Shown here: piece after piece, positions 1 to 64,000 of the stretch | How positions within the stretch are numbered: position 1 is the first letter of the stretch | Layout: every line of letters starts with the position of its first letter | Assembly (NCBI GenBank): GCA_963718235.1 | Contig: CAVQYR010000001.1 | Span: forward strand, 864,001-928,000 | Direction: 5' to 3' | DNA length: 64,000 nucleotides | Source of the DNA: an uncultured Actinomycetota bacterium | Lineage (GTDB): Bacteria; Actinomycetota; Actinomycetes; JAHEKZ01 | The notes under the pieces: model-generated | The model's input: only the letters and a program-made list of their open reading frames with translations | Told to the model about the DNA's origin: nothing | Database searches by the model: none | Program-made: the position numbers and the translations under genes

Positions 1-1
1 C

Positions 2-838
2 GAGGACGAGCCGCTGGGTACGGGTGGCGCGATCGGCAACGTGTCCGACCGGTTGGAGTCGCTGCCGGACGACCCGGTCGTCATCCTCAACGGAGACAAC
101 CTCTCCGGGCACGACCTCGCAGCGCAGCTCACCCGGCACCGCGACGCCGACGCCGACGTCACGCTGCACCTCGTCGAGGTGGAGGACGCTCGAGCCTTCG
201 GCTGTGTGCCGTGCGACGACGAGGGCCGGGTTCTTGCGTTCCTGGAGAAGATGCCCGAACCGGTGACCCGCTGGGTCAATGCCGGCTGCTACGTGTTCCG
301 CCGCTCGGTGGTCGACGCGATCCCTTCGGGGCGACCCGTCTCCGTCGAGCGTGAGACGTTTCCCGGGCTCCTGCAGTCGGGGGGCCGGGTCTTCGCTTGG
401 CAGGAGACGGCGTACTGGAGCGACGTCGGTACGCCGGCCGCCTATGTGCAGGCCTCGGCCGACCTGGTGCGCGGCGTCACCCCCTCGGCTGTGGCGGAGG
501 GCCGCACCGGCGAGTCGGTGGTCGACCCCCGTGCGCTTGTGGCCGCAGGCGCCGTCGTCGACGACGGCAGCGCGATCGGTCCCGGTGCGGTAGTCGACGG
601 GGACGCGGTGGTCCGCGGATCGGTGGTGATGGCCGGGGCCCGGATCGGAACCGCCGCGCACGTGGAGCGGTCGGCGGTGGGCGTCGGCGCCGAGGTGGGC
701 CCGGGAGTCGTGCTCGTGGACACGGTCGTGGGGGACCGCGCCCGAGTCGGAGTGGGCAACGAGCTTCGGGCCGGTGCCCGGGTGTGGCCGGGCGTGGAGC
801 TGGCCCCTACGTCGGTGCGGTTCTCCACCGACGTGTGA
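2..838 (+). CDS. NDP-sugar pyrophosphorylase / mannose-1-phosphate guanylyltransferase (5'-truncated by window)
   Basis: EPLGTGGAI, VILNGD, FLEK, VNAGCYVF and YWSDVGTP motifs, followed by a C-terminal hexapeptide left-handed beta-helix; frame is open from the window start. Confidence 0.9.
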   Translation, partial: EDEPLGTGGAIGNVSDRLESLPDDPVVILNGDNLSGHDLAAQLTRHRDADADVTLHLVEVEDARAFGCVPCDDEGRVLAFLEKMPEPVTRWVNAGCYVFRRSVVDAIPSGRPVSVERETFPGLLQSGGRVFAWQETAYWSDVGTPAAYVQASADLVRGVTPSAVAEGRTGESVVDPRALVAAGAVVDDGSAIGPGAVVDGDAVVRGSVVMAGARIGTAAHVERSAVGVGAEVGPGVVLVDTVVGDRARVGVGNELRAGARVWPGVELAPTSVRFSTDV

Positions 839-1779
839 GTACCGAGCGGGCGGGTTCCGACCCCGGTCGGCGGCGGGTGTGGCGACCCGGTCGCCCGGTC
901 GATGTCGCCGCGACCCTCGGCGTCCTGCGTCACGGCTCTTCGGACCCCGCCTATCGGGTCGTCGGTGCGGCGACGTGGTGGGCCACCAGAACCTCGGGAG
1001 AGCCCACGACGCTGAGCCTGCGGGTCGACGCGGTGGGCGCCGAGGTCGTCGCCGAGGCCTGGGGTGACACCGCGGAGGTCCTGCTCGACGAGCTGCCGTC
1101 GCTGCTGGGTGCCGACGACGACCCGAGCGGTTTCGTCGCGCACCACCCGGTCGTTCAGCGCGCATGCAGATCCCATCCGGGCTGGCGGCCGCCGACCACC
1201 GGCCGGGTCTTCGAGGCGCTGGCGCCGGCGGTGCTCGAGCAGAAGGTCACCGGCCGCGAGGCCAGTCGCTCCTGGCGTGCGCTGCTCACGACGTACGGGG
1301 ACCCGGCCCCTGGGCCCACACCGACGCCCATGCGCGTGCCGCCCACTCCGTCGAGCTGGGCAGCGATCCCCGAGTGGGAGTGGTACCGGGCTGGGGTCAC
1401 CCCACATCGCGCCCGTGCGCTGCGCCGGGCGGCGAACGTCGGAACCGCGATCGAGGCCACCCGTAGCGGTCCACCGGCGCAGGCCGAGGTGGTGCTGCGC
1501 AGCGTGCCCGGCGTCGGGGTGTGGACGTCGGCGGAGGTTCGCCAGCGGGCTTTCGGGGACCCGGACACGGTCAGCGTCGGTGACTTCCACCTCGCTCGTC
1601 AGGTGTGCTTCGCCCTGACTGGCGACCCCGGCGCACGCGGTGACGACGCGCGGATGCTCGAGCTGCTCGAGCCCTACCGTGGCCATCGTTACCGCGTGCA
1701 GCGGTTGCTGGAGCTGGCCGGCGTCAACGCCCCTCGTCGCGGCCCGCGGTACGCCCCGCCGGCTCATCGCCCGCACTGA
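835..1779 (+). CDS. HhH-GPD DNA-3-methyladenine glycosylase II (AlkA-like)
   Basis: AVLEQKVTG, LRSVPGVGVWT helix-hairpin-helix, GDPDTVSVGDFHL; GTG start overlaps the upstream stop (GTGA). Confidence 0.85.
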   Translation: MSTERAGSDPGRRRVWRPGRPVDVAATLGVLRHGSSDPAYRVVGAATWWATRTSGEPTTLSLRVDAVGAEVVAEAWGDTAEVLLDELPSLLGADDDPSGFVAHHPVVQRACRSHPGWRPPTTGRVFEALAPAVLEQKVTGREASRSWRALLTTYGDPAPGPTPTPMRVPPTPSSWAAIPEWEWYRAGVTPHRARALRRAANVGTAIEATRSGPPAQAEVVLRSVPGVGVWTSAEVRQRAFGDPDTVSVGDFHLARQVCFALTGDPGARGDDARMLELLEPYRGHRYRVQRLLELAGVNAPRRGPRYAPPAHRPH

Positions 1780-1804
1780 GCGGGTCGGCCGGACGTCACC
1801 GCCT

Positions 1805-3094
1805 TCACGGTGGCTCGTGCGCCCGTGGGTACACCTCGGGGGTGTGCGGGGGACTGCTGGGTCGCCGCTGGCCGCGGGGCCCGACGAAGTCGACCCGACC
1901 GTGGCTTCCGTGGGTGGGGTCGGCCGCTACGGCGCGCCAGCCGTGCTCGTGCACCACGCGGTGGTGGCGACCGCACAGGAGGATCCCGTTGGCGAGGTCG
2001 CTTCGCCCACCGTCGGTCCAGGCCCGCAGGTGGTGGGCCTCCGCCCAGGGTGCGGCGCACCCGGGAAACCGGCAGCCGCGGTCGCGGACCCACAGGGCCT
2101 GGCGCTGCGCAGAGGTGAACAGACGTTGGCTGCGCCCGAGGTCGAGGAGTCGGCCATCGGGGCCGAACACGACTCTGGTCACCGCTGCGTCGCAGGCCAG
2201 CCGGGCCAACGTCGGGGGCGGCACCGGCCCCCCGTCGAACCAGGTGGCCGGCCGCGCATCTGGGACGTCGGCCAGCGCCTCGGGGGTGCAGGTGACCACG
2301 ACCTGCGGTCGCACGCCGCCTGACACCGGGGTGCGTGCGTGTTCTAGGACGGTGCGCATGATGGCCAGGACTGCGTCGTACCGGCGCTGGGTGGCCGTGC
2401 GCGGGTCGTCGGCACTGTGCGGCTCCAGGTACGCGGACAGGGCGGCGTCGAGGACCGCGCCACCCTCGGGGTCGGCCAGCAGGTCGAGGCGGTACATGCC
2501 GTCGAGCGTCGACGCGAAGCTCGCCCGGCGGGCCTCGTGCTGACGCTCGTGGCTGCGCCGGCCGCGCTCGGGGTCGACGACGTCGCGCAGGTACGCAGCG
2601 GCAGCGCGCACCTTCCCGGCGTCGGCTGTTGCTGACAGGTCGACGAGGAGCGAAGCGGCCGTGCGCGCCGGGTCCGGGTCGAGGTCGCCCACACCGTGGC
2701 CGATCGCTCGGAACTGGCCAAAGGTGAGCCGACCCCCGGCCAGGGCAGCGGCCGCCGGAGCCAGGACGGCCTCGCCGTGGTGGGCCTGCCGGGCGAGTCG
2801 GACCCGCTCGGTGGCGTCACCACCCGCGAGACCGAGCCGGCTGCGCAGCCAGGAGCCGGTCGACCGGGCGCCGTCCAGCAGCTCCGCGTCCCCGGCTGTG
2901 TCGAAGTGGGCGACGGTCGCGGTGAACTGCGCCTCGAGCGCATCGATGGCACCACGCAGGTGCCGCAGGTGGTCGGCCCGCTGGTGAGCGGTCATACCAC
3001 GCACATCGGCCGCACCGAGCCGCCCGATGGCGACGCGCAGCTGTGCGATGTCATCGGGGACACTCTTCACGGCGAGTGCGGGAACCACCGACAC
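1805..3094 (-). CDS. DUF222 domain HNH endonuclease (13E12/Rv1128c-like family)
   Basis: RTATQRRYDA, RLACDA, RLFTSAQRQALWVRDRGCRFPGC, EAHH..W.DGG.SDLANGILLCGRHH; GGAGG RBS 4 nt before the GTG at 3094. Confidence 0.88.
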   Translation of the reverse strand: MSVVPALAVKSVPDDIAQLRVAIGRLGAADVRGMTAHQRADHLRHLRGAIDALEAQFTATVAHFDTAGDAELLDGARSTGSWLRSRLGLAGGDATERVRLARQAHHGEAVLAPAAAALAGGRLTFGQFRAIGHGVGDLDPDPARTAASLLVDLSATADAGKVRAAAAYLRDVVDPERGRRSHERQHEARRASFASTLDGMYRLDLLADPEGGAVLDAALSAYLEPHSADDPRTATQRRYDAVLAIMRTVLEHARTPVSGGVRPQVVVTCTPEALADVPDARPATWFDGGPVPPPTLARLACDAAVTRVVFGPDGRLLDLGRSQRLFTSAQRQALWVRDRGCRFPGCAAPWAEAHHLRAWTDGGRSDLANGILLCGRHHRVVHEHGWRAVAADPTHGSHGRVDFVGPRGQRRPSSPPHTPEVYPRAHEPP

Positions 3095-3130
3095 AGGACC
3101 TCCGGTTGGCGACGAGTTCGTGCAGAGGAG

Positions 3131-3288
3131 GTTGATCGCCCTCATCGCGTCGCACCCCCGGCGCGGTTCTGACCGCCGGTTCGCGTCGCACCCTTCGCGC
3201 CGGCAGATCCGGACGCCGCTTCTCGTTGGCCTGGCGCCCACCAGTTCAGCTGTCTGAACCAGTGGCTCGCCGGCCCCTCTCGATCAAC
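3131..3288 (-). ncRNA. Candidate structured RNA in the 5' leader of the DUF222-HNH gene
   Basis: Closing stem GUUGAUCG/CGAUCAAC, three internal hairpins (one with tandem G-U pairs that only form on the minus strand), and two copies of GGGUGCGACGCGA. Confidence 0.55.
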
Positions 3289-3294
3289 ACCGTC

Positions 3295-3316
3295 ACTCTA
3301 GGACGGGGGTCCGACA
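3295..3316 (-). promoter_or_regulatory. PafBC/RecA-NDp-type DNA-damage-inducible promoter
   Basis: Minus strand reads TGTCGG-ACCCCCGTCC-TAGAGT, an exact fit to TGTCGG-N10-TA-N3-T. Confidence 0.75.
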
Positions 3317-3871
3317 GTTTCGTCCGGTCCGTGCCCGAGCACCCGACGGATCTCGTCGACGAGCGCTCCGACCTCCACCGGAACGGTGGTGTCGACGTCG
3401 ACCACGGGTCCGAGACCCAGTGGCTCGGCGGAGCTGAAGCCACTGCTTCCACATCTGCTGCATAAGGCGGTCGAAGTGACCGGCATGTCGGAGCGGCGAC
3501 CGCTCGGCGTACCGCCTGCGCATCACCTCGTCGGGTGCCCGGCACCACAGCTCGACCATCCGTTCGCACCGCGCATCCCGAAGTCCGCGACTCACCACGG
3601 GACGCAGGTCAGTGGCCATCCAGCTGTCGATGACCGCGCCCTGCGGACAGTCGGCCAGGATCCGCCAGATGACCTCACCGGCGGCCCGACCCAGGCGGCG
3701 GGACTCGTCCTGGTCGGTGAAGCCCAACTCGTCGAGCAGTGTCTCCTTGACCGCATCCTTGGCCAGGAGGGGAAGTGCGAGCGCCGAGGCGAGCTGACCG
3801 GCCAGCGTCGACTTCCCACTTCCGGGGAGCCCGTTGACGAGGACGACGCAGCGGGCTGGGGTCAGCGCCAC
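3298..3871 (-). CDS. AAA_33-type P-loop kinase (frameshift near 3440)
   Basis: [14 protein letters not shown] Walker A and KDAVKETL; the C-terminus [15 protein letters not shown] lies in another frame. Confidence 0.75.
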
Positions 3872-5184
3872 AGCATGAACTCGTCGGCCACGCGGGACGG
3901 TCGGTCGGCCGCTGGTGCTGCCGGACGTCCGATAGCGACGGCCCCCATCGGCTGCCAGTCCCTGGGCAAGTCGAGCACCTCGCGCACGACGTCGGGGCAG
4001 AACAGGGTGGACGACACCCACGCCGAGCCGAGGCCCCGGGTGGCCAGCGACACCAGGAAGTTCTGCACCCCCGCCCCCATCGCGACGAGGAACATCGCCT
4101 GCTCGGCGTCGACCGTCGGTCGTCGGGGTAGGAGTGGGCCCCCTCCGCCACCAGGCAGGGCACGACGAGACAGGGGGCGTGCCGCAGCACGTCACCACGG
4201 GCCAGCCGACGGGTCGATCGACTCGCTCGGTGAATCCGTCGCTGCGTCAGGTCGGCCCGCCACTGCTCGGCCATGGCGTCGAGCAGGCGCGAACGGCGCG
4301 TCGGTGTCGTCGAGGACGACGAAGCGCCAAGGTGTGGTGTGGTGCGGGGCCGGTGCGGTGACGGCGTCGGCGACCGCTGCGACGATCGCCTCGCGCGTCG
4401 ACGGGCTCGTCGGTGAAAGTCCGTACGGTCCGTCGCGACCGGAGCACGTCGAACGTGCCGATCGGGAAGAGGTCCTCGTCGTGGGGTCGGACCAGTGCAG
4501 ATGCCCCGTCGGAAGCCCTGTCGGCGACGCCGTGGGTTTCGTTGGCGACGACGGTGCTCGCAGCCCGCGCACGACCGCGACCGGCAGCCCACGGGTCTTG
4601 CCCATGACGAGCTCCGCGGCGGCGGCGATCTCGTCGGCGACGGCGATCTCCGTGACCTCGAGGGTGTTGCCGTGTGTGTCGACGGTGCCCCGCAGGTCGT
4701 CGACGACCCGGACGCCGGCCGCACCGATCGCCACGTCGGTCTGCCCTGTCCGCCAGGGTCGGCCCATCGTGTCGGACACCAGAACGCCCACGGTGACGCC
4801 GAGCCGGTCGAACACCGCTGCGCGGATGCGCCGGGCTGACGCGTCGGGGTCCAGGGGCAGCAGCACGAGCGTGCCCGGCTCGGTGTTGCTCGCGTCGACG
4901 CCGGCTGCGGCCAGCACGAGACCGTGCCGGGTCGACACGATGCGCAGCGGACCCCGCCGGGCGACCAACCGCTCGCTCTCCGAGTCGATCACGGCGTCGC
5001 GGTCGGCGTCGTCGACGATGCCACGCACGACCCGGCCCTCGGCCTTGCTCACCACCTTGCTCGTGACGACCACGATGTCGCCGTCACGCAGGCCCGGGTA
5101 GCACAGGGCGATCCGAGCGGCCAGGTCGTCGCCCTCGCGGACCTCGCCGATCGCCTCGATCGCCACGACGTGGAACGACGTCAC
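3862..5184 (-). CDS. fbiB: Coenzyme F420-0:L-glutamate ligase with nitroreductase domain (several frameshifts at 4100-4560)
   Basis: [42 protein letters not shown]; fragments [19 protein letters not shown] and [24 protein letters not shown] in shifting frames. Confidence 0.88.
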
Positions 5185-6185
5185 GGTCGTTGCACCAGTG
5201 GTGCGGCGCGCAGCTCGAGGGCCAGGTCGACCGCGGCGCCGGCCAGCGCCGACGCTGCCGCCTCGTCGGTCATCAGCAGAGGGCGCCCGCGTTGAGCGAC
5301 ACCAGGAGGGGCGGGGACGGCGGCGTCGTCGTCGGAGACGAGCCAGCCGTCGAGCAGACCGTCGGCCGCGCGGGCGCCGTAGTGGACGGCGACCGCCGCG
5401 GCACTGGTCTCCACGCCGATCGCCCGCAGGCACGCATCGGCCATGCCGCGGACGGGTGCTCCGCCGATGATGGGTGACACCCCGACGACCGGCGCGCCGG
5501 TCCGTCGCAGTGCATCCCTGATCCCGGGCACGGCCATCAGCGGACCGATGCTCACGACCGGGTTGGACGGGGCGACCAGCACCATGTCGGCGGAGTCGAG
5601 GGCCTCGACCACCCCGGGGGCCGGGCGTGACTCCGCCGCCCCGAGGAACACGAACTCTCTCGCTTCGGGCTCGGCATGCAGCCGCACCCACCACTCCTGG
5701 AAGTGCACCGCGCGACGTCCACCCTCTTGGTCGTCGACGACCACGTGCGTCTCGATCGGGTCGTCGCTCATCGGCAGGAGGTGCACACCCGGCTCCCACC
5801 GTCGGCACAGAGCGGCGGTGATGTCGGAGAGCGGCCAGCCGGTGCGCAGGAGCTGGGTGCGCACGATGTGGGTGGCGAAGTCACGGTCTCCGAGGGTGAA
5901 CCAGTCGGGCGGGACGTCGTACGCCCGCAGCTCGTCGCGAAGGGTGAACGACTCGTCGGCCCGGCCCCACCCCTGTTCCTCGTGGATGCCTCCGCCGAGG
6001 GTGTACATGACCGTGTCGAGGTCGGGGCAGACCCGAAGCCCGAACAAGGTGATGTCGTCCGCGGTGTTCCCGATCACGGTGACGTCGGCACCCGCGGCCT
6101 CGTCGTGACGGGTCGAGAGATCGGCCAGCAGCCCGCGGAGGAACCGGGCCGCACCGATGCCGCCGGCGAGGACTGTGATCTGCAT
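5181..6185 (-). CDS. fbiA: 2-phospho-L-lactate transferase (CofD/FbiA)
   Basis: [52 protein letters not shown]. Confidence 0.95.
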
Positions 6186-6208
6186 GGCTGCATCCTCCCA
6201 GCCGCCGG

Positions 6209-7226
6209 TCAGCGACTGCCCGCGGCCAGGGGCAGGCGCACCTCGAAGCAGCACCCCCCCGGCACGTTGGCCACCTCGACCGTTCCTTCATGGGCCGCGA
6301 CGATCCCCCGCGCGATGGACAGACCGAGCCCGGCACCGTCGTCGGGGGCCGGTGTCCGCGCTGTGCTGCCGCGCCATCCGACGTCGAACAGTCGGCTCAG
6401 GTCGTCGTCGTCGATCCCTCCGCATCCGTCCGTGACGCTCAGCACCGCCCATCCGTCGTCGCGACCCGCGGTGACTGCGACCGACCCGTCCTCAGGGGTG
6501 TGTCGGATCGCGTTGGTGACCAGGTTGCTCAGGGCCCGGGTGAGCTCACGGCCGTCGGCCACGACCCCGATCGGGTCCGCGGACGCCGACAGCCGGACCC
6601 CGTGCTCCTGGGCCAGCGGCTCGGTGGCGTCCAGGACGTCGCCGACGACGTCCTGGAGGGCGACGTGGCTCATGGCGAGGACCAGCGAGCCCGACTGAAG
6701 GCGGCTGAGCTCGAAGAGGTCGTCGACCATGCCCGACAGCCGGTCGACCTCTCGTCGCATCTGCCGGTGGTAGCGGGCCGGGTCCGCGGCGACGCCGTCC
6801 TCCAGCGCCTCGGCCATCGCGCGCAGCCCGGCCAGCGGCGTGCGCAGGTCGTGGGACACCCACGTCACGAGCTCGCGCCGGGTGCGCTCGGCCTCGTCGG
6901 CTCGTGCGTGCTGCTCGGCGATGTCGCGCGACTGCTGCTCGATCCCCCTGACCCTGCGCGAGAGCAGGAGCCCGGTCGCGAAGGCCGACGCCACCGGCCA
7001 CGGCGCAGACCACGAGCACGACCCCGAGGTCGTGGGGGGACAAGAACATGGCCTGTGCGGTCGCGACGACGCCGACGACGACGGCGACGACGCCGGTCGT
7101 GCTGGCCACGAGGAGCGCGGCGCTGAGCGAACGCTGCTGTGCGCGGTGCAGCACGGCCACTCCGACCGCCCCGACTGCAGCCGAGGTCACGATCGCCACC
7201 AGGACGACGCTGGCCCAGGCGTTCAC
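6209..7226 (-). CDS. Membrane sensor histidine kinase (frameshift near 6995)
   Basis: N-terminal TM segments (AMFLSPHDL), SHDLRTPL H-box, [15 protein letters not shown] and GAGLGL. Confidence 0.85.
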
Positions 7227-7912
7227 GTGGGGTCCCACCGGTAGCCCACGCCCCACACGGTGACCAGTCGCACGGGGTTGGCCGGGTCGGCCTCGATCTT
7301 CTCCCGGAGCCGGCGCACGTGGACGGTCACGGTCGACTGGTCGCCGAAGTCCCAGCCCCACACCTCGTGCATCAGGGTGGCCCGGTCGAAGGCCCGGCCC
7401 GGATGCCGGAGCAGGAACGTGAGCAGGTCGAACTCCCGCGACGTCAGCGTCAGCAGCCGCCCGCCGCGCGACGCGACGTGCCCCACCGGGTCGACGACGA
7501 GGTCCCCGTCGCGCAGCGGCTCCGAGCGTCCCGCCCCTGAGGTCGCAGCCGACTGGGTCCGGCGCAGCACCGACTGGACTCTGAGCACGAGCTCGCGGGG
7601 GCTGAACGGCTTGGTCACGTAGTCGTCGGCGCCCACCTCGAGCCCGAGCACCCGGTCGGCCTCGTCGGCCGACGCGGTCAGCATGATCACCGCCACCTCG
7701 GAGTCCAGGCGCAGGCGGCGGCAGAGCTCGAGGCCGTCGATCCCCGGGAGCATCAGGTCGAGCACCACGAGGTCGGGCGGGTGGCGACTGGCCATGGCGA
7801 GAGCGCTTCGTCCGTCGCCGGTGTGGTCGACTTCCATGCCGGAGCGCCGCAGGTAGGTGACGACCACCTCGGCCACGGTCGGGTCGTCCTCGACGACCAG
7901 CACCCTCGGCAT
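7223..7912 (-). CDS. OmpR-family response regulator
   Basis: VLVVEDD, VLDLMLPGIDG, GADDYVTKPFSPREL, wHTH VHVRRLREKIE..TVWGVGY. Confidence 0.93.
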   Translation of the reverse strand: MPRVLVVEDDPTVAEVVVTYLRRSGMEVDHTGDGRSALAMASRHPPDLVVLDLMLPGIDGLELCRRLRLDSEVAVIMLTASADEADRVLGLEVGADDYVTKPFSPRELVLRVQSVLRRTQSAATSGAGRSEPLRDGDLVVDPVGHVASRGGRLLTLTSREFDLLTFLLRHPGRAFDRATLMHEVWGWDFGDQSTVTVHVRRLREKIEADPANPVRLVTVWGVGYRWDPT

Positions 7913-7946
7913 GCGAGCAGCGTAGGTGTGCCTCGGCCCGACCGGG

Positions 7947-7965
7947 CCTACGAAGTCCTTGCGAA
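7947..7965 (+). promoter_or_regulatory. Putative OmpR-type direct-repeat operator
   Basis: CCTACGAA-gtc-CTTGCGAA (11-bp period) in the divergent regulator/acyltransferase intergenic region; TACCGT -10-like hexamer near 7999. Confidence 0.45.
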
Positions 7966-8051
7966 CTGGTGACGTCCGGCCTGGGCGCGGGCCTCGGTTA
8001 CCGTTGAGCGCGCCTGGCCCGGCCGCAGGGGCATCGACTCGAAAGGCCGTC

Positions 8052-10109
8052 ATGACCGTCGCTGACCGACCGGTCGGGATCGCACCGGCTGACCCGGTCC
8101 GGACGGTCCGGCGCGCGGCGACGCCGCTGCCCTTCGGACACCGCCCGGGACTCGACGGCATGCGGGCGGTGGCCGCCCTGCTCGTCGTGATGTTCCACGC
8201 AGGCGTGCCGTTCCTCAACCATGGCTACACGGGTGTCGACGTCTTCTTCGTCCTGTCCGGCTTCTTGATCACGTCGCTGCTCATCCGTGAGATCGCGGTG
8301 CGCCACCGGGTGGACCTCCTCTTCTTCTACGCGCGCCGCGCGCGCCGACTGCTCCCGGCGGCGCTCCTGGTCCTCGTCGCCACCGCGGTGCTGTACCAGC
8401 TCTTGGCGACGCCGCTCGACGTGGCCGAGAACCGCGGCGGGTTCGTGGCGGCCGCGCTGTACGTGTCGAACTGGTTCTTCCTCGCCCGGTCGCAGGACTA
8501 CTTCGCCGAGGACGCCGCGCCGAGCCCGGTACTGCACTACTGGTCGTTGTCGGTGGAGGAGCAGTTCTACATCGTCTGGCCGGTGCTTCTCCTCGTGCTG
8601 TTCCTCATCACGCGTCAGTTCGGAGTCACCCTGCGTGTGGTCGTCGCCGGGTTGGCCTTGGCCGGTCTGGTCTACGCGGGGGTGCTCGCACAGAGCGAGG
8701 CGATGCAGTCCTACCTCGGCACCCTGGCCCGCGCCTACCAGTTGCTGGTCGGCGCGGTGGTGGCCCTGTGGGTCTTCCGTCGTCAGCGTCGGGGCCACGC
8801 GCCGCCGCCCGGGGCCCCCGGGACCTTCGACCGGCCGTGGGGCCAGATGCTCGCGGGAGTCGGCCTGCTGATGGTGCTCGTGGCGGCCAGCCCGTTGCTG
8901 GGCGACCTGACGGCGTACGGTCGGGGGGTGCTGAGCGCCCTGGGCACCGGCGCGTTGATCCTGGGCATGGAGCTCGCTCCGGCCGGAGGGGTCCCTGCGG
9001 CGCTGTCCTGGTCGCCTGCGCGTCGGCTCGGCGACTACTCGTACCCGATGTATCTGTGGCACTGGCCGGTGATCGTGCTCGGCGACCTGGCCGGGTGGCT
9101 GCCGGTGGCGTGGCTGCCGCGCGTCACCGTCGTCCTCGCGGTCACGATCACGCTGGCCGCGGCCACCTGGTGGTGGGTGGAGGTACCGATCCGACGCTTC
9201 TCCCTGGCCGGTCGTACGAACCGTCGCCGGGCCGCTGCCGCCGCGCCAGTCGCCGCAGCCGCTGCGGCCGGGCTGCTGCTCGTGCTCCTCCCGGTCAGCA
9301 GCACGGCGGCGAGCCTGCTCGCCGCCACCGCCGGCGAGCCGCGCCCCGCGCGTGACGCCACCCTCGTCGAGTCGGGCGGCAGCCCGAACCCCGCTGCGCC
9401 CACCGTCCTTCTGGTCGGGGACTCCCACTCGGGGTTCTGGTTCGAGGCCTTCGCTGCCGCAGCGGAGCAGCAGGGCTGGCGGGTGACCAGCGTGCGTCGG
9501 GACGGCTGTGCCTGGCCCGACGTCGACCAGGTACCCCCGAACGGCGGCGCGTCGCCGTGTCCCGACCTGCGCGAGCGGGCGCTCGAGGTCGCGTCCAGGG
9601 AGCAGCCCGACCTGACCGTCCTGGTGACCCGCGCGTTGTTCGACCATCCGCTGCACACTGACCTCGGTGACGTCCAACCGGGTGAGACAGCGTGGCTGGA
9701 CGAGGTGCGGCGAGGGACCGTCGGCTTCCTCGACCAGCTGCAGCAGTTCACGCCGTATGTCGTCCCGTTCGAACCGATCCCGGAGACGGCCGAGTCGATG
9801 AACCGGTGTCTGTCGACCGGCGCTTCAGCGACCAGCTGCTCGCTGCCGGCCATCGACCCTCCGGGAGCTGCGATGGTCGAGGCGTACTGGAGGAGGCTCG
9901 CGGCCCGGCCGGGGGTGGTCACGGTCGACCTCGACGAGCTGGTCTGCCCCGGGGGCACCTGCTCGGCGATGGTCGACGCCATCCCGACGCACCGGGACAG
10001 CCAGCACTTGACCGGCGCCTTCGCCGGGTCGCTCATGCCGGCGGTCGAGCGGCAGCTCGCCGAGCAGGGGGTCGACCTGGCCCGAGCGACCATGACCGAG
10101 CGACGATGA
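8052..10109 (+). CDS. Acyltransferase family 3 with C-terminal SGNH domain (OafA/OatA-like O-acetyltransferase)
   Basis: RPGLDGMRAVA, GVDVFFVLSGFLIT, RRARRLLP, HYWSLSVEEQFY; SGNH motifs VGDSHS and DSQHLT. Confidence 0.92.
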   Translation: MTVADRPVGIAPADPVRTVRRAATPLPFGHRPGLDGMRAVAALLVVMFHAGVPFLNHGYTGVDVFFVLSGFLITSLLIREIAVRHRVDLLFFYARRARRLLPAALLVLVATAVLYQLLATPLDVAENRGGFVAAALYVSNWFFLARSQDYFAEDAAPSPVLHYWSLSVEEQFYIVWPVLLLVLFLITRQFGVTLRVVVAGLALAGLVYAGVLAQSEAMQSYLGTLARAYQLLVGAVVALWVFRRQRRGHAPPPGAPGTFDRPWGQMLAGVGLLMVLVAASPLLGDLTAYGRGVLSALGTGALILGMELAPAGGVPAALSWSPARRLGDYSYPMYLWHWPVIVLGDLAGWLPVAWLPRVTVVLAVTITLAAATWWWVEVPIRRFSLAGRTNRRRAAAAAPVAAAAAAGLLLVLLPVSSTAASLLAATAGEPRPARDATLVESGGSPNPAAPTVLLVGDSHSGFWFEAFAAAAEQQGWRVTSVRRDGCAWPDVDQVPPNGGASPCPDLRERALEVASREQPDLTVLVTRALFDHPLHTDLGDVQPGETAWLDEVRRGTVGFLDQLQQFTPYVVPFEPIPETAESMNRCLSTGASATSCSLPAIDPPGAAMVEAYWRRLAARPGVVTVDLDELVCPGGTCSAMVDAIPTHRDSQHLTGAFAGSLMPAVERQLAEQGVDLARATMTERR

Positions 10110-10231
10110 CCGAGCGACGATGACCGAGCGACGATGACCGAGCGACGATGACCGAGCGACGATGACCGAGCGACGATGACCGAGCGACGATGACCGAGCG
10201 ACGATGACCGAGCGACGATGACCGAGCGACG
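10092..10231 (+). repeat. Perfect tandem repeat, 10 x 14 bp (ATGACCGAGCGACG)
   Basis: Units start at 10092, 10106 ... 10218; a partial unit lies at 10082-10091 and ATGA follows at 10232. Confidence 0.95.
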
Positions 10232-10246
10232 ATGAAGGAGGCAGCG

Positions 10247-11056
10247 ATGGCAGTCGCAGAGCGCGGCGACCCCCTGCGGCGGTGGAGCGACGCGCTCGCG
10301 GACTGGGCGATTCCCGACGAGATCCTGCGCCAGGCCACGTCGTCGCCGTGGCAGCTGCCGGTGGAGCGGTTCGCCGACCGGGCCGACGAAGCGGTTGCCC
10401 ACCCCCGGGGCTGGTCCTACGAGCGGGCAGCGTCCGCGCTTCCGCACGGAGGGTCGGTCCTGGACGTCGGTGCGGGTGCCGGGGCCGGCTCGCTGCCGCT
10501 GGCGGGTCGGGTCGGTCGGCTCACGGCAGTGGACGCGAGTGCGCCGATGCTGCGCGCCTTCGAGCAGCGGGCCGACGTGCTGGGCGTCGAGGCGGCCACC
10601 GTGCACGGCGAGTGGCCCCAGGTCGCGGCGGAGGTCGATGTCCACGACGTCGTGGTCGTCCACCACGTGCTCTACAACGTGTCCGACCTCGAGCCGTTCA
10701 TCTCCGCGTTGACCGACCACGCCCGCGAGCGCGTCGTGGTCGAGATCCCTCCTCGCCACCCGATGACGTGGTCCAACCCCCTGTGGCAGCAGTTCTGGGG
10801 CCTGCGGCGCCCGACCGGGCCCACCGACGACGACCTCATGGCGGTGGTGCGTGCGCTGGGCGTGCGCGACCTCGTGCGCTACCGGTGGCGACGTCGAGAC
10901 ACCGACGCGACGCCGTTGGCCGAGCGGGTGGCGCTCGTGACCGACCGGCTGTGCCTGCCCCAGGAGCGACGCCCCGAGGTCGAGGCCGCCCTGCGGCTGC
11001 TGCCGCCCGTCCAGGAACGCGCCGTCGTCACCCTCGCCTGGACCGGGTCGGCATGA
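10247..11056 (+). CDS. Class I SAM-dependent methyltransferase
   Basis: [24 protein letters not shown]; AAGGAGG RBS before the ATG at 10247 (alternative start 10232). Confidence 0.85.
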
Positions 11057-13674
11057 GCGGACCGCGGGCCACCGTGCCGGGTCTGGGTCGGGCCGTGGCC
11101 AGGGCCAGGGCCGGCAAGACGCTCGACGTCGACGAGGTGACGGTGCTGCTGCAGGCCCGCGGTGAGGCGCTGCGGGAGGTGATGGAGGTCGCGTCGCGGC
11201 TCCGTGACCAGGGGCTGTCCGATGCTGGTCGACCTGGCGTCATCACCTACTCGCGCAAGGTGTTCGTGCCCCTCACCCGGCTGTGCCGGGACCGGTGCCA
11301 CTACTGCACGTTCGCGACGGCGCCGGCCAGGCTGCCCGGGCCCTTCCTCACCCCGGACGAGGTGCTCGCGCTCGCCAGGGCGGGGGTCGAGCAGGAGTGC
11401 AAGGAGGCCCTGTTCACCCTCGGCGACCGGCCGGAGGACCGGTGGCCACAGGCCCGGGAGTGGTTGGACGCGCACGGTTACGACTCGACGTTGTCCTACC
11501 TGAGGGCGATGGCCGTGCTGGTCCTGGAGGAGACCGGGCTGCTGCCGCACCTGAACCCCGGGGTGATGGCGTGGGACGACCTCCAGCGGCTGAAGGCGGT
11601 CGCCCCGTCGATGGGGCTGATGCTCGAGACGACCAGCACCCGGCTGATGGAGCCGGGTCAGCCGCACCACGGGTCGCCGGACAAGGACCCGGCCGTGCGG
11701 TTGCGGGTCATCGCCGACGCCGGGCGCCTGTCGATCCCGTTCACCACCGGTGTTCTGGTGGGGATCGGTGAGACGGCCACCGACCGGGCGGAGTCGCTGT
11801 TCGCCCTGCGGACACTGTCCCGCCAGTACGGCCACCTGCAGGAGGTGATCGTGCAGAACTTCCGGGCGAAGGGCGACACGGCCATGCGGGCCGCGCCGGA
11901 CCTGGCGGCCGACGACTACCTGGCCACGGTGGCGGTGGCCCGGGTCGTGCTGGGGTCGTCGGTCCGCCTGCAGGTACCGCCGAACCTCAGTGACCCCCAT
12001 GCCTTCCGGGCTCTGGTCCGCGCCGGGATCGACGACTGGGGTGGGGTGAGCCCGGTCACCCCGGACCACGTCAACCCCGAGCGCCCCTGGCCCACCCTCG
12101 AGGCACTGGGTGCACTCACCGCGGCCGCGGGGTTCACCCTGCGCGAGCGGCTCACCGTCCACCCCTCCTACGTCCGGGCCGGTGAGCCGTGGATCGACCC
12201 GCGGGTGCTGCCTCACGTGCGTGCTCTGGCCGAGCCGGAGACCGGGCTCGGGCGCGAGGGGCAGCGACCCACGGGGCTGCCGTGGCAGGAGCCCGACCCC
12301 GAGTGGGACAGCACAGGGCGCACCCTGCTGAACCAGCAGGTGGACACCGAGGGGCGCTTCGCGGACCGGCGCACCGACTTCGACGAGGTGTACGGCGACT
12401 GGGCTGCTCTGCGCGAGCAGCTGCCTCCCCGCGAGCCGGGTCAGCGCCCCACGGGCAGCGACGACGCCCTGCGTGCCGCGCTGCGCCGGGCCGAGCACGA
12501 CCCGGCGAGCCTGCTGGAGGCCCAGCACGAGGCCTCCGCGCTGGCCCTGTTCGAGGCCGACGGCCAGGCGCTGGCCACGCTGACCTCGATCGCCGACGCA
12601 CTCCGCCGCGACTCCGTCGGCGACACCGTCACCTACGTGGTCAACCGCAACATCAACTTCACCAACGTCTGCTACACCGGGTGCCGCTTCTGTGCCTTCG
12701 CCCAGAGGCGCACCGACGCCGACGCCTTCACGCTGTCCCTCGACGAGGTCGCCGACCGGGCGCAGGAGGCGTGGCGGCTCGGGGCCACCGAGGTGTGCAT
12801 GCAGGGCGGCATCGACCCGCTGCTCCCCGGGACGGCCTACGCCGACCTCGTCCGGGCGGTGAAGTCCCGCGTCCCCCAGCTGCACGTGCACGCCTTCAGC
12901 CCGATGGAGGTCGTCAACGGCGCAGCCCGCACGGGGCTGTCGATCGAGGAGTTCCTGGTCTCGCTGCGCGAGGCCGGCCTGGACACCATTCCCGGCACCG
13001 CAGCGGAGATCCTCGACGACGAGGTGCGTTGGATCCTGACCAAGGGCAAGCTCCCGGCGGCGAGCTGGGTCGAGGTGGTCACGACCGCGCACCGGCTGGG
13101 CCTGCGCAGCAGCGCCACGATGATGTACGGGCACGTCGACCGGCCCAGGCACTGGCTGCAGCACTTCCGGGTGCTCGCGCAGGTGCAGGACGCCGCGGCC
13201 GCGAACGGCGTCGAGGGGTTCACCGAGTTCGTGCCCCTGCCCTTCGTCCACCGCAACGCGCCGGTCTACCTGGCCGGGCTCGCCCGCCCCGGACCGACCC
13301 GCAGGGAGAACCTCGTCGTGCACGCGATGGCCCGGCTGCTGCTCCACGGGCGGGTCCCCCACCTGCAGACGTCGTGGGTGAAGCTGGGCGTGGCCGGGAC
13401 CCAGGCCATGCTGCGGTCCGGCGCCGACGACCTCGGCGGAACGCTGATGGACGAGACCATCTCGCGGATGGCCGGGTCGGAGCACGGGTCGGCCAAGACG
13501 GCGGCCGAGCTGAGGGCGATCGCGGCCGCGCTGGGCCGCCCGACCCGTCAGCGCAGCACCGTCTACGGCCCGGTCCCGGACCGGGTCGCCGCCGCTCTCG
13601 GCCCCGACACGCCGGGGGTACACCGAACAGTTACCAAACTGCGGCTTGACGCGGAGGGACCGACCCGCGTGTAA
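11053..13674 (+). CDS. fbiC: Bifunctional FO synthase CofG/CofH
   Basis: Two radical-SAM motifs ([16 protein letters not shown]), [28 protein letters not shown]. Confidence 0.95.
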
Positions 13675-13675
13675 T
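13646..13675 (+). promoter_or_regulatory. Housekeeping-sigma-like promoter for whiB, embedded in the fbiC 3' end
   Basis: TTGACG, 18 nt spacer, TGTAAT; AT-enriched relative to its surroundings. Confidence 0.5.
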
Positions 13676-13787
13676 TCCACGCATGTCGTTTGCTGGCCCC
13701 GCGTGGGGCGTGCCAGAAGTGGACCGGTCAGGCGTCGCCGTCCCCGACGCGGTCGGTCACCTGCAGGCAGGGGTCGAGGAGGTAACC

Positions 13788-14048
13788 GTGGGCGAGGTCA
13801 TCTACCCGTTGGCGCTGGGCGAGGACGACGAGCTCGGCTGGCAGGAGCGAGCCCTGTGCGCCCAGACCGACCCGGAGGCCTTCTTCCCGGAGAAGGGGGG
13901 CAGCACCCGCGACGCCAAGAAGGTCTGCCTCACCTGCGAGGTGCGGGTCGACTGCCTGGACTACGCGCTGGCCCACGACGAGCGGTTCGGCATCTGGGGC
14001 GGGCTGTCCGAGCGGGAGCGGCGCCGGCTGAAGAAGCAGGCCGTCTGA
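13788..14048 (+). CDS. whiB: WhiB/WhiB2 (WhmD) Fe-S transcription factor
   Basis: WQERALCAQTDPEAFFPEKGGSTR..K.C..C...C, GIWGGLSERERR; GAGGAGG RBS. Confidence 0.95.
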   Translation: MGEVIYPLALGEDDELGWQERALCAQTDPEAFFPEKGGSTRDAKKVCLTCEVRVDCLDYALAHDERFGIWGGLSERERRRLKKQAV

Positions 14049-14149
14049 GCCAGCGGTCGCCCAGCCCGGCCGGCCGGGCGGTTCGGCGCCGCTTCGACGT
14101 CCCTTAGGGTGGGGCGCTGGCTGGTCGCACGCACCGGCCGCCTTCCTCG

Positions 14150-17100
14150 ATGACCTCACCTGACCTCGCGCCGCCTCCCGGCGCCCCTCCGGCGGACCGG
14201 CCCCTCGTGGTGCTCGCGGTCCTCGTCTGCCACGACGGAATCGCCTGGCTGCCACGCACCCTGGCCGCCCTCGACCAGCTCACGACCGCCCCCGACCTGC
14301 TCGTTGCGGTCGACACCGGGTCGCTCGACGCCACGGCCTCGCTGCTCGCCGGGAGCCCCGTCGTCGACCAGGTCGTGGCGCAGGACCGGTCCCTGGGCTT
14401 CCCGGCCGCCGTCGAAGCCGGGGTACGGGCCGGACGGGCGGCGCTGTCGGCGTCGGGGCGCGATCCGGACTTCCTGTGGATCCTGCACGACGACTGTGCC
14501 CCGGAGCCCGAGGCCCTGGCGGTGCTGGTGGCCGCCGGGGTGGAAAGCCCCTCGATCGGGATCCTCGGGCCGAAGGTGCTGGGCTGGGACGACCCCCGTC
14601 GCCTGCTGGAGGTCGGGGTGACGATCAGCGGCTCCGGGCGCCGTGACGTCGGGCTGGAGCGCCGCGAGCAGGACCAGGGCCAGCACGACGGTCAGCGCGA
14701 CGTGCTCGCCGTCGGCAGCGCCGGGACTTCTGGTCAAGGCACCGGTGTGGGACGCCCTCGGTGGTCTCGACCCGACGCTGCAGTTCTTCCGCGAGGACGT
14801 GGACCTCGGGTGGCGGGCCAACCTGGCCGGGCACCGGGTGAGCGTGGTGACCGATGCGGTCGTCCACCACGCGGAGGCGATGTCACGTGGTCGACGACCA
14901 CTCGCGGTCGACGGTGGCCGGGTTTACCGGGCCGACCGGATCAGCGCGATGACCGTGGTGCTCGCGAACGCCGGCCCGGTCTCCTGGCCGCTGCGCTGGC
15001 TGCGCCTGCTCCTCGGCAGCACCGTGCGGGCCCTGGGCCTGTTGGTGGCGAAGGCTCCCGGTCAGGCGGCCGACGAGCTGCGGGCCCTGGGGCACGTCCT
15101 GCTGCGCCCGGACCGGATCCTGTCCGCGCGCCGGGACCGGCGCGGGCACCGCGAGGTGTCCGGACGCGCCCTGCGCCCGCTGTTCCCCCAGGCCGGTTCG
15201 CAGGTACGACAGACCCTGGAGGTGTTCGGGGGCCTGCTCGCGGCCCGGGCCGGGGCCGACGCCGAGCCGAGCGGCATCCTGGAGAGCGGCCCGGCCGACG
15301 AGGACACCGACTCGATGGCCACCACCTCCCGTGGCGTGCTTCGGGCCACGCTGCGTCGCCCGGGCGTGCTGCTCACCCTCGGCCTGACGGCGGTGGCCCT
15401 GCTCGCGTGGCGGGCCCTGTACAGCGGCGGCTCACTCTTCGGTGGTGCGTTGCTTCCGGCGCCCGTGGGCGCCAGCGACCTGTGGGACACCTACCTGGCC
15501 GGATGGCACCCGGTGGCCACCGGCAGCCCGGTGCCGACCGCACCCTCGCTGGCGCTGCTGTCCGCTGCCGGCGCGCTCGTCCTCGGCCACGCCAGCCTGG
15601 CGGTGGGGATGCTGCTGGCCCTGGCGGTGCCGCTGTGTGGCGCGCTGGCCTACCGGGCCGTCGCCGGGCTGCGGCTGTCCAGCCCGCTGCGGGTGTGGGT
15701 CGCGGCGGCCTACGCGCTGAACCCAGCGCTGCTCGCGGCGATCGCGCAGGGCCGGCTGGGCACCGTCGTGGTCGCCCTCGTGGTGCCTGTCCTGGCCCTG
15801 GCGGTCGTCCGCACGCTGGGCTCGCGCGAGGCTCCGGGGACGTTCTCGGCGGCCGCGGTGGCCGGTCTGCTGCTGGCCGTGGCCACCGCGTTCGCCCCGG
15901 TCGTGTGGGTGATCGCCCTGCCGCTGGTCGTCCTCGCCGGCTGGCGGCTCGCCGACAACCGTCGGGCCCGGGTGCGGCTGGCCATGGCCTGGGCCCTCCC
16001 GGCCCTCCTCCTGCTGCCGTGGAGCGGCTACCTGGTCACCCACCCGGTGCTCCTGCTGCTGGAGGCCGGGGAGCCACTGAGCACGCCGGGGGCCTCGCCC
16101 TGGCAGGTGCTCCTGCTCGTCCCGGGCGGCCCCGGGTCGGCGCCCTGGTGGCTCGGCCTCGGCCTCGTCCTGGCCGGGGCGGTGGCGGTGCTGCGGCTGC
16201 GCGAGCCCCTCGTGCGGGCCGGGCTGGCCGTGGCGGTCGTCGGCCTGCTCGCCGCCCTGGTGCTCGCCGTCGTGGCCGTCACGCCACCCAGCAGCGCGGT
16301 CCCCGTGGCCCCGTGGCCCGGCCCGGCCCTCGTGGTCGCCGCGGCCGGGCTCCTCGTCGCGGTCGCGGTGGCGGCCCGTCGGGTCCGGCGCCGGATCTCC
16401 GGGGAGCAGTTCGGCTGGCGTCAGCCGGCCGTGGTCGGGCTGGCCGTCCTGGCGCTGCTCGCCCCGGTCACGTGGGGGCTGTGGTGGGTGGTGCGGGGCT
16501 CGGCCGACCCGCTGCACCGCGGGGACGCGCAGGTGCTGCCGGCGTTCGTCGCCGCGGCTTCGGACCAGCCTGAGCGGATCCGCACCTTGGTGCTGCAGCT
16601 GCGCGACGAGCGCCTGGAGTACTCGCTGCTGCGCGACCGCGGTCCGCAGCTCGGCGACGCGGAGACCGCACCGGACGCCGACACGATGCGCGAGCTCGAC
16701 GTCGCGGTGAGCGAGGTGGCCAGCGGTCGTGGAGGCACCGCGGTCACCGACCTCACCCGCTACGCCGTGCGCTACGTCTTGCTGGCTGCTCCGGTCGACC
16801 CACAGCTGGAGAGCACCCTGGACTCGGTGCCGGGCCTCGTGCGGGTGGCCAACCCCGGGGACGCCGGGCTGTGGCGGATCGAGCTGCCCGCCGGTCGCCT
16901 GCTGCTGGTCACCCCGCCGTCGGAGCAGGAGGCGGGCGGGTCGGTGACCGTGCTGCCGAGCGGAGCCCTGACCGCGACCCCGACCCTGCCGCCGGGGGTC
17001 GAGGGTCGCACCCTGTGGCTCGCCGAGAACGCCGACCCGGGGTGGCAGGCCTCCCTCACCGCCTCGTCCAGCGAGGACGCCGGGTCCAACGAGCTGCCGC

Positions 17101-17294
17101 GCGGGGTCGGCGGCCAGTGGGCCCAGACCTTCGCCGCCCCCGGCTCCGGGGGGCACGTCGTGCTGGGCTTCGACGAGTCCCCACGCACCTGGTGGCTGCT
17201 GCTCGAGGCCGCAGTGCTGCTCGTCACCGTGGTCGTGGCGGTCCCCGCCCGTCGTCGCGACGACGACCTCGAGGACGCGGGAGCAGCCCGATGA
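14150..17294 (+). CDS. GT2 glycosyltransferase fused to a large multi-TM domain (frameshift near 14724)
   Basis: VAVDTGS, WILHDDCAP, EQDQGQHD, then LLVKAPVWDALGGLDP..REDVDLGWR in the next frame, followed by many TM helices. Confidence 0.85.
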
Positions 17295-18808
17295 CCGTTC
17301 CCCGCCCGGCCGTCCTGGTCGCCGCAGTGCTGGCCGTGCTCGTCGTCCTGGGCCTGGTCGCCACCGTCGCGGCCTCCGACGCCCGCACCGTCTCGGCCGG
17401 TGCCGTCGCCGCCGAGCCCGTCGTCGAGACGACGGTGGCCTGCCCCGGGCTGCGGTCCCGGGAGGGGTACACCGAGTCGAGCGTCGCAGCAGCGACCCCG
17501 CCGATGGCCGGCGGCACCGCGGAGGCGACGACCCCGGCACCGACCTCCCGGGCCGCGGTCCGCACGCTCACCAAGGACCCGACCGACGGCAAGAACCTGA
17601 TCGTGCTGCGCGACCCCGGTGAGCGGGGGCTGTACGTCGGTCGCAGTGGTGAGCGCGACTCGGTGGTCGGTCGTGGCGACGGGCTGCTGGCCCCGGGGTT
17701 CTCGGTCACCCAGACCGAGCGCACGGTCGACGGGGCCGGCCGCGGGATCGCGGCGACGTCCTGCCTGCCCACTGGCGCTGACTTCTGGTTCGTCGGCGCT
17801 GCGTCGGGCGTCGGGCAGCGGGCCGTGCTCGTGCTCACCAACCCCGAGGGAGCCACGGCCGCGGTCGACGTCGACGTCTACGGGACTCGGGGGCCGGTCG
17901 ACGCACCGGCCGCGCGCGGGGTCCAAGTGGAGCCGCGCAGTCGCACCGAGCTGCGGCTGGACCAGCTGGCACCGGGGCAGCGGGTGCTGGCCCTGCACGT
18001 CAAGGTGACGAGCGGACGGCTGTCGGCGGCGCTCACCGAGACCGACGTCGACGGGCTCCAGCCCCGGGGCACCGACTGGATCCCGACGGCGCTGGGGCCG
18101 GCGACGCAGGTGACCGTGCCAGGCGTGCCCCCGGTGGCCAAGGGGCGCGAGTCCGACGTCCGCCTGGACGTGGTGGCACCCGGTGACTCCGACGCCGTGG
18201 TCAGGCTCTCCCTGGCCACCAGCGACGGGGTGTTCGCGCCGGTCGGGAGCGACGTGCTCGAGGTCCCCGCGGGTTCGGTCGCCTCGTTCGACCTCACCGA
18301 AGCGCTTCGCGGTCAGGCCGCCTCCCTGCTGCTGGAGTCCGACGTGCCGGTCACGGCCGGGGCCCGGGTCCTGCTGAAGCGACCGGACTACTACGGCGAC
18401 GTGCTGTTCCTGTCGGCCGCCGACGCGTTGTCCGCCGCGGCGGTCGTGCCCGAGAACCAGACCACCGACGACCTCGCCACCCGGCTGGTCCTCACTGCAC
18501 CGGAGTCAGCGGCGAGCGTCGAGGTGAAGGCGTTCAACCAGACCGACTCCGACACCACGACGGTCTCGATCGAGGGGGGGACCACCCAGGTGGTCACGGT
18601 GACCCCGCCCCCCGGGCTGCGTCGCTACGGCCTGGTGATCACGCCGTTACCGGGGTCGGGTCCGGTCGTGGGTGTGCGGTTCATCGACGAGGAGGGTGCT
18701 CGCGGTCCACTGGTCTCGGCGCTGCCGCTGCGCGCGGCGCGGCTGACCGCGGTGGTGCGGGAGGCCGTCCCGGAGCTGACCGCCGGGATGCAGGGCTACC
18801 AGTCGTAG
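17291..18808 (+). CDS. Secreted/anchored protein, DUF5719-like
   Basis: N-terminal hydrophobic anchor, WFVGA, LVLTNP, VDVDVYG..GPV; ATGA coupling to the GT2 gene; conserved position. Confidence 0.7.
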   Translation: MTVPRPAVLVAAVLAVLVVLGLVATVAASDARTVSAGAVAAEPVVETTVACPGLRSREGYTESSVAAATPPMAGGTAEATTPAPTSRAAVRTLTKDPTDGKNLIVLRDPGERGLYVGRSGERDSVVGRGDGLLAPGFSVTQTERTVDGAGRGIAATSCLPTGADFWFVGAASGVGQRAVLVLTNPEGATAAVDVDVYGTRGPVDAPAARGVQVEPRSRTELRLDQLAPGQRVLALHVKVTSGRLSAALTETDVDGLQPRGTDWIPTALGPATQVTVPGVPPVAKGRESDVRLDVVAPGDSDAVVRLSLATSDGVFAPVGSDVLEVPAGSVASFDLTEALRGQAASLLLESDVPVTAGARVLLKRPDYYGDVLFLSAADALSAAAVVPENQTTDDLATRLVLTAPESAASVEVKAFNQTDSDTTTVSIEGGTTQVVTVTPPPGLRRYGLVITPLPGSGPVVGVRFIDEEGARGPLVSALPLRAARLTAVVREAVPELTAGMQGYQS

Positions 18809-19213
18809 CCGGGGTCGACCTCGGCCGGGGGCAGCCCGAGCAGTGCTGCTGCCTGCTCCACCACGACGGCGTGCACCAGCCCCCTGGGGTCCGGGCCGCC
18901 GCGCAGCTCGATCGGTCGTCGGTACACGACGATCCGCGCGGGATGCTGCGACGTCGCCGGCACGGCGTGGCCCAGGGGCACCGGCCCGCCGGACAGGTCG
19001 ATGACGTCGACCGGAGGGACGGCGTGCACCACGACGTCGACTGCGGACAGCCGGGGCCGCCAGGCCCGCTCCAGCCGCTCCACGCTGTCGAGCACAAGCG
19101 CGTCGAACGCGGCCGACCGGGGCACCCGCAGCGGGACCCCCTCGGGGACCAGGGGGCCGCGCAGGCCCGCGGCCGTGCCGGTCGCGCCGACGCAGTGCGC
19201 GGGTGGGGGCCAT
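18796..19213 (-). CDS. Zincin-like metallopeptidase family protein (frameshift near 19167)
   Basis: RRRDRHGRG/LRGPL, FDALVLD.VERLE, RIVVYRRPIELR, VVVEQ.A.LLG..P.EVDP. Confidence 0.75.
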
Positions 19214-19323
19214 CGGCCCATTGTCGCCCGCGGACCGTGCCGACTGCGCAGCCACGCGCGACACGTCCGCCGCGCCGACGACAATGCGGGCCGGCCGGTG
19301 CGCGCGCCGGTAGCGTCCGCGAG

Positions 19324-19686
19324 GTGAGCCCAATGAGGCGGTGCACCCGTACGGCGTGCAACCGGCCGGCTGTTGCGACGTTGACCTACGTCTACGCCGA
19401 CTCCACTGCCGTGCTCGGACCCCTGGCCACGTACGCCGAGCCACACTGCTACGACCTGTGCGAGGTGCACGGGGACCGGCTCACCGCCCCCCGGGGCTGG
19501 GAGATCGTCCGGCTGGCTCCCGACCCCGACGCGCTCGGCCCCAGCAGCGACGACCTCGAGGCCCTGGCGGACGCCGTGCGTGAGGCCGCCCGCCCGGTGC
19601 TCCAGCCGGCCGGTGCCGCGACGTTGCCCCCCGAGCAGGGCCGTCGGGGGCACCTGAGGGTGCTGCCGCCCCCCATCGACGACTGA
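19324..19686 (+). CDS. DUF3499 family protein
   Basis: RRCTRTACNRPAVATLTYVYADSTAVLGPLA..EPHCYDLC, DDLEALADAVREA, RRGHLRVL. Confidence 0.85.
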   Translation: MSPMRRCTRTACNRPAVATLTYVYADSTAVLGPLATYAEPHCYDLCEVHGDRLTAPRGWEIVRLAPDPDALGPSSDDLEALADAVREAARPVLQPAGAATLPPEQGRRGHLRVLPPPIDD

Positions 19687-19738
19687 GCGGCGCCGACTGC
19701 TGTCCGGTTTGCCGCTTTTGCGGAGAACCTCCCGGGAT

Positions 19739-19767
19739 TCAAGGAGTCGGACCGGATCGGCCGAAAG
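19739..19767 (+). promoter_or_regulatory. Putative sigma28 (WhiG/FliA)-type promoter
   Basis: TCAAG-N16-GCCGAAAG, 55 nt upstream of the small Zn-ribbon gene. Confidence 0.5.
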
Positions 19768-19822
19768 AGTGAGGGCCGCGGCGGACCACCCCTGCTGCGC
19801 ACCCCTCGCGAAAGGCACCTCG

Positions 19823-20068
19823 ATGGCTCGCTCCGCCGCCACCCCGATCGACCTCCCGCTCGGCTCGCTGACCCAGCCCGGTGCCCGTGGCACCCTCGCG
19901 TGCGCGGCGTGCGACAGCGAGCGGGTCACCCACCTGGCGATGACCTTGACCGACGGCACCCCGGTGCAGTTCGTCTCCTGCCACCGGTGCGAGCACCGGA
20001 CCTGGATCGGCGACGGCCGGCCGTTGGACACCGACACCGTGCTCGACAAGACGCGCAAGCCGCGCTGA
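19823..20068 (+). CDS. Small Zn-ribbon hypothetical protein (81 aa)
   Basis: CAAC...CHRCEH pair; GAAAGG RBS. Confidence 0.7.
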   Translation: MARSAATPIDLPLGSLTQPGARGTLACAACDSERVTHLAMTLTDGTPVQFVSCHRCEHRTWIGDGRPLDTDTVLDKTRKPR

Positions 20069-20113
20069 CCGGCCGGGAGCGCGGCGTCGGGCCGCTCGTT
20101 AGGCTCTGCGCCC

Positions 20114-21532
20114 GTGACTGGTGACCTCTCCGCCGACGACGGCGTGCCCCCGGCTTTCTCGACCGCATCGTTCTCGACCGCATCGTTCAAGGCCTACGAC
20201 ATCCGTGGTCTGGTTCCCGACGACATCAACCCGGCGCTGGCCGCTGCCGTGGGCTCGGCCTTCGTCTCGGTCCTCGCGAAGGAGGGCCCGGTTCCCGGTG
20301 TCGTGGTCGGCTACGACATGCGACCGTCCTCGCCTGAGCTGGCGGAGGCGTTCGGCCGCGGTGCCGCGTCGCACGGCGTCGACGTGACGATCATCGGTCT
20401 GGCCAGCACCGACGAGCTGTACTTCGCCTCGGGGCTGCTCGGGCTCCCTGGTGCGATGTTCACCGCCAGCCACAACCCGGCCCAGTACAACGGCATCAAG
20501 CTGTGCCGGGCCGGGGCTGCGCCAGTGGGCCAGGAGTCGGGCCTGGCGGACATCGCCGCCCTGCTGGGAGGGGGCGCCGAGCGCGCGACCGCCGAGCGGG
20601 TGGGCGTGGTCACCCACCGCGACCTCCTTGCCGACTACAGCGCCTACCTGCACAGCCTGGTCGACCTCTCGGGGATCCGACCGCTGCGGGTCGTGGTCGA
20701 CGCGGGCAACGGCATGGCCGGTCTGACCGTCCCGGCCGTGCTGTCCGGCCTGCCGCTCACTGTGGTCCCGCTGTACTTCGAGCTCGACGGGACGTTCCCC
20801 AACCACGAGGCGAACCCGATCGAGCCGGCGAACCTGCGCGACCTGCAGGCCGCGGTGCTGGAGCACGGTGCCGATCTCGGGCTCGCCTTCGACGGCGACG
20901 CCGACCGGTGCTTCGTCGTCGACGAGCGGGGCAGCGTCGTCTCGCCGAGCGTGCTGACCGCGCTGATCGCCGCCCGCGAGCTGGACCGCGTCCCCGGGTC
21001 TGCGGTGATCCACAACCTGATCACCTCCCGCACGGTGGCCGAGGTGGTGCGCGAGCACGGCGGCACCCCCGTCCGAACCAGAGTCGGGCACTCGTTCATC
21101 AAGCAGGTCATGGCCGAGACCGGTGCGGTCTTCGGTGGTGAGCACTCCGGACACTTCTACTTCCGCGAGTTCTGGCGGGCCGACTCCGGCATGCTCGCGG
21201 CGCTGCACGTGCTGGCCGCGCTGGGCGAGCAGCCCGGCACGTTGTCGAGCCTGCTGGCCGCGTACGACCGCTACGCAGCCAGCGGCGAGGTGAACTCGAC
21301 GGTGGCCGACCAGACGGCGTCCATGCAGGCGGTCCGGTCCGCCTACGTGGGGCGTGAGGGGGTCGAGACGGACGAGCTCGACGGGCTCACCGTCTCGGCT
21401 GCCGACTGGTGGTTCAACGTGCGGCCCAGCAACACCGAACCGCTGCTGCGGCTCAACGTCGAGGCCCGCGACGAGGCGCAGATGGCGGCGGTCCGCGACG
21501 AGGTGCTGGCGCTGATCCGAGGGGCTTCCTGA
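20114..21532 (+). CDS. Phosphomannomutase/phosphoglucomutase
   Basis: FKAYDIRG, TASHNP, FDGDADR, GGEHSGH, RPSNTEP. Confidence 0.95.
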   Translation: MTGDLSADDGVPPAFSTASFSTASFKAYDIRGLVPDDINPALAAAVGSAFVSVLAKEGPVPGVVVGYDMRPSSPELAEAFGRGAASHGVDVTIIGLASTDELYFASGLLGLPGAMFTASHNPAQYNGIKLCRAGAAPVGQESGLADIAALLGGGAERATAERVGVVTHRDLLADYSAYLHSLVDLSGIRPLRVVVDAGNGMAGLTVPAVLSGLPLTVVPLYFELDGTFPNHEANPIEPANLRDLQAAVLEHGADLGLAFDGDADRCFVVDERGSVVSPSVLTALIAARELDRVPGSAVIHNLITSRTVAEVVREHGGTPVRTRVGHSFIKQVMAETGAVFGGEHSGHFYFREFWRADSGMLAALHVLAALGEQPGTLSSLLAAYDRYAASGEVNSTVADQTASMQAVRSAYVGREGVETDELDGLTVSAADWWFNVRPSNTEPLLRLNVEARDEAQMAAVRDEVLALIRGAS

Positions 21533-21738
21533 TGCCCGGTCTGGACCCGATGCTGCTCGAGGTGCTGGCGTGCCCGGTCTGCATCGCGACGGTGACCCCC
21601 CGGCCGAGCGCCGAGGACGCCACATTCCTCGTCTGCGGCACCTGCGGCCGCCGCTACCCGGTGCGTGACGGTATCCCGGTGATGCTGGTCGACGAGGCAC
21701 AAGGCGGACCCGACCGACCCGACGGGTCGACGCCGTGA
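21532..21738 (+). CDS. Trm112 family protein
   Basis: LLEVLACPVC...CGTCGRRYPVRDGIPVMLVDEA. Confidence 0.9.
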   Translation: MPGLDPMLLEVLACPVCIATVTPRPSAEDATFLVCGTCGRRYPVRDGIPVMLVDEAQGGPDRPDGSTP

Positions 21739-22841
21739 CCCAGGTCGTCGACCAGCCGTTCCTGGACGACCTCGAGGGACTGCGCGCCGGCGACCCCAGC
21801 GACATGCTGGGCGCGGTCGCCAGCGCTGGCGCGCAGGTGCGGCAGGCCCTGGCCACCTGCGACGCCGTCGGGCTCGACGCGGTCCGGGAGTTCGGACGTC
21901 CGCGGGCGGTCGTGGTGGCCGGGATGGGGGGGTCGGGGATCGCCGGCCATGTGCTGCAGGCGGCCGCGGGACCGGAGTGCCCGGTTCCCGTCGAGCGGGT
22001 CCGCGGGTGGACGCTGCCGGCCTGGGTCGGCCCCGACGACCTGGTGATCGCGGTGTCCAGCTCGGGGCGCACCGCCGAGACCGCTGCCTGCACCAGCGAG
22101 GCGTTGACCCGCGGCGCCCGGGTGATCGTGGTCGCCGCCGACGGGTCGCCGCTGGTCGACCAGGCAAGGGCGGCCGGCGTCCCGTGGGTGCCCGTCCCCT
22201 CCGGGCGGCCGCCCAGGGCCAACCTGTGGGCCCTGTCGGTCCCGCTGCTGGTGGCCGCCGACGCCGTCGGGATCGTCGACGCGCCGTGGGAGGAGCTCGC
22301 GGCCGTGGCCGACCTGCTCGACGGCGTGGCGGGTCGTTGTTCCCCCACCGTGTCGCGGACGACGAACCCGGCCAAGCTGCTGGCCGAGGAGCTGTCCGGG
22401 ACGCTGCCGATGATCTGGGGCAGCAGCGACCTCGCCGGGATCGCGGCGTACCGGCTGCTGTGCCAGCTCGCCGAGAACGCGAAGTACCCGTCGGTGAACG
22501 GCGTGCTGCCCGAGGCCCTGCACAACCAGGTCGTCACCTTCGACGGCCGCTGGGTCGGCGCCGACGCGTCCACGCCGTTGCGCCTGGTCCTGCTGCGCGA
22601 CACCGTCGAGCACCCCAACGTGACGACGTCGGCCCTCGCGGCCCAGGAGCTCGCCGTCACCGACGGCGTTCCGGTGAGCACCGTCGTGGCCGTCGGTCGG
22701 CACCCACTGCAGCGGATGGCCAGCCTGGTGGCGGTGGGGGACTTCGCCAGCGTGTACCTGGGGCTCCTGCAGCAGCTCGACCCGACACCGATCGCGCCGA
22801 TCGAGGCTCTCAAGGCCCGGCTGGCGGCGCACCCCGGATGA
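21735..22841 (+). CDS. SIS-domain bifunctional phosphoglucose/phosphomannose isomerase-like protein
   Basis: [44 protein letters not shown]. Confidence 0.85.
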
Positions 22842-23808
22842 GCGCCGAGGGAGGGACCCGGGCGATCATCGCCGCCCTGCTGGCAAACCTCGGGATCGCG
22901 GTCACCAAGTTCGTCGCCTACCTGGTCAGCGGGTCCTCGTCGATGCTCGCCGAGTCGATCCACTCCCTGGCCGACTCGGGCAACCAGGTGCTCCTGCTCG
23001 TCGGTGGTCGACGCGCCCGCCGGGTCGCCACTCCGTTGCACCCGTTCGGCTACGGCCGGGAGCGGTACGTCTACGCGTTCATCGTGTCGATCGTGCTGTT
23101 CAGCGTCGGCGGCCTGTTCTCGGTGTACGAGGGCGTCCACAAGATCCAGCACCCCGAGCCCATCCGCGACGCGTGGCTTCCGCTCACGGTGCTCCTGGTC
23201 GCCATCGTGCTGGAGGGGTTCTCGCTGCGGACGGCGGTCAGGGAGTCCAACCGGGTCCGGCCGGCGGGTCAGGGGTGGGTCCAGTTCGTCCGGCGGGCCA
23301 AGGCCCCCGAGCTGCCGGTCGTGCTGCTGGAGGACACCGCGGCGCTGCTCGGGCTGGCGCTGGCACTGGTCGGCGTCGGTGCGGCTGTGGTCACTGGCGA
23401 CGGCGTGTGGGACGGCGTCGGCACGGTCATGATCGGCGTCCTGCTCGTCGTGGTCGCGGTCGTGCTCGGCATCGAGACGAAGTCGCTCCTGCTCGGCGAG
23501 GGTGCCTCCCCGGCCGATGTCGCGGCGATCGAGACCGCCCTGCCCGGCGACGGCGTCGGCCGGGTCATCCACATGAAGACCCTGTACCTCGGCCCCGACG
23601 AGCTCCTCGTGGCCGCCAAGGTGGCCGTCGACCCGAGGCACTCCGGTGCCGACATCGCCGCCGCGATCGACGCGGCGGAGGCCCGGGTGCGGGCAGCGGT
23701 GCCGCTGGCCCGGGTGATCTACCTCGAGCCGGACCTCGACCAGCTCGGCCAAGGAGCCCGGCCGACCGACGCCGGGTACCCTGGGTTCACCCTCGACCAG
23801 GAGATCCC

Positions 23809-23812
<4 letters not shown>
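22838..23812 (+). CDS. Cation diffusion facilitator transporter
   Basis: [37 protein letters not shown]. Confidence 0.92.
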
Positions 23813-25278
<1,466 letters not shown>

Positions 25279-25407
25279 CCCGCAAGCGACCGGCGAGCAT
25301 GGGGTGGAGGGTGCTCAATGGGCATTGCGGTGCTCGGAACGGGTCAGGTCGGGGAGGCCCTCGTGACTGCTCTGGTCGTCCCGGCCCGTGACTGAGCTCC
25401 CGTCGCG

Positions 25408-26136
25408 GTGAGTCGATGGGCGCGGGTCGTCGGGCCGCCCCAGGGTCGCTGGGGCCTGGGTGCGGCGGCCTTGGCCCTGCTGCCGATCCTGGTGCTGGCC
25501 GGCTGGGGCGCGTGGCTCACCGCCCAGCCCGGCTCGGCCGACGTCGACCTCGGACCGCTGGGTGCGATCGGCGCCTGGGTCGTGGTCGTCTCGGTCGTGG
25601 TGCCGTGGGTGTGGCTCGCCGGGGTGCCGATGGTCGCCTCGTACCTGCGCGGTCCCGGCTGGACCCGGGCCTACGGACTGGTCGTGTCCCGTCGGGCGCT
25701 GGTCTGGGGGCTCGGCGGAGGTGTGGTCACGTTCGTGGTCATCGCCGCCGCCGTGGTCGTGAGCGAGTGGGTCCGTGACACCGAGATCTCGGCCTCGGCG
25801 GCCGACCTCGCCCTGGACATCGCCGACTACCCGGTGGCCTTCGCGGTCTTCTTGCTGCTGATCGCCTTCGGTGCTCCGTTCGTCGAGGAGCTCGCCTTCC
25901 GTGGGCTGCTCTGGGGGGCCATCGTCAAGCACGGCTGGTCCCCGTGGGTCGCCACGGTGGTCGCCGGTGTCCTGTTCGGTGCCTTCCACGGCGAGCCCAC
26001 CCGGCTCGTCGCCTTGTCGTTGGGGGGCGTCGTGCTGGGGGTCGTGCGCCAGTTCGGCGGCCTCGGGGCGGCGATGACCGCCCACGCGGTCGTCAACCTG
26101 GTCGGTGCGCTGCAGCTGTACGCGACCACCCGCTGA
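25408..26136 (+). CDS. CPBP/Abi family intramembrane glutamic protease
   Basis: APFVEELAFRG, FGAFH, H.VVN; start position uncertain. Confidence 0.85.
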   Translation: MSRWARVVGPPQGRWGLGAAALALLPILVLAGWGAWLTAQPGSADVDLGPLGAIGAWVVVVSVVVPWVWLAGVPMVASYLRGPGWTRAYGLVVSRRALVWGLGGGVVTFVVIAAAVVVSEWVRDTEISASAADLALDIADYPVAFAVFLLLIAFGAPFVEELAFRGLLWGAIVKHGWSPWVATVVAGVLFGAFHGEPTRLVALSLGGVVLGVVRQFGGLGAAMTAHAVVNLVGALQLYATTR

Positions 26137-26169
26137 CCGGGTCGGCGGCCGGCGCGTTGCGGGCCCGGC

Positions 26170-27038
26170 TCAGCCTGGCGGGGTGAGCCCGGCCGGGGGG
26201 GCGGCGGCGTCGGGTCGACCACCGGCGGCACCGGGTCCCCCGCCGCCGGGTTCACCGGCTGCGGGCCGACGGGAGCGGCCGACAGGGCCCGTCGCCGTCG
26301 CTCGGCGACCACCGTCTGCACGTACAGCTCGGCCGGCAGCCCGGCCGGAGGTGCCGGGGTCACGACGCTTGAGAGTTCGTGGGCGAGACTGCTGGCCAGC
26401 TGATGCCGGGCCTCGGGGGTGAGCTGTCCGGCCCGGCCGAGGTACTGCCGGGCGTTCAGGGCGAGCCCGTCGGGCAGCCGGCTCAGGTCGAGCGTGGCCG
26501 CCCACCCGGCCAGCGTCGGGGGAACCGACGGCAGCACCGCGCCGGACGACGGCGCGCGCTCGCGCACGACCACGGTGCCGGCCAGGTAGTCACCGACCCG
26601 CTTGCCCTCCGCCGAGGTGAGGCTCGTGAGGATCGCGATGAAGCCGAAGAACAGGTACAGCTCGACCAGGCCCATGAGCCCCCTGACCAGCGCGTGGCGG
26701 AACCGCTCAGCCCCACCGTCGTCGCGCACGACCCGTAGGCCCAGGGCGAGCTTGCCCAGGGTCCGGCCGCGGGTCAGCGACTCGCAGGCCACCGGGTAGC
26801 CGAGGAACACGCCCAGGACGCCGACGAAGAACAGCACGTAGCCGAGGGTCGGGTCGACCGAGCCGGCCACCGAGCTGAGCAGGAAGGTGACGGCGACCAG
26901 CAGCAGCAGCTGTACGGCGAGGTCGATGAAGAAGGCGAGGGACCGGCTGGGGAGCTTGGCCAGGCGCAGCTCGACCACCACGGCGTCACCGGTGACCAGG
27001 CCGCCCCCGAAACCGCGAGTGGCGGCGTGGTCGCTCAT
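26170..27038 (-). CDS. RDD family membrane protein (probable frameshift in the G-run near 26195)
   Basis: VTGDAV, RSLAFFID, GRTLGKLALGLRVV, KRVGDYLAGT; as read, the ORF would overlap the convergent gene by about 310 nt. Confidence 0.8.
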
Positions 27039-27081
27039 GGACTCCCCTCGGGCGCTGCTGCGACGGCTAGTCTGCCCGACG

Positions 27082-28083
27082 ATGGATCTGGACGGGTTCG
27101 TGGCGCGCCACCGCGACGAGTGGGACCGGCTCGACGTGCTGGTGCGGCGTCGTCGGCTCACCGGCGCCGAGTGCGACGAGCTGATCACCGGCTACCAGCG
27201 GGTCGCCACCCAGCTGTCGACGGTGCGGGCGTCGGCCCCCGACCCGGCCCTGGTCTCCCGGCTGTCCACGCTGGTCGCGCGGGCCCGCGGGCGGGCGACC
27301 GGTTCGCACAGCCTGGTCACCACCGACGTCGCCCGGTTCTTCCTCGTGACCTTCCCGGTCACCGTCTACCGCGCCCGGTGGTGGGTCCTGGGCGCGGCGG
27401 CCGGATCCGTCCTGGTCGCCGTGGCCCTGGGGGCGTGGGTGGCCACCCACCCGGACATCCAGTCGTCGCTGGCCGCGCCCGCCGACATCAAGGCGCTGGT
27501 CGAGAACGACTTCGAGGACTACTACTCCTCGGCCCCGGCCGGGTCGTTCGCGGCCCGGGTCTGGACCAACAACGCCTGGGTGGCCGCGTTGTCGATCGCC
27601 TTCGGCGGCCTGCTCGGCCTGCCGGTGCTGTGGGTCCTCTGGCAGAACGCCTCGAACGTCGGCGTCACCGGTGGGTTCATGGCGGCCAACGACCGGCTCG
27701 ACCTGTTCTTCGGCCTGATCCTGCCGCACGGTCTGCTGGAGCTGACCGCCGTCTTCGTGGCCGCGGGCCTCGGTCTGCGACTGGGCTGGACGGTGGTCGA
27801 CCCGGGCCGCGACCGGACCCGGGCGGTCGCGTTCGGCCAGGAGGGCCGAGCCGCGATGTCGGCCGCGGTCGGCCTGGTGGTGGTCCTCCTGGTGTCCGGG
27901 GTGATCGAGGCCTTCGTGACCCCGTCCGGCCTGCCCACGGCGGCCCGGGTCGGGATCGGGGTCCTCGCCCTCGTCGGGTTCGTCGCCTACGTCGGGGTCC
28001 TGGGCCACCGCGCGGACGCTGCAGGGGAGACCGGCGACCTCGGCGTGGCCGAGGCCGGCGCGGTCGCCCCGACGTCCGGCTGA
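27082..28083 (+). CDS. SpoIIM/DUF95 family membrane protein
   Basis: MDLDGFVARH..EWDRL, VWTNNAWV, ILPHGLLELTA, IEAFVTP. Confidence 0.88.
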   Translation: MDLDGFVARHRDEWDRLDVLVRRRRLTGAECDELITGYQRVATQLSTVRASAPDPALVSRLSTLVARARGRATGSHSLVTTDVARFFLVTFPVTVYRARWWVLGAAAGSVLVAVALGAWVATHPDIQSSLAAPADIKALVENDFEDYYSSAPAGSFAARVWTNNAWVAALSIAFGGLLGLPVLWVLWQNASNVGVTGGFMAANDRLDLFFGLILPHGLLELTAVFVAAGLGLRLGWTVVDPGRDRTRAVAFGQEGRAAMSAAVGLVVVLLVSGVIEAFVTPSGLPTAARVGIGVLALVGFVAYVGVLGHRADAAGETGDLGVAEAGAVAPTSG

Positions 28084-28089
28084 CCGCGC

Positions 28090-29382
28090 TCAGAGCCGGC
28101 CGGCCGCCTTGAGGGCGAGATAGGCGTCGGCCAGCCGTGGGGCCAGCTGGTCCGGACCGGCGTCGACGACCTCGGCGCCGAGCCGGCGCAGCGACTGCTC
28201 CACCCGACGCCGTTCGGCCATGGTCTGCTCGGCCGACGCGGCCGCGTACACCGCCGACGCGTCGGACCGGTCGGCCGCCATCGCCGAGACGACCGGGTCG
28301 GAGACCGACGCCAGGAGGACCAGGTGGCGGGCGGTGAGCCGGCGCAGCACGGGCAGCAGCCCCTCCTCCACCGCGGCTGGCTCGAGCGGGCTCAGCAGCA
28401 CGACGAGCGAGCGCCGTCGCACCCGGCGCAGCACCTCGCCCACGACGCCACGCCAGTCGGTCTCGACCAGGGACGCCTCGACCGGCGCCAGCACCCGGGT
28501 CAGGGTGGGCAGCAGGGTCCCGCCCGTCTCGCCGCGCACGAAGCCCCGGATCCCCCGGTCCCACACGAGCAGCTCGACCCGGTCGCCGGCCCGCGAGGCC
28601 AGCACGGCCAGCAGCAGGGCCGCCTCGATCTGGGCGTCGAGCCGGGGCTCGTCACCGACCCGACCGGCCGAGGTGCGTCCGGCGTCGATGACCAGCACGA
28701 CGTGGCGGTCGCGCTCGGGCCGCCAGGTGCGGACCATGACGTCGTCGGCGCGCGCACTGGCCCGCCAGTCGATCGAGCGGACGTCGTCGCCCACGACGTA
28801 CTCGCGCAGGGAGTCGAACTCCGTGCCCTGGCCACGGACCTGGACCGCTGTGCGGCCGTCGAGGTCGCGCAGCCGGGCCAGCCGGCTGGGCAGGTGGGCG
28901 CGGGAGCGGAAGGGCGGCAGCACGTCCACCGTCCAGGGCGCGGCCAGCGAACGCTGTCGGCCGGCCAGCCCCAGGGGGCCGAGCGCGCGCACGGTGACCC
29001 GGTCGGCCGTCCGCGGGCCGCGCCGGGTCGGTCGCAGGTGGGTGGTGACGAACCGCCGCTGCCCGGGGGGGACGTCGACGGCGTGGCGGGAGTCGGTGAC
29101 CCCGGCCGACGGGGGCCACGCGTCACGCACGGTGCCGACCAGCCGGCGCCGGCCCGGGTTGGTGACCGCGAGCTGCACGGCGGCGGCGTCGTCCAGCCGG
29201 GTCACCCGGTCCCCTGACCGGTCCACCGTCACCACGCGCAGCGACCCGGCCAGGGCCAGGTCGACGCCGACCAGGACCGCGAGCAGCCCGTTCAGCAGCC
29301 AGAACGCCCCCCACGACGTGGCGACCAGGAGCACGCCCGCGCCGAGTGCGGCGACCAGGGCGAGGCGTCCGGTGACCACCAT
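28090..29382 (-). CDS. DUF58 (vWA-like) protein
   Basis: GQGTEFDSLREYV.GDDVRSIDWRASAR, IDAGRTS. Confidence 0.9.
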   Translation of the reverse strand: MVVTGRLALVAALGAGVLLVATSWGAFWLLNGLLAVLVGVDLALAGSLRVVTVDRSGDRVTRLDDAAAVQLAVTNPGRRRLVGTVRDAWPPSAGVTDSRHAVDVPPGQRRFVTTHLRPTRRGPRTADRVTVRALGPLGLAGRQRSLAAPWTVDVLPPFRSRAHLPSRLARLRDLDGRTAVQVRGQGTEFDSLREYVVGDDVRSIDWRASARADDVMVRTWRPERDRHVVLVIDAGRTSAGRVGDEPRLDAQIEAALLLAVLASRAGDRVELLVWDRGIRGFVRGETGGTLLPTLTRVLAPVEASLVETDWRGVVGEVLRRVRRRSLVVLLSPLEPAAVEEGLLPVLRRLTARHLVLLASVSDPVVSAMAADRSDASAVYAAASAEQTMAERRRVEQSLRRLGAEVVDAGPDQLAPRLADAYLALKAAGRL

Positions 29383-29396
29383 GGAGCGCGTCGCCG

Positions 29397-30382
<986 letters not shown>

Positions 30383-30386
<4 letters not shown>

Positions 30387-31549
30387 CGGGGTCCAACCTC
30401 CTGCTCGAGTGCGTCGAGGGCACGGGCCAGGCCGACGAGCTCGGTGTCGTCCCCTGGAGTCGGACCGTACAACAGGTGTCGCACCGACTCCGCCGGCCGA
30501 CCCGTCGCGCGCGCCACGGCCGAGACCACCCCCTGCGGGGCACTGGAAGCGGGCAGGTGGAGGGGACCCAGCAGGCGGGCCACGGTGGCCTCGCGCAGGT
30601 GGACCGACGCGACGTCCCTGGCCCGGTTGCGCTGGTAGAGCCGGGCCCGGCCCTCGGTCGTCTCGGCGGCCCGGACGACGACCGGCAGCGGCTCGACGAC
30701 GACCCGGCCGAGCCGGCGCCCCCGCCACCAGGCCAGGAGCGCCACGACCACGGCCGCCTGGGCCAGGAGCAGCCAGGTGACGTGGGGCAGGAGCGAGGTC
30801 AGCGACTGGGTGCCGTCGAGCTGCGGAGTGGGCAGCCACCACACCACGCTCGGCTGGGAGCCGATCAGGTCCAGGGCCAGGGCGGCGTTTCCGTCGTCGG
30901 CGAGCCGGTCGTTGGTGACGAAGCTGCTGCTGCCGACCACGGTGACCGCCCGGGTGGCGTCGCGCACCTGAGCGAGGGCGGCGGCGTCGCCCTCGGGGTA
31001 GCAGAGGTCACCGTCCTGGTCGGGGCCGGTCGACAGGTCGAAGCCCGTCCCGCCCAGCTCGACCTGGCCGGCCCGGAGGGCGGCCGGGAGCGCGCACACC
31101 GGCTGCCGGGGTCGCACGTCGACCTCGTCGACCACGGTGATCCCGACGAACGGCCCGGTGGCCTGCCACGGCGCTCCGAGCAGCACGACGTCGGCCGCCG
31201 CCCGGCTCAACGTGTCGAGCTGGTCGGGGGTGAGCAGCTCGGGGTAGGCCACGACCAGGGTCGACCCGGCTCCGGTCCGCAGCGCCTGGGCGGAGTCGGT
31301 TACCCGCGACACCGCGATGCCCTGGCCGCGCAGCACCTGCGCGACCGCCCGGGCGCCCCCGGGTGACGGTGAGTCGGGGTCGAGCCGGCCCTCGGCCCGG
31401 GGGGTCGCGACCCAGGCGGCCAGGAGCACGAACACCAGTGTTGCGACGCCGACCGCCAGGATGCGCAGCCGGGTCCGCCGCCCCCGTGCACCCTGGACCT
31501 CGACCGCCGAGGGGCCGGTGGGTGGCGCGGTGGTGGTGCCGGCGGTCAT
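30383..31549 (-). CDS. DUF4350 family membrane-anchored protein
   Basis: LDP.SP.P.GARA, N..LAD.GNAAL, RRLGRVVVEPLPVVVRA.ET.EG. Confidence 0.8.
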
Positions 31550-32148
31550 ACCAGCACCGCCTCGTCGAGCTGGACGAGCGCCTCGTAGACCTCGCGGTGT
31601 CCGGGGCGGCCGCCGTAGGCGACCTCGTCGAAGGCAGCCGCGCCCCGGCGCAGCCCGGACGCCAGCTCGGGGCGCAGGATCCCGGTCTCCGCTGCGGCCT
31701 CGTCGGCGGTGCGCCCGGGCCGCTCGTCGATGACGCCACGCTGTTCGAGGGTGCGCACGATCGCCCGGAACCGGTCGAGCACGGCGCCGTGGTAGTCACC
31801 AGCCGCAGCGGAGCGGGCCGAGGCCGCCCGGTAGTCGGCGGCGTCACGGACGCGTCCGACGAAGACCGGTGCGTCGCCCCCGCGGGCCCGACGCACCGAC
31901 CCCGTGCGGCGCAGAGCCACGAAGAGGACCAGGGCGAGCAGACCGACCAGGACCACCACCCAGCCGCCGTCGGCCACGCCGCTGACCAGGGTCGACAAGA
32001 TGTCGCCGAGCCGGTCGACGAACCACTCGGCGACCCGCTGCCACCACGGGGGCTGGGCCTGTGCGTACACCGGGTCGAGCAGCTCACGCTGGGCCAGCTC
32101 ACGGGCCTGCTCGGCACCCAGGTCGAGGGGCGCACCGTCCAGTCGCAC
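31546..32148 (-). CDS. DUF4129 family protein
   Basis: ARELAQRELLDPVY, RFRAIVR.LE.RG, PGRTADE, FDEVAYG. Confidence 0.8.
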   Translation of the reverse strand: MRLDGAPLDLGAEQARELAQRELLDPVYAQAQPPWWQRVAEWFVDRLGDILSTLVSGVADGGWVVVLVGLLALVLFVALRRTGSVRRARGGDAPVFVGRVRDAADYRAASARSAAAGDYHGAVLDRFRAIVRTLEQRGVIDERPGRTADEAAAETGILRPELASGLRRGAAAFDEVAYGGRPGHREVYEALVQLDEAVLV

Positions 32149-32154
32149 CGTGGG

Positions 32155-33177
32155 TCAGCCCGACGTGGAGGTGGCGCGGGCCAGCTCGAGGTCCAGCCCC
32201 TCGCGCCGCATCCGACGGTCGATGTAGGTGAGGGCGATCGCCGCGGCGATGAACGGGTACCCGATCGTGCCCGCGATGACCGAGCCGATGCCCGACAGCG
32301 CCTGGCCGACGACGAACGCGACCTCGTTGACCGAGCCCGACTGGTCGACCGGGGGCACGACGACCGACACGATGCTGAACGGGATCGACACGGCGGTCGT
32401 GATCACGCCGTAGATGACCCAGACGAGAACCAGGATCCACAGCGTGCGCCAGAAGGCGCTGCCGACCAAGGACCAGGATCGGGAGATCGCCTGGGTCACG
32501 CTGGTCCGCTCGAGCACCAGGACTGCGGCGGCGAGCGAGAAGAACACGGCCAGCACCAGCCCGGGCAGGACGCAGAACAACAGCCCCACGACGACGGCCA
32601 GGGTGATCAGCAGCGCCAGGCCGATCAGTCTCCAGGCGAGGGGGCGTACCCGGTCCCACGCCTCACCGATCGACAGGTCGCGCCCGAGCACCGCCTGTCC
32701 GACCACCGCGGTGAGCATGCCGGTGAGCAGCACCACGCCGACGAACTGCAGCAGCAGGGCCACCAGCGACCCGACCAGGGTCGGGACGAGGGCCGTCGCG
32801 AGGTCGCCCCCGTCGACGGTCTGGGGGTCGAGGTTCTCCAGGGAGGACAGCGAGCCCAGGCTCAGCAGCGACAGCAGGAACCCGACCACGGCCAGGACGG
32901 CCGAGACGGCGAAGGCCAGGCCGAGCATCGGCCGCCAGTACTGGCGGATCGTGGTGATCGAGCCGTCGAGGATCTCCAGGACCGACAGGGGTCGAAGCGG
33001 GACCACCCCCGGCTTGGGTGCGGGCGGCTGCTCGCCCCAGCCCGGTGGCGGCTGCCAGGCCGGCGCCCCGTAGGGCGGCGGCTGCGCGGTCGACCAGCCC
33101 GGGGGGGCCGGCGGCGGTGGCGGTGCGGCGGCCGGCTCACCCGGCGGGACGACGGGCTGGTCCGGCTGGTCGGTCAT
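32155..33177 (-). CDS. Integral membrane protein with Pro-rich N-terminus (MoxR-cluster)
   Basis: KPGVVPLRPL...ILDG, RSW.LV...FWR, YIDRRMRREGLD. Confidence 0.78.
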   Translation of the reverse strand: MTDQPDQPVVPPGEPAAAPPPPPAPPGWSTAQPPPYGAPAWQPPPGWGEQPPAPKPGVVPLRPLSVLEILDGSITTIRQYWRPMLGLAFAVSAVLAVVGFLLSLLSLGSLSSLENLDPQTVDGGDLATALVPTLVGSLVALLLQFVGVVLLTGMLTAVVGQAVLGRDLSIGEAWDRVRPLAWRLIGLALLITLAVVVGLLFCVLPGLVLAVFFSLAAAVLVLERTSVTQAISRSWSLVGSAFWRTLWILVLVWVIYGVITTAVSIPFSIVSVVVPPVDQSGSVNEVAFVVGQALSGIGSVIAGTIGYPFIAAAIALTYIDRRMRREGLDLELARATSTSG

Positions 33178-33292
33178 CGAGTCCCTCCGCTGGTGGCCTG
33201 GCGTCGTCATCGTGCCACGCCCGGGGGCTGCGTCCGGCCGCCCGGGCGCAGCCCTGGCCCGCGGCGGGTCGTGAGGATGCGACCATGGGCAC

Positions 33293-33970
33293 ATGAGGGG
33301 TCGAGTTCTGGTCGTCGACGACGACACCGCGCTGGCCGAGATGCTCGGCATCGTGCTTCGGGGCGAGGGGTTCGAGCCGGTGCTGTGCGCCGACGGTGAG
33401 CGCGCACTGGGCCTGTTCCGGGAGTCGCGTCCCGATCTGGTGCTGCTCGACCTGATGCTGCCGGGCAAGGACGGCATCGAGGTGTGCCGCGAGATCCGGC
33501 TGGAGTCCGGGGTGCCCATCGTCATGCTCACCGCCAAGAGCGACACGGTCGACATCGTGCTCGGGCTGGAGTCCGGTGCCGACGACTACATCGTCAAGCC
33601 CTTCAAGCCCAAGGAGCTGGTCGCCCGGATCCGCACCCGGCTGCGCCGTACCGACGAGGCGCGCCCGGAGTCGCTGACGATCGGGGACCTCGACATCGAC
33701 GTCGCCGGTCACACCGTCAAGCGCGACGGTGCGCCGATCTCCCTGACCCCGCTGGAGTTCGACCTGTTGGTGGCCTTGGCGCGCAAACCGTGGCAGGTGT
33801 TCAGCCGCGAGGTGCTGCTCGAGCAGGTCTGGGGCTACCGGCACGCCGCGGACACCCGCCTCGTCAACGTGCACGTCCAGCGGCTGCGCTCCAAGATCGA
33901 GCGGGACCCGGAGAACCCGGAGATCGTCGTCACCGTCCGCGGCGTCGGCTACAAGGCCGGACCGGCCTGA
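33293..33970 (+). CDS. mtrA: Response regulator MtrA
   Basis: VVDDDTALAEMLGIVLRGEGF, VWGYRHAADTRLVNVHVQRLRSKIE. Confidence 0.97.
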   Translation: MRGRVLVVDDDTALAEMLGIVLRGEGFEPVLCADGERALGLFRESRPDLVLLDLMLPGKDGIEVCREIRLESGVPIVMLTAKSDTVDIVLGLESGADDYIVKPFKPKELVARIRTRLRRTDEARPESLTIGDLDIDVAGHTVKRDGAPISLTPLEFDLLVALARKPWQVFSREVLLEQVWGYRHAADTRLVNVHVQRLRSKIERDPENPEIVVTVRGVGYKAGPA

Positions 33971-33993
33971 CCGCGCGGTTGGGCCGGGCGACC

Positions 33994-35655
33994 ATGGATG
34001 CCTTCATCGACCCGTTTCGACGAGCCGCCCGCTCGGTGCGGCGACGCTGGCGCGGGTCGCTGCAGCTTCGTGTGGTGGCCACCACCCTGGCGCTGTCCCT
34101 CGTCGTCCTGGTGGTCCTGGGGCAGGTCCTGGTGGGTCGGATCACCGACGGCCTCCTCGAGGCCAAGTTGCAGACGTCGTTGGTCGAGGCGCGGTCCGGG
34201 CTGAACCAGGCGCAGGCCCTGGTCGAGGCGTCCGACCGCACCGACGCCGCGGGGGCGACCCGCCTGGTCGACCAGATCGTCGTCCAGCTGGCCAACGGCG
34301 GGGCCGGCATCCCGCGGCTGTACGACGTGCTGCTGCTGAGCTCCTCGGCCGTGGTCCCCCAGCGCGGGTCGAGCCTGGTCTCGGAGACCAGCGTGCCGGA
34401 CGACCTGCGCACCGCCGTCGAGGACGGCCAGCGGCAGGCCTGGGCCTACACCGAGCTGCGCTCGAGCGACGACCGCACGCCCGAGCCCGCCCTCGCCGTC
34501 GGGGCGCCGCTGCAGGTGCCGGGGCTGGGCAGCTACGAGCTGTACTACCTGTTCCCGCTGGCCTCGGAGCAGGCGACGCTGAGCCTGGTGCAGCGGGCCC
34601 TGGCGATCGCAGGGGTCGTCCTGGTGGCCCTGCTCGGCTGGATCGCCTGGTTCGTCACCCGACAGGTGGTCGACCCGGTCCGCTACGCGTCGACCGTCGC
34701 CCAGCGGCTGTCGGCTGGGGTGCTGTCGGAGCGGATGGCCGTGACCGGCGACGACGACCTGGCGGCTCTGGCGCGTTCGTTCAACCAGATGGCCGACAGC
34801 CTGCAGACCCAGATCGGCCAGCTCGAGGAGCTGTCCCGGGTGCAGCGGCGGTTCGTCTCCGACGTCTCGCACGAGCTGCGCACCCCGCTCACCACCGTGC
34901 GGATGGCCTCCGACGTCCTGTACGAGACCCGCGAGGACTTCGACCCGACGACCGCTCGGGCCGCCGAGCTGCTGCAGAACCAGCTCGACCGGTTCGAGTC
35001 CCTGCTCGTCGACCTGCTGGAGATCAGCCGGTTCGACGCCGGAGCGGCCGTCTTGGACCCGACCTCCGTGGACGTGCGCGACCTGGTGGCCCATGCGGTC
35101 GATGCCGCAATGCCCCTGGCCCAGCAGCGCGGCTGCACCCTGACCGTGGCCGCGCCACCTCAGCCCTGCCGGGCCGAGCTGGACACCCGCCGGATCGACC
35201 GGGTCGTGCGCAACCTGCTGGCCAACGCCATCGAGCACAGCGAGGGCCGCCCGGTGGTCGTGACGATCGGGGGCGACGAGGAGGCCGTGGCGATCGCCGT
35301 GCGCGACCACGGGGTCGGGCTGCGTCCCGGCGACTCTTCGCTGGTCTTCAACCGCTTCTGGCGGGCCGACCCGGCGCGGGCCCGGACCACCGGCGGGACC
35401 GGACTCGGCCTGGCGATCTCCCTGGAGGACGCGCGGCTGCACGGGGGCTGGCTGCAGGCCTGGGGGGAGCCGGGCGACGGGGCGAACTTCCGGCTGACCC
35501 TGCCGCGGCGCCCCGACATCGACCTGACTTCCTCGCCGCTGCCGCTGCAGCCGCCCGACGCCTCGACCCGGCGGCGCGCCCCGGTGTCGGTCGGTGGCCC
35601 GCCCACGTGGCGCCCCCGCCCGGACCAGTCGACCTCGGCCGAACGCCATGGGTAG
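33994..35655 (+). CDS. mtrB: Sensor kinase MtrB
   Basis: SLQLRVV, YELYYLFPL, HAMP domain, SDVSHELRTPLTTVRMA, FWRADPARARTTGGTGLGL. Confidence 0.95.
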   Translation: MDAFIDPFRRAARSVRRRWRGSLQLRVVATTLALSLVVLVVLGQVLVGRITDGLLEAKLQTSLVEARSGLNQAQALVEASDRTDAAGATRLVDQIVVQLANGGAGIPRLYDVLLLSSSAVVPQRGSSLVSETSVPDDLRTAVEDGQRQAWAYTELRSSDDRTPEPALAVGAPLQVPGLGSYELYYLFPLASEQATLSLVQRALAIAGVVLVALLGWIAWFVTRQVVDPVRYASTVAQRLSAGVLSERMAVTGDDDLAALARSFNQMADSLQTQIGQLEELSRVQRRFVSDVSHELRTPLTTVRMASDVLYETREDFDPTTARAAELLQNQLDRFESLLVDLLEISRFDAGAAVLDPTSVDVRDLVAHAVDAAMPLAQQRGCTLTVAAPPQPCRAELDTRRIDRVVRNLLANAIEHSEGRPVVVTIGGDEEAVAIAVRDHGVGLRPGDSSLVFNRFWRADPARARTTGGTGLGLAISLEDARLHGGWLQAWGEPGDGANFRLTLPRRPDIDLTSSPLPLQPPDASTRRRAPVSVGGPPTWRPRPDQSTSAERHG

Positions 35656-37390
35656 GTCCCGCGGGCCGGCCGGGATGCTCGCTCTGCTGCTCGCCGTGCT
35701 GGTCCCGCTGGTCGCGGTCGCGAGCGTCCTCGGCGGGTGCGCGAGCATCCCCTCCTCCGGTCCGGTCCGCCAGGGCGAGGAGGTCCAGGCCGCGGTCGAC
35801 GAGCCGTTCATCCGGGTCCTTCCACAGGCCCCGGCTCCCGGTCTCGCGCCGGTCGCCGTCGTCCGAGGGTTCCTGGCCGCCTCGGCGAGCTTCGAAGGTG
35901 ACCACGAGGTCGCGCGCCAGTTCCTCACGCCGGCCGCCTCGGACACGTGGGACGCCACGGCCGGGGTCCTGGTCTACGACGACGAGCGCGGTTTCTCGCT
36001 GCGGGCGACCGACCGCCGCCGGGTGGAGTTCCGCGCCGACGCGTTCGCCACCATCGACGCCGACGGCTCGCTGACGCCCCGGCAGAACACGACGACCACG
36101 ACCGACTTCGGCGTGGCCCGGGTCGACGGCGAGTGGCGGATCTCCGAGCTCCCCGACGGGCTGTTCCTCACCCGACTCGACGTCGCGCGCTCCTACCGGG
36201 CCCTGGACCTGTTCTTCGTCTCCGGACAGGGGTCGTTCCTGGTTCCTGACCCGGTCTACGTCCCGATCGTCCGCCCTGGCTCGGCGACGAGCCTGATGCG
36301 GGCGCTGCTGGGCGGCCCGACCCCCTGGCTCGCGCCCGCGGTGCGGACCGCGTTCCCGGTCGGCACGTCGCTGGTCGTCGACGCCGTCCCGGTCGAGAAC
36401 GGGATCGCCCAGGTGAACCTGTCCAGCGAGGTGCTCACGGCCACTGACGCGGAGCTGTCGGCACTGACCGCTCAGACGGTGTGGACGTTGAGCCAGCTGC
36501 CCGAGGTGACCGGGATCCGGATCACCGCGGACGGCAGCAACCTCAGCCTGCCGGGTGGGGCCTTCGTCCAGACCGAGGCCGACTGGAGCGGGTTCGACCC
36601 CAATGCCTCGCCCAGCACCGTCGCCGGACTGGCCGTGGCCGGCCAGCGGGTGGTCCAGATCAACGGTGACGCCCTCGTCGCGGTGCCCGGTCCGTTCGGT
36701 GACGGCACCTACGCCCTGCGTGGCCCCACCGCCAACTGGGTCGGGGACCAGCTGGCTGCGGTGACCGCCGACGGTCGGCAGCTGCTCGTCCAGGAACGGG
36801 CCGAGCCGCAGCGGGTGAGCCGGGTGTTCACCGGCGAGGACCTCGCCGCCCCCTCCTACGACGGCGACGGCCTGCTGTGGTTCGTGGACCGGACCGACCG
36901 GGGCAGTGTCGTGCGGGTCGTCGACGACACGGGCAAGGTGCGTCGGGTGGCCGCACCGGGTCTGGCCCGCCGCTTCGTGGTGGAGCTGCGGGTGTCGCGT
37001 GACGGAGCCAGGGCCGCGGTCGTCGTGCAACGACCGGGCGGCAGCGGTCAGCTGCTGCTGGCCCGGCTGGAGCGTTCCGGGTCCCGGGTCAGCCTGTCCG
37101 GTCTGCGCCCGCTGGAGCGCACGCTGACCGACGCGTCGTCGGTGGCGTGGCCGGCGTCGGACCGCCTCGTCGTGCTGGCCCGGCAGCGCGGGGCCGCGGT
37201 CCAGCCCTGGCTCGTGGGGCTGGACGGCCTGGTCGCCCCGACGGGTGGGTCGCTGCCCGGCCTGGTGTCGGTGGCGGCCGCGCCGCAGCGGCCGCTGCTG
37301 GTGGGGACCACCGACGGTCGCCTCTGGGAGGACACCGGCCTGAGCTGGCGCGAGGTGGCGCGGGGGTTCGACCCCAGCTACGCGGGCTGA
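35648..37390 (+). CDS. lpqB: Lipoprotein LpqB (GerMN + beta-propeller)
   Basis: Lipobox LGGC-ASIP, ARQFLT, LVPDPVY, TVWTL, SRDGARAA; follows mtrB. Confidence 0.92.
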   Translation: MGRSRGPAGMLALLLAVLVPLVAVASVLGGCASIPSSGPVRQGEEVQAAVDEPFIRVLPQAPAPGLAPVAVVRGFLAASASFEGDHEVARQFLTPAASDTWDATAGVLVYDDERGFSLRATDRRRVEFRADAFATIDADGSLTPRQNTTTTTDFGVARVDGEWRISELPDGLFLTRLDVARSYRALDLFFVSGQGSFLVPDPVYVPIVRPGSATSLMRALLGGPTPWLAPAVRTAFPVGTSLVVDAVPVENGIAQVNLSSEVLTATDAELSALTAQTVWTLSQLPEVTGIRITADGSNLSLPGGAFVQTEADWSGFDPNASPSTVAGLAVAGQRVVQINGDALVAVPGPFGDGTYALRGPTANWVGDQLAAVTADGRQLLVQERAEPQRVSRVFTGEDLAAPSYDGDGLLWFVDRTDRGSVVRVVDDTGKVRRVAAPGLARRFVVELRVSRDGARAAVVVQRPGGSGQLLLARLERSGSRVSLSGLRPLERTLTDASSVAWPASDRLVVLARQRGAAVQPWLVGLDGLVAPTGGSLPGLVSVAAAPQRPLLVGTTDGRLWEDTGLSWREVARGFDPSYAG

Positions 37391-37455
37391 CCCGGTCGTC
37401 CCCAGGGCCGGTTGCCTCCGCCACGCCCACGCGGGTCGGCGGCCACGGTGCTGCG

Positions 37456-38190
37456 ATGGCGGCGACCAGCGGGTGGGTCGAGCGGGCCTGGGCCGGGTTC
37501 GCCGACCTCGTGCTCGGTCTGGAGTGTGCCGGGTGCGGTCGACCGGGATCCGGCTGGTGCGGCGCCTGTGACCGAGCGCTGCAGGGCCCGCTGGTGCCCG
37601 GTCCCTCGCGGTCGGTGGGGGTCCCCGTGGTGGCGTGCGCGCCGTACGACGGGGCGGTGCGGGCTGCGCTGATCGCGCACAAGGAGCAGGGCCGCCTCGC
37701 CCTGGTCCGCCCGCTGGGTGACGCGCTCGCCCGCGCGGTCCGGGGCCTCGACCTGCCGGGTCCGGTGCTGCTGGTGCCCGTCCCGTCGTCGCCCGCGGTC
37801 GTACGACGACGCGGGCACGACCATGCGCTCCGGCTCGCTCGTCGGGCCGGCCGGGTCCTGGGCGAGGGCGGGGTCCGCGTCCCCGTCGCGGCGTGGCTGC
37901 GCAGCCAGGGCTCGGTCCGCGACCAGGTCGGTCTCGACGTCGCCCAGCGCCGGGTCAACAAGGAGTCGACGACCCTGGTGCGTGGCGTCGTCGGGGGAGG
38001 AGGTCGGCTCCCGGTGGTCGTCGTCGACGACATCGTGACGACCGGTGCCAGCCTGGCAGCGTCCGTCGGTCGGCTGCGGGCCTTCGGTGTCGTCGTCGTG
38101 GGGGCCGCAACGGTGGCCGCCGTCGAGCGTCGCAGGACCGCCCACCACCCGAACCGCGGTGTCGAGCCGGCCGGTCCTCCGATAGCGTGA
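37456..38190 (+). CDS. comF: ComF family protein (Zn ribbon + PRTase)
   Basis: CAGC..CGAC, VPVP, RRGHDH, VVVVDDIVTTGASL. Confidence 0.88.
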   Translation: MAATSGWVERAWAGFADLVLGLECAGCGRPGSGWCGACDRALQGPLVPGPSRSVGVPVVACAPYDGAVRAALIAHKEQGRLALVRPLGDALARAVRGLDLPGPVLLVPVPSSPAVVRRRGHDHALRLARRAGRVLGEGGVRVPVAAWLRSQGSVRDQVGLDVAQRRVNKESTTLVRGVVGGGGRLPVVVVDDIVTTGASLAASVGRLRAFGVVVVGAATVAAVERRRTAHHPNRGVEPAGPPIA

Positions 38191-38196
38191 GGACAT

Positions 38197-38471
38197 GGCA
38201 CCCGCCCGGGTCCGTGGTTGCGTCATCGATGTCTCTCGCACGCCTCGGCGTGCGCTGCGACGTCGTGACAAGCCGATGCCAGTCGCAGGCGAAACGGCCC
38301 ACGTAAGGCGACTTCTCGTCGTCCGATCACGGTGCGGCTTAGGAGTAAGTCCTGCCCTGCCGGTCGCCCAGATGGCGACCGACCCAGGAGAAGGGGAGTA
38401 GTGGCCACGAGGCTGCGAGACCCTCGGCAGGCGAATGTGGGGTCGAAGACCAGGTCGGCCGGGCGGGTGCC
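38197..38471 (+). ncRNA. raiA motif RNA
   Basis: Terminal stem GGCACCCGCCCGG/CCGGGCGGGUGCC; recalled conserved tracts GUGGUUG, GAUGCCAGUCGCAGGCGAAACG, CCACGUAAG, GGUGCGGCUUAG-AGUAAGUCCUGCC, GCAGGCGAAUGUGGGGUCGAAGACCAGGUC; canonical comF-hpf context; TAGCGT -10 at 38183. Confidence 0.92.
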
Positions 38472-38508
38472 GCCCGCAGTGCCGCACGTCGAGTGGGGAG
38501 GACCATTC

Positions 38509-39150
38509 ATGGACATCGTCGTCAGAGGACGTCACACCGACGTCTCGGACCGGTTCCGTGAGCACGCCGCCAGCAAGCTGGCCAAGGTCGAGCGCTACGA
38601 CAGCAAGTGCCATCGGGTGGACGTCGAGGTGTCGGCCGAGAGCAACCCGCGACTCGCCGACCAGTCGGTGCGGGTCGAGATCACCTGTCATGGGAAAGGT
38701 CCGGTCATCCGCGGGGAGGCCTCGGCGGCCGAGAAGTACGTCGCCCTCGACCTGGCCTACGCCCGGCTCGAGGAGCGGCTGCGGCGGGCCGCCGACAAGC
38801 GCGCCGACCACGGACGCCGCCAGGCCCGCGCCTCCGAGCGGCAGGGGGCCGCGCCGGCGACCGGCCGGGGGGCGAACGGCGCGGTCGCGCCGAGCGAGGA
38901 GACGATGACGGCGGTGGTCACGGCGACCACCGTGGCGGGCATCGAGGTGCACGGCGACGGCCCGCTGGTCGTCCGCGAGAAGGTGCACGCCACCACCCCG
39001 ATGACGCTGGACCAGGCCCTGTACGAGATGGAGCTGCTCGGCCACGACTTCTTCCTCTTCGTGGACCAGGCGTCCGGCCGGCCGAGCGTGGTCTACCGCC
39101 GCAAGGGGTATGACTACGGAGTGATCCACCTCGACGTCGAGCCGGGTTGA
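38509..39150 (+). CDS. hpf: Ribosome hibernation promoting factor (long HPF/RaiA)
   Basis: MDIVVRGRH, S30EA domain, VVREKVH..PMTLDQALYEMELLGHDFFLF, YRRKG.DYG. Confidence 0.95.
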   Translation: MDIVVRGRHTDVSDRFREHAASKLAKVERYDSKCHRVDVEVSAESNPRLADQSVRVEITCHGKGPVIRGEASAAEKYVALDLAYARLEERLRRAADKRADHGRRQARASERQGAAPATGRGANGAVAPSEETMTAVVTATTVAGIEVHGDGPLVVREKVHATTPMTLDQALYEMELLGHDFFLFVDQASGRPSVVYRRKGYDYGVIHLDVEPG

Positions 39151-39218
39151 GCCGATCGGGTGGTGTGAACCCGTCCGAACCCTGACCCTTTCGGGCCGGG
39201 GCGTGGCACCATGATCAG

Positions 39219-39920
39219 GTGACCGAGGTCCCCGAGGACGCCAGCGTCCCGTTGAGCGAGCCGATCCGAGTGCTCGTCGTCGACGACCACGCCCTCTTCC
39301 GGCGCGGGCTGGAGATCGTGCTGGTCCAGGAGCCCGACATCGACGTCGTGGGCGAGGCGAGCGACGGCGAGGAAGCGGTGTCCGTGGCCGCGGACCTCCT
39401 GCCCGACATCGTGCTGATGGACATCCGGATGCCCAAGGGGTCCGGCATCGACGCCTGCACGGCGATCAAGGACCTCGTCCCGAGCGCGCGGATCGTCATG
39501 CTCACCATGAGCGACGAGGAGGCCGACCTCTACGAGGCGATCAAGGCCGGGGCGTCGGGGTACCTGCTCAAGGAGATCCCGATCGACGAGGTCGCTGCCG
39601 CGATCCGGGCGGTCCACACCGGCCAGTCGCTGATCAGTCCGGCGATGGCCGGCAAGCTGCTCACCGAGTTCGCCTCGATGATGCGCGAGCCGGTCGACCA
39701 GCCTCGGTCGTTGGCGGCCCCGCGGCTCACCGACCGTGAGCTGCAGGTGCTCAAGCTCGTGGCGCGCGGCATGAACAACCGCGACATCGCCAAGGAGCTG
39801 TTCATCTCCGAGAACACGGTGAAGAACCACATCCGCAACATCCTGGAGAAGCTGCAGCTGCACTCCCGGATGGAGGCCGTGGTCTACGCCGTCCGCGAGA
39901 AGCTGCTCGAGATCACCTGA
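39219..39920 (+). CDS. NarL/LuxR-family response regulator (orphan)
   Basis: VVDDHALFRRG, GASGYLLK, LTDRE...ISENTVKNHIRNILEKL. Confidence 0.93.
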   Translation: MTEVPEDASVPLSEPIRVLVVDDHALFRRGLEIVLVQEPDIDVVGEASDGEEAVSVAADLLPDIVLMDIRMPKGSGIDACTAIKDLVPSARIVMLTMSDEEADLYEAIKAGASGYLLKEIPIDEVAAAIRAVHTGQSLISPAMAGKLLTEFASMMREPVDQPRSLAAPRLTDRELQVLKLVARGMNNRDIAKELFISENTVKNHIRNILEKLQLHSRMEAVVYAVREKLLEIT

Positions 39921-39923
39921 CGC

Positions 39924-41141
39924 GTGGCCCGCGAGCAGCTCAGCCTGGCCCAGGCCCGGCGGGTGGCCCTGGCCGCCCAGGGGTTCGGCGACGCCCGCTT
40001 CGCCGACCGCTCCAGGACCCCTGACCTTCGGACGCTCAAGCGCGTCGTCGCCCGCACCGGGCTCCTGCAGATCGACTCGGTCAACGTGCTGGTGCGGGCG
40101 CACTACCTGCCGGTGTTCAGCCGGGTCGGGCCCTACCCCCGTGAGCTGGTCGAGCGGGCGGCCTACCGCCGGCCACGGGCGCTGTTCGAGTACTGGGGTC
40201 ACGAGGCGAGCCTGCTGCCGGTAGCGGTGCAGCCGCTGTTCCGCTGGCGGATGGCCGAGGCGATGGACCATGCCTGGGGCGGCATGCGACGGGTCGCTCA
40301 GGAGCGCCCCGAGCTGCTGGGTGCGCTGGTGGCCGACGTGGCCGCCGAGGGGCCCCTGACGGCCTCCGAGCTGGCCGCCCGCCACGACAGGGACCGGCCC
40401 CGGCGCACCGGACCCTGGTGGGACTGGTCGGACGTGAAGCGGTCGCTGGAGTTCCTGTTCTGGTCCGGGCAGGTCACCACGGCCACCCGGAGGGGCTTCG
40501 AGCGGGCCTACGACCTGCCCGAGCGGGTGCTGCCGCGGGAGGTGCTCGACACCCCCACGCCGTCCCGGGAGGACGCCCAGCGCGAGCTGCTGCGGCGGTC
40601 GATCCGCTCGCTGGGAGTCGCGGCGGCCCGCGACCTGCGTGACTACTACCGGCTGCCCGCCGCCGATGCCAAGACGCGGATCGCCGAGCTCGTCGAGTCC
40701 GGCGAGCTCGCACCGGTCTCGGTCGAGGGTTGGCGGCAGCCCGGCTACCTCGACCCGTCGGCCCGGGTGCCCCGTCAGGTGTCGGCGAGCGCCCTGCTCG
40801 TTCCCTTCGACCCGCTGGTCTGGGAGCGCGACCGTACCGAGCGGCTGTTCGGCTTCCGCTACCGGATCGAGATCTACGTGCCGGCCTCCGCGCGGGTGCA
40901 CGGCTACTACGTGCTGCCCTTCCTGCTCGACGAGGCGCTGGTGGCCCGGGTCGACCTCAAGGCCGACCGGACGGCCGGGGTCCTGCGGGTGCAGGGCGCG
41001 TTCGCCGAGCCGGGCGCCCCGGCGGAGACCGCCGAGCGGCTGGGCCGCGAGCTCGCATCGATGGCCGAGTGGCTCGACCTGTCCGGCGTCGAGGTCATCC
41101 CCAACGGAGACCTCGCCCGCCCGCTCGCCGCTGCCGTCTGA
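39924..41141 (+). CDS. YcaQ/AlkZ (HTH_42) family DNA glycosylase-like winged-helix protein
   Basis: LQIDSVNVL.RAHY, FEYWGHEA, RRGFERAYDL, PFDPLVWER, YGYYVLPFL-like motif. Confidence 0.88.
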   Translation: MAREQLSLAQARRVALAAQGFGDARFADRSRTPDLRTLKRVVARTGLLQIDSVNVLVRAHYLPVFSRVGPYPRELVERAAYRRPRALFEYWGHEASLLPVAVQPLFRWRMAEAMDHAWGGMRRVAQERPELLGALVADVAAEGPLTASELAARHDRDRPRRTGPWWDWSDVKRSLEFLFWSGQVTTATRRGFERAYDLPERVLPREVLDTPTPSREDAQRELLRRSIRSLGVAAARDLRDYYRLPAADAKTRIAELVESGELAPVSVEGWRQPGYLDPSARVPRQVSASALLVPFDPLVWERDRTERLFGFRYRIEIYVPASARVHGYYVLPFLLDEALVARVDLKADRTAGVLRVQGAFAEPGAPAETAERLGRELASMAEWLDLSGVEVIPNGDLARPLAAAV

Positions 41142-41170
41142 GGGCGCGCGGAGCGACCCGACCGGGCCGG

Positions 41171-42292
41171 TCAGTCGCTGGCCAGCCGCGCGTGCAGGTG
41201 CTCGTCGTGCAGCTGGCCGTCTCCGTAGCGGTAGGCCTGGCGCAGCGTGCCCTCCAGGGCGAACCCGGCCCGTTGGGCGACCCGGCACGACGCCGGGTTC
41301 TCCACGGCGTGCAGCAGGCGGATCCGCTGCAGGGGCAGCGTGGCGAACGCCCACTCGGTGACCGCCCGCACGCCCTCGGTGGCCAGTCCGCGGCCCCGCT
41401 CCTGCGGGAGGACGCCGTAGCCGATCTCGGCCGTGGCGTTCTGGGCGTCCAGGGAGTGCAGTCCGATCCCGCCCAGCAGCCGGCCGTCGTCGGGGTCGGC
41501 GATCGCCCACGCCGCGGCCCGACCGTCGGACCACCGGGTGCGCCGGCGCACGAGCTCGGCGGCGTCGGCGAGGTCGACGATGTCCTCCGGGTCCCAGGCC
41601 GACACGACCGGGTCGGTGGAGTAGGCGAGCACGGCCGGGGCGTCGGTCGGGCGGTAGGCCCGCAGGAGCAGTCGCTTCGTCCGCAGCTGGACCGGCTCAG
41701 CCGGCCAGCCGGGCAGCAGCCAGGACGCGCGGGGTGCTCCGGCCTTCGTCCGGGCCAGGTCGGCGGGCAGCAACGACCCGAGCCACCCGTCGACCCGGGT
41801 GCCCCGATGCACGAGCCCCAGGCGCAGGGTCCCCTCGACCACGAAGCCGACGGCCTCGGCCACCTGACGGCTCGCCACGTTGCCGACCTCGGCCTGCCAC
41901 ACGATCCGTGGCACGCCCTGGTCGAACAGCCAGCGGCACAGCGCTCGGGTCGCCCGGGTCGCCACTCCGCGGCCCCGGGCGCGGGGGGCGACCCAGTAGC
42001 CGATCTCGGTTCCGCTCTCCTCGTGGACGTCGACCACGCCGAACGAGCCCAGCAGCTGTCCGGTGGCGCCATCGACGCCGGCGAACGACGGCAGCCCGGC
42101 CGCCCACCGCTCGCTGCTGCTGCTCACGAACCCGTCGGCGTCACTCGTGGTGTAGGGCACCGGAACGCGGGTCCAGCGCTGGATCTGCGGGTCCTGGCAC
42201 GCCTCGAGCACGGCGCCGGCGTCCTCGGCCGCCCAGGGCCGGAGCATCAGGTCGCCGTCGTGCAGCGTCGTGGGGGTGGTCAGCTCGGGCAT
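41171..42292 (-). CDS. Tandem two-domain RimJ/RimL-type GNAT acetyltransferase
   Basis: Two EIGY...RGRG.AT / N.AS.RVA...GF..EG repeats. Confidence 0.88.
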   Translation of the reverse strand: MPELTTPTTLHDGDLMLRPWAAEDAGAVLEACQDPQIQRWTRVPVPYTTSDADGFVSSSSERWAAGLPSFAGVDGATGQLLGSFGVVDVHEESGTEIGYWVAPRARGRGVATRATRALCRWLFDQGVPRIVWQAEVGNVASRQVAEAVGFVVEGTLRLGLVHRGTRVDGWLGSLLPADLARTKAGAPRASWLLPGWPAEPVQLRTKRLLLRAYRPTDAPAVLAYSTDPVVSAWDPEDIVDLADAAELVRRRTRWSDGRAAAWAIADPDDGRLLGGIGLHSLDAQNATAEIGYGVLPQERGRGLATEGVRAVTEWAFATLPLQRIRLLHAVENPASCRVAQRAGFALEGTLRQAYRYGDGQLHDEHLHARLASD

Positions 42293-42843
42293 CGGGCTCC
42301 GATCCAGGCGTCGATGGCCACCAGCTGGTCGGGGTGGTCGGGGTCGTGCCGCTGCAGCCGCTGGCGCAAGGTGGCCTCGAGGGCGAACCCGGCGCGTTCG
42401 GCCACGGCCCTGCTGGCGTCGTTGCCGACGACCGCCTGCCACTCGATCCGCTGCAGCCCCTGGACGCCGAACCCGAAGGCGCACACCAGCTCCACGGCGT
42501 CGGTCATGATGCCTCGGCCGCGAGCCTGCGGGGCCAGCCAGAACCCGACCTCGGCCACGCCGGCCAGGCGGGGGTGCAGGCCGATCGTGCCGAGGAAGCT
42601 GCCGGTCTCGCGGTCGGTGATCACCCAGACCAGGTCCTCCCCGGAGGCCCAGCCGGGCTCGACCAGCGAGGTGACGAACCAGCGAGCGTCGTCCAGGGTG
42701 TAGGGCGAGGGGATCGCGGCGATCCACCGCGGGATCTCCGGGTCCTGGCAGGCGGCAGTGATCGCGTCGACGTCGTCCAGGGTCGGCGGGCGCAGCAGCA
42801 GCCGCTCGTCGGAGAGCTCGGTGCGCGCTGGGGTCGCCGTCAT
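42280..42843 (-). CDS. RimJ/RimL-type GNAT acetyltransferase
   Basis: ACQDPEI, EVGFWL..ARGRG, GNDASRAVAERAGF. Confidence 0.88.
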   Translation of the reverse strand: MTATPARTELSDERLLLRPPTLDDVDAITAACQDPEIPRWIAAIPSPYTLDDARWFVTSLVEPGWASGEDLVWVITDRETGSFLGTIGLHPRLAGVAEVGFWLAPQARGRGIMTDAVELVCAFGFGVQGLQRIEWQAVVGNDASRAVAERAGFALEATLRQRLQRHDPDHPDQLVAIDAWIGARCPS

Positions 42844-42874
42844 GCGACCTCATCCTGCCGGTGGACCGGTCCAG

Positions 42875-42901
42875 GTCACCAACTGATTACGATGTGGTCA
42901 C
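42875..42901 (+). promoter_or_regulatory. secA promoter region with GTCAC repeats (possible MtrA/GlnR-type boxes)
   Basis: GTCAC(42875), ATTAC(42886), GTCAC(42897) at 11-bp period, overlapping a TACGAT -10 at 42888. Confidence 0.4.
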
Positions 42902-42982
42902 ACGGCGTCCGACGCCGTCGCGGCCATGGGCCCGGGTCGAGTACCGGGAGTCCGCCGCCTGTGCACCCGACGGAGACGAAGC

Positions 42983-45778
<2,796 letters not shown>

Positions 45779-45788
45779 GCCCGCCGGG

Positions 45789-46382
45789 TCAGCCGAACAC
45801 GACGGCGGTGCACACCCAGCGGCCGCGGAGTCCTTCCAGCCGCAGGGCCACCGCGCGTGGGCGCTCGCTACCGGCCACCACCAGGGCCACCTCGGCGATC
45901 CCGTCGGCCGGCTCGCAGACGTGTACCGAGCGCACCGACTCCCGGCGCACGCCGGGGCCGACCCGGTGCTGCGCGAGCTCGGCGTAGACGGAGGCTGAGG
46001 TCCACCTCAGCAGCTGGGTCACCGGTCGGCTCCCGCTACGCACCTCCAGCAGGGCCTGCCCCAGCCGGGCGGCCCACATCCGCGGGTCGGTCAGCTGCGC
46101 CCGGGCGGTGTGGTCCGGCGGCTCGTCGTCGGTGTCGGTCGGCTCCCAGGCCCGCCGGGGCGCCGGGGCCAACGCGAGGTCGGGGGCGGCCGGCTCGGCG
46201 GGCAGCCCCCCGGGCAGCACGTAGGCCAGGGCGAGGGTGCCCTGGACGGCGGCAGCCACCGGCCGACCGCTGCGTCGAGGCGACTGGCCGGGCGGCTCCC
46301 AGGAGGGGGCGGGGACCACCCGTAGCCGACGGGCGGGGACGTCCGGGGGGCCGGCGGGAGGGACAGGTGAGGTCGGGGGCAT
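45789..46382 (-). CDS. Rv3235 family protein
   Basis: LEV..G.RP..QL.RWT, VH.CEPADG.AEV, RAVALRLE...GRW.CT; convergent with secA. Confidence 0.85.
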   Translation of the reverse strand: MPPTSPVPPAGPPDVPARRLRVVPAPSWEPPGQSPRRSGRPVAAAVQGTLALAYVLPGGLPAEPAAPDLALAPAPRRAWEPTDTDDEPPDHTARAQLTDPRMWAARLGQALLEVRSGSRPVTQLLRWTSASVYAELAQHRVGPGVRRESVRSVHVCEPADGIAEVALVVAGSERPRAVALRLEGLRGRWVCTAVVFG

Positions 46383-46430
46383 CGGGACTCCTCGCGGTGA
46401 GTCGGTGGCCTCGATGGGTCATGTGCTTAC

Positions 46431-46476
46431 GTTTGCCTCGGTTAACCTGAGTTAATCATGCGTTTGGTCGTGCTTG
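46431..46476. promoter_or_regulatory. Helically phased AT-rich pentamer array (putative operator)
   Basis: GTTTG(46431), GTTAA(46441), GTTAA(46451), GTTTG(46462), GCTTG(46472). Confidence 0.55.
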
Positions 46477-46582
46477 GGCATTGTGCGCCGGACCGAGCGG
46501 GCGGGCAAGCGGTACGCCCGACCTGGGGACAACCCTCGAACCGGGCCCGCCGGGCCCGACCGTTCGGTTAGCGTCCCCGGCC

Positions 46583-47167
46583 ATGGCCGAGTCCCGCGGA
46601 GAACGTCCGGACCCCCTGCGGGGGTGGGTCGACGACGACCTGGCCGACCGGCTCGCCGGGGTGGAGCGGGTCGACCTCGACCGCACCGCCGCCGACCTGG
46701 CGGTCGCGGAGTGGGCCGCCGTCGCCTGGGCCGACCGGGCCGGCCCAGCCGGCACGGGCCGGCCGTGCGTCGTCCGGGTCACGGTCGCGGGCGCAGACGA
46801 GCCACTGGTCGGCACCGTCGTCGACCGGGGCCAGGGGTGGTTGCTGCTGGCGTCACCGCACGGCGAGGTGGTCGTGTCGACCCGGGCCGTCCTGGGCGTC
46901 CAGGGGCTGCCGCGTCGGGCCGTCGAGGGGCACTCGGTGTCGTTGCGGTCACGCGGGATCGGTGTGGCCCTGCGGGCGCTGGCCGCGCGCGGGCTCCCGG
47001 TGACCGTGGCCCGGCTCGACGGCACCCGGCTGCAGGGGACGGTGCGCAACGTGGGGGGCGATGCCCTCGACCTGCTGGAGCACCCGACCGACCGGGCGCC
47101 GAGGGGCGCGGACCCGGTGACGACGCTGCCGTTCGCGGCGCTGGCGACGGTGCGGGCCGAGGGGTAG
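46583..47167 (+). CDS. Conserved actinobacterial hypothetical protein (two Sm/SH3-like beta modules)
   Basis: G.VVD.G.GWLLL, ALRALA, G..LQGTV..VG.D.LDL; TAGCGT -10 just upstream. Confidence 0.65.
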   Translation: MAESRGERPDPLRGWVDDDLADRLAGVERVDLDRTAADLAVAEWAAVAWADRAGPAGTGRPCVVRVTVAGADEPLVGTVVDRGQGWLLLASPHGEVVVSTRAVLGVQGLPRRAVEGHSVSLRSRGIGVALRALAARGLPVTVARLDGTRLQGTVRNVGGDALDLLEHPTDRAPRGADPVTTLPFAALATVRAEG

Positions 47168-47175
47168 GTCGGGAG

Positions 47176-47409
47176 TCAGCCGAGGGGTGGGGCCTCCCGG
47201 GCGAACGGGTGCTCGGCCACGAACTGCGCGGTCTGCTCGTAGCTGGCGGCGATGAACCGGTCGAGCTCGGCCACCTCGACCCGCCACTGTCCACGGCCGC
47301 CGATCTTGATCGCGCGCAGGTCGCCGTTGCGGACCAACGCGTACGTCTGGGACGCCGAGATGCTCAGCACCTCCGCGACGTCGGCCAGGGTGAGGAACCG
47401 GCGCTCCAC
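47176..47409 (-). CDS. Excisionase/BldC-like (HTH_17, MerR-type) small DNA-binding protein
   Basis: RFLTLADVAEVL.IS..Q.YALVR.GDL.AIKIGGRGQWRV; AAGGAGG RBS. Confidence 0.88.
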   Translation of the reverse strand: MERRFLTLADVAEVLSISASQTYALVRNGDLRAIKIGGRGQWRVEVAELDRFIAASYEQTAQFVAEHPFAREAPPLG

Positions 47410-47531
47410 GGGCCCTCCTTCGACGGCTCAGGGTGATCGTGCCGCCTCGGACGGTACTCGTGCGTCGGCCGCCCGAAGGACCTGTGGACGAAGAACGACC
47501 CCGGTGTCGCGGGGTCGGGCACCATCCCGGC

Positions 47532-48164
47532 ATGGCTGTCACCGGTGTGCCGAAGGCCGTGCGCCTGCCGACCCCCTCGCTGGTCGACGCCCGCACGCTC
47601 GTGGGGCTGCTGCTCGTGGTCGGGTCCGTGCTCGGGGTCGGGTGGGTCGTCGCCACCGCCGACGACGACGTTGCGGTCTGGGCGCTGCGGTCCGACCTCG
47701 CTGCGGGGGCCACCGTCGCAGCCGACGACGTCGCGCTCACCCGGGTCCGGCTGGGCAGTGAACCGCTCGCCTACCTGGGCGAGTCGGCCGACCCGGTGGG
47801 GCAGGTCGTGGTGCGCGACGTCGCCTCCGGTGAGCTCCTGGCCGCGTCCGCCGTACGCGCGGCCGACGCCGTGGACCGGCGGCTCGTCACCGTGCCCGTG
47901 GCGCGCTACCACCTCGCCGCCGACCTGCGGCGGGGGGAGCGGGTCGACGTCTACGTCGTCGAGCGCGGAGCCACCGGGGAACCGGTCGGCGAGCCACGGC
48001 TGGTGCTGGGCGAGGTCACCGTCGAGGCCGTCGACGACGGCGGCTCGCGGCTGGGTGGTTCGAGCCTGGAGACGGGGGTCGTCCTGTCGGTGTCCCCCGA
48101 CGACGTCACCTCGCTGGTGGGCGCGTCGGCCGGCGGGGCGCTCACCCTGGTCCGGGTCCCCTGA
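47532..48164 (+). CDS. SAF-domain membrane protein (CpaB/FlgA-like)
   Basis: Single TM, VWA...DL.AG, G.VV.RDV..GELL, L.RG..VDVY. Confidence 0.72.
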   Translation: MAVTGVPKAVRLPTPSLVDARTLVGLLLVVGSVLGVGWVVATADDDVAVWALRSDLAAGATVAADDVALTRVRLGSEPLAYLGESADPVGQVVVRDVASGELLAASAVRAADAVDRRLVTVPVARYHLAADLRRGERVDVYVVERGATGEPVGEPRLVLGEVTVEAVDDGGSRLGGSSLETGVVLSVSPDDVTSLVGASAGGALTLVRVP

Positions 48165-48166
48165 CC

Positions 48167-49456
48167 GTGGGCGCGCGGGTGCTGCTGGCCGTGTCCGACC
48201 GCCGACAGGAGGCCGACCTGATCGCGGCCCTGCGGGGATCGCCCGGTGGGGCGGAGCTCAGCCGGCGCTGCGTCGACCTCGCCGACGTGCTGGCCGCCGC
48301 CTCCACCGGCTGCGCAGACGTGGCGCTGCTGTCGGCGTCCCTGCGCCGGCTGGACCGGGACGCCGTGGCCATGTTGCGTCGCCAGGGGGTCGAGGTCGTG
48401 GTGGTGACCGCCGACCGGGGCGACGCCGACTCGGACGCGCCAGCCGACCCCTGGGCGGCCTGGGGGGTCCGGGCCGTGGTCGGTCCGGACCCGCAGGACG
48501 TGCTGCGCGCGGTACTTGCCGGGCCGGCGTCCAGCGGGCCGCGCACCGAGCCGCGCGGGACGACCGGGCACCTCGTCGCGGTGTGGGGCCCGACCGGGGC
48601 GCCGGGCCGCACCACGGTCGCGGTGACCGTGGCCGACGAGCTGGCCCGGCTCGGCCACGACACCCTGCTCGCCGACGCCGACACCTACGGCGCCAGCGTC
48701 GCCCAGGTGCTGGGTCTGCTCGACGACACGTCGGGCCTGGCGTCAGTGACCCGGCTGGCGGCCACCGGCCGGCTCGACCCGGCCGCGTGTGCGCGGGCGA
48801 CGGTCGCCCTGCCGTCCGGGGTGCACGTGCTGACCGGCGTGGCCCGCCCGGACCGGTGGGTCGAGCTGCGCGGTGACTCCTTGCAGGCCGTGTGGTCGTG
48901 GGCCGGTTCCACCTACGCGTTCGTCGTGCTCGACTGCGCGTTCGGGCTGGGCGGCGGCCTCGCCGGGTCCTGGCCGTCCGAGGTGGGCCCGCCCGACCGG
49001 GACGAGGCCACGCTCGCGTCCCTCGCCGTGGCCGACACCGTGCTCGCCGTCGGCTCGGCCGACCCGGTCGGCCTGGTCCGGCTGGCCCGGGACCTTCCCG
49101 CCGTGGTCGAGCGGGCCCCCGCAGCCCAGGTGCGGGTCGTGGTCACCCGGTGTCGCCGGGGCGCCGTCGGTGGCGACCCGCGGCGCGCGGTGCCGGCCGT
49201 CGTGGCGCCGGTCCTGGCCGACCTGGCGATGCGGCACGGCGGGCGGGTCTGCACTGACGTCCACCTCGTCCCTGACGGGCGCGCCGAGCTCGACAGCGCG
49301 CTCCTGTCCGGTCGGACGCTGGGCGAGTCGGCGCCGGGCTCGACCGCTCACCAGGCGCTGCTGGCGCTCGCCGAGAGCGTCGTCGACCAGTCGTCGGGTA
49401 CCCCGGCGTCGACGACGACGAGACGCTCGCGCCGTCGCTTGCGCCGCACGGGCTGA
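48167..49456 (+). CDS. CpaE/MinD-like ATPase with receiver-like N-terminus
   Basis: RRCVDLAD, AVWGPTGAPGRTT (deviant P-loop), DADTYG, VLDC.F, ADPVGL.RL. Confidence 0.8.
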   Translation: MGARVLLAVSDRRQEADLIAALRGSPGGAELSRRCVDLADVLAAASTGCADVALLSASLRRLDRDAVAMLRRQGVEVVVVTADRGDADSDAPADPWAAWGVRAVVGPDPQDVLRAVLAGPASSGPRTEPRGTTGHLVAVWGPTGAPGRTTVAVTVADELARLGHDTLLADADTYGASVAQVLGLLDDTSGLASVTRLAATGRLDPAACARATVALPSGVHVLTGVARPDRWVELRGDSLQAVWSWAGSTYAFVVLDCAFGLGGGLAGSWPSEVGPPDRDEATLASLAVADTVLAVGSADPVGLVRLARDLPAVVERAPAAQVRVVVTRCRRGAVGGDPRRAVPAVVAPVLADLAMRHGGRVCTDVHLVPDGRAELDSALLSGRTLGESAPGSTAHQALLALAESVVDQSSGTPASTTTRRSRRRLRRTG

Positions 49457-49475
49457 GGCCACCGTCTCGGCGACC

Positions 49476-51152
49476 TCAGGGTGAGGAGGTCGCCACGTCG
49501 ACGCCCGAGCCGGCCGGCCCGGGAGCCCCGCCCCGGGAGGCTGGTTCGCGGGGCAGCGCCAACGTGGCGAGCAGTCCGAGCAGCACCCAGCCGGCCGCGA
49601 CCCACGCGACGTGCCGGAGGGCGTCGACGAACGCCTCGTCGGCGACCGCACGCACCTGCGTCGTCAGCTGGAGCGACGGCGGCACCAGGGTTTCGGGGAG
49701 CGCGAGCAGGGTCGGCTCGCTCTTCAGGGCGGCCGCGATCTGGGTCGCGGGTGCCTCCGCCACACCTGCCGCGGTGAGCCCGTCGTGGATGCCGCGGCCC
49801 AGGGAGATGACCAGGACAGCGCCGAGCAGGGCGGTGCCCAGGGCGGCCCCGATCTGGCGCGAGGTGCTCTGCACCGCCGACCCCTGACCGGACTCGGAGA
49901 CCGGGATGTCGGCCATGACGACGCCGGTGAGCTGCGCCGTGGCGAACCCGACGCCGATGCCGTAGACGAACAGCCACGGCGCGAAGGTCCAGCCGGTGCT
50001 CGTCGTGGACACCACGGCACCGATCCCCACGATCCCGACAACCTCCAGCGCCATGCCCAGCCGGACCACGGTGCGCCCGCCGTACCGGTTTGCGATCTGG
50101 GCCGCTCCAGGGCTGGCAACGAACGTCCCGACGGCCAGCGAGAGCAGCACGACGCCGGTGTCGAAGGCTGAGTAACCGATGACGCTCTGCAGGAACAGGG
50201 GGAGGGCGAACAGCAGGCCGAACTCGCCCAGGCTCACGATCAGGGCGGCGATGTTGCCGTAGCGGAACGACCGGATGTCGAACAAGGTGAAGTCGAGCAG
50301 CACGATCTCGTCGGCTCGGGCCCGTCGGTGCTCGACGACGAGGAACAGGCCCAGGCAGACGACGAACAGCCCGACGGCCACGGCGCTCGGGGCCACTGCG
50401 GTGAGCGGCCACTCGACCCCGGCCGCGCTGAACGTCGCGGTGGGAGTCCACCAGCCGTAGCGCTGGCCCTCGATCAGGGCGAAGACCAAAGAGGCGAGCC
50501 CGACGATGGACAGCCCGGCGCCGACCAGGTCCAGGCCCCGCCGCGCGTTCGGGTCGTTGGTCTCCGGGACGTAGCGGACCAGGCCGTAGACGATGACCAG
50601 GCCGATCGGCACGTTGATCAGGAAGGCCCACTGCCACCCGAACGTGGTCGTGAGCCAACCGCCGAGCAGCGGACCCAGCGCCGCGGTGCCCCCGATCGTG
50701 GAGCCCCAGATGGCGAACGCGACGGCCCGGTCCTTGCCCTGGAACATGGCGTTGACCGACGACAGCGACGCCGGAAGGATCATCGCGCCGCCGATGCCCT
50801 GCAGGACGCGTCCGAGGATGAGCACCGGTACCGAGTCGAGCCAGTGGCTGGAGGCAGCCACCAGGCTGGCCAGCATGAACACCACGACGCCCAGCACGAA
50901 CAGGCGTCGACGTCCGACGATGTCGCCGACCCGCCCCGTCGTCAGCAGCAACGACGCGAAGACCAGCGAGTAGATCGAGGTCACCCACTCCGCGTCGGGG
51001 ATGGTGAGCCCGATGTCGAGCTGGATTGACGGGATCGCGACGTTCACGATCGTCGCGTCGACGATGATCATGGCCACGCCCAGCGCGATGAAGGGCATCG
51101 CCACCCATCGGCGTCGGGCGGGTGACCGGTCGTTCGTCGGTTCGCTCGTCAC
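49476..51152 (-). CDS. DHA2 family MFS efflux transporter
   Basis: DATIVNVAIP, GRVGDIVGRRR, LGPLLGG, WAFLINVPIG; about 14 TM segments. Confidence 0.92.
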   Translation of the reverse strand: MTSEPTNDRSPARRRWVAMPFIALGVAMIIVDATIVNVAIPSIQLDIGLTIPDAEWVTSIYSLVFASLLLTTGRVGDIVGRRRLFVLGVVVFMLASLVAASSHWLDSVPVLILGRVLQGIGGAMILPASLSSVNAMFQGKDRAVAFAIWGSTIGGTAALGPLLGGWLTTTFGWQWAFLINVPIGLVIVYGLVRYVPETNDPNARRGLDLVGAGLSIVGLASLVFALIEGQRYGWWTPTATFSAAGVEWPLTAVAPSAVAVGLFVVCLGLFLVVEHRRARADEIVLLDFTLFDIRSFRYGNIAALIVSLGEFGLLFALPLFLQSVIGYSAFDTGVVLLSLAVGTFVASPGAAQIANRYGGRTVVRLGMALEVVGIVGIGAVVSTTSTGWTFAPWLFVYGIGVGFATAQLTGVVMADIPVSESGQGSAVQSTSRQIGAALGTALLGAVLVISLGRGIHDGLTAAGVAEAPATQIAAALKSEPTLLALPETLVPPSLQLTTQVRAVADEAFVDALRHVAWVAAGWVLLGLLATLALPREPASRGGAPGPAGSGVDVATSSP

Positions 51153-51208
51153 GCCACGACCCTAAAGGCGCCGCCGAGGGGTGGCTCGCCGGCTCCTAGG
51201 ATCGCGGG

Positions 51209-51859
51209 ATGCCACGGCCCGAAGCGCTGATCGTCGACTGGTACGGCGTCCTCACGGTGGGGATCGACGACGCCATGTCGGCCTGGTGCGAGTCCGACGG
51301 CATCGACTACCCGGCGTTCCGGACCGCGATGGCCGAGTGGTTCGGCGAGGAGGGGTACCTCGAAGCCACGTACAACCCGGTGCACGGGCTCGAGCGTGGT
51401 GAGCTCGAGGTGCCCGACTTCGAGGCGCAGCTGGTGCAGCGGCTACGCCGCCCGGACGGCTCGGCGCTTCCGCCCGAGGGCCTGTTGGCGCGGATGTTCG
51501 CCCGGTTCGAGCACAAGCAGGACATGGCCGGGCTCGTGCTGCGCGCCCGGCGCGCAGGGATTGCCACGGCCCTGCTGTCCAACTCCTGGGGAGACCACTA
51601 CCTGCGCCACGGGTGGGACGACATGTTCGACGTCGTGGTCATCTCCGGCGAGGTGGGCATGCGCAAGCCGGAGCCGCGCATCTTCGAGTACGCGCTGTCC
51701 CAGCTCGACGTCACCGCGTCGCAGTGCGTCTTCGTCGACGACACCCCGGGCAACATCCGCGCCGCCGTGGCGTTGGGACTCGTCGGCGTCCACCATGCCG
51801 GCTACGAGGAGACTGCAGCCGAGCTGGAGGCGCTCTTCGGTGTTCCGCTCGCCCGGTGA
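51209..51859 (+). CDS. HAD-family phosphatase
   Basis: LIVDWYGVLT, LLSNSW, GMRKPEPRIF, VFVDD. Confidence 0.88.
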   Translation: MPRPEALIVDWYGVLTVGIDDAMSAWCESDGIDYPAFRTAMAEWFGEEGYLEATYNPVHGLERGELEVPDFEAQLVQRLRRPDGSALPPEGLLARMFARFEHKQDMAGLVLRARRAGIATALLSNSWGDHYLRHGWDDMFDVVVISGEVGMRKPEPRIFEYALSQLDVTASQCVFVDDTPGNIRAAVALGLVGVHHAGYEETAAELEALFGVPLAR

Positions 51860-51892
51860 GCGGTCCGTGCGGTCGCCGACCCGCGTGAGACG

Positions 51893-53303
51893 ATGACCGG
51901 CGTGGTCGACCGGCTGAGCGCTCTTGATGCTTCCTACCTGTACATGGAGGAAGCGACGACGCCGATGCACACCGGAGCCGTGGCGGTCTTCCAGACGCCG
52001 CCGCCCAGCCCTGATACGGCCTTCGACTACGACCGCCTCGTGCACCTCGTTCAGGAGCGCATCCCGCTGGTGCCCCGCTACCGGCAGAAGGTGCGCTGGG
52101 TGCCCGGCAACCTGGCCGGTCCGGTCTGGGTCGACGACGAGGCGTTCGACGTCACGTACCACGTGCGCCGCTCGGCGCTGCCACGACCGGGCAGCGACCA
52201 CCAGCTGCACGAGCTGGTCGCGCGGCTGCTCAGCCGCCCGCTCGACCGAAACCGCCCGCTGTGGGAGGTGTACCTCGTCGAGGGGCTGTCCGACCACCGG
52301 TTCGCCCTGATCACCAAGACCCACCAGGCCCTCGTCGACGGGATCGTCGCCCTCGACCTCGGGCAGGTCCTGCTGGACCGTGGCCCCGACCCGGAGGTCT
52401 CGCCCAGGTTCGATGACGACTGGCTCCCGCTGGTGGAGCCCTCCTCGCTGGACCTCCTGGCCGGCGCGGTCACCGAGATCGTGAAACGTCCGACGGCGGT
52501 CGTCGACCTCGTCCGCCACGGGGTCAGCGACGTGCGCCGGACCGTCGACCGGGTGGGCTCGGCGGCCGGCAGCGCGCTCAGCATGGCGCGGCACGTTGCG
52601 CGGACAGCACCGACCTCGCCGTTGAACACCGAGATCGGTGAGGCTCGTCGGTTCGCCACCGCGAGGGCCGACCTCGCCCGGTTCAAGGCCGTGCGTGCGC
52701 AGCACGGTGGCACGGTCAACGATGTCGTGCTCGCCGTGATCGCCGGGGCGCTTCGCGCCTGGCTGCAGATGCGTGGAGAACCGGTCAACGCCCGGACGAC
52801 GGTCCGCGCCATGGTCCCGGTGAGCGTCGTGGTCGGCGGCGAGGGCGATTCATCCGTCGAGGCCTACTTCGTCGATCTGCCGGTGGGCGAGAACTCGCCG
52901 GCCGTCCGGCTCCACCAGGCGTCGTACGCGATGCGGGCGCACCAGGAGACGGGGACGGCGGTCGGGGCGCAGTCCCTCGCCGGGGTCGCCGGGTTCGGCC
53001 CGCCCACGCTGCACGCCCTCGGGTGCACGTGCGGCGTCCGGGCTGTCGCGCCGGGTGTTCAACCTCGTGGTGACCAACGTGCCCGGCCCGCAGGTGCCCC
53101 TGTACCTCTCGGGGGCGCGGATGCTCGAGGCGTACCCGGTGGTGCCGTTGGCGAAGGGGCAGGCGCTGACCATCGGTGTGACCAGCTACGACGGCACGGT
53201 GTTCTTCGGTCTGTACGGCGACCGCGACGCGATGTCCGACCTCGACGTGCTGGGCGAGTCGCTGCTCGACGCGCTCGACGAGCTCGACGACGGCGGGCAC
53301 TGA
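51893..53303 (+). CDS. Wax ester synthase/diacylglycerol acyltransferase (frameshift near 53022)
   Basis: RLSALDASYL, PMHTG, RPLWE, THQALVDG, TVNDVVL, then FNLVVTNVPGPQ in the next frame. Confidence 0.88.
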
Positions 53304-53764
53304 TGCGCGTCTACGTCCCCTTCACCGTGGACCGGCTGGCATCGGTCGTGGAGTCCTCGGCGGTCGGTCCGGCGCCGTTCGCCGCCGCCGCGGTCACCGC
53401 CTCCCGCCGCCTTGAGCAGCAAGGCGCCGATGTCGAGCAGCTGGAGCACGACGCCACGACCGACGCGGCGCGCCGCTCCCTGGAGCTGCTCGCCCAGGAC
53501 CCCGCCTCGGCCTACCGAAGGCTCGTGATCGCCGCCGACGTCGAGGATCGTCACGTCGGACCCCATGAGCGGCCAGGCTGGGTCACGGTCACCGGTCCGG
53601 TGCCGCTCGGGCGGGTGGCCGCATTCCTGGTCGACGGCGAGGACGCCGTCCCCGACGTGTCGACCGCAGCCTTGACCCGGGCCTACGACGCCCTCGACGA
53701 CGTCCCCCTGCAGTGGTTCGCCGTGGGTGAGCTCTCGGCCCTCGTCGACGACGTCGGCTCGTGA
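53303..53764 (+). CDS. DUF6912-like hypothetical protein
   Basis: MRVYVP.T, AVT, EQLE..A...AA..SL, RRLVIAAD, LQWFA..EL. Confidence 0.72.
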   Translation: MRVYVPFTVDRLASVVESSAVGPAPFAAAAVTASRRLEQQGADVEQLEHDATTDAARRSLELLAQDPASAYRRLVIAADVEDRHVGPHERPGWVTVTGPVPLGRVAAFLVDGEDAVPDVSTAALTRAYDALDDVPLQWFAVGELSALVDDVGS

Positions 53765-53804
53765 CACGATGGCGGCAGTGAGCCAGCCCTTCCGGAGGTC
53801 AGCA

Positions 53805-55430
53805 GTGGACGCCGTCACGCAGGTACCCGCACCGGTCAACGAACCAGTCCTCACCTACGGGCCGGGCACGCCCGAGCGCGGCGAGGTCGAGCAGGCGCTG
53901 AAGACCCTCCAGGCGCAGCCGCGGGACCTGCCCATGGTGGTCGGTGGCGAGCACCGCATGGGCAGCGGCGTCCCCACCGTGGTCGTGCAGCCGCACGCCC
54001 ATGCAGAAGTCCTGGGCACGATGAACAAGGCCACCCCCGAGGACGCCGAGCTGGCCGTCGCTGCCGCGGCCGCGGCCGCCCCCGGCTGGCGCGACCTGTC
54101 CTTCGACGACCGGGCCGCGGTGATCCTCAAGGCGGCTGACCTGCTGGCCGGCCCGTGGCGGGCCCGGCTCAACGCGGCCACGATGCTCGGCCAGTCCAAG
54201 ACCGTGCAGCAGGCCGAGATCGACGCCGCGTGCGAGCTGGTCGACTTCTGGCGCTACAACGTGCACTTCGCCCGGCAGATCCAGGAGCAGCAGCCGTCGT
54301 CGTCCCGGGGCGTCTGGAACCGGCTCGACCACCGGCCGCTCGAGGGCTTCGTCTACGCCGTGACGCCGTTCAACTTCACCGCGATCGCGGGCAACCTCCC
54401 GACCGCACCTGCGCTCATGGGCAACACCGTCGTCTGGAAGCCCGCCCACACCCAGCAGCTGGCAGCCAGCCTGCTCATGGAGCTGCTGGAGGAGGCCGGC
54501 TTGCCGCCTGGAGTGATCAACATGGTCACCGGCGACGGCAAGGCGGTGTCCGGCGTCACCCTGGCCAGCCCGGACCTGGCCGGCATCCACTTCACGGGCT
54601 CGACCCCGGTCTTCCAGATGTTCTGGCAGCAGGTCGGTGCCAACATCCACAGCTACCGCTCCTACCCACGGATCGTGGGGGAGACCGGGGGCAAGGACTT
54701 CATCGTGGCCCACCCGTCGGCCGACGTCGACGTGCTGCGCACGGCGATGACCCGTGGTGCGTTCGAGTACCAGGGCCAGAAGTGCTCGGCGGCCTCCCGC
54801 GCCTACGTCCCGCGCAGCCTCTGGTCGCGGCTGCGCGACGACCTGGTCTCGGAGGTCGACGGTCTCTCGATGGGCGACGTGCGTGACCTGTCGAACTTCA
54901 TGGGTGCGGTGATCGACGACGCCTCCTTCGCCAAGCTCGCCGACGTTCAGAGACAGGCTGCTTCGGACCCCACCATCGAGGTGCTGGCCGGAGGGACCGC
55001 CGACGACTCGGTGGGCTACTTCGTGCGGCCGACCTTGCTGGTGGGCAGCGACCCCACGAACGAGATCTTCCGCGACGAGTACTTCGGGCCGATCCTCGCC
55101 GTGCACGTGTACGACGACGGCGACTACGACACGATGCTCGACCAGATGGAGGGCATCGCCCCCTACGCCCTGACCGGGTCGATCATCGCGCAGGACCGAA
55201 GGGCTGTCGCCGAGGCCTCGCAGCGGCTGCGGTTCGCGGCCGGCAACTTCTACGTCAACGACAAGCCGACCGGTGCGGTGGTGGGCCAGCAGCCGTTCGG
55301 TGGCGGCCGGGCCAGCGGCACCAACGACAAGGCCGGGGGTCCGCAGAACCTCCTGCGCTGGGTCAGCCCACGCTCCATCAAGGAGACGTTCGTGCCGCCG
55401 ACCGACTACCGCTACCCGCACATGGGCTGA
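53805..55430 (+). CDS. pruA: L-glutamate gamma-semialdehyde (P5C) dehydrogenase
   Basis: P.NEPV, QAEIDAACE, PFNFTAI, GETGGKDF, EYQGQKCSA, GASGTNDKAG-like motif. Confidence 0.95.
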   Translation: MDAVTQVPAPVNEPVLTYGPGTPERGEVEQALKTLQAQPRDLPMVVGGEHRMGSGVPTVVVQPHAHAEVLGTMNKATPEDAELAVAAAAAAAPGWRDLSFDDRAAVILKAADLLAGPWRARLNAATMLGQSKTVQQAEIDAACELVDFWRYNVHFARQIQEQQPSSSRGVWNRLDHRPLEGFVYAVTPFNFTAIAGNLPTAPALMGNTVVWKPAHTQQLAASLLMELLEEAGLPPGVINMVTGDGKAVSGVTLASPDLAGIHFTGSTPVFQMFWQQVGANIHSYRSYPRIVGETGGKDFIVAHPSADVDVLRTAMTRGAFEYQGQKCSAASRAYVPRSLWSRLRDDLVSEVDGLSMGDVRDLSNFMGAVIDDASFAKLADVQRQAASDPTIEVLAGGTADDSVGYFVRPTLLVGSDPTNEIFRDEYFGPILAVHVYDDGDYDTMLDQMEGIAPYALTGSIIAQDRRAVAEASQRLRFAAGNFYVNDKPTGAVVGQQPFGGGRASGTNDKAGGPQNLLRWVSPRSIKETFVPPTDYRYPHMG

Positions 55431-55437
55431 GCCCTTC

Positions 55438-56760
55438 ATGGCCGTCGTTCCCCCGACCCGCTATGCCACGTCGGCCGACGGCACCGCGGTGGCCTACCAG
55501 ACGCTGGGCGAGACCGGGCCCGACGTCGTCTTCCTGCGCGCCTGGAACACCAACCTCGAGTACGAGTGGGAGGACCCGGTCCTCGCCCATGCGCTGCGAC
55601 GCATCGGGCAGTTCGGTCGGCTCGTCATCCTCGACCGCAGGGGCATGGGGTTGTCCGACCGTCCGGCCGACGAACCGACCCTGGAAGCCCATGCCGACGA
55701 CATCCTGACGGTGCTCGACGACCTGGCCTGTGACGATGCCTGGCTGGTCGGTACGGCCGCGGCCTGCGGGATCGTGTCGGCCTTCGCGGCCATGCACCCG
55801 AGCCGGGCGCGTGGGGTCGTCCTGTTCCACCCCGACCCGGGCGGCGACGGGTCACCCGACGACGAGCTCGGCGTCGAGGCCTGGGTGGCCGGCTGGGGGA
55901 CGGAGGCCCACGCCGCCGAGCTGGCCTCGCTAGCCGCACCGAGCCGGGCGGACGACCCCGCCTTCGTGCACTGGCTGGCCACGATGGAGCGGCTCAGCGC
56001 CAGCCCCGCGGTGGCCCGGCGGCTGCTCGCCTCCGCCACGGTCGAGCTGGCCGACGTGCTGTGCGCCGTCCGAGTCCCGACCCTCGTTCTTGCGCGTGCG
56101 GGTCTCCCCGAGGACGAGCTGGCCGCGGCCCGCGCGGTCGCCGACCTGGTGCCTGATGCGCAGCTGGTGCTCGTGCCCGGAACGGACCACATGATCATCT
56201 CCGGGCCGGTTGACGCCGCCCTCGATGAGATCGAGCGGTTCGTCACGGGCTCGGTGCGCACCGCCCCGGACCTCGACCGGGTGCTCACGACAGTGCTGTT
56301 CACCGACCTCGTGTCATCGACCGAGCAGCTGACGAGCCTCGGGGACCGGCACTGGGGCGGGATGGTCGACCGGCACCACGGTGTGGTCCGCGACCTGCTC
56401 GAGCAGTACCACGGTGTCGAGCAGGACACTGCCGGTGATGGCTTCTTCGCCACGTTCGACGGTCCCGCCCGAGCGGTGCGCTGTGCCCGCGAGATCGTGA
56501 CCGCCGTGGGAGGGCTTGGGCTCTCCGTGCGCGCGGGCGTGCACACCGGGGAGTGCGAGTCAGTCGACGGCAAGGCGTCGGGTGTGGCTGTCGTCGTGGC
56601 GGCTCGGGTGATGGCGTCGGCCGGAGCCGGTGAGGTGCGCACGACATCCACCGTGCACGACCTGGTGGCGGGGTCGAGCCTCACGTTCGAGGACCTCGGT
56701 GACTTCGCGCTCAAGGGGCTCTCCGGTCCAAGACGGCTGTTTCGGCTGGTCGGCGCGTGA
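55438..56760 (+). CDS. Alpha/beta-hydrolase + class III nucleotidyl cyclase fusion (LipJ/Rv1900c-like)
   Basis: TRYA...VAYQ, DRRGMGLSD; TVLFTDLVSST, AGDGFFATFDGP, RAGVHTGE, AARV, LKG. Confidence 0.88.
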   Translation: MAVVPPTRYATSADGTAVAYQTLGETGPDVVFLRAWNTNLEYEWEDPVLAHALRRIGQFGRLVILDRRGMGLSDRPADEPTLEAHADDILTVLDDLACDDAWLVGTAAACGIVSAFAAMHPSRARGVVLFHPDPGGDGSPDDELGVEAWVAGWGTEAHAAELASLAAPSRADDPAFVHWLATMERLSASPAVARRLLASATVELADVLCAVRVPTLVLARAGLPEDELAAARAVADLVPDAQLVLVPGTDHMIISGPVDAALDEIERFVTGSVRTAPDLDRVLTTVLFTDLVSSTEQLTSLGDRHWGGMVDRHHGVVRDLLEQYHGVEQDTAGDGFFATFDGPARAVRCAREIVTAVGGLGLSVRAGVHTGECESVDGKASGVAVVVAARVMASAGAGEVRTTSTVHDLVAGSSLTFEDLGDFALKGLSGPRRLFRLVGA

Positions 56761-56832
56761 CCGGCCGGTCGCCGTAGTCTGCTGAGCCAAAGCGCCCCAG
56801 GAGGGCCGGATGTCTCAGCAGGAGGCCCGAGA

Positions 56833-57246
56833 ATGGAACTGTCAGCAGCCCTCGCGTTCGCGACCGGCTACCAGAAGGGGACCCTGGTGACGATCCGACG
56901 GGACGGCCGGCCCCAGGTCTCCAACGTCCTCTACGTCCTGGACGGCGACTCGGTCTCGATGTCGGTGACCGCCGACCGGGCCAAGACCCGCAACCTGCAG
57001 CGCGACCCCCGGGCCTGCCTGCACGTCACCGACGAGACCTTCTGGAAGTACGTCGTCCTCGACGGCACGGTGACGCTGAGCCCCCCGGCGACCGACCCGG
57101 GCGACCCCACGGTCGAGGCCCTGATCGCCTACTACCGGCGCTCGAACGGCGAGCACCCCGACTGGGACGACTACCGGGCGGCGATGGTGGCAGAGCGCAG
57201 GCTGGTCGCCACGCTCGAGGTGACCTCCGCCTACGGCCAGGTCTAG
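56833..57246 (+). CDS. PPOX-class F420-dependent oxidoreductase
   Basis: LVTIRRDGRPQVSNV, RAKTRNL.RDPR, EHPDWDDYRAAM. Confidence 0.9.
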   Translation: MELSAALAFATGYQKGTLVTIRRDGRPQVSNVLYVLDGDSVSMSVTADRAKTRNLQRDPRACLHVTDETFWKYVVLDGTVTLSPPATDPGDPTVEALIAYYRRSNGEHPDWDDYRAAMVAERRLVATLEVTSAYGQV

Positions 57247-57389
57247 GAAGCGGTGCCGCCCCTCCCGACGGGAGGCACCCGAGCGGCGTAATCGGGGGAC
57301 CGGACGGTGGGGTCCGCCCCCGTGGTCGGCCCGCCAACCGGTAGCCTCATACTCCGGCCAAGCAGGGCATGGACGGGAGCGCAGGTTCG

Positions 57390-60300
57390 ATGCTGAGCAA
57401 GCTGGACGACGCCAAGATCGACCTGATCGAACGCGCTGTGGAGCGGGCCGACGGCCCCGGGCGCGACGAGCTGGCCGCCTACCTCGACGCCTTCTACCGG
57501 CACATCGCCCCCGAGGACCTCATCGGGCGCGAGCCGGCCGACATCCTGGGGGCCCCGGTCTCGGTCCGCCGGCTGGCGGCCGACCGACCGGTGGGCACGG
57601 CCAAGGTCCATGCGTTCACCCCAACCGTCGACGAGCACAGCTGGTCCAGCGGCCACACGGTGGTCGAGGTCGTCACCGACGACATGCCGTTCCTCGTCGA
57701 CTCGGTCACCTCCTCGCTGTCGCAGCTCGGCCTGTCGATGCACCTGCTGGTCCACCCGCAGTTCGCCGTCCGCCGGTCGCTGTCCGGTGAGCTGCAGGAG
57801 CTGCTGACCAGTCCCGACGCCCGCTACGAGCCAGGCGTCACGCCCGAGTCGTGGATGCATGTCGAGGTCGACCGGGTGAGCGACCCGGCGGTCCTCCAGC
57901 GGATCGAGTCGTCGCTGCACTCGGTGCTCACCGACGTCCGTGAGTCCGTCGAGGACTGGGCGAAGATGCGTGAGGCGGCGCTGCGCACCGCTGACGAGCT
58001 CGCCTCCGCACCTCCGGTCGGTATCGCCGAGTCCGAGGTGGCCGACGCCTGGGACCTGCTGCGCTGGCTGGTCGACGACCACTTCACGTTCCTGGGCTAC
58101 CGCGAGTACACCCTCGAGCGCCGCGACGACGAGGACGTCCTGGCCACCGTGCCGGGCAGCGGACTGGGCCTGCTCCGCGGTGACCGCACCGAGTCGGCGT
58201 CCTTCAGCAAGCTGCCCGTCGAGGTTCGGGCCCGAGCCCGTGAGCCGCGGGTCCTCGTGCTCACCAAGGCCAACAGCCGCTCCACGGTCCACCGACCGGC
58301 CTACCTGGACTACGTGGGCATCAAGACCTTCGACGACCAGGGCCACGTGGTCGGTGAACGCCGGTTCCTCGGCCTGTTCACGGCGAACTCCTACAGCGAG
58401 AGCGTCATGCGGATCCCGGTGCTGCGCCGCAAGGTCAAGGCGGTCGTGGAGGCGTCGGGCTTCGAGCCGATGAGCCACAGCGGCAAGGACCTCCTGCAGA
58501 TCCTCGAGACCTACCCGCGCGACGAGCTGTTCCAGATGAGCGCCGAGGAGCTGCTGCCCGTCGTCACCTCCGTGATGCACCTGCAGGAGCGGCGTCAGGT
58601 CAGGCTCTTCCTTCGCCCCGACGTGTACGGCCGGTTCGTGTCGGCGATGGTCTACCTGCCCCGAGACCGCTACACCACGCAGGTGCGCAAGGAGATGGAG
58701 CGCATCCTGTCCGAGGTCTACCACGCGGAGAGCGTCGACTACACGGCGAGAGTCTCGGAGTCGGTGCTGGCGCGGCTCCACTTCGTCGTGCGAACGCCTG
58801 CCGGCGAGCCGCTGCCCGAGCTCGACTTCGAGGCGCTGGAGCAGCGGCTCGCGCAGTCGACCCGTACCTGGGACGACGACCTGGCCGACGCGACGCTGGA
58901 GGCGCTGGGCGAAGAGGCCGCGGTGCCGCTGCTGCGCACGTTCGGCGGAGCCTTCCCCGAGGCGTACAAGGAGGACTTCGACGCCCGCACTGCGGTGGCC
59001 GACCTGAAGCGTGTCGTGGCGCTGGCGCCCGGCGGCGACATGGCGATGAACCTCTACCAGCCGACCGACGCCCAGCCCGGCGAGCGTCGGTTCAAGATCT
59101 ACCGCTCGGGGTCGGACATCTCGCTGTCGGAGGTGCTCCCGGTCCTGCAGCGGATGGGGGTCGAGGTCACCGACGAGCGGCCGTACGAGATCGAGCCCTC
59201 CGGCCAGGCCCCGGTGTGGCTGTACGACTTCGGCCTGGTCCACCACGGCAGCGGCGACATCGACGTGCCGAACGAACAGCTGCGGCTGCTCTTCCAGGAC
59301 GCCTTCGCCGCGGCGTGGCAGGGACGGGCGGAGGCCGACGGCTTCAACGCGCTGGTCCTTCGGGCCGGGCTCACCTGGCGCGAGGCCATGGTGCTGCGGG
59401 CCTACGCGAAGTACCTGCGCCAGACCGGCTCGACGTTCAGCCAGGAGTACATCGAGCAGGCGCTGTCGGCCAACCTGTCGATCACCCGGACCCTCGTCGA
59501 GCTGTTCGAGGCCCGGCTCGACCCGGCCTTCGCCGGCGACCGCGAGGCCGTCGCGACCGAGCTCACCGCGCGGGTCGTGACCGCGCTGGACGCCGTCCGC
59601 AGCCTTGACCAGGACCGGATCGTCCGGTCGCTGCTGGCCGCCATCAACGCCACGCTGCGCACGAACTACTACCAGCGTGACTCCGACGGGCGGCCCAAGG
59701 GCTACGTGTCGTTCAAGCTGAACCCACTGGCGATCCCCGACCTGCCCGCGCCGCGGCCGCGCTTCGAGATCTGGGTCTACTCGCCGCGGGTCGAGGGGGT
59801 GCACCTGCGCTTCGGCGCGGTGGCCCGAGGCGGGTTGCGCTGGTCGGACCGACGCGAGGACTTCCGAACCGAGGTGCTCGGCCTGGTGAAGGCGCAGGCG
59901 GTGAAGAACGCGGTGATCGTGCCCGGAGGTGCGAAGGGGGGCTTCGTCCCCAAGCACCTCCCTGACCCGACTGTGGCCGGTCGGGAGGCGTGGCTGGCCG
60001 AGGGCGTCGCCTCGTACCAGACCTTCATCTGCGCGCTGCTCGACATCACCGACAACCTCGTCGACGGCGCGGTGATCCCGCCCAAGGACGTCGTGCGCCA
60101 TGACGGGGACGACCCCTACCTGGTCGTGGCCGCCGACAAGGGCACGGCCACCTTCTCCGACATCGCCAACGGGATCGCCCAGTCGTACGGCTACTGGCTG
60201 GGCGACGCCTTCGCGTCGGGTGGTTCGGTCGGGTACGACCACAAGGCGATGGGCATCACCGCGCGCGGCGCCTGGGAGTCGGTCAAGCGTCACTTCCGCG

Positions 60301-62249
60301 AGATGGGGGTCGACACCCAGAGCCAGGAGTTCACCGTCGTCGGCATCGGGGACATGTCCGGTGACGTGTTCGGCAACGGCATGCTCCTGTCCGAGCACAT
60401 CCGCCTGGTCGCCGCGTTCGACCATCGGCACATCTTCCTCGACCCGGGCGCCGAGGCGGCCGCGTCGTTCAAGGAGCGCCGGCGCCTGTTCGACCTGCCG
60501 CGCTCCAGCTGGGACGACTACGACCGCAGCCTGATCTCCGAGGGCGGCGGGGTCTTCCCGCGCACGCTGAAGTCGGTGCCGATCGCCCCGCAGGTCGCCG
60601 AGTCCCTGGGGCTGTCCGAAGATGTGACGGCGCTGACCCCGACCCAGCTGATGCACGCCGTCCTGACCGCCCCGGTCGACCTGTTCTGGAACGGGGGGAT
60701 CGGCACCTACGTCAAGGCCGACAGCGAGTCCAACGGCGACGTCGGCGACAAGGCCAACGACGCCATCCGGATCAACGGCGGCGAGCTGCGGGTCAAGGTC
60801 GTGGGCGAGGGCGGCAACCTGGGGTTCACCCAGCTCGGACGGGTCGAGGCAGCCCAGGCGGGCGTGCGGATCAACACCGACGCCATCGACAACAGCGCGG
60901 GCGTCGACACCTCAGACCACGAGGTGAACATCAAGATCCTGCTCGATGCGGTCGTGCGCTCGGGCGACCTCACCGCCAAGCAGCGCAACGAGCTGCTCGC
61001 CGAGATGACCGACGACATCGCGGCGCACGTGCTGCGCGACAACTACGAGCAGAACGTGCTCCTGGGCAACGCGAGGGTGCAGGCGCACTCGATGCTCTCG
61101 GTGCACAAGCGGTTCATCCGCCAGATGGAGGAGCACGGCGAGCTCGACCGTGAGCTGGAGTTCCTGCCCTCGGACGCCGAGATCGACCATCGTGACGCCC
61201 TCGGCGGCGGGCTCACGTCGCCGGAGTTCTCGGTGCTCCTCGCGTACGCCAAGATGACCCTGGCCGACGACCTGCTCGAGTCGAGCCTCCCCGACGAGCC
61301 GTACTTCGCCCGGCAGCTGACCTCGTACTTCCCGCCTGCACTGGTGCAGCGGTACGCCGACCGGCTCGACCAGCACCCCCTTCGCCGCCAGATCATCACC
61401 ACCGTGTTCGTCAACGAGATGATCAACCGCGGGGGGATCACCTTCACCTTCCGCGCGGGTGAGGAGGCGGGTGCGACTCCGGTCGAGATCGCCCGCGCCT
61501 ACGCGGTGGCCCGGGACGTGTTCGGGCTCGACGCGTTCTGGCGCCGGGTCGAGCAGCTGGACAACGTCGTCCCGACGGCCGCCCAGTCCGCGGTCTACCT
61601 CGAGACCCGACGGTTGCTCGACCGCGCCACGCGGTGGGTCATGCAGAACCGGCGGTCCCTGGTCGACGTCGAGGCCGAGATCGACCACCTCGCCGCGATC
61701 CGGGAGCTGGCGCCGCTGATCCCGCAGATGCTGCGCGGTGCAGAACGTGAGCGGCTGGACCGCCGAGCGGCCGACTACGTCGAACGTGGGATCCCGCCGG
61801 AGCTGGCGGAGGAGACGGCGGCACACCTGGATGCCTTCTCGCTGCTGGACGTCGTCGAGCTGGCCAACTCCACGGGGCAGCCGGCGGAGGAGATCGGCTA
61901 CATCTACTTCGCGCTGTCCGACCGCTTCGAGGTCGACCGGATGCTCAACCGGATCACGGCGCTGCCCCGCGACGAGCGCTGGCACGCCCTGGCCCGGATG
62001 GCGCTGCGCTACGACCTCTACAGCGCACTGGCCGGACTGACCGCCAACGTGCTCGCGGTGACCCCTCCGGGCGGGACCCCCGAGGAGCGGATCGAGGCCT
62101 GGGAGGCCGCCAACGGCGAAGGCCTGCAGCGGGCCCGCAACACCCTGCACGAGATCGGCTCGGGCGACACGTTCGACCTGGCGACGCTGTCGGTCGCCCT
62201 TCGGGTCATCCGCACACTCGTCTCGACGGGGTCCCAGATCCGCAACTGA
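57390..62249 (+). CDS. gdh: Large NAD-specific glutamate dehydrogenase
   Basis: DDMPFLVDS, ARGGLRWSDR, AKGGF, VVAADKGTA, GIGDMSGDVFGNG, EGGNLG, SDHEVNIKI. Confidence 0.97.
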   Translation: MLSKLDDAKIDLIERAVERADGPGRDELAAYLDAFYRHIAPEDLIGREPADILGAPVSVRRLAADRPVGTAKVHAFTPTVDEHSWSSGHTVVEVVTDDMPFLVDSVTSSLSQLGLSMHLLVHPQFAVRRSLSGELQELLTSPDARYEPGVTPESWMHVEVDRVSDPAVLQRIESSLHSVLTDVRESVEDWAKMREAALRTADELASAPPVGIAESEVADAWDLLRWLVDDHFTFLGYREYTLERRDDEDVLATVPGSGLGLLRGDRTESASFSKLPVEVRARAREPRVLVLTKANSRSTVHRPAYLDYVGIKTFDDQGHVVGERRFLGLFTANSYSESVMRIPVLRRKVKAVVEASGFEPMSHSGKDLLQILETYPRDELFQMSAEELLPVVTSVMHLQERRQVRLFLRPDVYGRFVSAMVYLPRDRYTTQVRKEMERILSEVYHAESVDYTARVSESVLARLHFVVRTPAGEPLPELDFEALEQRLAQSTRTWDDDLADATLEALGEEAAVPLLRTFGGAFPEAYKEDFDARTAVADLKRVVALAPGGDMAMNLYQPTDAQPGERRFKIYRSGSDISLSEVLPVLQRMGVEVTDERPYEIEPSGQAPVWLYDFGLVHHGSGDIDVPNEQLRLLFQDAFAAAWQGRAEADGFNALVLRAGLTWREAMVLRAYAKYLRQTGSTFSQEYIEQALSANLSITRTLVELFEARLDPAFAGDREAVATELTARVVTALDAVRSLDQDRIVRSLLAAINATLRTNYYQRDSDGRPKGYVSFKLNPLAIPDLPAPRPRFEIWVYSPRVEGVHLRFGAVARGGLRWSDRREDFRTEVLGLVKAQAVKNAVIVPGGAKGGFVPKHLPDPTVAGREAWLAEGVASYQTFICALLDITDNLVDGAVIPPKDVVRHDGDDPYLVVAADKGTATFSDIANGIAQSYGYWLGDAFASGGSVGYDHKAMGITARGAWESVKRHFREMGVDTQSQEFTVVGIGDMSGDVFGNGMLLSEHIRLVAAFDHRHIFLDPGAEAAASFKERRRLFDLPRSSWDDYDRSLISEGGGVFPRTLKSVPIAPQVAESLGLSEDVTALTPTQLMHAVLTAPVDLFWNGGIGTYVKADSESNGDVGDKANDAIRINGGELRVKVVGEGGNLGFTQLGRVEAAQAGVRINTDAIDNSAGVDTSDHEVNIKILLDAVVRSGDLTAKQRNELLAEMTDDIAAHVLRDNYEQNVLLGNARVQAHSMLSVHKRFIRQMEEHGELDRELEFLPSDAEIDHRDALGGGLTSPEFSVLLAYAKMTLADDLLESSLPDEPYFARQLTSYFPPALVQRYADRLDQHPLRRQIITTVFVNEMINRGGITFTFRAGEEAGATPVEIARAYAVARDVFGLDAFWRRVEQLDNVVPTAAQSAVYLETRRLLDRATRWVMQNRRSLVDVEAEIDHLAAIRELAPLIPQMLRGAERERLDRRAADYVERGIPPELAEETAAHLDAFSLLDVVELANSTGQPAEEIGYIYFALSDRFEVDRMLNRITALPRDERWHALARMALRYDLYSALAGLTANVLAVTPPGGTPEERIEAWEAANGEGLQRARNTLHEIGSGDTFDLATLSVALRVIRTLVSTGSQIRN

Positions 62250-62287
62250 CCGGGGCTCCACGGGCCGGGATGGGCCAGGATGGGCCC

Positions 62288-63487
62288 ATGGCCTTCGACG
62301 TGGCGCGGATCCGCGCGCTCTACCCAGCCCTGCAGTCCGGCACCGTGTACCTCGACGGAGCCGCCGGCACCCAGTCCCCGACCTCGGTCATCGAGGCGAT
62401 CGCGGACGCCTACCGCCGGGGAACCAGCAACGCCGGTGGCTTCTTCGACGCGAGCCTGCGGGCCGACTACGACACGGCGGCCGCTCGGGAGGCGGTCGCC
62501 GACCTGGTGAACGGCGGGGCCGATGGGGTCGTCCTCGGGCCGAACATGACGACCTTGACCTACCGGATGGCCCAGGCGCTCGCGGAGACGTGGCGGGTGG
62601 GGGAGAGCATCGTGGTGTCCCGGCTCGACCACGACGCCAACGTGCGACCGTGGGTGCAGTGGGCGCACCGGGCCGGGGTCGAGGTGCGCTGGGCCGCGGT
62701 GGACCTGGCCACGGGAGAGCTCCCGACGCAGCAGTACCGCGACCTCGTCGACGGCGGCACCCGACTGGTCGCGGTGACCGCGGCCAGCAACGTCCTCGGC
62801 ACGCGTCCCGACGTCCGGGCGATCACCGACCTGGCTCACGCATCCGGTGCACTGGCCTACGTCGACGGGGTGCACGCCACGGCGCACGGTGTGGTCGACG
62901 TCGTCAAGCTCGGTGCCGACTTCTACGCCACCAGCGCCTACAAGTGGGACGGGCCGCATGTCGGGTGCGTGGTGGCCGCGCCCGAGCTGCTCGAGACGCT
63001 GCGCCCGTTCAAGCTGGCGTCGTCGGCCAACGACGTGCCCGACCGGTACGAGTGGGGGACACCGTCGTTCCACAACTACGCAGGGGTGGCGGCAGCGGTC
63101 GACCACCTCGCGGGACTGGACGACGCCGCGTCCGGCTCGCGTCGTGAGCGACTGGTCACCTCGCTTCGGGCCGCGGAGCAGCATGAGCACGCCCTGTTCA
63201 AGAGGATGCTGGCTACGCTCGAGTCCGATCCGCGCGTGACCCTGTACGGCAAGGCGGCCCACCGCACCGCGACGGTCTACTTCCGGGTCGAGGGGTTCAG
63301 CCCCGACGACGTGGCCCGGGCGCTGGCCGCACAGGACATCAACGTGTGGAGCGGGCACAACTACGCCTGGGAGGTCACTGCGGCGCTGGGGATCCGCGAC
63401 ACCGGGTCGGCGGTGCGTGCGAGCCTGGCCCACTACACCGACGACGACGACGTGGACCGCTTCCTGGCCGCCGTGCAGGCGCTGTGA
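62288..63487 (+). CDS. Cysteine desulfurase-like class V PLP aminotransferase
   Basis: YLDGAAGT, LDHDANVRPW, VDGVH, SAYKW.GPH (PLP lysine). Confidence 0.9.
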   Translation: MAFDVARIRALYPALQSGTVYLDGAAGTQSPTSVIEAIADAYRRGTSNAGGFFDASLRADYDTAAAREAVADLVNGGADGVVLGPNMTTLTYRMAQALAETWRVGESIVVSRLDHDANVRPWVQWAHRAGVEVRWAAVDLATGELPTQQYRDLVDGGTRLVAVTAASNVLGTRPDVRAITDLAHASGALAYVDGVHATAHGVVDVVKLGADFYATSAYKWDGPHVGCVVAAPELLETLRPFKLASSANDVPDRYEWGTPSFHNYAGVAAAVDHLAGLDDAASGSRRERLVTSLRAAEQHEHALFKRMLATLESDPRVTLYGKAAHRTATVYFRVEGFSPDDVARALAAQDINVWSGHNYAWEVTAALGIRDTGSAVRASLAHYTDDDDVDRFLAAVQAL

Positions 63488-63514
63488 TGGCCGCTGCGGC
63501 GCCGGCTGGTCGAG

Positions 63515-64000
63515 CTACTGGCGACTTACCGTCGTGAGCCCGGCGTCGGCGCGCAGGGCGGTGAGCAGGCGGTCGTGCCGTCCGTGCTGCAAGTCGCCGA
63601 TCGGGTCGTCGGTGTAGCGGGCGAGCACGTCCAGCGGCAGGCTGAACGCGGCGCGCATGGCGAGCAGCCGCTGCCGCTCAGGGTCGCCGTCGTCGAACAG
63701 CATCCGCTCGCCGAGCTCGGCGGTGCGCACCTGCCGGACCCGCTTCGGCAGGTAGGAGACCAGCAGCACCGCGGCCGGGAGCAGGAAGACCAGCCAGCCT
63801 GCGAGGAGCGCCACCCGGTGGATCGCCTGCTCACCCTGCTCCCCCAGTGAGACGACGTTCCCCCCGGTGGCGTCACTGGCACTGGTCAGCGCATCACTCA
63901 GTGCGCCACCGATGACCGGGACGCCGTCGACTGCGTCGGCCACCGAGGAGAACCCGCCCTGGACCGACTGGCCGGCGTCTTGGACCCCCAGGGCCAGCGA
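63515..64000 (-). CDS. Hypothetical membrane protein (5'-truncated by window)
   Basis: VPVIGG.L, TM LAGWLVFLLP, YLP.R, LLAMRA; frame runs off the window end. Confidence 0.7.
   Translation of the reverse strand, partial: SLALGVQDAGQSVQGGFSSVADAVDGVPVIGGALSDALTSASDATGGNVVSLGEQGEQAIHRVALLAGWLVFLLPAAVLLVSYLPKRVRQVRTAELGERMLFDDGDPERQRLLAMRAAFSLPLDVLARYTDDPIGDLQHGRHDRLLTALRADAGLTTVSRQ

Follow-up and report, generated by a model that had tools for sequence, protein, structure and literature searches.

Mycobacterial 13E12 (REP13E12) genes encode proteins that combine a DUF222 with an HNH domain. According to the available excerpt of one study, LexA peaks lie at six of these genes and RecA_NDp is found in others (PMC3381160), and the excerpt available of a second study has PafBC acting on RecA-NDp (PMC6789036). 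In the literature, we found no description of a leader RNA for 13E12/DUF222-HNH genes. Promoters of the PafBC/RecA-NDp class follow the consensus TGTCRgtg-N8-TAnnnT. SOS-induced toxin mRNAs of the tisB type carry long structured 5' leaders that are able to occlude the ribosome site. For high-GC Actinobacteria there is the concept of hairpin terminators, or 3'-end hairpins, that have no U tract ('I-shaped').

The window, i.e. the whole stretch of 64,000 nt of actinomycete DNA analysed here, contains a DUF222-HNH nuclease gene on the minus strand (1805-3094). The product has 429 aa from a GTG start at 3094 and is assigned to its family by Pfam and the family alignment. Upstream and on the same strand lies an ORF with an AAA_33 kinase-like domain (3293-4198, from ORF calling and Pfam). 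Our best reading, held with moderate confidence, is that 3316-3092 comprises the promoter of a damage-inducible DUF222-HNH mRNA together with its cis-acting leader of about 194 nt, and that a boundary hairpin is part of this leader. All elements described below are read on the minus strand.

A preliminary description of this DNA had proposed a damage-type promoter at 3316-3295. It is present there as TGTCGG-N10-TAGAGT, which can also be written TGTCGGAC-N8-TAGAGT and fits the consensus given above. The upstream ORF ends in TGA 3295-3293, so that its stop codon begins inside the -10 hexamer and overlaps it; run X1 has a 1-nt indel at 3433 that would shift this stop to TAG 3300-3298. A genome-wide scan for TGTC[AG]-N10-11-TAnnnT gave only 30 matches on both strands of the host's own 3.17-Mb genome, and by a crude ORF rule 20 of these are followed by a plausible ORF within 260 nt. 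Repair or DUF222 genes account for 12 of these 20 motif-ORF pairs. Among the ORFs behind the motif are recA (with an intein), uvrA, uvrB and a radA-like gene, genes for an exonuclease-GIY-YIG protein, a PD-(D/E)XK nuclease and a SprT-like protein, and five DUF222 genes. The genome also contains a lexA gene and an adjacent pair of WYL-domain genes (C1:1777551-1778707), which is likely pafBC. The comparison was extended to 47 homologous DUF222-HNH loci of the same order for which upstream sequence is present, leaving out duplicates, loci cut by a contig start, two distant paralogues and other distant matches. The element nearest the gene is a PafBC-type motif in 29 of these loci and a LexA box in 17, i.e. 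one of the two in 46 of the 47. Judged by its motif and by this company of repair and DUF222 genes, the promoter is clearly of the PafBC/RecA-NDp class, the one characteristic of the repair regulon in the host genome.

Downstream of the -10 hexamer, GATCGA at 3285-3280 corresponds to a degenerate right half of the actinobacterial LexA box. It is best read as a decayed SOS half-site, because it aligns with GTTCGA or GGTCGA in homologous leaders and with the full GAAC-N4-GTTC boxes of two of them (L014 and L031). This hexamer sits inside the 5' arm of a helix that had previously been drawn to close the whole leader. Transcription is predicted to start at about 3288 (3287-3289), since the start codon lies 6-7 nt past the -10 in 12 of the 20 motif-ORF pairs of the genome. 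With this spacing, most mRNAs of the PafBC-type regulon (those of 12 of the 20 genes) appear to be leaderless. Three PafBC-driven DUF222 paralogues of this genome show this spacing, and their mRNAs appear to be leaderless.

From the predicted start to GTG 3094, the nuclease mRNA would have an untranslated leader of about 194 nt. The long leader behind the promoter and the ribosome-binding site of the GTG start (3094-3092) had both been described before with correct coordinates and strand; the Shine-Dalgarno sequence is GGAGG at 3103-3099. SD-led starts are found at the equivalent place in the homologues, which have similar N-termini (V/M-F-x-P-..-L-P) and in several cases in-frame stops upstream. 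A second GTG, at 3241, is in frame with GTG 3094. It has no Shine-Dalgarno sequence and falls within the 3' arm of the large hairpin described below. In X5, a single contig of a related strain (depth 4.6) with 15 differences over 2988-3371, the codon TCA 3172-3170 of that frame has become TGA. A search with the leader translated in six frames revealed no similarity to the DUF222-HNH family profile. The idea that the leader is the relic of a DUF222 gene, suggested by the peptide GCDA in place of the conserved ACDA, was rejected on the same result. These comparisons show that translation begins at the SD-led GTG 3094 and that the leader is non-coding.

The leader contains one long hairpin of 48 nt at 3275-3228, with 20 bp, an ACAG loop and two G.U pairs (3261.3242 and 3260.3243), as determined from the fold and its pair probabilities. 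It begins 14 nt past the predicted start site and 18 nt past the upstream stop. Its pair probabilities are 0.9-0.99 and its energy when folded alone is -33.5 kcal/mol. The 70 nt of 3292-3223 fold with -37.2 kcal/mol (z -4.85), a value matched by 0 of 200 shuffles. For the 200-nt leader as a whole, the minus strand reaches -102.1 kcal/mol (z -3.38), as compared to a z of -0.01 for the plus strand. The preliminary description had placed a long hairpin at these coordinates and had argued from its two G.U pairs that the minus strand is the RNA; both statements agree with our data. In the related strain, the four changes in the 200-nt leader affect a bulge, a loop, the G.U pair 3260.3243, which becomes G-C, and the pair G3271-C3233, which is broken. 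The fold of the 5' domain is kept (-37.7 vs -37.8 kcal/mol). From this single comparison, selection on the large hairpin may be given mild support.

With regard to the canonical picture of an intrinsic terminator, the hairpin is present and the U run is absent: the hairpin tail AACGAGAAGC has no U tract, and a terminator scan of 1500-4500 returned 0 terminators. Long-stem hairpins, defined by a contiguous stem of 12 bp or more and counted per strand, occupy 760 loci of the host genome; 72 of these fall 0-60 nt behind a same-strand stop, as predicted by a crude gene finder that missed the upstream ORF itself; by our estimate, this zone makes up about 2% of strand space. Their 8-nt tails are poor in T: no tail among the 72 has more than four, and 64 have two or fewer. 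Windows of 70 nt with -40 kcal/mol or less are found 75 times among 2045 post-stop and 13 times among 2045 mid-gene positions. The contrast is weak at -35 kcal/mol (218 vs 148 of 2045), and the window of the large hairpin has -37.2 kcal/mol. The hairpin itself is a strong stem-loop within 60 nt of a same-strand stop. Because it lies 18 nt past the stop of the upstream gene, and because hairpins with no U tract are enriched after stops, we infer that it is a transcript-boundary element, probably serving both as the 3' hairpin of the kinase-like gene and as the first element of the nuclease leader.

Such a boundary hairpin would have a part in two transcripts. At the 3' end of the kinase-like transcript, as a hairpin with no U tract, it would shield the nuclease gene from read-through, and in the nuclease mRNA it would act as a 5'-proximal stabiliser or as a partial attenuator. 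The remaining GC-rich leader would function in cis only and would provide an SD-dependent, partly occluded start for a potentially genotoxic nuclease. Two identical 13-mers in this part would be the arms of a second hairpin, one of them having been flipped between 8-bp inverted repeats. Against a boundary hairpin, a true terminator at 3275-3228 would stop the nuclease transcript as well.

Almost all of the excess stability of the leader is owed to the large hairpin, which is its sole robust RNA element. The 136 nt downstream of it (3227-3092) fold like shuffled sequence, with a z of -0.34 and 66 of 200 shuffles folding at least as well. Earlier, the leader had been pictured as one closed domain in which GUUGAUCG (3288-3281) pairs with CGAUCAAC (3138-3131). 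Both words are found at these positions on the minus strand, but the closing helix GUUGAUCG/CGAUCAAC has a pairing probability of 0.00 and, when forced, gives a fold of -91.4 instead of -98.8 kcal/mol, a cost of 7.4 kcal/mol. With this helix at zero probability and the 136 nt at shuffle level, the closed domain is not supported. Two further hairpins, each with a 13-mer behind it, had been proposed as well. The 13-mers exist, and the first hairpin, GCGUCCGG-AUCUG-CCGGCGC at 3216-3197, is predicted with a probability of 0.63-0.80 (-10.0 kcal/mol alone), but the hairpin preceding the second 13-mer does not hold at a probability of 0.08. Special occlusion of the ribosome site in this leader was considered and rejected, its accessibility being 0.33 as compared to 0.35 in shuffled leaders. 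Across the family there is a mild trend, with accessibility below the leader's own shuffle mean in 30 of 37 leaders (0.28 vs 0.36).

These values bear on the main rival to a leader with a boundary hairpin, namely that the region has no dedicated function. The hairpin would then belong to the 3' end of the upstream kinase-like gene, as a plain hairpin or as a terminator, the other 136 nt would be neutral GC-rich spacer, and the 13-nt repeat would be a mutational accident, by duplication or by flipping of an arm. We consider this possible, if rather unlikely. It accords with the shuffle-like fold and ribosome-site accessibility of the leader, with the enrichment of strong hairpins past stops in the genome and with the absence of homology to other leaders. 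A DNA search with the leader in 60 relatives and an nhmmer search against 39 homologous leaders gave no match, and a relaxed DNA search and a pattern search for the 13-mer in relatives gave chance-level matches only. The nearest orthologue, which has 76% aa identity and comes from the same genus, is truncated by the start of its contig, and scans of genome and metagenome collections revealed no other close relative. Conservation or covariation in homologous loci, by which the preliminary description had wished its RNA to be judged, thus did not emerge from the 60 relatives or the 39 leaders. Nor do the leaders of the family show a strand bias in stability: the mean z is -0.71 for the sense and -0.64 for the antisense strand, with the sense strand more stable in 19 of 37. 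For want of a sense-strand excess, we rejected the notion that the subfamily leaders are a generally structured class.

Two observations speak against a neutral spacer. The leaders assigned in the subfamily range from 27 to 200 nt, the one studied here being the longest, and 37 of 40 have at least 75 nt, so that a leader is typical of this nuclease subfamily. Set against a regulon in which 12 of 20 genes appear leaderless, this suggests that the leader has been kept for a reason. In addition, the related strain has 4 differences in the 200 nt of the leader and 7 in the first 107 coding nt, although these numbers are small.

Next in rank is a dedicated cis-regulatory RNA, in which twin 13-nt sites by hairpins bind a trans factor (either a ligand or a protein, the nuclease itself being one candidate) and thereby control translation or stability. 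We judge it unlikely. The 13-mer GGGUGCGACGCGA (also given as GGGTGCGACGCGA) stands at 3193-3181 (copy 1) and at 3157-3145 (copy 2). These are its only two occurrences in the 3.17-Mb genome. The repeat extends to 20 nt with 85% identity at a spacing of 36 nt, and the flanks have otherwise diverged (9 of 23 positions identical, by hand count). When 30 nt of coding sequence are added to the leader, both copies are predicted to pair with flanks of the ribosome site (P ~0.8), copy 1 with 3083-3074 inside the coding sequence and copy 2 with 3114-3108 just upstream of the Shine-Dalgarno sequence. Both are intact in the related strain, despite its 15 differences over 2988-3371. In three relatives the 13-mer, allowing at most one mismatch, occurs at control rates, which tells against this reading. 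The 13-nt repeat is, from these counts, clearly real yet peculiar to this locus. A 12-nt match (92%) by which the 13-mer region would be complementary to the promoter was dismissed, since by our estimate chance alone yields about one of this kind.

Another point in favour comes from the other leaders. A recurrent word, CACGGCGA/GACGCGA, has 21 matches in 17 of 40 leaders in the sense direction and 0 in antisense, as compared to 1.4 on average and never more than 6 in shuffles; the word was defined post hoc from these same leaders, the loci are related, and its carriers belong to the sister genus. A link to the 13-mers was not supported. Scored with a matrix built from the other leaders, with this locus excluded, the present leader reaches 8.4 bits, as do 199 of 1000 shuffles, and the 13-mers were accordingly rejected as copies of the family word. 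RNAalifold on eight sister-genus leaders produced no consensus structure (5 pairs, -1.74 kcal/mol). From these results there are lineage-specific leader classes, and this leader is in none of them. Moreover, twin sites by hairpins suffer from the low probability of the second hairpin (0.08) and from the lack of an Rfam match. A cmscan of 2800-3600 with E up to 10 matched nothing in the leader and gave two chance matches outside it, and at gathering score no match was obtained in 20 homologous loci. The preliminary description had not recognised the leader as a named Rfam family, which is consistent with these searches.

The exact direct repeat is most simply explained as the two arms of a hairpin, one of which would have been flipped by a small inversion. 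Perfect inverted repeats of 8 bp, at 3203-3196 and 3165-3158, enclose a 30-nt segment (3195-3166) that contains copy 1 and thus delimit a candidate for such an inversion. A metagenome contig (X6, depth 2) matches 2996-3165 exactly and then ends in 13 letters that are the reverse complement of 3183-3195. Inversion of 3195-3166 between the 8-bp repeats would give exactly this contig end. In the flipped form the 13-mers are complementary and form a 13-bp stem, with a local energy of about -43 as compared to -29 kcal/mol, an approximate figure as 31 nt were inverted in the computation. The direct form is found in the window, in X5 and in X7; the flipped form is found in the 13 letters that end this one depth-2 contig. 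The contig end could be a template-switch chimera, and identical 13-mers in diverged contexts could instead reflect selection for a trans factor. Carried further, the inversion would make a switchable leader: the flip of 3195-3166 would replace a direct repeat that pairs with the flanks of the ribosome site by a 13-bp hairpin and so toggle translation or degradation of the mRNA, or else the twin sites would serve self-control by the DUF222 protein. We regard these proposals as decidedly doubtful.

It is very improbable that the hairpin or the repeats are a mobility signal, recognised as DNA where a mobile DUF222-HNH cassette ends. The interval between the fbiB-like and the alkA-like gene does vary among relatives, and in one contig of the same genus both flanks are present and the nuclease and kinase-like genes are missing. 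Mycobacterial 13E12 sequences are, moreover, called insertion elements in the excerpt available of the mycobacterial study (PMC3381160). Against this, leader, hairpin and 13-mer are confined to this single locus of the genome and are not shared by the seven paralogues, and since the promoter overlaps the upstream stop, no space remains for an element end in common.

The preliminary description had suggested that the leader may be an RNA partner of the nuclease (a scaffold, an antitoxin or a ligand-binding leader with two symmetric sites) or else a mobility signal. The nuclease itself does invite a comparison with IscB. Pfam recognises DUF222 (PF02720) with 114.8 bits (E 6.3e-33) and HNH with 19.6 bits, under the cut-off of 21.4. 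The catalytic and zinc motif of an HNH nuclease is nevertheless present, as 30 aligned sequences have C341, C346, H354, H355, N369, C374, H377, H378 and H382 without exception. When a profile of 30 homologues was compared to the PDB, the HNH domain of IscB was the best match (E 4.4e-8), followed by McrA, a group II intron maturase and Cas8f-HNH. In an AlphaFold model (mean pLDDT 80), VIA-align paired the HNH part with TagI, IscB and McrA at Z 7.5-8 (Z 7.7 for the IscB chain). The IscB match favours the analogy, as does the place of the leader, which precedes the ORF in the manner of an omega RNA. However, the match is limited to residues 322-417, i.e. to the HNH part, TagI and McrA score alike, and the nuclease has no RuvC domain, Pfam finding DUF222 and HNH alone. 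The helical N-terminal part gave weak matches to the DNA-binding domains of ParB, Spo0J and KorB (Z 5-7.4), a level usual for helical models. Going by the model, this domain is weakly ParB/KorB-like and would, if anything, bind DNA; nothing in the predicted structure points to an RNA-binding scaffold. Foldseek with the model (E <= 0.001) gave no match, PADLOC and NCBIfam had nothing for the nuclease, and among 401 sampled genomes of the class the protein subfamily was found only in the family of the host organism.

The leader gives no better support to a trans-acting RNA, either a guide or scaffold similar to omega RNA or an antitoxin RNA. It matches neither HEARO nor any other Rfam family, it is not kept among homologues, and three DUF222 paralogues of the same genome are apparently leaderless. 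The leader has no TA dinucleotide, and therefore a TAnnnT -10 for an antisense RNA is not possible in it. In view of the missing conservation and covariation, the negative Rfam searches and the apparently leaderless paralogues, the proposed RNA partner is not supported, and a trans-acting RNA appears to us extremely improbable. Least probable of all is a 49-residue N-terminal extension translated from 3241: its frame is open from 3283 and the 13-mers, 36 nt and thus a multiple of three apart, both read GCDA in it, but the position of GTG 3241 in the hairpin arm, the SD-led starts and upstream stops of the homologues, the TGA of the related strain and the unlikeness of the translated leader to the family profile, all given above, stand against it.

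In this little-known actinomycete lineage, the PafBC-type damage regulon is thus laid out as in mycobacteria. That the DUF222-HNH subfamily has SD-led leaders of 80-200 nt, within a regulon that appears mostly leaderless, hints at an additional post-transcriptional brake on a potentially genotoxic enzyme. The locus also calls for caution, as at 70% GC a plausible multi-helix fold is easily drawn for nearly any stretch of DNA; here a single hairpin withstands the controls, at the very place expected for a 3' hairpin of the upstream gene.

Compared to known systems, the locus shares with IscB and its omega RNA (HEARO) an HNH nuclease just downstream of a long non-coding stretch. It differs in that the nuclease lacks a RuvC domain with the HNH set into it, that HEARO does not match and that the homologues share no conserved RNA; the DUF222-HNH gene is not a member of the IscB-omega RNA systems. 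With SOS-induced mRNAs of the tisB type it has in common predicted damage induction, a potentially harmful product and a leader long enough to cover the ribosome site when folded, but here there is no antisense promoter and no sign of processing, and occlusion is at shuffle level. Like the U-less 3'-end hairpins of Actinobacteria, the large hairpin is a long GC-rich stem-loop shortly past a stop with no U tail; unlike them, this putative terminator lies downstream of a promoter and hence also in the leader of the next gene. The mycobacterial 13E12 genes share the protein family, DUF222 plus HNH, and the promoter type and, as far as the excerpt of the mycobacterial study goes, the same dual control by RecA-NDp and by full or degenerate SOS sites that is seen at the DUF222-HNH loci examined here; the present host differs from mycobacteria in being an uncultured actinomycete from freshwater sediment that belongs to a small order.

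In the genome to which the window belongs, recA, uvrB, uvrA, a radA-like gene and others lie downstream of PafBC-type promoters (20 sites, e.g. C1:2232222, C1:1904231 and C1:1893809). Since the start codon is located 6-7 nt past the -10 hexamer in 12 of these 20 sites, most of the PafBC-type regulon appears to be leaderless. The recA gene of this genome carries a LAGLIDADG intein.

Leaders of homologous DUF222-HNH genes, collected from loci L012-L063 and mainly from a sister genus, group into classes by common blocks. One class is marked by the word CACGGCGA/GACGCGA, with 21 matches in 17 of 40 leaders and none on the antisense strand, and additionally contains AGGCGG...CTCACCGCC and a GTCGTCGAAAGG block ahead of the start. 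At locus L063 this word is exactly complementary to 8 nt whose 3' end is the GTG start. No consensus structure was found by RNAalifold in eight sister-genus leaders.

The leader of the nuclease in the window includes a candidate inversion at 3158-3203, where perfect inverted repeats of 8 bp enclose a segment of 30 nt; the evidence for it is the end of a contig from metagenome run X6. The 13 terminal letters of this one contig (depth 2) are consistent with a flipped 30-nt segment. Such a flip would join both 13-mers of the leader into a 13-bp stem. The contigs of a further metagenome run, X1, break off at 3152 and 3166 in window coordinates. A contig of X1 also has one base fewer than the window at 3433, which may reflect an indel error in a two-contig assembly or a strain difference. 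Loss of this base would frameshift the upstream kinase-like ORF, the stop TAG at 3300-3298 replacing TGA at 3295-3293; either stop is contained in the -10 hexamer of the nuclease promoter.

Relatives match only residues 14-119 of this ORF (3293-4198), which has an AAA_33 domain beyond these residues and differs in frame from the adjacent fbiB-like ORF (4192-5808). In the latter the F420 ligase domain is present and a nitroreductase domain was not found, and in the related genome G005 a single ORF of 593 aa combines both domains. The arrangement near 4195 results either from a frameshift or a fusion, or from a fault in the assembly. Window 1524-5639 was further compared with locus L066 of the same genus (G001:C77:1-3018), in which both flanks are present, i.e. 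the end of an alkA-like gene and the fbiB-like gene. There, 1057 nt containing a different ORF of 249 aa separate the flanks, and both the nuclease and the kinase-like gene are absent between them. A second contig of G001, C33, carries the nuclease and the downstream flank. This is either a variable spot or one bin mixing two strains.

Downstream of the nuclease, the convergent ORF at 397-1779 (+) has a weak NCBIfam match, well short of the cut-off at E 3e-4, to DNA-3-methyladenine glycosylase 2, and a repair-type gene may therefore adjoin the damage-induced nuclease. The HNH domain of the DUF222 family to which the nuclease belongs (window 1808-3094, protein residues 333-400) was matched by sequence to solved structures, among which the HNH domains of IscB are its nearest relatives (E 4.4e-8), with McrA and group II intron maturase ranking behind.
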